Of a stretch of 64,000 nucleotides of DNA, positions 1 to 64,000 are shown piece after piece; position 1 is the stretch's first letter, and each line of letters starts with the position of its first letter. Under the pieces are notes generated by a model. The model worked only from the letters and a program-made list of their open reading frames with translations, was not told where the DNA came from and did no database searches. The DNA lies in assembly GCF_033153115.1 (NCBI RefSeq), contig NW_026889777.1, positions 3,782,001 through 3,846,000 of the forward strand. The letters are read 5' to 3'. The position numbers and the translations under genes were made by a program. The DNA comes from Saccostrea echinata (Eukaryota).

Positions 1-1371
1 TTTTATCAAGAATTTGAACTTTCCTTCTGTAGCCAGTATCCCCCATGCACTCTGTGCAAAAGCAGAGATCCTTGTTCTTCATTGCTTTGTTTATTTGAAT
101 CATGTCTTAAAAAGGTTCAACTTCCCAGATCTTTCCAAAATTTTTCATTTCTCCAAGAGACCCAAGTCACTTCCAAAGTCTCTCCTTGGAAATATTTCTT
201 GCATCTATCCATCAATACACTATCAACATGATCAACTCACTACAAGGTTTACAGTGAACAAGAAGTTATCTGAAGCTACCCATTTCATATTCCACTGACT
301 TGCAGATCTAGGATGATTTCTATCATAATATTGAGTCGATGGAATGAAAGTACATGTATTACAAAATATAAAGACACATATAAAATATAAATTTAAAAAA
401 AAGTAAATAAAAACTAAAAGCACATGTTTATATACTTTGGATTTCATTTAAAGCATATAAATGTTAAAATGTTGAATCAGATATGCAAATTAAAAAAAAA
501 AAAAAAACTATTATATTATATGTATGGGCAGGGAGCAGCTAAAATACTACATATAATTCATAGAGAGAAAAATCAAACTTGAATCTGCACATTGATCTAA
601 AAAAATTTGTCTGAGTCCCCAAAAATTCTCAAACAGGCTAGTACAATGTACCATACCGGTAATTCATGTGAACATTGACAATAAAGGGCAAAAGTAACAT
701 GCAGGCCATGGCCATCAAAATTTGGTTGTTTGTAATAGGTGCTAGTTTTTTCGCGATGATCTATTTTTCAAATTTTTGCAATCATTTTTAATTCGCAAAA
801 AAATAAAACACAAAGAATTGTGTGCCATAAAAACATTACCATTTTTCATTTTTTTTTTTTAAATCGTAAAAAAAAACTTTCGCAAAAATAAAAACTGTGC
901 AAATCTGCCCTTTCTTTCACAAAATTTCAAACACACAGAAAAAAAAAACCCGGATATACAGTATGCAACTGATGGCAGGTGTCATTGATAGAGATCGAGG
1001 ATCAATCCTGGATTAGTCTGCAAAGATTTAAGTAAGAAAATAAAAGAAATACAATCTATTAGAAGTAAAATTTGTACAAAATAATCTCATTTGAATTCAT
1101 TAGCCACTTTATATCAAAAAGATTTTGAACCTTAGAAACCTCCATGTGTGAATGTATGTGCTTAAGAATGTGCAACACACTGGCCCACCCCAATCCCAAC
1201 AAGTTGTCTCCTAATTACAACATCTTTGGTATATTTATGTAATGAATTTATTTTAACATGCCAAATGAAAAGTTTGAAGTAATACTTTTTAGCAACATGT
1301 AGAATATCAATAAAAACATTTGTAATCTAGGAGAGTCAGGAGTCATAAATTCTTAAGTTTGGTATCTGTTA

Positions 1372-1562
1372 GTCAAGGTTAAATCCTTCTCTGAGCAATG
1401 TGGTGTATAAGGCCAGTGCTTATACCAGGTTTTTTTGTGGTGCTAAGTGGATGAGAGTAATTGACTCCCCCTAAAAGGGACACCAGTCCATCATAGGTTA
1501 CCCACTTGACCAGCATATTTAGACCGAACCCATCGCACAATATGTTTCAGCTGGGTGGACTG
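1372..1562 (-). mobile_element. Degenerate SINE central-domain fragment (Meta/V-type)
   Basis: Reverse strand reads GGGTAACCTATGATGGACTGGTGTCCC...GGGGGAGT, resembling conserved metazoan SINE cores (from memory). Confidence 0.4.
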
Positions 1563-2147
1563 ACCCAAATTGACTTTCTGAGGACCGGTAAAGTAAAGTT
1601 GTTCCTTAATTTTTTTGTCACTGTATTAAGTTAAAGCCTTTTTTAATAAAAGAATTCTCAATACAAAAATACTTATATATATATATATTATATATATAAT
1701 TTAATCATGGTAATTATGACATGAATGTCATTACTCGTTTATAATGACCAGATTTTTTACTTTCCAAATCTGGTCCCTGATCAGATTTTTACATGTTGAA
1801 GGTTGGCAAGTATGGAGTCAATACAGATAAATAATACATCATGTATACATAATATTATTAAAGAATTCATTTCAACATAACGAATTGTGCCTGTCGAGAA
1901 GTATAAATTGATTCCGTAAAGCTGAAGAATATCAATAAAGGTTCACAATTCATTAGTCGAGAATCAGGTTCAAGTAGATTTACTGCATGCATTACTAAGT
2001 GAATAGATCCTGTTCACATATAATTAAGTAAACTCTGACATGTCTCCAGCATCATAATTTTGACCTTAAACTCTACCTTGATTGATACTATTATACATAT
2101 TACCAGTTTAAATATATGGAAAAAAAAACAACTACCGGTAGCCATAA

Positions 2148-2572
2148 GTGTGGTACATTAGTCAGTAGAGCGCTTTTTCTGTGATTGGCAGGTAGTGGGT
2201 TCAAGCCCCGCACCTGGCCTCAAGACCATAAACTGAGAATAGACTTAAGTCAAAATTTTGATTTTTAATATCTTGAATTTTATTTTACGTATTTGCTTAA
2301 AAATTTGCAATTTTATATAACATTCAAATTCAAATATATGATGAAAATTTTGTTTCAATATCAAAATTATTTCAAAAGTTATATTGGTTTGAAATTTTGA
2401 CTTAAGTCTGTTCTCAGTTTATGGTCTTGGGGCCTGGTCATGATAAACTTAAATCAATAAAAACAGATAGTAACTGTTCCTTATCAAGGTGCTTGGGTAC
2501 TTTGATGTAAAAGTTGCGGTTCTTTTGGATGAGACCTTAAAATGATACAGATCCCTCACTGCTCATTGGCCT
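2148..2572 (+). mobile_element. Degenerate tRNA-derived SINE interrupted by a MITE
   Basis: A-box-like and B-box (GGTTCAAGCC) head; later TTTTGGATGAGACC and GATCCCTCACTGCTCA, shared with the other SINE copies. Confidence 0.55.
2217..2433. mobile_element. MITE, PIF/Harbinger-like
   Basis: ~42-bp TIR GCC(T/C)CAAGACCATAAACTGAGAA(T/C)AGACTTAAGTCAAAATTT; 3-bp TSD CTG. Confidence 0.75.
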
Positions 2573-2671
2573 AATCTCAAGGAAGTTCGGTCAAGATTTT
2601 TCCAAATTACTTTGTGGAACTGTGAAGGGGAGCCAGTCAGTGCCCCCCCCCCCCTCCCCGCCAACAAAACC

Positions 2672-3907
2672 GTCCCGGTCAAAGTGTCCCATGATTTTGG
2701 TCAAAAAAGATTTTGACCAAAATCATGGGGCGCTTTGACAGGTTGGGCACAGTTCCTTTTTCGGGGAAGTATTACTATAAAACAGGATTTTTCCTCTTTT
2801 CAGTAATAAAAACATTACTGTATATGGGAATTTTCACTCGTTTACCCTATATTCTCGTGTTTGCTTTGAATAAAAGATTAAGTGCAAGAATATTTTCACA
2901 TCCTCTAAATATTTATAGTCTATTAAGGGTATGTATGCTCAAAACTACAATATTTATCGCTGCAAAATGCTGAAAAAGAGTGATGAAATATTTCTACAAT
3001 ATAAATTTCTTACGGAAGCTTATCTGTGTTAAAATTGTGAGATTGAATACGTTCAGCACTTGATAACTCTACATGAAATTATTCGTTATTTAATTTAATT
3101 TTATATCATTTCTTTCAAAGACATTGTAAATATAATTTTTTACACCACTGCTTCTTTTACAGATGAAAATAATTATTTGAAATATCAAATTTTAAAACAT
3201 TAGTCTTTCAAAGATGGTTTTAGCATGAATGCCCTTATAAGATTCCATACTTTTCGTATCATTTATCAACAGGGAAAATTTAAGTAAAAGTCGTGGATTA
3301 CTGCTGCACATGAGTTTAAATTACTATGCATGTTCAAAAGATGTCACCTGAACGAAACCAAGCTATGAAATTTTCCATTTTTGAACAAATAATATAATTT
3401 ATAAGGGAAATATTCACATTCGTTTGAAGAATACTCATGATGCCGTACGATTAAATCTCATATTACTCCCATCTGCAGCACTAAAGGACCGAAATTTTTT
3501 GTCTGCGAGGTTGGTTTAATAAAGTTTAAACACATCACATCGTATTTTTCATGCACTCTTTATTTAATAAACGGATTTGGGGCATTATTTTAAAAATATG
3601 ACGAAATTCCCGTATACAGTAATGTTTTTTATTACTGGAAAGAGGAATAATCCTGTTTTATAGTGATACTTCCCCGAAAAAAAGAACTGTGCCCAACCTG
3701 TTTGACCAATATTTGGGGGTAGTTTTGTAACATCATTTTACTGTAAAATTGCTTTACGGGCGCTTTGACCAAAATCAGCTGGGGCGCATTGACCAATATT
3801 TGGAAGCGGTTTGTTAACATCATTTTTCTGTAAAATTTCTTTATGGGGCACTTTGACCAAAATCAGGGGACGCTTTGACCAAAATCAGGGGGCGCTTTGA
3901 CCGGGAC
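2672..3907. mobile_element. Non-autonomous TIR element with ~22-bp subterminal repeats (host of the 2739-3700 insertion)
   Basis: GTCCCGGTCAAAG...CTTTGACCGGGAC termini; repeated GGGGCGCTTTGACCAAAATCA. Confidence 0.65.
2739..3700. mobile_element. Non-autonomous DNA transposon, CAGG termini, 5-bp TSD (hAT5-like)
   Basis: ~95-bp TIR CAGGTTGGGCACAGTTC...; TSD TTTGA at 2734-2738 and 3701-3705. Confidence 0.85.
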
Positions 3908-4199
3908 ATCTCAAATAAATAATTTTGCAATAATATAATATTTATATAATATAATTTTACCAGTAAAGAGCAAACAAGCAATCAAATAACATATAAAACA
4001 TACTTAATAATTTATACCTGTCAAACCTTGTTGATACCTGTCAAACCTTGTTGACGATTTGTAAATTACTTCTGGAGAGCCTGTGTATTTTCGAAGTCAT
4101 AGCAGAGGAAATACTTTCTAGGAAATTATTTTGTATATGCATTTCATACGGTTAACATCTTTACATCAACATAAAGTGCAGTCAGTTCTCCTTGCTAGA

Positions 4200-4520
4200 C
4201 TGTCAGTGCTTGCAATGGTATACTTCCGTGAGTACTACGTCATCAATATTGTGTGTCTAACCCAGAATGCATTGCGGCATATTTTAGTAGATCTGTAGGA
4301 GAGCATCTAAAATTCTCCGTTAAAAAAATCAGAAAATATCTTAGTAAAATTAAACCATCACTTTACTGAAAGAAAGTTTTAAGTTAAAATTGAACATAAT
4401 AAAGCGATTCGTGGCGAAATTTTTAAGAAATTTCTCATAGTTAGCTACAATATCGCAAAAGATGTAAAGATACAAAATTGCTAACGACAAGATCTACGTC
4501 GCCATATTCGACGAAAAAAA
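4200..4520. promoter_or_regulatory. CDK12 promoter, probably bidirectional; ZNF143/Staf-like, ETS-like, CRE-half and YY1-like motifs
   Basis: ACCCAGAATGCATTGCG (~4260-4276); ACTTCCG (~4222); TACGTCA (~4236); CGCCATATT (~4500); locally CpG-retaining sequence between two CpG-poor regions. Confidence 0.5.
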
Positions 4521-4739
4521 ATCATCTGTCTTTCACACGCACAATACTATTTGGAAGTGGATGTTGTGTTTTAATGGATTTCTGTGATTTCTTATACAAG
4601 AATAAGAAGAGGTAAAGAAAATATCGTCCGATTTTGCTAAATAAGGAAGTGGCTTTGGATTCAAGTGGAGGTAACTCGAAAGTGCAACAATGGACTGCCG
4701 CGTGTAGAAAAATAATATATTGGAGTAGGTAGTGACAAA

Positions 4740-5353
4740 ATGCCCCGCAAGCCTCCACCAGCTGGGTCTGCATATTTCGGGGAGTACGATGCAAGATCTT
4801 ATCGACATGTGGGTGGAAACGATTACAGGTCAACCGAACGCGAGCCGTCCAGAGATTCGAGAGATGGAGGTAGGAAAAAGAAAGTAAAACAAAAGAAATC
4901 AAAACGAAAAGAACGTTCTAAGGAGAGAGATGTTGTGAATGACCAGACACGTGGGAAGCCAATTGTGGATTATGATGACATTAGTTCAGATTCTGAAATT
5001 AACGCTACGCCTCCTGCCCCCATGCAATCGTCTCGTTCAAGAGATCTCCATGAAATTTCACCTGCCACTGAACTACGAAGGTACAAATATGACAGGAGTC
5101 GAAGTAATTCTCCGATTGTTATCAGGGACAGTCCTCCACAATCTTATTCCTCCAGGAAAACGAAAAAGAGACCTTATTCTCCTGAACAGATGCATCGAGA
5201 ATCAGTGAAACATTATGCTGAGCCCCCTCGAGCATATGCACATCCTCCCAAAGCTTACAGAGATCATCGAGATATAAGCCCAGTGGGAAGTCCAAGGAAG
5301 CGATACAGGTCAAGGTCACCTAGTCCATACAGCAGGAAATCAAAAAATAACAG
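4740..5353 (+). CDS. CDK12: CDK12/13 exon 1 (N-terminal Arg/Ser-rich region)
   Basis: ATG at 4740; RS/SP-rich ORF (RSRSNSP, RSRSPSPY); ends AAC AG|gtagtc, phase 2, in frame with exon 2. Confidence 0.9.
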
Positions 5354-5780
5354 GTAGTCCAAATCATTACAATCTTGTGATGCAAACCACAGTGATCCAA
5401 ATACATGACTTGAGATTATGTTAGATTTTTTTGTAAATGTGACAATTTTGTAAATTGAAGATGGATTTAAAATTGAAATACAAGTTAAGAATACTTTATT
5501 TGGCAAAAATCTGCTTGTAAAGGAGATGAAAATTCTATAATATAAACATAATGATTATCAATTTCAAGAACTATCATCCATTGAGCAGAAGATGGAGTTG
5601 TCTGTCTTAGCAGAGGGTCATACGGCTTTAAAAACATTACTGATTTATATTTTTTCATTCATTTTATGTTCCAGGAAGTAACACGTGATATAAACTTGAG
5701 CAACCTTAAAATATTTGGCAGCATAAATCTTTCAGTTTGTTTAAATGTGAATTTGGAAACCTTTATTTTTATCATTTCAG

Positions 5781-6479
5781 TTCAAGATACCCTGAGAAGT
5801 ATGTTCGTCGATCTTCTCGAAGTAGATCTCCAAGTCCTCGTAATCGTTCACGGCGATCTAGTAGATCTCCATCCAGAGGGAAGTACTCCAACTCCAGTCG
5901 TCAAAGACGATCTTCATCCAGGAGTCCTTCTAGAAGCTCAAGTACAAAACTAACGCATTCCAAATATGCTACAAACACTCTTGCCGCAGAGCTTTCAAAA
6001 CACAGACGGGCCAGGGAGGCTAAGGAAGCAGCCCTCCTTGCCGCCAAAGGTCGCGATTCAAAAGAAACCCGACCCAGCAATAAAAATCATTCCTCTGACA
6101 AGGACAAATCTGATAGAAATTCTGTTACTTCCAGTAAAAATGATTATTTACCAAGGTCTCCTGGGTATTCCAATTCAAAAAGAAGCAGGGGTCCAGATGA
6201 AATTATGAAGTCGGAAATGAAACGAGAGGAAAGGGAAGTCAGGGAATTGAGTTCTAGAGATATGGAGCCAAGAAGAATGGAACCTAGAAGGGAAGAAATC
6301 AGGGAACCTCCAAATATCCCTTACCATCGAGATGATCTACGTAAAATGGAGGAACGGAGACCAGATTACAGAGAACAAAGACCTGAACTAGAGCTACCGC
6401 CCACCCATAGACCACCCCCAAATTTACCTCTCCCCCGCTTATCTCCTGTAGATAGTTTGGGGACTAACAGTCCATACAG
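5781..6479 (+). CDS. CDK12: CDK12/13 exon 2 (RS domain, TLAAELSK motif, proline-rich motif)
   Basis: tttcag|T TCA AGA acceptor; RSSRSRSPSPR; PPPNLPLP; TAC AG|gtagaa donor; 699 nt keeps phase 2. Confidence 0.92.
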
Positions 6480-6719
6480 GTAGAATTCTGTCAAGTTTGA
6501 TAGTCCTCACACCTTGACAGTTTTTTCCGTTATTTTATATTCAGTGACATGTAATCCTTTAAAGCCTTTGTACTTTCTACATTTTGTGCAAAAAATGATT
6601 TTATCAGAATTCATTTTGATGTAGGTGGTGCCTTTGTTAAAAAAATATAATTCAAGAAATTGAACTTCTTTGCAAGCGGATCAGGTGACAATTTTTAAAA
6701 TTTTTCTTTTTATTTATAG

Positions 6720-6866
6720 AAAACAGGAGCCTCACAGGAAGCGGATCACAGACCTGCCTATGCCGCCCATGATTGATGAACCAGAGCCAGAATACGAACC
6801 AGAGCCAGAACTGCCTCCTAAACGAGAGCAAGTTCACCAGTCCACCCCCAAAGTTAAAAAGCCAAA
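6720..6866 (+). CDS. CDK12: CDK12/13 exon 3 (ITDLPMPP...KKPK)
   Basis: tttatag|A AAA CAG acceptor; DLPMPP motif found upstream of the CDK12/13 kinase domain; CCA AA|gtaaga donor. Confidence 0.92.
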
Positions 6867-7727
6867 GTAAGAAGGCTAAAATAGACTAGAGAAAATGTTT
6901 GAAGCACATTTCAGTTGAGTACAACTGATGGTTGCAATTTGACCTGTAGTTTTGACCTTTAACTGACACAATGGATTGACCACATTTGACCTTCATCTTT
7001 AAAGTGTTCAGGCCAGTCTATATACGGTAATAATGACCAAATTCAATGGTGAGGACATTATAAGAAGTCTGCCTCTAATCTTTAATAACTAGAGTATAAA
7101 GTGCAAAATAAGCTACACTTTAAAAGCGAATAGGCTTATAAACAATTTTTTCCACAAGAAATTGGTTTCTAAACAATTTTCTTTATTAAAAAGCTCATAT
7201 TAATAGGCATCTATGATCTTTCACAAGAAGGTGTAATTTACAAAATACCTTTTTCCCTAAAATTAAAGAAATGAATTAAAAATTAAAATTCTAAATTTTA
7301 AAAGAAATGTGGATGTTCATGGACATCATAAAGAATTTGGGAACTTTATAAAAGAGTCTGCTACTTTAACTCGCATTAATTTACATAGATTTTACCCACA
7401 TCTCCTGCTTACATCTTATGATCTAGGAAATAGATTTACTTCAGGATAAACATTCCTTCCATTTTGACTTTATCATCTGGGCAACAGAATGAAAACATTG
7501 TCCAACATGCCCAATTAAAAATGACCCACAACAAGATTTCACAATGCCTGTACAACTACAAGTCTTGAAATGCACTAAAATTATGGTAAGAGAGGAGAGT
7601 GTAACTTGAATAAAACTTAAGTTACTGCGAATTAAATTTGAACTGCTTTCACACGGAGAATTTAATGTGAATTAATTTAAATTGAATTAATTTATTGCGC
7701 ATCAAATTACATCACATTAGCTCTGTG

Positions 7728-8581
7728 TAGTGCTGGGCTGATTATCGCCGATGATCAACTGTCAGTCGTTAGGAGCTCTTTGGTGCTACTAATTGATTAC
7801 AAAATAAATGTCGCCGACATCACTGACAAAAATAAAATCGTAATACTTTAATTTTATTACCAAATCCATATGAATAGAGTTTTAAAGTAGTGATGAATGT
7901 TTAAAATGTTGAACGTATCTATGCCATGTTGATATTTTTACCGCCATGATTGAATATAGGGTCAGACTAATAACAGAAAAACGGACAATATAAAGAGGTT
8001 TTAATATATACAGGAAAACATTAGTAGTCCAGACAATCTGTAAACGTAATTACAATCAATGATACAAGTCCAAATTCTGGATAACTACAATTTAAACTTG
8101 TAATTCCAAGAAATAAAAAAAATGTAATGCAAGATGGGACTAATATCAGCAGATTTTCAGTAACAGCTTATTCAGTATTTTTAATGAGAATTTTTTTGAA
8201 GTAAATTCTCATTCAATATACTTTTTTTAAGAAAGGTAAAGAAATCCTAAAACATATATATTTCAAAATATATTGATGAGAGGCAGATGAAAACAGGGGT
8301 AAGAATTTGCTCGAGGAATGGGCTGTATGTTTATTTTGACTTTACATGACTATTTCCGGTGCTATTTTCCACTTTATCAAAAGAAAAAAAATTAATAAAC
8401 ATTTATGAATATAATTTATTAAAGGATTTTTTTAGTGAAAATCTGAACTTAAATCTGAATAATTTTAATTTTTTTTATTAAATCATTTAAAGTTAAAAAT
8501 TCAATTATAAACAATTATTAATCGATTATGTGCAGCTTATTATTACTGATAATTGATTATGATACCGATTTTCCATCACTA
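7728..8581. mobile_element. Non-autonomous hAT element
   Basis: TAGTGCTGG...CCATCACTA termini; 8-bp TSD GCTCTGTG; inserted into an older Harbinger-like remnant (about 7625-8984, ending GTGTGAACAGGGC). Confidence 0.8.
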
Positions 8582-9168
8582 GCTCTGTGTGAACGCTTAG
8601 CAAAGCTAATTCGAATTTAATTCTGGCGCATGTGTAATGGCTTAATTAAGTCACATGCCACATGTCAATGGTCAGATACAGGTGTTTATGCTATTTTTGA
8701 GTGAAAAACAAAGAAAAAATATGTTGATCTCCAAAAATATGTACAGACACTATAACATTATGTCAAATGGATCTGCTCTGCATAAGGTGACGGTATCTGA
8801 TAGTGATGTCATAATTGCCCTACGGAGTAGCCTTTCTGTAGAAATAAAATTTTAATGTAAATTAGTTTACTTCAAATTAACTGTTGTGTGAACGCAATGT
8901 AATGCGCATTAGTGTAAATTGTATTTTACTTCGCACTATTGTACTGCGAATTCAATATGTAATGCGCATTTGTGTGAACAGGGCATAATTTTTCTCTAAT
9001 TAATTGGTCAAAGGTCACCAGATGATCATTTTGGTAATCTAGGTTCATCTCATTTTGTCTTAACACAAGTTAGGTAGGAAAGGATGAGGGAACAATTGCT
9101 ATATTTGTGAATTTTTTTCCTTGTTAATGAACAGATTTCAGTGTCCTTTTAAATCTTAACCTAGAGTA

Positions 9169-9294
9169 TGCTGTTTGTGAGGTGTTGAATTCAGTTTGGG
9201 TTTATGCACTTAAGTAGAACAGCTAGATAAAATGCCTTCTATCACGCCAGGGAGTTTTCTTTGAATTTTCTGGGTCTGGCATTGGGCTATACGT
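9169..9294 (+). ncRNA. Candidate box H/ACA snoRNA, copy 1 (CDK12 intron 3)
   Basis: Hairpin GCUGUU..AACAGC; H box AGAUAA 9225-9230; second hairpin with upper stem CCAGGGAGUUU/GAAUUUUCUGG; AUA box variant at 9289, 15 nt after the upper stem; paralogous to copy 2. Confidence 0.5.
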
Positions 9295-10269
9295 AAACAG
9301 TGGTAAAAAGTTCAAGACTTTTGGGAGATCAGAATGCTTAGTAGGTCCTGAACACAGGTACTTGTGGAAAGAGTCCCCCCTCTCCCTGATATACAACCAC
9401 AGGACTTGTACAGTCAGCTAGTTAAATTATATTAATCACACTTGTATATATATCATGTTTACCATATATGAAAAATATAGCGAAGACCCTTAAATAGCCA
9501 TTCCATACAAAAAATATACACGATAAGAGAGAAATCTGTATGTTTACATTGTACCCCCGCTGGTCTTTCTGGGTTGAACAGCATGTTTTTATTTCATTTC
9601 AACCTAAAATGCCAGATTTTATTACATAAGATTATCAAATAACAGAAGTCAAAAATGTTTGAAACTTGTTTCTAACACAGAGTTGTGAGTGGGGTTATGA
9701 CATTACCTTACACCAAGGTAATTTTGGCATGCTCAAGAACATCGGTAGAAAAAATGTATAATCTATGTCCATTTCATAACTTTCAGTATTTCCATTAATG
9801 CATAAATAGGCGTAAAATACACATAAAAATATATAAATACCCACTTCCAAAAAAATTTGGTGTCAAAATAACTAAAAAAAAAATTCAAGCTTTCAAAATT
9901 TTCTGACCAATTCAAAACAAAACCGGAAATCCAAAGAAAATTTGTCATGTTTGCATACTTCAGTTTGGCTTTATCAGTAAGACTGGAGATGTTTTCAAAA
10001 CTTTGGATCAATAACGCCCAAGTAGTCGACTAATAGTTTTGCAAAAGATTCAGCAATTTGCAGAAGTTGGCTTTGTAAAGATGTATCCTCCATTGACAGA
10101 ATCGGTAAAATGTGTCAATAAACAACAAACACATTTAATTTTTTAATATTATTTATAAACATAAAATTAAGATGCAAGCAAAACCAGAATTCATTTTAAC
10201 TGTCTAACATTCTCTTGACTCCCAAAATTTATTTCAAAGAGTAAAATAACCCTTGATTTTCAAAGTTGG

Positions 10270-10970
10270 CAGAAACACTGACAAGGTCATTTAGGAAAGA
10301 TCACTGGCAGAAAAACATTCATCACCTGTCCTGGCCATATCTTTTAAATTGAGCAACTTTGAAAGATGATGCTTATGACTCAAGGGTGTCTTGACCTTGA
10401 CCAAACATCTTTAAGGCAAGTTAAAGGTCAATGATAAGAAAAAGTATTTATTTTTGTCTGGTCCATAAGATTCTAATGGAGAGACATTGGTAGAACTTTC
10501 CTACTTCATGATAGATTACTTATGATTTGAGTATTTGGGCAAGTTGAAGATATCTGGCAGAGAAATGTTAATTTCCTAACTTAGCCATATCTTGTAATGG
10601 AAAAACATTGGAAGCTAGTATTTGACAGAAAGATTGCATACGACACAAGGGTGTTTTATGACCTCAGTCTGAGGCCATTTGGGCAAGTTGAAGGTCACTA
10701 GCAGAAAAAGTGTTTAATTTGTGTTAGATCCATTTATTTCTTCCTTGAGAAGCATTGGAAATTCATACTTGACACAAAGATTACTTATTTTGTGAGTGTG
10801 TTATGACCTTGACACGGTCATTTTTTGCAAGTTCAAGGTTTCTGACATTAAAAAATGTAAAATTAGTGTCTAGTCAATAAATTTATATAAGAGAAATGTG
10901 TGAACAATTGAAAAAAAAGAATGGGCAGTGGAGAGTATCATTTGTGAGCTCGTTAACAGTATCTAGAGTT
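10270..10970 (+). repeat. Degenerate ~145-bp tandem satellite (Helentron-associated type)
   Basis: Four to five recurrences of GACCTTGAC..GGGCAAGTT(G/C)AAGGTCACTGGCAGAAAAA..AAACATTGGAA. Confidence 0.55.
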
Positions 10971-11077
10971 CATTGTCAGAGTTTAGCCATGTTTGTCAGT
11001 CTTTCTTTTACCTTAATATGGGCAAGTTAAACCTAAGTACTATGGAATTGTGGGATTCTATACATCCAGTTGTTCTC

Positions 11078-11202
11078 TGCTGTTTTTTGAGGTGGTAAAG
11101 CTTCCATGTTTTATACACTCAAGCAAACAGCAATATAAATGCCTTCTTTCATCATGGATAATTTTATCTTGAATTTTCTAGATCTGGAAGTAGGCAACAA
11201 GT
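11078..11202 (+). ncRNA. Candidate box H/ACA snoRNA, copy 2 (CDK12 intron 3)
   Basis: Hairpin UGCUGUUU/AAACAGCA with upper stem UUGAG/CUCAA; H box AUAUAA 11133-11138; hairpin UGCCU..AGGCA directly followed by ACA 11197-11199; 125 nt. Confidence 0.55.
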
Positions 11203-11534
11203 GTATGTAATTTGAGATGTAAATAAAATTACTCTCAATTTTTGAGTACAGTAGGTCAGGAGTGTATGAACATAAATAGGCATCTTTTCCCCTTAAGTTC
11301 TAACATCATGAAATATGCCTTTGTGAAAAGTTCATAATTGTACCCTCGTATACCTCAAAGACCTTTCTTAAATGATGTCAGACTGAGGTTTATATGTATT
11401 AATATGAAAACATAATATTCTTGAAAACATATTGAGCAATTGTAAATGATTGAAACAAATGACATGGATTGAAGAAAGAATTGGAGAATGGGGTCTTGAG
11501 GTTTTGTAAATTGCCCTGACGTAACTTAGTGCTG

Positions 11535-12670
11535 TTTTTATGCCACCATAATCAGAGATTTTGAGGCATAGTGTTTTGGTCTGTCTGTTCACAAAAACTT
11601 TAACTTTGCCCACAACTTTTGAATGGTTGGTGCTAAGACTTCATATTTATCATGTGTATTCCTTGTGACAAGATCTTTCTTTGGGTATCAACATTTCTGA
11701 CCTTATGACTTTGACCTACAAGTTTGACTTATTTTTTTGTAAAACATGAACCAATTCTAACCTTAGCAAATACTTCTGAACCAGGGATCGACATTAACGG
11801 TTGTCCAATTGCCCGGGGCAAGTAAATTCCCAGTTCGGGCAAGTGAAAATGCCAATGTACTTGTCCGATTGGGCAAGTGAATATTTCCGATAGAAACATT
11901 TTTTTTTCCAAATCTTGCATTAGTTTTAAACGAAACAATAACACTTTCCGCCAAGAACATATCAAGAATAGTTTCTTAACATGAATAGTTTATTTTTTCA
12001 CTCACAGAACACCAGTTATTCTCTGCACACAATGTATTCTGATCAGGATATGTATGTTTCAAAACATGGCAACTGTTTTCCTTTAGTGTGGCCTCAGTTT
12101 TCCAGAGAAAAAAATCAAAATAATATATATATTTAAGATGTAAATTTTATTTTAAAGAAAATATATACTGCTGCATGGCAGTGCGAGTTTTCAGGATAAA
12201 TGAAAGGACAGTGGTATACATGTACAGTATTTACAATTGTAGGATCAGCGACACATCAACATTTTTTCTTGGCAGTTAACGTGCCGATAGAAAGTACTTT
12301 ATCACACATAAATTAAATTACCCGTATTTTCTTCTTTCTAAGGTTTGGGCAACCAAGTTTTGCATTCAGACAAGTCAAAATTTGAGTTCACTTGCCCATA
12401 GGATAAGTGAATATGAAAGTTAATGTCTATCCCTGTGAACACTTGGTGATAGGGCATTAATATTTCACATGTATATTCATTTTGACATGAGCTTTGAGTA
12501 CCATATTATTTTTGACCTTGTGACCTTGACATTAGAGTTTGGCCTACTTTTGAAAAACTTATTTTTGACATTGTGACCTTGGCTTTGGAATTTGACCTAC
12601 TTCTTAACTTTTATCTTAGCCATGAGCCACCATACAAAGGCATCAGTTTTTCATAAACACATTTTGTTTG
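11535..12670 (+). mobile_element. Non-autonomous Helentron/Helitron-type element (interrupted by the 11782-12435 insertion)
   Basis: TTTTTATGCCACC...GGCATAGTGTTTTGGTCTGTCTG 5' end; TGACCTTG core repeats; GGCATCAG...AAACACATTTTGTTT 3' end. Confidence 0.55.
11782..12435. mobile_element. Non-autonomous DNA transposon, CAGG termini, 5-bp TSD (hAT5-like)
   Basis: CAGGGATCGACATTAAC...GTTAATGTCTATCCCTG; TSD TGAAC on both sides. Confidence 0.85.
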
Positions 12671-12948
12671 AGTTGGTAAATCTACTAGGACTTTTACATT
12701 CATGTGGCTACATTAACACATAAAAGCATATATTCTACTTGTTTGTAGATTTCCTTATTATAAGGGTATAAGTGTTATTTTGTTTACGTATGTTGTCTTC
12801 CTTCATTTGATAAATATATAGGATAGATCATAAAAGAAAACTTCTAAATTTAATTATTAGTTCCTCAGAATGTTTGAAAGCATACAGTTGTATTTTTATG
12901 TAATTTTCAATGTGTTAGATATCATAGAACTTTGAATATCTATTTTAG

Positions 12949-13085
12949 GATTTGCCAGAAGAGACGGTTAGATGAGAGGGTCAAAGGTGACTGGGGAGAG
13001 AGATGTGTCGACTTGTTTAACATTATAGAAATCATTGGGGAGGGAACTTACGGTCAGGTGTACAAGGCTAAAGACACCTTCACAG
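12949..13085 (+). CDS. CDK12: CDK12/13 exon 4 ([10 protein letters not shown], Gly-rich loop [12 protein letters not shown])
   Basis: Manual translation [45 protein letters not shown]; ttttag| and |gtaagt boundaries. Confidence 0.95.
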
Positions 13086-13403
13086 GTAAGTTCCTATAGT
13101 ATGACTGGACAAAGCTGCCATTAAAGGAGTAACTCCTACATAACTGTCTAAGATGATTGCCTCTGGCAACTATAAATTGATAAAAAAAAAAAATCCAAGT
13201 TAAAAATTGAAGTTCAGGGGGCCTGTATGCAAAAAAAAAAATTATATATATATATATATATATAAAACTAGCAAGTATTTTGTGGACAACTGAAAGCTTA
13301 TCTCAATGTATTCCTGTTCACTAAGAAAGGTTTTGAAGGATTTTATTAAAGTTGAGAAAGGAATTCCCTGCACTCTAATGTATCATTACTTTTGTTTTTG
13401 TAG

Positions 13404-13574
13404 ATGAATTGGTAGCCTTGAAAAAAGTAAGACTGGAAAATGAAAAAGAGGGATTTCCCATCACTGCTGTACGTGAAATAAAAATCCTTCGGCAGCTTAA
13501 TCACCCCAACATAGTTAACCTGAAAGAAATAGTCACAGATAAACAGGATGCCTTAGACTTTAAAAAGGACAAAG
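13404..13574 (+). CDS. CDK12: CDK12/13 exon 5 (VALKK, PITAVRE helix)
   Basis: [56 protein letters not shown]; canonical AG/GT. Confidence 0.96.
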
Positions 13575-13783
13575 GTAAGGAAAGCTAAGTATCACACAAT
13601 AATGACATGCATGTTACTTTCTCTACTAGTAGAATGTTGTAATACTGAAAGATAGTCAGTGAAGGTGTGAAAATAAAATCAGAGCAAAAATCTGTTTACA
13701 GTAATAGTTATGATTCAATTTCAATCCCCCCCCCCCCCCCCCCAATTCCATGATGTCCTACAAGTATGCTTTTAATTGCACAG

Positions 13784-13973
13784 GTGCATTTTATTTGGTG
13801 TTTGAGTACATGGATCACGACTTGATGGGACTCCTCGAGTCAGGAATGTGCCATTTAAAAGAAGAACATGTGGCGTCTTTCACCAAACAGCTCCTGGATG
13901 GATTGAACTATTGCCACAAAAAGAATTTCCTACACAGAGATATCAAATGCTCCAATATATTGCTGAATAACAG
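13784..13973 (+). CDS. CDK12: CDK12/13 exon 6 (hinge FEYMDHDL, catalytic HRDIKCSN)
   Basis: [21 protein letters not shown]...[17 protein letters not shown]; canonical AG/GT. Confidence 0.96.
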
Positions 13974-14334
13974 GTAAGTCAGTGGTGCAAAAATATTCAT
14001 TCGTATTTATGATTTTCACTTTTTGAATGCATTTTTAGTCTTACTTGCAGGAAATTGTCATAGGCCTAAGGCCTGTATGTCTGTCTGAATATTGGAGTCT
14101 GTATTTATTGCATATGTATTTTTTGTGATTATTTATTTTTCCTCTCAAGACATTCAACTGTGATGAATGTGATTCAGCATGCATAACCTTCATTGTATTC
14201 TTTTCTGACAAAAAATTACGTTATTTGTAAGTTCTTGAATGTCACTTCTCTTGGAAGTTTTCTGCAGGTAGAAAATCTTTGTCGATCTGCCAGTGGAGGC
14301 AGACATTGCCGTAACTAAATGTGCTTTGTTACAG

Positions 14335-14496
14335 GGGTCAGATTAAATTAGGAGACTGGGGATTGGCTCGTCTGTATGAGGCGGATGATAAAGACAGATT
14401 GTACACAAACAAAGTGATCACACTGTGGTACAGACCCCCAGAACTTTTACTGGGTGAGGAGAGATATGGACCTGCCATAGATATATGGAGTATTGG
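14335..14496 (+). CDS. CDK12: CDK12/13 exon 7 (DWG motif, T-loop [14 protein letters not shown])
   Basis: [54 protein letters not shown]; ttacag| and |gtaatg. Confidence 0.96.
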
Positions 14497-14710
14497 GTAA
14501 TGTTATTATATACACCTTTATTACTTCTTAAAGATTCAATCAGAAATCGATTGAAATCGGTTAGAATTTTTTTGCTTCTGTGAACAGATTTAAGGATTTT
14601 GTTGAAATAGACTTAAGTATCTTGTTGAAATAGATTAAAGTTGGACTTTTTGCATGGAAGTTGCAAAGTGACATAACATTACATTAGAATGTCTGTTTGG
14701 TGAATTTCAG

Positions 14711-14905
14711 GTGCATTTTAGGGGAGTTGTTTACAAGGAAGCCAATATTCCAGGCAGGTCAAGAGTTTGCTCAATTGGAGCTTATCAGCAAGACCTGTGG
14801 CTCACCCTGCCCTGCTGTGTGGCCAGATGTCATTAAACTGCCCCTGTTCCACACATACAAACCCAAGAAACAGTACAGAAGGCGGCTAAGAGAGGAATTT
14901 TCTTT
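14711..14905 (+). CDS. CDK12: CDK12/13 exon 8 (kinase C-lobe)
   Basis: [15 protein letters not shown]...[16 protein letters not shown]...[12 protein letters not shown]; canonical AG/GT. Confidence 0.96.
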
Positions 14906-15090
14906 GTAAGCAGTTCAGTTCAATAATAAAAAAAATTTCATGAAAAAAATCTGACTCTTCAAAACACTCAAGTTCATGTTACTAGACTGCTATTTATTAC
15001 AAGATAACAAGTTAAGTATTATATATATATATTGATAAATTTTTGTATATGAATTCAGATATTTGACTTTACAAGTTTATTTTCTTGCAG

Positions 15091-15222
15091 CCTGCCAAAG
15101 ACAGCTTTGGATTTAATGGACCAAATGTTAGAACTGGATCCATCCAAGAGAATCACAGCTGAGGCGGCTCTTATTTGCCCCTGGCTGAGGGAGGTGGATC
15201 CCATGAGAATACCCCCTCCAGA
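15091..15222 (+). CDS. CDK12: CDK12/13 exon 9 (end of kinase domain)
   Basis: [43 protein letters not shown]; ttgcag| and |gtaaga. Confidence 0.95.
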
Positions 15223-15471
15223 GTAAGATTGCTGAATAAATTGCTTCAAATTTTGTAAAATTTAATTGGCTCATAATTTTACTTGTGAGAATTTGTTCAT
15301 AAACATGTGTTTTTTGATGCTATGAATAGACCATTTGACCATTTCCAAAAGTAAGAATTTCATGTTTCAGAAATACATGATAAAGAAAAAAATCTTTTCT
15401 TCTTACAGAATGAATTTATATAACATTTTGTTGACGATTTTATTTCATTAGTATGCATTTCTTCCCAATAG

Positions 15472-16717
15472 TCTACCTAAAGATCAAGACTGTCATGAAA
15501 TGTGGTGCAAAAATAGGAAAAAGCATATGAAAGAGGCACAGAAGAGAGGAGAGGATTCTTCTTCAACTCAATCCAGCACCACCAAAGTGGCATCTAGTGG
15601 TTCAAACTCCAGCATAGGAAAGACTGAAGGAAAAGATGTTAGGCGAGCCTTGTCTAGTGACAGGACACTGCCACCAAAGACCAAACCCTCAGCTACAGGG
15701 GCTAACAGCACAAACAAGACTCCAGTGGGGATCTTTAATAGAAAAGACAAAGTTGGTGGTGCCTCGGGGATTCCAGGACTAGATGTGGCTGCCCAAGAGC
15801 AGCAGATAGAGGCTCCACCTACAGGAGAAAATGAGGTGAAGGAGGTTGTGGCCCCTGTCAGTAATCAGCTGTCACAGATGATATCACTGCTTCAGAAAGG
15901 CATGTCCGTTCCTGATGTGGCCAAGAGTGTGAATGTGACATTGGATGAACAAACTCAACAACTGATGAGTAATCTTAATGCTCAACTCATGCTTGCAGCA
16001 CAGTTATCTACAGATCAAGCAGCTGCAGTACCTCCAAGTCAGCCAGAAACCTCTGTGAGCCAAATCCCTTATCCTTCTGAGGGATACCGGCAAGATTATG
16101 GAAATCATAGTTCAAGCAATATGTTTGGGGGGGCCAAAGGGGGTGGGTCAGTGGAGGGTAATCCTAGTTTGTACAGTCAGGACTCAAATTCAGGGATGGG
16201 GAGTGAAAATGCAGGAGTGAAAGCTGCCTTAGCTCAGCTGTTGGCTCAGCAGGGAATGCGAGTGAGCCTGGGAGGAACAGAGATATCTGCATCTGAAACC
16301 CGAGTGAGTCACACCGATACATACAGTAAGCCAGAACCTAGCTACTATTCTGATAGACCTGACTACAGTAGATCTGGAAGCTACGCTGGTGGAAGTATTT
16401 ACTCTGATGAAGGTTCTAGGGGAGGTTACTCCTCTAGTGGCGACAGCTACGGTGCGCAGTATAATCCCCCTAGTGGTGGATCTGGTGGAGCGGGCTATTA
16501 CGGACAGTATCCTGGAGAAGGAAGACCACCTAAGTCATATGCAGAAGCAGCTCAAGGTGTTCCTAAACAACCCAGGAGTATACTGAAGAATAAATCATCT
16601 AGTTCAGCACTGCCTGCAAAGCCTGCTTTGGATCCTCCTATAAATCCAAGAGGGGGTTATCCCCCACTCCCCTCGGGACACAGTGGGCATTCTAGGGGTG
16701 GAAGGGGAGGTTGGTAA
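15472..16717 (+). CDS. CDK12: CDK12/13 exon 10 (DCHE extension, polybasic cluster, low-complexity C-terminus, stop)
   Basis: caatag|T CTA CCT; LPKDQDCHEMWCKNRKK matches the CDK12/13 kinase extension; the ten exons sum to 3693 nt = 1230 aa + stop. Confidence 0.93.
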
Positions 16718-19700
16718 ATAGTTGGACTTTTTCCTTCATTTTAAATATTGTTTCCTCTGGGGTCAAGTGGATGTTGGGGTGAAAAAAAGGTTAGGTCTTT
16801 GTTTTTTGTTTTTTTTTTTTTAGAATTAGTCTGATACATTAAGATTTGTACAGCAGTAGGAACAGCCCACTTTGAGAATAATATTTGGTGCTAGTATTAA
16901 AGGAAACAAATTGTGGAGGATGCTGAGCTTTGAGACAGTTGCATGTGTTTGTTTACTCTCGAAATATGTTATATTCTCTCTGTGATTTCCAATTGGTCCA
17001 CTCTGAAGTACTATATTTACTATATTTTAACCTTATTGATTAATGACAATGAAAGACATTTTAGCAACCTCTAGTTGTAAAAGGCAAAGGATAAAAGTCA
17101 ACTAAGATAAAGTGTTTGTAGAAAGTTGGGGTCCATGGCTTTTGAATGTATTTAAGCTTGTAATGAAGTTAAAAATGTATTTTGTTTAGTGTGTAAAGAT
17201 AAATATTTTTTTTTGCAGTTTGCATGAGAGTAAGAGAGAGAGGGTGTGTGTGTTTGGGTTGTTGGAAGAGTTTTTATTTAAGTGGTTTTCTTCATGAAGG
17301 TATTGTGAAGTTGTATGCAATATAGTTCATCAAGAACAGTTCTTACAAAGTCCATGTGGAGAACACTCAGACAGCTCGAAAATATATGTTAGATATAATG
17401 CAGAGGGCATATTTATACCTAAAAAAAATCTCTGAATTGTACATGTGTGAACTGAAATAAAATTTCAACCTGTTTGCTCTTCTCATCTTGTTCTTTCAGG
17501 AGAGGATGTGCATAATTTTGGTTCGGTGTATATATGCTTCTAGAGTTAAGTTCTTAATGATTCTGCTTGGACTCTTCTTTTAGTAAACAGCTATATTTTG
17601 AAAACTTGACATTTATGAAAATTGTGAGCTTTTTTGTTTGGAAAAAATAAATTTAAAAATAATGAATAAATGGTAAAGAGAGAAAGAAACTTAAATTGAA
17701 ATTATTCTGATTTAAAGAGAAAAATTGATGTTTATTTGAAGTAGCATTGATTAAGAACTTGCTCAAATAGTAAACAAACATGCCTTTTGTGCAGACATGA
17801 AATTTTCCCTTGTACAACTTGAGCTTTGTATTATCCCTGTTTAGAATTGTCATGCTTTGGAAATTTGTTTTGGATAAAAAGATGTTTACTGTTGTAATAT
17901 TGTTCATTTGTGAATTCAAGTATGTTTATTACATTTGATAAAAGAACAAGCAATGGGCAAATTATGAGAGTTAATTTTCATTTGGTAAAATTGTAAGTAT
18001 TACTTAACTGTATTACTTAACTAAAAGTATAGGTCTCATTAAAAAGCAAAAAAAAAAAAAAAAAAAAAAAAATTACAATGAGTAATAAGCTTAATTTTTG
18101 TACATCTTTCTCTAATAAATGAAAGACTTGAAAATGCATAAAAGCTTGCCTAGCTAGAGGAATTTCTTGATTACCTTGTAACTTGTTCCTTTATCAGATT
18201 TATTGATTTCAATATGAATTTTGTGCTTGTTATTCAAAATTTATAGATGTATATATTTTAAAAACGTAATCTATTGTCAAGATACATGCATATGTATATG
18301 TGATTAGGGACACTATCTTTGTGACTAGTATCAAGGAACTGATGCTATGATATGAAACCTAATAGTTCAGTTGATGCCTTGACCTACTATAAGCAAGTCA
18401 TTCCCTCCAGGTTGTACATATTTTTAATTTGACTCTTGGAACTCTCTTAAAAAAAAGGGGGGGGGTTAAAGATTTTTAGGCAATTTTAGATATTAAAGAT
18501 TTTTTTTTTTTTACTGAAATATTTCAATTAATAAAAAAGTTAATTGATTTCATTATTAATTACATGGATAAAACGCTGAAATTTACTTGTGGATCAAACA
18601 TGATGATCATAGATAAGATGTTGTAAATTCTGAAATTGTACCCTGTGAGTGTCTGAAAATTCTTCTTCATAATATCATGGTCTATTCTTGTTTAGACAGT
18701 CACACACACACAAAAATCATTAAATGATTTTTACATTTTTTTAAAAATTCATTTGGGGGGGGGGGGGGGGGAATGATAGTTTCCATATTGCTTACATTTT
18801 TGTTGGAACCTAAGGAACGAGGAACTGATGATTGAATCATTGGATTAAATATGGTCATTTGTATTACTGCTTCATAGTGTCAATATATCTTTTCTTAACT
18901 GATGTTATACATGTACCATAATTGCTGCAAAAACTAATGTCATTTGTAAAGCTATTGTGTCCATCTCTGACAAGGGCAAGTTTTATAGGAGTTATCTCCA
19001 CTTTATATCTAAATTATTAATATAGGAAGTAAAGTTTTTTTTTTTAATTCTTTTTTTAAATTGATGCCATACTACAACTCCAGTAAGTTTGTTTGGAAAT
19101 ATCAGTATGTTTGAAATTTTGTTATGTTGACACAATAGCTAGCGATGAAAATTGTATTATTTGTTGATTAAAATTTGAAGCAAACCTGAAAGAAGAGGCG
19201 TAGTCAAAATGAGGAATGCTATGGCACATGGAACCCTGATAAAAGAGACAATTGCTAAAGTAGGAAATGTTCAAGACTACAAGACTGAAATACTTAACAT
19301 GGACCAAAAAAAACAAAGCTCTCTAGGATTTTGATCTGTGTTTAATTCAGTGTTGTGTGGAATTGAATTGTGATAGTGCATTCTGGAGATTTTTTCGATT
19401 GCTGGTTAAAGGAAGTTGTAATTGTTGAATAATGGCAGATAAATGATAAATGGACAATCACGATTGCACTGCTATGTATCTGAAGCTCAGGTCTGGGGCC
19501 ACGTAGAAGATTAAGGTGGGTTTTGACCACTAATCGAGGTCTTCGGACCCTCTAATTAGTGGCGTTATTGTTTTCATGCATGGGGAGAATTTCATGTGTA
19601 ATTTCTCCCTGGATTTCTTTTCCCAAAATTAGATAATTTTTTTTTTTAGATATTTATTATTTAATTTATATGTTTTTAAAAAAAAATTAGGGTGCAAAAA

Positions 19701-20644
19701 CTGAAGTTCTGCGTATTTCAAAATTGAGATTATGTTGAAAATGAAGCACTTGCTATAAATCTTGATATATTTCGATGTGCTACGCTGATTGTGAAAAAAA
19801 AAATTGATTGCCCCAAAATTTTCTTAAGTCCCAAATTTAAATGAAGTGACTAACACAAACCTGGTCATAAAATAAAAACTAGAATGTAACTTCAGACAAA
19901 ACATGGAAACGTGTACTTTTGGACATTCTATTAAATAAAACATGAAGGGAAATAGTGAAAAAATATACTTGATGGAAAATGCGGAAGAATTCAGAACTTG
20001 CCATTTGTCAAAGGGGCAAAACTCTTACAAATGACATGCTCTTCATATTTTGACAGCTCATTCTCTACATTAAAGAAATTCTCTCTGAAGTAAGCCAGTA
20101 ATTTAAAAAAAAAAAAATTAATTATTTTATTTTATTTATTTTTTGAGAAGAAAATTATGAAATATGCAATTATTTCTTCAATGGAAAGAGGATTAGCTGC
20201 CAGTCATATAACAATAAATATTAGTAAATAGCTGTTTAAAACAAAAACCTGGAAGAATTTTGAAGAAGGTGCTGAGCTGAGGAGCAGTCCTCCAAAAATG
20301 TGAGTACCAAGGACGTTTATAAGTCCTTTTTTTCTATGCATCAGTTTTTTTCATGGTTGTTGTGGTTAATTGTGTTCTTTATCATGTTTATGTATTGGTG
20401 TACTTTTCTGGAGCAGTTGTGCAATTCTGACTTGAATTTTGATGGCAATGTAGCATTTGCAATTGAAGATAACCTGATAGTTTTAATTTTTGGAATAGCC
20501 TCATTTCTGGAATGCTTATGGATGAGTTAAGTGTGTGTGGAATTGCTGTTGATTTGACGGGTAAAAATGGAAATTCCATGATTTAGAATGTCATGTTTTG
20601 GGAGGTTCTAGTGTTCATTGATGGGATGTGACTTGTACAATGTT

Positions 20645-20933
20645 TGTGGTGTTCAGACGGGTTCTATTGTCACTGGCCAGATGACTTGGTAGAGCACCTG
20701 AATGGAGATTCAGTAGGTTTGAATCCTGGTATGTCTCCCTTATCTGTTACATTTGGTGCTGTGCCATCGATGCTCTTGAAGTGACAGGTGAAAGTCCTGC
20801 TAGAAAAGAGTCTGGGTTGATTTGATCATCAGAGGCCAGATAGCTCAGTTGGTAGAGCACCTGACTGGAAATTCAGGGGACCAGGGTTCAAATCCTGGTC
20901 TGGTCCATTGCATTTTTCTCCCTCATCTGTTAA
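20645..20933 (+). mobile_element. TRIM-like mini LTR element with a tRNA-like cassette in its terminal repeats
   Basis: Two direct repeats (about 20645-20751 and 20821-20933); first ends TGTTACA and is followed by PBS-like TTTGGTGCTGTG; related PBS/internal/PPT pieces at about 22067-22170 and 22490-22596. Confidence 0.6.
20834..20906 (+). pseudogene. tRNA-like sequence inside the TRIM terminal repeat (not a canonical tRNA gene)
   Basis: GGCCAGA/TCTGGTC acceptor stem; A box TAGCTCAGTTGGTAGAGC; B box GGTTCAAATCC; 8-nt anticodon loop and a T-stem mismatch. Confidence 0.6.
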
Positions 20934-23900
20934 GTTCCAACTTGTTATGCCTGTAAGACATGAAAATATAAAGGAGCAGTTCTAAATTTGAGAAGAAAAT
21001 GCTCTGTAGATCTATTGCATTTATGCAAGAGGTAGGGTGAAACTTCAATATTGCAATCGTGGAAGGACAAGGATAAGATTTGAATGTTTTTGTATGATCT
21101 AGATCATTGACATACCAGTATTCCAACTATTCCATGTCTGTGAAAACTGGAAAAAAAAAAAATTATGATCTTGTTCTTGGTCAACTGTTGTGAGGTTATT
21201 CCTGACTTAGTTGGCCCAAGGCTACAGAAAATATTTGATGAAAATGCTGGAAATGATTTGTTTCACAAATGCTTCATGTGTGAAAAGGCTGTTTGGTATA
21301 TGTGAAATGAAACATTTTTGGTACTTGGTAGATCTAGCCTAATCTTGTATAGATTTCATGATTTATTTACCAATCTGTTAGAGGCAGTTGGGTTGTTTTG
21401 TTTTGTTTTTTTGTTAGCCATTGAAAGAGTTGAAGTATGGATGTTTTAGTGTCTTTGATACGGTCAACATGCTGAAAACGTTCTAAAACCCTGTAATTAT
21501 AAGCGTGTCTTTGATGATGGTGGCAGAGCCATATCGCCACTGGCAGGTTTCTGGAGAGGAGGTGAGGATACCACTAAACAAGATAGTTTTTATCCATGGG
21601 TACTATATTAGTGGGTTCTTAAGCATTCTTGAAATCTTTTTTCACATTTTTAAAGAAACCTTGGCAGTCTGTCTTAAAACAGATACATAATGAATTTATT
21701 GATATAATTGATATGATAATTTTTATGAAAAGGGGTGCAAGCTCATCCCACCCCATCCACATCTTTTGACAAGCTTGTAGTTGTGGTCATTGTTCAGGTT
21801 TGTTAAGTGCATCAAGTAGTTTATTTGAGACCAATTTAAAGTTGGGGAGAAAGGGCTTGTCAGTTGCATGCATTTGCTTTCTACTTGGTTGTTAAATCAA
21901 AGTTGTCTTTTGAAAGTGTCCTCAGCGGAGAGGAAATAGGAGAGGGCAAACCATGTAAGTATGGCAGTCAAGGAGGGTTTTTATTGTTTTTAGTGTAAAT
22001 GGAGAGTTACTATCTGTCTCGTGTTCAAGGGACTTAAAATTCATAGCATTTTTCTCAGTCTTATAGTTGGTGCTGTGCAATTCTCTTGAAGTGACACTAA
22101 AAGTCCAGCAGGGAGTAAGCCTGGCTTGTCCTCAAGGGTGAAATTATAAGGAAAGGGAAATGTAGCCATGAAACAGGTTTTGTCTCTTGGAGAGGAAGAC
22201 ATGACAGGTGCAGATCCAGGAAGTTTTTACAGGTGGTGGCTTCAGGGTTCCTATATCAACTTTAACAGATGTCAGACCCAGAAAAATGGGGGTGGGAGGA
22301 TGGGAGAAACAACATTTAATGAATTTTTTCAGTTACATTACTCTCCTTACCATCTTAATTAAGAGAGGGGTCTTTGTTTCCTGTGAGGGGGGAGGGTATC
22401 CAAGGTCAGTTTTTCGTTACATTTATATAGAAATTTTTAAAATTGGAAGGTGGTGGTGGATCCTGATACACCCCCAGATTCATGCATGATTTAAGGAAGG
22501 AGGAATGTGTTTATCTGACAGTTTTTTTCACTAGTGGCCAGTATGCCAGGAGAGCAGTATGGAGATTTCTGGTCCTTGCCAGGGCTGTTTGTTACATTTT
22601 CTCTCTGTAATATGCAAGTAAGAACAAAGTGATTATGCTAATTTTACTCTGTTTAGTATCATGCATTCTTGTGCTGGTTTTATGTCTTCTTGTCGGTTTC
22701 TGTCCAAAGTTGTACATCTTTCTTGACATATGTGGTAATTGCTAGGAATTCTAGTTGTGTTTGAAAATATACAGTTGAACTTCGGTATTATAAAGACATT
22801 CTAGGTATAATGTTGGTCCTGGGATGCATTTAAGAATATTAATTTGAAATGATTCTAATCGGGAGTTCACTCATGATTAGTTTTACCTGTGACATGATTG
22901 TAGAATTCATAGTTGTAATTGTTATTCTGAGATCTATGTTGGCAAACAAGGAAGTTCATTTTTAAAATATTTTTTAGACTTCTCAGGAGGAACAATATGA
23001 TTTGACTTGTGCATTCTCAGAAGCAAGTGTTGGTGATCTCTTTATGTCTTGATGTTCTTATGGATGTGGGAAAACAGTTCAGATGTTAAGGGATTTCAAG
23101 TTGGAATACAACTCGTGGTCTGCTACCTTAAAGGCTTTTAATTGAATGGTTTTAGGCTGTGTTTCTGCCTGAAACTATATATCACCACTTTTGGACTGCA
23201 AGACAGTGGTTGCAGCACTAGCATATTTTAAGTATTTTACTTTGGGGCTGCTTTAAAGAACCAAGATTGTAAAAAGTGTAATCTTCTGCAAATGGTGCTT
23301 GCTCTACATAGCAAACAGATGCAGTTTCTTATTGTATTCAGGTCATTTTCATACATGGAGATCAAAGTTAATAAATCATTTCAAAAATGTAAAAAAGAAA
23401 AAAAAAAAGAAAAAGAAAAGAAAAGAAAAAAAAAGTAGAACAAGTAAATGCAAGGCAAATTTATTATTTGAAAGAAGTTTGAATTTATACCCTTACATGT
23501 AACACAGAGTCAGGTGGCACTTGGTGAATAACATTCTTTAACTTTTAATAAAATTTTCTACCTTTACTTCATTTACCTAAAATGGTACATGAATGGACTA
23601 CCCAGGCAGGCAATGAATGAGATCCATCAAATTGGTTTTTGTAGCTTGCTTTGTACCCTTACAAAAAGTGTTTTAGAAAATTCTCAGCAAGATGTGTTTT
23701 GAGGTCCATTTTTCAAACATATTTGCTTCCTGGAGCAGCAATTTCATGTTTCAAAGGGAGCAATTTAGTATTTCACCGAAATCTCTAGAGGAAGTTATTG
23801 CATTGTCCAACTAAGTACTTGTTTTCAAGTGCATGGGTCTCTGAGGATGAAGTTTGTTCAAGGTACTTTGAAATTCTTTACATGTAACAACTCACACATC

Positions 23901-51155: not shown

Positions 51156-51884
51156 TAAATTGTATTATAAACAAAAAATGACAATGGAACCACCCCATCC
51201 CCTTCTCCTACCCCTTCTTAAAAACCAACCACTCAGTGATACAATGGTATTGAAGAGTTATACCATATATACGAAGTAAGGCGACTTGTCTTGTCTAGTT
51301 TGGTCCCTGCCCCCCCCCCCCCCCCCCCCCCCGAGACCTTAGGGATGGGGCTAAAACCATCAACATTAGTGCTTTCTTTAAAACTCTTTTTTACTCCTGG
51401 AAATCAAGCACTCAAACTGTTGGCCTGATTGTAATAAGCATTGAGCCCTCTATAAATTCTTTAAAAATCGTCCTCTCTCCCCCTGTATATTTAGCAGATA
51501 AATCAGATGCATGGTTATGATTAGCAAGGATGCCTCTTTAAAATTTGTGAAATTTGTAGCCAGAGTGTCAGGGACCCTGGTTTTAGGGTGGGCTCTAATG
51601 ATTATATAGTGAAAATGCATAAATTCTTTAAAGTATCTTCTCCCCCCCCCCCCCCCGGCCATCCCCCTTGTATATATGCAGATAAACTGGATGCATCGTT
51701 ATCTTTCTTTGCATCATAAAATTGCTTAAATTACTTCTCGCTTAAATCAAATACTGATTTTTAAGGACAAGTCGCTAAATTTGCGTCTCGCTAAAAATTC
51801 TACTTATACGGTATAAGAAAGAAAAGAAAAATGTTCCATTCAAATGAAGAATTTTACCACTTTAGTGCTCACCATTGTTTTTAG

Positions 51885-52084
51885 GTCACTCAAGACGTTC
51901 GAAAGCGATCACATGGACGAAAGCATGTTTGCCTGGGTAGTGAAAGGAACATACAATCAAACAAGGGGTAAGGCTAGGAAGAACGATTTTGAAGACGCAG
52001 ACTGCACAAAGAAATGTAGGGATGGATGGTGGGACAATTGGTGCACCTCAACTAACCCTGCAGTGTGCTCCAAAAAGATTACAT
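51885..52084 (+). CDS. Multi-CTLD receptor exon: CTLD 2, C-terminal half (divergent)
   Basis: FAWVVKG...DCTKKCRDGWWDNWCTSTNPAVCSKK; ttttag| and |gtatgt; phases 2/1. Confidence 0.75.
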
Positions 52085-52182
52085 GTATGTGAATACAATT
52101 CATTTTTCATTTCTGCTTTGTCATTACATTTTTGAAGATTTTATTTATTTACGTTTGTTCCTCTCTATTCATTTTGTCATAG

Positions 52183-52336
52183 CAGACAGATGTGTTGAAT
52201 CAACTAAAAATACCAGTTCTGACGTGTGCATTTGGACAACAACAAAAGCTTTTACCTTCCATGAAGCACAAGAAATATGTCTATCACATAATGGGACCTT
52301 CGCTGATTCTAGTACCTTGAATTTAGTGTTCAACTT
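52183..52336 (+). CDS. Multi-CTLD receptor exon: CTLD 3, N-terminal half
   Basis: DRCVES...VCIWTTTKAFTFHEAQEICLSHNGTFAD; NAGNAG acceptor (52183/52186); |gtaagt donor. Confidence 0.8.
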
Positions 52337-52979
52337 GTAAGTATACAAGAGTCGGTAAAATTAAAAAACCAAAACTATTTCAAACTGAAATATGTATTTA
52401 TCCTCTTTCGGCTTCAGAGGTTCCTTTTTTTCTACATCCAGATATTCCAGAGGCCTTTTCATTGGGACATGTTAGGGATCCAGGTCATCTGGAAACCTGT
52501 GAAATGATGTTGATATTGCATCCAGTTATAAAAACGTTGGGCTTTGATTCATTTGAACAGTGTGATCTTTTTAGCTATTAGGCCATCTTAAAAATGTCTT
52601 TTGCCCTCTCCCGACCGACTGACTAAAATTGTTGAAATCAATACCTGGAAATGATTTATTTTAATCATCCCGTCAAAAACTTTTTAAATTTTATTTATAA
52701 ATTCAATTCATTCAGTCGGTCAGGAAAGGGTAAGCGAACATTTTTTTTAAAGATTGCCTTATCGGCAAAATTTTTCTTATGGATATAATCTATGACTTTA
52801 TTCCAATTCAAAATTCCAACAATGTTTATTTAAAAAAACATTTTTACTGGGTCAATCTAAGGTTGACTTATCTCTTAGTGTATTGATAATACAGTTTACC
52901 TTAGTGAAAATTGATTATCCATAGCCATTAAGCAAGTAAACTTCATGCATGACGGCATAAAAATTTTGGGAAAAAAGGG

Positions 52980-53308
52980 GGGATTGTTTGATTGATTGTA
53001 TGTTGTTTAATGTCCCATTCGAGAATTTTTCACTCGTATAGAGACATCACCGTATGCTGGTGTAGGGCTACAAATTTAGACGTATACTCGGCACTTAGGG
53101 CCATTGAGCAGTGAGGGTTCTTTATCATGCCAACGCCTAACGTTACAGGTGCTTTTTAAAGTATCATCTGAAAGACCCGTAACTTTCACTTCTAGTGCAA
53201 AGGCGCTTGGCAAAGGAACAGTCACTACCTATGTTAACGTCAACGAGAATCGAACACGGGCCTCCTGATCACGAAGCGAGCGCCATACCACTAGGCTACC
53301 GTGACCGA
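52980..53308 (-). mobile_element. tRNA-SINE, second subfamily
   Basis: (ATTG)n tail and core shared with the other copies. Confidence 0.8.
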
Positions 53309-55184
53309 TTTAAAAAAAAAGGAAAGATTGTGTACGTAAATTTAAAAATCCCAGTCATACTCGTACATTTAAAAATGATAGAATATTACCTTGTGTGCTC
53401 TGTGATAAAGAGTTGAAGATATTAGCCATGCACATCCAAATCTTTTATTCAATTACTGAGATCCAACTGGAAATTATTTCAATAATACGAACATTTTTAA
53501 ACACGTACAACACTTTATTTCTGCTTCTAAAAGATTTGTAACTTAAATCTTACTTGTGGCCGTATTGTTGAATTGTTAAATTTGGATTGTATGACTGTTT
53601 ATTCCTAATACAAATGAAATTGATATATTGGAAAAAGGGTTCCATACTGAAGATCTATTGTCGCTTTTTCACAAATGTTCACCCAACCGAAAATGTCCAC
53701 TAGTGCAAATGTACTATATTTATTGTTGAAAGTTAATATAAGGACACGGGTTAATATAAGTTGTACCAACTTGTTTCCGAATCCTGTATGTAGTACACGA
53801 AATATTGAGATAACGAACAGTATTCAAGTTTAAAGTCCATTTAAACAATACAAATTGGGAGCAAACACGGACCTCCAAAAACATAAGATTCGGGATCAGG
53901 TGCCATGGAGGAGTGAGCATTCTTACCGACCGGTCGCACCTGCCGTGTGCTCCTAGTCATGATCGGGAAAAAGTTTAAACTAATTCAGTTACTGTCAGAA
54001 TAATTTACCTCTGTTTACCTCTGTGTGGAATCCATTTAGATAATTAAATTACATTTATTTCATTTATTGTTTAAATTTCATCAACTCCTGAAAATATACG
54101 AGGGTTGTCCCAAAAAGTCGTAGACAGGGTAATCAATCTAGCTTCTCTATGCTAACAGAAGTTTCCTTTCTTGTCATAGTAAAAAGCAACATTTAATGAT
54201 TATAAATTTCAAGTTTTGTAGTAATGATACATTTAATAAGGAAATAGTATTAAAATAAAGATAGCATATAAGTGTACACCGGCGCACGAAAGCAAACGTA
54301 ATTTATGGCTCTTATAACGTAGTGCACAATCTTTTTTTAAAATACCCGCCCTTTGTGCGCAACACGTATCATGGGATTTCTTTGATTTTGATTTCTGGCA
54401 AACCTATTTTAATTCGGGGCCGCATTAAAATTTACCACTGTCATTCTTGCTCTTGATCAAATTCAAAGTTCAGTACATGCAAGGTCGCGTTACATATTGT
54501 AAGAACAGAAAGTCCTCAAAGTTTAACGTCGATTATGATCCGTAACGTTCCTCACCATCTGAATATGACAATTATTACTCTGCTTCTTAGGCTTGCCTTT
54601 TTTCGGTGCTGAGGTGAAACTGTCATTAAATCTCTAATAAATCTCTAATACCATTTATAAACTACTTCCCTGCGCATGTTTAAGTGTGCTATATATTTTT
54701 TTTTGTCTCTGAGGGGTTCAAACCATATTCAAACAATATTTTTATGAGATCCCTCTGCGCCGGGAATTTGTTTGACGACGTTTTTTGCAGCAAACTCAAT
54801 TCAGAGTAAGCTTTGAAAATTACGTCACCACTCCTTTGTCTCAAAAATCATTTACTTGAAAATTTTACATGTTACGCAAATTTCTTTTGTAATTTAAATG
54901 ATATTAAGTATTTTATACTTAACAAATTTTAAAATATTAAGTATTTTATACTTAACAAATTTTTAGGGAAGCAAATGCTATTGTAAAATCATCTCAGATT
55001 TTATTCGTGCGCCGACAGACCATATCGACCTTCCCATAAATTGTTATTTATTATATTACTACTATAGGAGTTTTACGAAGAGGCTTTCTTCTTTACAATC
55101 AACGGCTGACTTTTACAATTTAAAGGGATCAACTCCAAACATGAAAAAGGTGATTAGTAATTGTATGTTACTGTACGTGTACAT

Positions 55185-55466
55185 GTCGCCCGCGTGGCGC
55201 AGTGGTTAGAGTCGCGAAGTAAGGAGCCGATCCTTACATTGCGGGTTCGAATCCCACTGTGGGACGTGGAGACCGGTCCTTCGGATGAGACCGTATAAAC
55301 CGAGGTCCCGTGTCGCAGTGGGTGCTGGCACGAAAAAGATCCCTCACTGCTCAATGGCCGTAAGTGCCGAGTATAGGACAAAATTTGCAGCTTTCCACCG
55401 GCAAGTGGTGGTGTCTCCATATGAGTGAAAAATTCTCGAGAGGGACGTTAAACAAAATACAATCAA
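55185..55466 (+). mobile_element. Full-length Deu/Nin-domain tRNA-SINE
   Basis: A box TGGCGCAGTGG; B box GGTTCGAATCC; 13-bp TSD TGT(AC G/CC T)TGTACAT with 2 mismatches. Confidence 0.88.
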
Positions 55467-55825
55467 TGTCCTTGTACATAAATTGGCGTATTCAAAATTT
55501 AGCGCAATCACTGGGTATAGAGTTGTTGGCGTATTCATGAATTAACGCTACACACTAACGCACTCTATATTATATTAATAAATGATTTCTTAGCGGTATT
55601 CATGAATTAGTGCATTGTTGCCCGCGCCATAGCCGCTAAAATATGAAGCCCGCTTTTGTATGTACACATACAGTGTTTTACGTCCCATTCGAGAATTTTT
55701 CAGTCATATAGACTCACCATATACCGGTGAAGGGCTTCAAATTTAGACCTTTACTCGGCACTCGGGGTCATTGAGCAATGAGGGTTCTTTATCGTGCCAA
55801 CGCCTACCGTGACACGGGGCCTCGG

Positions 55826-55863
<38 letters not shown>

Positions 55864-56678
55864 CCTGATCAAAGAGTATCCGTCTGTCGTCTGTAGTCCG
55901 TAAACTTTTCACATTTTCGACTTCTTCTCAAGAACCAGTGGGCCAATTTCAACCAAACTTGCCACAAAGCATCCTTGGGTAAAGGGAATTAAAGTATGTT
56001 CACAGAAAGTGCCGCGCCCTCTTTCAAGGGGAGATAATTAAGAATTCGTGAAAATTTGGTGGCATCTTTTAAAAATCTTCTTCTCAAGAACCACTGGGCA
56101 AGAAAAAATGAAACTTATGTGAAAGCTTCATTACATACTGTAGATTCAAGTTTGTTCATATCATGACTCCCGGGGGTAGGGCACGGCCACAAGAGGGGGT
56201 CAAAGTTTTACATAGGAATATATAGGAAATGTCTTTAAAAATCTTCTTCTTCAGAACAGCAAAGCCATGATTAGTCATATTATAATAGAAGTATCCTCAG
56301 GTAGTGAAGATTCAAGTTTGTTCCAATCATGACCCCTGGGGGTAGGGCAGGGCCACAACAGCGGGTTAAAGTTTTACATGGTTTTATATATGTGTTAAGG
56401 GGCATTTGAGTAAAACGCACTGAAGACTTCAAATAATGGAATGACCTGACAACCCTTGGAATGGACTAGTCATACTAAAGGGTATATAAGGCAAAGCTTT
56501 GGGAAAGTCAGGCATTCAGAGGTAGCTGAAGAAGTTGGATGCTGATTCAACAATAAAGAAGTTAAGGTATTCCATCCCTAATAGCAACAGATTCAATAAA
56601 ATTGAATAAATAACAGATGTGTAGGTGTTTAATACTCAGTATATTTAGACATAATTCCCATTGATTACTATTAGCATG

Positions 56679-58377
56679 CAGAGTGTCCCAAAATATATGA
56701 TACCATTTGAAATACCTGCCACAAACACATCCCTTGGCCAATTTCTTTGATATATGTCTCTAAAAATATTTGAATAAGTACAATTCCTTAGCAGCAAAAT
56801 ATTCCAAAAAAATTATCTCAATTATGAAATTGCAACATATCAAATTTACATCAAACTTTTGCAAAAAAAATACAATTTCAACCAAAATGGATTACCAAAA
56901 GAGCTAGCCACCCTCATTTTGAAAGTGTAATTATCAATCTTAGTCTTAGGTTACTGCTGCATAACCCAAACCAGAATCCTTGATATATATAAAAGGTTTA
57001 CCTCTGATGAAAATCCAAAAGTTACTACCGGGACAGGCACTGTTGTCTCAAGTTAGGGAACTTTGTGCAATGTCTAGATATTATCATTACATGGATAGAA
57101 CATCATTTAGAAGGCATCCTTAAAAAACCATAGCATTTTGCAAAGTGAACTCGTTTTGTTGTTTTCTTTTTAATGACTGTCAAATTACGAGGGCTGTTCG
57201 AAAATTATTGAGACAATTACTTCTACTCCACAAAGGACAGAGATAAATTCATGAACATTCGTCAACATTTTATAAAGAACAAATAAAAGAATTGTGCAAA
57301 ATTTCTAATTCATAGGATAATTAAATAAGTTCCAGTGAAATTATAAACAAGCATATATCTATTGACCTGGAACAGCATCGTTACGTCATTTTAACGTCAA
57401 GTCAGCCGATATTTTCTCATAGTGAAATGATCGGGAAGCGTTCAATCTACTTCCTCTGTCATTACATATAACATTCCAAAATTCAAACTGTCTCTTATAA
57501 CACTTAAACGATTCTTCAAAATTCTTTAAAAAGAATTAAAATAAAACGTGTGCTGTTGCTATCCCAGTGTAAAATATACACGAAGTGTCATATACAGGTT
57601 GACTTAGTATCATGCAGTATCGAGTTGTGCAACGCGGGTCAACGTTGTTTAGTCCGTAATAATTGATGGTCGTCCGGAGCTTTTGTTTTTACTCTGGTTA
57701 AATTATTTGTAAGGAAATACCAATGAAAAAAATAAACCCTTAGACATGTTTTATTGCATTGTTATTGTTTTAGCAGGTCGTTTAGTCTGGACAAGAGTTC
57801 TCAATACCGCTACACAAAATTTTAGATATGCTCGCTGCTCCGCCTTGATGTCAAAATCCGTTTTGTCGTCGTTATCAGATTGCTATACCGCGCTTAAATT
57901 TTTTAATGATCTTCTTATTTCTGATCGAAATTCTAGCAAACTTGCACGAAATGAATTCCAAGTTAAATTGAAAAATTATATACATAATTTGAATTATTTT
58001 CTCTCTTACAATGGGTCCACTGGGAGTTTTAACGTTGGTTTTACATATTTTCAATATCTGATTTCGTGACTGCGCCGGGTACCTTTACCATTGACACATT
58101 TATATACCATTGAAAAGAAGAAATAAAATATTTTTAAAATAGTTCTTGCTTTTATTAATTCTTAGTGTTTGTCAAACGTACATGCAAATTTTCACCGAAA
58201 AACGTACATTAGAAAGAAGAATATACACAATGTCTCAATAATTTCCAAACAGCCCTCGTATGTGAATAAAATTGGACAGTATATGCAATGTTTAAAATGC
58301 ATTTGTTGCAATCCAATATTCATTAAATTAGGTTTTACGGAATCTTGAAATGGTATCATATATTCTGAGACACCCTG
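56679..58377 (-). mobile_element. Tc1/mariner MITE family A, copy 2 (interrupted)
   Basis: Reverse complement of 37363-38043 once 57188-58258 is removed. Confidence 0.85.
57188..58258. mobile_element. Mariner-like MITE B, innermost layer
   Basis: CGAGGGCTGTT(C/T)G(A/G)AAATTATTGAGACA TIR; TA TSD. Confidence 0.88.
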
Positions 58378-59009
58378 CATGTAAGGGTGGGATGTGTCCT
58401 AATTTATGACCTTGAATTTTGGTAAGGGTTATCTCCCTCTGTTTTTAATTAATAAAAAAATCAATTCAAAAAAAATTATCTAGTAAAAAAAAAAGGTCGT
58501 TTTCAATTGTCCTTTTATTTCTAATGTTTTAATGTATCTTTCCACCACAGTATTTATTGATATTCTTATTATTTGAATTTTTTTAATTTAAAAATAAATC
58601 GCTTGTCCTCATAGACTTAAATGCATTTTTTGTTAATCGACACTGCTTAGTTAACATTTTTGAAACTTTCTCTTGCTAAATCCTTTTCTACTGTGAAATG
58701 CTTGTACATAGGAAATATCTTTTAAATCTTCTTCTCTAGAACAAATAAGCCATAACTAGTTATATTTATACAGAAGCAACCTTAGGTGTTGTAGAATCAA
58801 GATTGTTCAAATCATGGGGGCACAACAGAGGGTCAATTAAGTTTTGCATAAGAAAAAAATATAGGAATCATCTTGAACAAATCTTCTGCTCAAGAACAGC
58901 AAAACCATGATTAGTATTATTATTGTAGAAGCATCCTCAGGTAGTGTAGATTCAAATTTAGGGTGGGTAGAGTAGGGTCACAATGAGATTTACATAGGAA
59001 AACATAGGA

Positions 59010-59347
59010 ATGATTGATTGTATGTTGTTTTATGTCCTGTTCGAAGTTTTCACTCATATAGAGGCTTTACCATATACCGGTGAAGGGCTTCAAATTTAAA
59101 CCTTTACTCGGCACTGAGGGCCATTGAGCAGTGAGGGATCTTTATCATGCCAACGCCTGCCGTGACATGGGGCCTCAATTATTAAGGTCTCATCCAAAGG
59201 ATCCGCAACTATCACTTCAAAGTGTCGAGTGCTTCGCAAAGGAACAGTTGCTACCTATTTTTATCGACGTAGGTCAGTCGCAGCCGGGGCTCGAACCCAT
59301 GACCTTCCAATCACGGAGCGAGAGCAGAATGAGCTACCGTGACGGTG
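59010..59347 (-). mobile_element. tRNA-SINE, second subfamily, inserted in the Helentron satellite
   Basis: Core shared with the other copies; flanked by a GGAAAACATAGGAA duplication. Confidence 0.8.
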
Positions 59348-59510
59348 GAAAACATAGGAAAAACATCTTCATAACTCTTCTGTTTAAGAACAGCAAAGCC
59401 ATGATAAGTAATATTGATATGGAAGCATCCTGAGGTAGTGTAAATTAAAGTTTGTCCCGCCCTCCCCCGTTCAATACTGAACTGATTTCTGCTTCTTCCT
59501 AGCCAATGAG

Positions 59511-59546
<36 letters not shown>

Positions 59547-60049
59547 AGGTTTCATCCGAAGGACCCGCAACTTTCACTTCAAAGTGCCGAGCGCTTGACG
59601 AGGTAACAGTTGCTACCTAGTTTTTATCGACTTAAGTCAGTCGCAGCCGTGATTCGGACACACGACCTTCCGATCACGGAGCTAGCGCTCTACCGAGGTA
59701 CCGTGAAGGTTTAACGAGAACAAACGCTAATCACGTTTTGAAGTTGACACCTATTGCACCTTTTTCATGTTTGGAGTTGGTCCCTTAAAGTGTTATAGTC
59801 AGCCGTCGATTGTAAAAGTAAGCCCCTTCGTAAAACTCCATAAAAGATATTTCTTTATAAATTCCCCTTTTTAGGGACATTATTAAATGATAATCATGCA
59901 AAATTTAGTTAGTATTGTTCGATTGTTTACAAAGTTATAAACATTGTCTACCACCTTTTGGGATAATCCTCGTACATTTAGTAAAGCATAAGATGTGCAC
60001 GCAAGTAAGTTAAAGGTATTAAAATGTTTTAATGTTTAATACTATTCAG

Positions 60050-60279
60050 GACAGTCCAGAATGGTTCAAAAGTTTGGATTGGAGTACATGATTTATATTT
60101 GGAGGGATATCTCATGAATATGGTGAATGGATCAGTGTGTTTGGGGACGGATTGGCAGGAAGCGCTCCTTGAGAACAACGACACTACTAACTGTATGTCA
60201 ATGGATACACAAGACGGGACAGTGAGGATGGAAGCATGCAACATTTCATTGCCCATTGTCTGTTCTTCTAGCCCAGGAG
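60050..60279 (+). CDS. Multi-CTLD receptor exon: CTLD 3, C-terminal half
   Basis: KVWIGVHDLYLEG...NCMSMD...MEACNISLPIVCSS; ttcag| and |gtaact; phases 2/1. Confidence 0.82.
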
Positions 60280-61256
60280 GTAACTTTTGCAAAATACAGC
60301 GTACTATTCTATGATTGAATAATTCCTATCGCTCTGATTAATTGGCTGAGATCCAAAACAAAAGAAGTTAAGAGAATTCTTGTTTCCTGGGGGCTAATCA
60401 AAGATTTTTTCAGCTATCATTTTCCCCCAATAATACCCCCCCTTTCAAAATCGATCCTATAAAAGAGCCTGGCAATATTTTTTCATAGCAACTAAAGTAG
60501 ATTTTTAAAATTCCAAATTAATACGACTTGTAATGTTTATTTAACGCTGCTTCTTTCATTGTTGCGTTTGGCTTGGACGTAAGCAAATGTAACCAAGTAA
60601 GATGGCATGAACTGCTTAATTAATGAGTGTGTGTATCATTTTACCATTGAATCATACAATAAAACAATTATCGCTATTTCTTCAGTCAATACGATGGCTT
60701 AGGCACCTTCGAGCTCGGTGAATGTTGTACTCCTCAGGTGGCTAAATCATCGTATTGACCTCAAAAACAGTAATAATTGTATAATATTTTGTGCAAGAAA
60801 CTACCGATAGTAAAACAACCACGCATAGCCCACCCACACACACCCCAACCCTGACCCCCTTCTTACAGGTACAACTTACATACATTGTATATAAAATCTT
60901 TGCTGGCGTCACAGGTGCTAAGATTTACTAATTCCTTGATATACATTTCGAAATCTTCTAGAAATTCTGATCATCAACTTTTTTAAGACGCGAAAGAGAA
61001 CTCACAAACCTTTCAATGAGATAACTATATTCAAACTAATATTTCTTGTTAATATTTTATGTAACATGACTTCATAAAATATACGTTGATATTACTGTAT
61101 TATTCAAAATAATTGAAAATTTACATTGAAGTAACTCTATTGTTCAAATTAATTAACAATAAAAAAAGAGATCAATTGCTATATTCTATGTGGCAGAAAA
61201 CAAATCAAATACGTTTTCAATTCTCTGTCTATGAATGATTTAAAACAAATCTTCAG

Positions 61257-62075
61257 ATCTTAAAAAAAAAAGCATCAGCATGAAGGACAATTTGAATGTG
61301 CCTATAAGAAGAGATTTTTATTTCAAACAAATCGAAGATTTTCAAAATTTTGTAGAGCGTCAGGTTGCTTTTTCAAAAAATGTATCCCAAGTATGGTGCA
61401 CTAACGGATCTCAAATCATCGAAGTATTTCCCACCAGTTATATACCAAATCCAGTTTTACCAGTAAGTGACCAACGGAACAACATTAGTACCAGAATCAC
61501 AAAGGGATCAACAATAGTATCGTCATATTTATCAACCACAGAAGAATCAACAGTATTGCCATATTTATCAACACCAGAAGGATCAACAGTTTTGCCATAT
61601 TTATCAACCACAGAGGGACCATCAACGGTATTTCCCTATTTATCAACCGGATTAACAGCAGTATTGCCGTATTCATCAACCACAGAAGGATCAACAACAG
61701 TATTGCCATATTTATCAACCACAGAAAAATCAACAACAGTGTCCTCATATTCATTGACCATAGAAGTATCAACAACAGTATTGCCATTACTTCCAGCCAC
61801 AGAGGTATCAACAACAGTGTCACCATATTCATCAACCACACAAGGATCAACAACGGTATTGTCATATTTATCAACCACAGAGGGATCAACACTAGTATCG
61901 CCAAGTTTATCAACACCAGAAGGGTCAACAACTGTTCCGCCATATATATCAACCATGGAAGGATCAACAACTGTTTCGCCATATTTATCAACCACGGAAG
62001 TATCAACAACAGTTTCGCAATATTTATCAACCATAGAACCAGATCCATCAACAACAAATACTTCAATTAGGCTGG
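61257..62075 (+). CDS. Multi-CTLD receptor exon: Ser/Thr-rich mucin-like stalk
   Basis: 819-nt symmetric phase-1 exon; about 14 repeats of a 12-13 aa unit (YLSTTEGSTTVLP). Confidence 0.8.
61500..62040 (+). repeat. Coding minisatellite, 36-39 nt unit
   Basis: TATTTATCAACCACAGAAGGATCAACAACAGTATTGCCA repeated about 14 times. Confidence 0.9.
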
Positions 62076-62912
62076 GTACGTGTACTGTTCTTTAAAATTG
62101 ATTATTATCTTGATATACATGATTTATGGATATTGTTGCAATTAACTATGGACAATCTAACGAATTAAAATTGCTCTAAATGGGATACATTTTACCATGA
62201 CATACATGTTATCAAATTGTTTATATCAAGAAATTTATTTTGACAAATAATATGTACCTACATTTCCTTCATTTCCATTATTCTATCTAACACTATTTAT
62301 TCGCAAGAACTTTATTTTTTGCATAATAACTCGAGACTGCTTGTTCACGAAAATCTCTCTCTGGTTTATCATGTTTATAATTATTTTGTTAAAGACTGTG
62401 TACACCAAACCGAAATTCGTTAAAAAAAAAAAACAAAATAAGAACCTCGCGAAAATAAGGTCTCACGAAAATTTGGTGATCCAAGTACCTATAAAATGTT
62501 AAGCTCCAAATACTGTAGTACTGTCCTGTTTGAAACACATGACCAATTATATGTTTCAAATGCTCATGAGACCTACATTTTACAACTGAAGTAAACCCTT
62601 TTGAGCTCTGTATCTTTAAGCGCATAATGATATTATTCAAACAGTGACAAGGTCCTTAGTTTGTATTTAGACTACATACAGAAATTTTCGCTAACGGAGT
62701 CAGTCTCAAAAAAGAAAAATCTTTTTTTTAATGACCTCAACCTGCGTCAAATATCAGGATATTACTTTATAGCAGTTATTCCCGACTGTAAGCCTCTAGT
62801 AAATCTCTGCATGTAGACGTTTCCATTAATTAAAAGCTTATATACTTGGTCAAGAACAAAAGACAAATAATCGTAAGATAATTCTATAATGACATTAGAA
62901 ATTATTTATCAG

Positions 62913-63134
62913 GTTGTCTTTATGATGACTTAAACTATGATCACAGCACCACGGTGATTGTATCTACCAACGCTAGTACAGTGGGATTTGCTTTCGACAA
63001 TTTCCAAAATTCACTTCCGGTTGGAACAGAAATAAGATTTAGATGTTTAGACAATCACCGTCACAGGGGAGGAGATCTTACCCGATACTGCCGTACCAAC
63101 GGAACATGGAGCGGAGAAAAGCCAGTCTGTGCAA
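62913..63134 (+). CDS. Multi-CTLD receptor exon: CCP/Sushi domain
   Basis: C...VGTEIRFRCLDNHRHRGGDLTRYCRTNGTWSGEKPVC (four Cys, conserved W); phases 1/1. Confidence 0.88.
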
Positions 63135-63752
63135 GTAAGCAAGGAGTCTGTTGTTTCAGATTTCTGATTTTAGTGTCATAAAGTCATAAATATGTTATGT
63201 ATTGAAATGTATGGAGATATCGAACAGTATTCAAGCTCAAAAGTCCATTAACATTACAAAATAGGAGCAGAGCAAACACGGACCTCCAAAACATCAGAGG
63301 TGGAATGAGTTAAGAATCCGCAAAGCATTTGTATATAATCTCAAAATTGGTTCCTTATTGAAGAAATCATTTCAGTTTAGTGATGAAGCGAATATGCATG
63401 TTTACTATTAATTTTACTATTCGATTAGGTTGTTACTACTAGTAAGCTACAGAATAATCTGGAGGTATTTGCTCTATCGGTTTGAAAATGGCAAAACAAT
63501 TTGAAGTGAAAGGGGAATGTTTTTGTTCTTTTTTTTATATACATGTAGACGTAACAACTTTTTAATGACATGAATTAACTTTATATTTTTGTAACCTAAA
63601 GATTGTGTTGATATTAAAAATAAGAAATCTGAAAAGGGAAACGTAATTAATTGGGACTAGAAAGAAACACAACATTAACAGTACATTGTAAAATGTGTAT
63701 GGTAAAAAAAACTGTAAAATATACTAGTAATTATATTTTTACCCATATTTAG

Positions 63753-64000
63753 GTTGCATGTGTCCTTGTGAACGTATGAAGAAACAGATCATCATAAAAA
63801 ACGATATGGAGTTAAAAACTAAAATTAACAAGATGAAAAAAGATCTAGCAATTAACAAAACAGAAGTAAACCAACACCTCCGCAAAAGAATATCTGCTTC
63901 TGATCCGCGACCTTCTGCGACAGTTATGGGAACGATATTAGGTCCGCTCCTTTTAACACTTTTTATTGGGGCCATCGTAATAAGCGATATCACAACGATG
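63753..64000 (+). CDS. Multi-CTLD receptor exon: CxCPC, coiled coil, SASDPRPSA motif, transmembrane helix (runs off the window)
   Basis: CMCPCERMKKQIIIKNDMELKTKINKMKKDLAINKTEVNQHLRKRISASDPRPSATVMGTILGPLLLTLFIGAIVISD; tttag| acceptor in phase with the Sushi exon. Confidence 0.82.

Follow-up and report, generated by a model that had tools for sequence, protein, structure and literature searches.

Two similar segments of about 125 nt lie within a single intron of a CDK12/13 gene of Saccostrea echinata, raising the question of whether they are small nucleolar RNA (snoRNA) genes and, if so, which uridines their RNAs would modify. The segments, copy 1 (9169..9294, +, 126 nt) and copy 2 (11078..11202, +, 125 nt), belong to a window of 64,000 nt, the whole stretch of DNA analyzed here, and all positions below refer to it unless another genomic locus is given. 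An initial annotation had described them as paralogous, intronic box H/ACA snoRNA-like RNAs in CDK12, a description supported by the way they fold, by their boxes and low copy number, and by their retention in a relative. From the computational evidence, it is hardly in doubt that both segments represent real snoRNA genes, and it is quite probable that they are paralogous intronic box H/ACA snoRNAs with a predicted role in guiding rRNA pseudouridylation.

Two paralogous segments in one intron of CDK12/13

The host gene, located on the + strand, consists of an RS-rich N-terminus and kinase exons, and its downstream kinase exon matches CDK12 (E 1e-31) and CDK13 (E 2e-31), with the next family at 6e-12. 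Judged by sequence, the host is a CDK12/13 gene of the invertebrate type; the CDK12 kinase governs the processing of long transcripts. The host intron (6867..12948, +) is delimited by GT/AG borders and continuity of the reading frame, and an exon piece from a related species, organism A, begins at 12949, directly after its end. It is the third coding intron, a number that counts coding exons (between coding exons 3 and 4) and that a 5′ UTR exon could shift. The placement in CDK12 intron 3 proposed at the outset is borne out by these borders, the frame, and the CDK12/13 kinase exon match. Both copies are in sense orientation to CDK12/13, 1.9 kb apart in the one intron, with their ends 3.65 kb (copy 1) and 1.75 kb (copy 2) upstream of the 3′ splice site.

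In a global alignment, the two copies are identical in 95 of 132 columns (72%), and their local alignment scores 92, compared with best values of 32 for copy 1 and 41 for copy 2 among 1256 other tiles of the window. The 100-nt flanks of both copies are at the level of shuffled sequences (251/300 and 61/300 shuffles align as well), in agreement with the original picture of similar segments embedded in diverged flanks. An 8-mer, AGTAGGTC, recurs about 46 nt downstream of each copy (approximately 9340-9347 and 11249-11256) in 3′ flanks that have otherwise diverged, reflecting either residual homology or chance.

A 19-nt pattern common to both copies has two matches in the 923-Mb genome, both at this locus, and none for the reversed control. 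A DNA search of the genome with each copy returned only the copy itself and is insensitive, as neither query recovered the other copy; the count of two is thus a lower bound, and diverged copies may exist elsewhere. The possibility that the segment is a high-copy dispersed repeat, a concern attached to the initial annotation, is ruled out by the two matches in 923 Mb.

A possible decayed third copy, unproven and amounting to a 5′ hairpin remnant, is located at 12664..12702 (+). It is covered by a match (12665-12773, 23 bits, E ~0.02) to R1, a weak model built from a two-sequence alignment, with the 5′ hairpin one column out of register and only 19 pairs. The stretch 12664-12702 is identical to copy 2 at 30 of 39 positions, a score that unrelated tiles reach as well, and its fold is no better than that of shuffles. 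This low-scoring resemblance to the 5′ hairpin, covering 12664-12773 (+) in all, begins just past a high-copy repeat. In metagenomes, a pattern based on the pockets hit 118 loci, spread over 15 of the collection's 64 parts; the same weak model gave no match at E <=1 on 100 of these 118, and the loci are accordingly taken for chance matches rather than homologs.

Fold, boxes, and pocket geometry

On the + strand, both segments fold into two hairpins around an H box, with a z-score of -3.06 for copy 1 (1/200 shuffles as good) and -5.59 for copy 2 (0/200), while the antisense strands fold at chance level (-0.57 and -1.43, respectively). Box H is AGATAA at 9225..9230 (+) in copy 1 and ATATAA at 11133..11138 (+) in copy 2, no change being listed for either in organism A, and the 3′ boxes are ATA plus 3 nt at 9289-9294 (+) and ACA plus 3 nt at 11197-11202 (+), which define the predicted 3′ ends of the RNAs. 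Each copy displays the hairpin-hinge-hairpin-tail arrangement of the class, a box H of the form ANANNA, and an ACA or AUA 3 nt before the predicted end, so that the architecture first proposed, with boxes at the sites then indicated, holds for both.

With the helices registered by hand, 12 of 33 stem pairs are not the same in the two copies; pairing is nevertheless kept in both for 10 of these 12. The earlier impression that the differences preserve pairing is confirmed by this count; of the five two-sided changes, four belong to the upper part of the 5′ stem, the region with the least certain hand register. Two details of the initial annotation had to be revised. The UUGAG/CUCAA pairing, taken for a stem, largely represents self-pairing of the pseudouridylation pocket in the free fold, and the 3′ spacing of copy 1, given as 15 nt, shortens to 13-14 nt when every possible pair is added to the upper stem.

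Measured between the box and the first base paired with the target, the spacing is 14 nt for the 5′ pocket of copy 1 and 13 nt for the 5′ pocket of copy 2 and both 3′ pockets. Published descriptions place the pocket of H/ACA RNAs about 14 nt (PMC5778458) or 14-16 nt (PMC6800473) from the box. The 13-nt spacing of three pockets therefore weighs mildly against the guide reading, and these pockets would reach 14 nt if the closing G-U or A-U pair opens.

Conservation in a related species

Of 24 listed runs, five, all labelled organism A, contain 2 of the 14 words taken from copy 2, and mapping of organism A at 80% likeness revealed homologs of both copies. That organism A is a different species is evident from exon 4, which differs at 12 of 132 positions. 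The copy 1 homolog aligns over 9177-9291, where 8 of 115 nt differ; it comes from a contig of 204 nt with unaligned ends, the lower stem being still recognizable in the loose 5′ end, and the conserved block stops at the predicted RNA ends. The copy 2 homologs from three runs carry 11/153, 9/136, and 12/158 differences (92-93% identity) and reach 20-30 nt into the flanks; at 91% likeness, the listed differences in copy 2 include no insertions or deletions. Unique bins of the intron, for example, 8900-9043, 9764-9907, and 11348-11491, have zero depth from organism A at 80% likeness, and the other covered bins are high-depth repeats. Both copies are hence kept in the one relative compared, at about 93%, with unique flanks unaligned, which bears on the lack of conservation that the initial annotation had held would count against it; given the short contigs of organism A, the homologs are known as sequence, and their placement in CDK12 is not readable from them. 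Each homolog is nearer to its own copy than copies 1 and 2 are to one another, from which it follows that the duplication probably predates the split from organism A.

The differences were placed only away from contig ends, leaving three of the eight in copy 1 and some of those in copy 2 unplaced. In copy 1, the placed changes are at 9212, 9213, and 9216 (5′ pocket), 9257 (U-G to C-G), and 9261 (loop); in copy 2, they are at 11097 (A-U to G-U), 11104 and 11105 (loop), 11153, and 11196. The C>A change at 11153 disrupts pairing, as predicted, at the foot of the upper stem in the 3′ hairpin of copy 2 and is an exception to a pattern in which changes keep pairs or fall in loops or in the 5′ pocket of copy 1.

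High-copy interspersed repeats common with organism A occupy much of intron 3, including 9541-9575, 10340-10870, 11590-11700, 11780-11900, and 12325-12680 by organism A depth, which sums to as much as 5e5 (<=5e5) in one run. In raw oligo-dT reads from organism A, one run (X8) has 2 reads on copy 2, with depth past the predicted 3′ end, and two others (X9 and X10), mapped at 91% likeness, have none on either copy. Such a repeat-rich setting, together with the lack of a detected RNA in oligo-dT runs and short contigs that are unable to show the mature species, could suggest that the segments are non-functional fragments of inverted or dispersed repeats, or DNA or splicing elements that resemble snoRNAs by chance. 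This explanation is very improbable: two copies were found (a lower bound), the fold is strand-specific, and conservation is exon-like and at single-contig depth. Moreover, the conserved block of copy 1 ends where the RNA is predicted to end, and the 5′ pocket of copy 2 matches a known Ψ site with 13 pairs.

Predicted targets of the pockets

Potential targets were sought among the 1489 U sites in the genome's own 18S, 28S, 5.8S, U1, U2, U4, U5, and U6. The 5′ pocket of copy 2 (11084..11125, +; strands 11084-11090 and 11120-11125) forms 13 pairs (6+7), including one G-U, around 18S U35, which is its top site and is matched as well by none of 100 shuffles. No change in these strands is listed for organism A. 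The corresponding pocket of copy 1 (9174..9217, +; strands 9174-9180 and 9211-9217) shows a weakened match to the same uridine, with one mismatch and three G-U pairs, and 76/100 shuffles are as good. Taken jointly, the 5′ pockets score 50 at 18S U35, with the next site among the 1489 at 25, and this score was reached by 1/300 dinucleotide shuffles (1/200 in another run). The pocket limits were set from the fold after a match by eye, making these shuffle p-values optimistic. In an unconstrained pocket scan against 18S and 28S, in which the H box of copy 1 was one base off, 18S U35 was not first and nothing rose above shuffles.

Human 18S rRNA carries Ψ at position 34 in the same sequence context (PMC6182160), and the 18S of this genome is longer by one base upstream of it, so that U35 here equals human Ψ34. 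The bipartite pocket rule calls for at least 8 pairs, with at least 3 on each side (PMC6800473); the 5′ pocket of copy 2 has these, and the 3′ pockets have the pair count without significance. It is very likely that copy 2 is a guide for 18S U35, as predicted from this complementarity. The suggestion that the two RNAs may be orphan guides is thus not supported, since the 5′ pocket of copy 2 is complementary to 18S U35 beyond chance and a site in 28S can tentatively be proposed for the 3′ pockets; the search of rRNA and snRNA that had been recommended for finding a target picks 18S U35 for the 5′ pockets.

For the 3′ pockets of copy 1 (9237..9283, +; strands 9237-9243 and 9276-9283) and copy 2 (11144..11191, +; strands 11144-11150 and 11184-11191), the best joint site is 28S U2189, scoring 50 with the next at 42, and 62/300 shuffles are as good. 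Each copy contributes equally (25 vs 25); considered singly, copy 1 places 28S U2189 first, and copy 2 places it third under looser pocket limits. Copy 1 offers 7 Watson-Crick pairs on one side plus 4 on the other; in copy 2, one side is interrupted by a U-U mismatch and the opposite side gains additional pairs. Pocket mismatches near the target have been reported to slow modification in vitro (PMC6800473). The tentative assignment of 28S U2189 as the target of the 3′ pockets is favored slightly over its absence. The aligned human position is Cm2811 (PMC6182160), assigned to the box C/D snoRNA SNORD95 (PMC4914119). SNORD95 is comparable in target position and unlike the present RNAs in class and chemistry, and the human base is C where this genome has U. 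No paper mapping Ψ at the equivalent of 28S U2189 in an invertebrate was found among those listed for Drosophila Ψ maps and bivalve rRNA pseudouridylation.

A competing account, possible but less likely than not, retains 18S U35 for copy 2 and denies the 3′ hairpins the U2189 target, making them orphan, structural, or aimed at an RNA beyond the scan (for example, U11, U12, U7, or mRNA), with copy 1 being a conserved orphan. It draws on the frequency with which shuffles reach the joint 28S score, the short 3′ side (4-5 pairs) and 13-nt spacing, the position of U11, U12, U7, U4atac, and U6atac outside the scan, and the strand of copy 2 with the U-U mismatch, which is unchanged in organism A all the same. 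What speaks for 28S U2189 is that it is the top site both for copy 1 by itself and for the two copies jointly, and also the 7-pair Watson-Crick strand of copy 1 (9237-9243), which is likewise unchanged in organism A.

A role as scaRNAs is not supported. The CAB box motif is UGAG, and the predicted apical loops contain none; in addition, the best joint scores on the snRNAs scanned (U1, U2, U4, U5, and U6) are 25 and 39, versus 50 for rRNA.

Relation to known snoRNA families

At gathering scores, Rfam reports only a tRNA across the whole 64-kb window and no family at either copy, in line with the initial annotation, which had assigned none. The tRNA gene match (RF00005, 52.8 bits) lies at 20834-20906 (+), downstream of CDK12. 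Below the cut-offs, the best match of both copies is SNORA35 (HBI-36, RF00566, clan CL00034), with 34.7 bits (E 2.8e-4) for copy 2 and 24.5 bits (E 0.005) for copy 1, both missing the gathering cut-off of 39 bits. Given that the match extends over the full model and that size, hinge, and lower 3′ stem are alike, the copies could be divergent SNORA35 orthologs doing the SNORA35 job, for which 18S-566 and 18S-350 are the reported targets (PMC6984369; PMC4914119). In addition to the scores, however, the fold-constrained pockets argue against this, as equivalents of 18S-566 and 18S-350 are absent from the best-scoring target sites of both copies. A 566-type pocket is instead found at a separate locus, L010 (G000:C45:5303101-5303218, minus), whose 5′ pocket forms 7+5 pairs with 18S U524, presumably the 566 equivalent, at 14-nt spacing. 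SNORA35 orthology is therefore improbable, and a distant common ancestry of copies 1 and 2 with SNORA35 is possible. L010 itself scores 31.5 bits with RF00566, below the cut-off, and has an H/ACA-shaped fold of 132 nt (-47 kcal/mol), which extends about 17 nt further 3′; it is likely the functional counterpart of SNORA35 in this genome. A search of the genome with RF00566, in which 44 of 33095 candidates were scored, missed copy 2.

By target, the nearest known systems are SNORA50 (ACA50, RF00407) and SNORA76 (ACA62, RF00598), the guides for this site in amniotes, in which the 5′ hairpin is directed to 18S-34 and the 3′ hairpin to 18S-105 (PMC2653536; PMC4914119), and chicken GGgACA3, hosted by CNOT1, with a pairing of 6+6 nt at 18S-34 (PMC2653536). 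Copy 2 resembles them in its 5′ hairpin, with 6+7 pairs, and is unlike them in that the 3′ pockets pick another site and, compared with GGgACA3, in its CDK12 host. 18S-105 is absent from the best-scoring sites of the 3′ pockets; by eye, the first base of the pocket is unpaired with the base 5′ of that U. No SNORA50/76 match is listed for either copy, nor is there one for the 5′ hairpin of copy 2 alone at E <=10, and RF00407 (cut-off 90 bits) gave no match in the genome among the 45 scored of 52748 candidates. SNORA50/76 may thus be regarded as the functional counterpart for the 5′ half of copy 2, a likeness in predicted target site. Neither copy belongs to SNORA50/76, by 3′ target and score, or to SNORA35, by score and pockets.

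Among the papers listed on oyster and bivalve snoRNAs, CDK12 as a snoRNA host, and SNORA50, none describing copies 1 and 2 was found. Missed by Rfam at curated cut-offs, both RNAs are likely unannotated genes, probably H/ACA guides of a known class. The H/ACA guide mechanism is itself textbook, and copy 2 provides a candidate, testable guide for 18S Ψ34 outside vertebrates. According to one study, Ψ at 18S-34 is highly conserved, SNORA50/76 were not found in Xenopus, and other guides may serve there (PMC6984369). The present prediction is in keeping with the idea that the modification site is more ancient and more stable than its guide snoRNA.

Proposed maturation and fate of the two copies

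According to established H/ACA biology, the RNAs of copies 1 and 2 would be released from the spliced CDK12 intron, assembled with dyskerin, NOP10, NHP2, and GAR1, and trimmed to 3 nt past the ACA, and would then direct the conversion of a U about 14 nt above the box. As for their history, one dual guide may have been duplicated inside the intron before the lineage of organism A separated, after which copy 2 would have retained the 18S pocket while the 5′ pocket of copy 1 drifted and this copy was kept for its 3′ hairpin.

Within the fully reported interval of copy 1 (9208-9261), changes in organism A affect 3 of 7 pocket positions and 2 of 47 elsewhere (Fisher p 0.012, post hoc and from one species). 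Compared with copy 2, the pocket changes are 3/7 versus 0/14 (p 0.026) or, for the matching strand alone, 0/7 (p 0.19), again post hoc. By eye, the changes in copy 1 remove 18S pairing adjoining the target. Because its pocket is mismatched here and carries three changes within 7 nt in organism A, copy 1 has probably lost the 18S job. A full reciprocal division of labor is not favored, as copy 2 equals copy 1 on the 28S site.

Paralogous snoRNAs are reported to switch or lose a pocket by point mutation (PMC1687206; PMC6984369), as in E2/ACA6 and the SNORD19/SNORD69 duplicates, where one target is kept and the other changed or lost. Copies 1 and 2 differ from these pairs in sharing one intron, 1.9 kb from each other, in a CDK12/13 gene of the invertebrate type. 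One of these sources warns that function is not deducible from conservation alone (PMC6984369). The most far-reaching proposal, which we regard as rather doubtful, is that the copies represent an invertebrate H/ACA family, absent from Rfam, that couples 18S Ψ34 with a Ψ at the position of 28S Cm2811, with duplicates dividing the work and copy 1 losing its 18S pocket. If true, base, chemistry, and guide class would all have been exchanged at a single rRNA site, Cm2811 with SNORD95 on one side and Ψ on the other. If the 28S site holds, lineages would differ in having Ψ instead of Cm at the same position of rRNA, and copy 1 would show a duplicated snoRNA in the course of losing a pocket.

Some snRNA genes of this genome were found to be arranged in tandem. 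U1 and U6 genes alternate in a unit of about 2.15 kb (G000:C29:39326426-39348009, also on C159 and C313), which joins Pol II and Pol III snRNA genes, and U2 genes form an array whose repeat unit measures about 2.2 kb (G000:C80:602956-634186).

Follow-up and report, generated by a model that had tools for sequence, protein, structure and literature searches.

At its 3′ edge, the 64,000-nucleotide stretch of Saccostrea echinata DNA analysed here (the window) holds an exon encoding a membrane-proximal module that the initial annotation had likened to the tails of many uncharacterised mollusc membrane proteins with differing ectodomains, which raises the question of what such a common tail is and what it would do. 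The module exon was placed at 63753–64000 on the plus strand, continuing past the window edge, from its phase-1 acceptor and its translation: a pyrimidine-rich tract and an AG at 63751–63752 lie immediately 5′, the first two bases finish a split codon, and 63755–64000 encode 82 stop-free residues. Translation bore out the order of parts as first described: CMCPC comes first, then a run rich in Lys, Leu and Ile, then RKRISASDPRPSA, and after it a hydrophobic helix that contains Gly, and Asp78. The proposal that the module occupies its own phase-1 exon held for the 5′ side, the only phase visible because the 3′ end falls outside the window; the same exon also encodes the transmembrane helix.

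In general form, the module runs from CxCxC through two short basic helices and RxxxSAxDxRPSA to a transmembrane helix followed by Asp. On the plus strand of the window, the CxCxC cluster (C1, C3, C5) spans 63755–63769, and an amphipathic basic helix (residues 17–31, 63803–63847), with a hydrophobic stripe at 20/24/27/31 covering two heptads, was assigned from AlphaFold models and column statistics. The second helix (39–46) and the turn R43-xxx-S47-A-x-D50-x-R52-P-S54-A55 were delimited by conservation and entropy (63869–63919), and the transmembrane helix (58–77, 63926–63988), with a conserved face A55/G59/G63/L67/I74 and D78 at its end, by conservation and hydropathy, the best Kyte-Doolittle 19-mer (mean 2.29) starting at residue 58. 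An N-glycosylation sequon is present at module position 34 (63854–63862), and 28 of the 149 aligned rows have the same.

With splicing predicted at canonical AG/GT sites from 51885 onwards, the frame stays open over 578 codons, and on this prediction the module exon ends an open-frame C-type lectin/mucin/Sushi gene on the plus strand. Immediately upstream of the module is a Sushi (CCP) exon of phase 1-1 (62913–63134; PF00084, E = 5.7e-10, and splice sites), whose donor is phase 1 and which leaves the frame open when spliced into the module. It is preceded by a mucin-like Ser/Thr stalk exon of phase 1-1 (61392–62075; 227 aa, 41% S+T), with its 5′ boundary set by comparison with P0002, and by the second half of C-type lectin domain 3 (60050–60279, phase 2-1; PF00059, E = 7.5e-6). 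The first half of that domain is predicted at 52186–52336 (phase 1-2) from a frame open into the next exon, with sub-threshold Xlink/UL45 matches only. A divergent C-type lectin domain 2 probably has its second half at 51885–52084 (phase 2-1), predicted from a Cys/Trp pattern and an open frame without Pfam support, and a possible first half at 45331–45471 is doubtful, having an uncertain donor site and an Xlink match at E = 0.2 only. All four introns that separate domains between CTL2b and the module have phase 1, and the intron within the lectin domain is phase 2. Further upstream, C-type lectin domain 1 (29504–31732) is made of two exons (29504–29660 and 31506–31732; PF00059, E = 1e-4) that give a 127-aa open frame with phase 1 at both ends, and probably belongs to the module gene or to a tandem neighbour. 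EPN and QPD are the usual C-type lectin sugar-binding motifs; the lectin domain 1 region (31504–31767) has QPN in their place, and lectin domain 3 shows neither.

A signal-peptide exon for the module gene was not found in the window. Among RNA contigs from three runs, with RNA type guessed, DNA possibly present and intronic repeats dominant, three near-exact matches to the mucin exon were found, with no splice joint among the joints listed, and these matches are given no weight as a sign of expression. The closest relative, P0002 ('mucin-4-like', Saccostrea cucullata), is 84% identical over the module and 51–59% over the ectodomain exons, and runs 42 residues beyond the window's module sequence as a basic tail. 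Elsewhere, the window holds a protein-kinase gene with Arg/Ser-rich exons at 4716–16717 on the plus strand (Pkinase, E = 2.3e-17 at 13714–13974), presumably resembling CDK12/13, as well as high-copy interspersed repeats in long introns (47100–48400, 55500–56900 and 58800–60100, at very high contig depth), and 135 N at about 47.7–47.9 kb.

A phmmer search with the module among 1.84 billion protein representatives gave 243 clusters (50% identity) at E ≤ 0.001, so the module is not a chance sequence. The best 150 of these 243 clusters were used for alignment, and P0016 (a zinc-finger protein) and P0091 (a reverse transcriptase) were left out of all counts as spurious, giving 149 rows (the query and 148 relatives) with a median pairwise identity of 34%. 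Despite this divergence, R52, D50, G59 and D78 are 98–100% conserved (149, 148 and 148 of 149 rows for the first three, 144 of 147 for D78), followed by S54 (142), L31 (141), R43 (140), S47 (139) and G63 (129 of 148), all of these figures being inflated, also in comparison with other domains, by the gathering of relatives through similarity to the query module. Among rows that extend that far, the three cysteines are kept in 94–97% (C1 in 120 of 126, C3 in 129 of 137, C5 in 130 of 134); CxCxC is complete in 103 of 149 rows, and 20 rows have it incomplete or lack it. The second helix with the R43–A55 turn has the lowest mean entropy of all module segments. Query bias alone does not account for this conservation, since the family consensus has a residue other than the query's at five positions (for example, S39 at 86%), and three loci picked with a pattern spanning R43–R52 alone also have the cysteines, G59 and D78. 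The module was more conserved than the adjoining Sushi domain in 85 of 91 pairs from 14 proteins (median 41% vs 33%).

Thirty representatives were looked up, and the 25 that are named are all molluscan (22 bivalve, 3 gastropod), a range that rests on an oyster-seeded search and the best 150 of 243 clusters and does not imply a mollusc-only distribution. The bivalve genera are Saccostrea, Ostrea, Crassostrea/Magallana, Argopecten, Pecten, Mizuhopecten, Ylistrum, Mytilus, Potamilus and Mactra, and the gastropod genera Haliotis and Batillaria. An Atlas search by features returned unnamed, chiefly molluscan clusters, and the best five rows of an Atlas structure search were molluscan clusters aligned on the module, their heads being Lectin_C, Sushi and WSC; at TM < 0.5, these rows are no more than a lead. 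Homologue searches seeded with words had little sensitivity (1, 1 and 11 matches), and low-sensitivity pattern scans found no module relative among 23 candidates in viral contigs or 36 in prokaryotic genomes.

The initial annotation knew of no named domain for the segment, and database comparisons agree. Against Pfam-A, the window's module (P0001) gave a best E of 0.21, and no Pfam model above cut-off covers the module in the best 150 of 243 clusters (best five matches per protein); when 62 members were compared with Pfam, the best-shared family was Amnionless, in 5 of 62 (E = 0.0064; best 25 of 83 families). NCBIfam gave no match for P0001 and scattered weak matches in members. No description of the module was found in a literature search covering chiefly open-access main texts. 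Judged by these comparisons, the module is a large, apparently unnamed mollusc domain family.

Ectodomains recognised by Pfam (E ≤ 0.001) were present in 45 of the 148 relatives listed and belong to nine families, some in combination: Sushi (17), Lectin_C (16), IgGFc_binding (7), Ephrin_rec_like (6), WSC (3), Methyltransf_FA (3), Ig (2), EGF (1) and chitin-binding (1). The other 103 are mostly short fragments or low-complexity stalks, with at least 40% Ser/Thr directly before C1 in 22 of the 69 longer relatives that have no Pfam ectodomain. All four head types named in the initial annotation (CTLD, WSC, Sushi and mucin) were thus recovered, and Ig, IgGFc-binding, ephrin-receptor-like, FAMeT, EGF and chitin-binding heads were added to them. 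Saccostrea echinata alone has three types of head (lectin; ephrin-like with WSC and FAMeT; IgGFc-binding), and since heads differ inside a single species, the module proteins are paralogues and not orthologues alone. Neither outcome that would have refuted the initial annotation, matches confined to direct orthologues or a match to a characterised domain, was therefore observed.

The suggestion that recognition domains are exon-shuffled onto the module is consistent with phase-1 domain exons in the window and at further loci, the arrangement of class 1-1 modular proteins. In locus L002, the module exon follows a run of Sushi exons across a junction whose donor and acceptor are both phase 1, and a tandem second copy is built alike; the module acceptors of L001 (apparently) and L003 are phase 1 as well. 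The L001 exon also holds a Thr-rich stalk, so the module can share its exon with other sequence, and in L001 and L002 the frame past the module reaches a stop, as in a last coding exon. A residue pair expected from phase-1 read-through, which tests for a phase-1 acceptor indirectly, was found in 13 of 19 entries with a hydrophobic run before C1 vs 18 of 97 others. Across 46 labelled modules placed on a tree, head type switches 14 times, compared with a minimum of 8 and a mean of 24.7 after shuffling, and because ectodomain type clusters in this way, much of the family is attributed to ordinary duplication. Starred branches of the tree force a single Sushi origin only, and since 82 columns resolve little, repeated origins by shuffling are left unproven by it. 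Both module copies in L002 have a CxCxxC variant, and an in-frame TGA takes the place of the invariant Gly59 codon in the second Sushi-plus-module copy (L002:9524–9925), which lies beside an intact copy and is likely a pseudogene. Two database gene models, P0021 and P0044, contain two modules each with repeated ectodomains, and are probably fused tandem genes, hinting at tandem arrays.

Regarding topology, N-glycosylation sequons occur in 111 of 149 modules, compared with 54.8 ± 5.5 (maximum 68) in 200 composition-preserving shuffles, a disulfide-bonded Sushi domain stops three residues ahead of C1, and all but two of 57 long relatives (55) lack a further hydrophobic helix upstream. On these three grounds we strongly infer that the module lies outside the cell, with type I topology as the most likely arrangement. 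Signal-peptide-like starts were recognised by a crude hydropathy rule in 11 of 57 long, Met-starting relatives, and P0147 and P0108 have signal-peptide-like N-terminal stretches. The opposite orientation, in which the module would face the cytosol and derive from or mimic the ICL3-TM6 junction of aminergic GPCRs, draws on the best PDB sequence match of profile A1, to the ICL3-TM6 junction of the 5-HT1D receptor (domain E = 0.009; window 63881–63943), and on the distribution of Lys/Arg, which averages 4.5 in the 17 residues before G59 vs 3.1 in the 18 residues from D78. However, the match fell to E = 0.1 with a deeper profile and was absent with a single query, it leaves D50 unmatched and shows no counterpart in the alignment to the Trp/Pro of the CWxP motif, and the doubling of sequons over shuffles, the Sushi domain next to C1 and the lack of upstream helices in long relatives all stand against it. 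Class A GPCR ICL3-TM6 was therefore rejected as an identity, the resemblance is treated as convergence, and we regard a cytosolic, GPCR-derived module as extremely improbable.

The cytosolic tails are short (median 22 aa; at most 30 aa in 105 of 147), and an ITAM-like pattern was found in 3 of 147. Following D78, residues tend to be hydrophobic at +1, +4, +5 and +8 and basic at +6 and +9 (window 63989–64000 and relatives), a periodicity that makes a membrane-parallel cytosolic helix probable. A GPI-anchor signal has its hydrophobic segment at the very C-terminus, without a cytosolic tail; this identity was rejected on account of the invariant Asp and the amphipathic, Lys/Arg-bearing tail that follows it.

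Two AlphaFold monomer models (pTM 0.35 and 0.37) agree on helices at 17–31 and 39–45/46 with a loop between them, so that the run first described as a single helical stretch of about 35 residues is indeed helical in the models, but divided in two. Both models place loop 47–52 directly ahead of the membrane helix, modelled at 53–81, which leaves the invariant R52 one residue outside it, and neither shows confident tertiary packing. With a low-pTM helical model, Foldseek gave no match at E ≤ 10, and the best result of a second fold search (Z = 4.0) was to generic helices. Column statistics showed conservation along one helix face of the transmembrane segment. A self-folding anchor that needs no partner, combining an interfacial turn with lipid contacts and inherited by one expanded gene family, would agree with the clustering of ectodomains on the module tree and with the placement of loop 47–52, given that Ser-x-x-Asp and Pro-Ser are typical helix-capping sequences. 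Ordinary anchors, however, do not keep several residues at 98–100% across bivalves and gastropods at 34% identity, and with the models also lacking confident packing, we think such an anchor quite improbable.

Another explanation is that the module is a stalk for self-assembly, in which interchain CxCxC disulfides, a short coiled coil and a small-residue helix interface would cluster the heads for avidity without any partner; lectin domains often oligomerise through their necks. Each complete cluster (103 of 149 rows) has three cysteines, one of which would be unpaired unless chains pair, and interchain disulfides are plausible. The stripe at 20/24/27/31 has Ile-rich a positions and Leu-rich d positions, and a small residue at 55 occurs together with G59 in 145 of 149 rows. 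Against this, the stripe covers two heptads only, short of the long coiled coil that had been proposed. Both g23 and e28 hold a basic residue in 70 of 149 rows, compared with 10 in which they are complementary, and the net charge of the module is positive in 133 of 149; such like charges argue against simple self-pairing. Conservation is highest in the polar residues of the turn and in D78, not in the heptads. A homodimer prediction run without an alignment (score 0.01, mark 0.32) counts neither for nor against a dimer. Matrilin-type assemblies, which are extracellular homo-oligomers, have Cys-x-Cys directly before a heptad helix of four or more heptads, and the module is similar in having CxCxC ahead of a helix. 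It differs in its three cysteines, its single 15-residue helix, its basic g/e positions and the lack of a Pfam match, and in running on into a conserved turn and membrane helix. Taken together, self-assembly as the whole role of the module is a serious contender that we nonetheless consider unlikely.

The invariant residues might instead be a transient signal read by a common sheddase, intramembrane protease or ER/Golgi cargo receptor, since one-to-many conservation suits any common reader. R43 is followed by a basic pair in most rows, a dibasic [KR]R occurs in 71 of 149, and many of the ectodomain types are also known from secreted proteins, as described in the available part of an oyster mantle study (10.1101/2023.01.19.524809). 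The more specific proposal that RKR is a convertase shedding site did not survive the alignment: RKR is present in 29 of 149 rows, RxxR in 7, Arg at position 45 in 26%, and the furin consensus R-x-K/R-R within positions 36–52 in 1, with Leu at P4 in the query, so a furin/proprotein-convertase site was rejected as a feature of the family. Conservation on both membrane faces (R52 outside, D78 inside) and along one helix face also speaks against a transient signal in general, which appears to us rather improbable.

The reading we favour, at a probability of roughly 45% and hence tentatively, is that the module serves many mollusc single-pass proteins as a docking element for a membrane partner common to all of them. 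Near-invariant polar residues at both membrane faces, a conserved helix face, net positive charge and short tails recur among heads that are unrelated and on both sides of the bivalve–gastropod divide, the pattern expected of many paralogues fitting one partner. This partner would supply the signalling or transport missing from the short tails. The basic helices and the S47-D50-R52-S54 turn would bind the partner at an acidic juxtamembrane surface, the G59/G63/L67/I74 face would pack against one of its helices, D78 would find a basic counterpart at the membrane's inner boundary, and the CxCxC disulfides would cap the stalk, with new receptors arising as phase 1-1 domain exons are added ahead of the module exon. 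Classic intramembrane basic–acidic coupling is absent, because the transmembrane core (K/R/D/E within positions 58–77) is charged in 2 of 149 rows only. A one-residue indel between G59 and G63 divides the family about half and half, and this, with the uncharged core, counts against a rigid, vertebrate-type interface; the invariant polar residues could equally form a self-contained turn or a signal for sorting or processing enzymes.

FXYD, basigin and uroplakin II/III are small families whose members dock on a polytopic partner by means of a short conserved motif made up of stalk and helix; the module has no sequence match to them, and its family differs in comprising hundreds of clusters with exchangeable heads. 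Adaptor-coupled immune receptors have short tails, and the module tails are likewise short and without an ITAM of their own. According to the available part of PMC13107469, recognition chains are coupled to signalling chains that they have in common by way of conserved charged residues in the membrane, and the examples CD89/FcRgamma, NKG2C/DAP12, NKG2D/DAP10 and TCR-CD3 are like the module proteins in their variable ectodomains and charged membrane residues; the same part places an Arg of CD89 near the outer end of its helix, and the module has its invariant Arg just ahead of the helix. Unlike these receptors, to which it has no sequence similarity, the module has no basic residue inside the helix and conserves an 80-residue extracellular element too, and a mollusc adaptor is hypothetical. 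By analogy the module would work like the adaptor-coupled receptors, but it falls outside their class. The design principle is already known; what is new, as far as comparison of sequences goes, is the module with a partner hypothesis that can be tested.

According to the available part of PMC10140915, lectin-like genes have expanded greatly in bivalves and many of them lack characterisation; it describes bivalve CTLD proteins with WSC, Sushi and Ig combinations, including uncharacterised bivalve-specific ones. The window gene, with CTLD, Sushi and transmembrane helix, is of the same kind; the words 'motif' and 'coiled' are absent from the main text of that paper, which, in the part available, describes no common membrane-proximal module. 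Unlike the CTLD grouping, the module also links proteins without any CTLD. Such architectures are likewise present in the oyster mantle study, whose available part describes no common anchor. In gastropods, the Biomphalaria GRC/PTC1, PTC2 and LG5R clusters contain single-pass proteins with divergent ectodomains that are tied to parasite resistance, their cytosolic parts mostly small and without known domains, and PTC2 genes reportedly have no known domains and no homology beyond gastropods (available parts of PMC7494358 and PMC13712769). These clusters were compared with the module by description only, and no common motif is described in those parts. More broadly, the parasite-resistance loci of snails encode many single-pass proteins whose cytosolic parts are small and featureless (PMC13712769, available part).

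At minimum, the module is of significance as a large domain family absent from the Pfam version searched. One profile with four near-invariant residues gathers a receptor family that is scattered under misleading names, such as mucin-4-like, SCUBE1, PLA2 receptor-like and cell wall integrity component. Beyond this, molluscs may have a multi-chain receptor system of their own, in which hundreds of exon-shuffled lectin, Sushi, Ig, WSC and other recognition chains would join one signalling/transport subunit through the module, a possibility that we take seriously while judging it somewhat unlikely. If true, the mollusc system would be an independent solution to the role that FcRgamma and DAP12 have in vertebrates.
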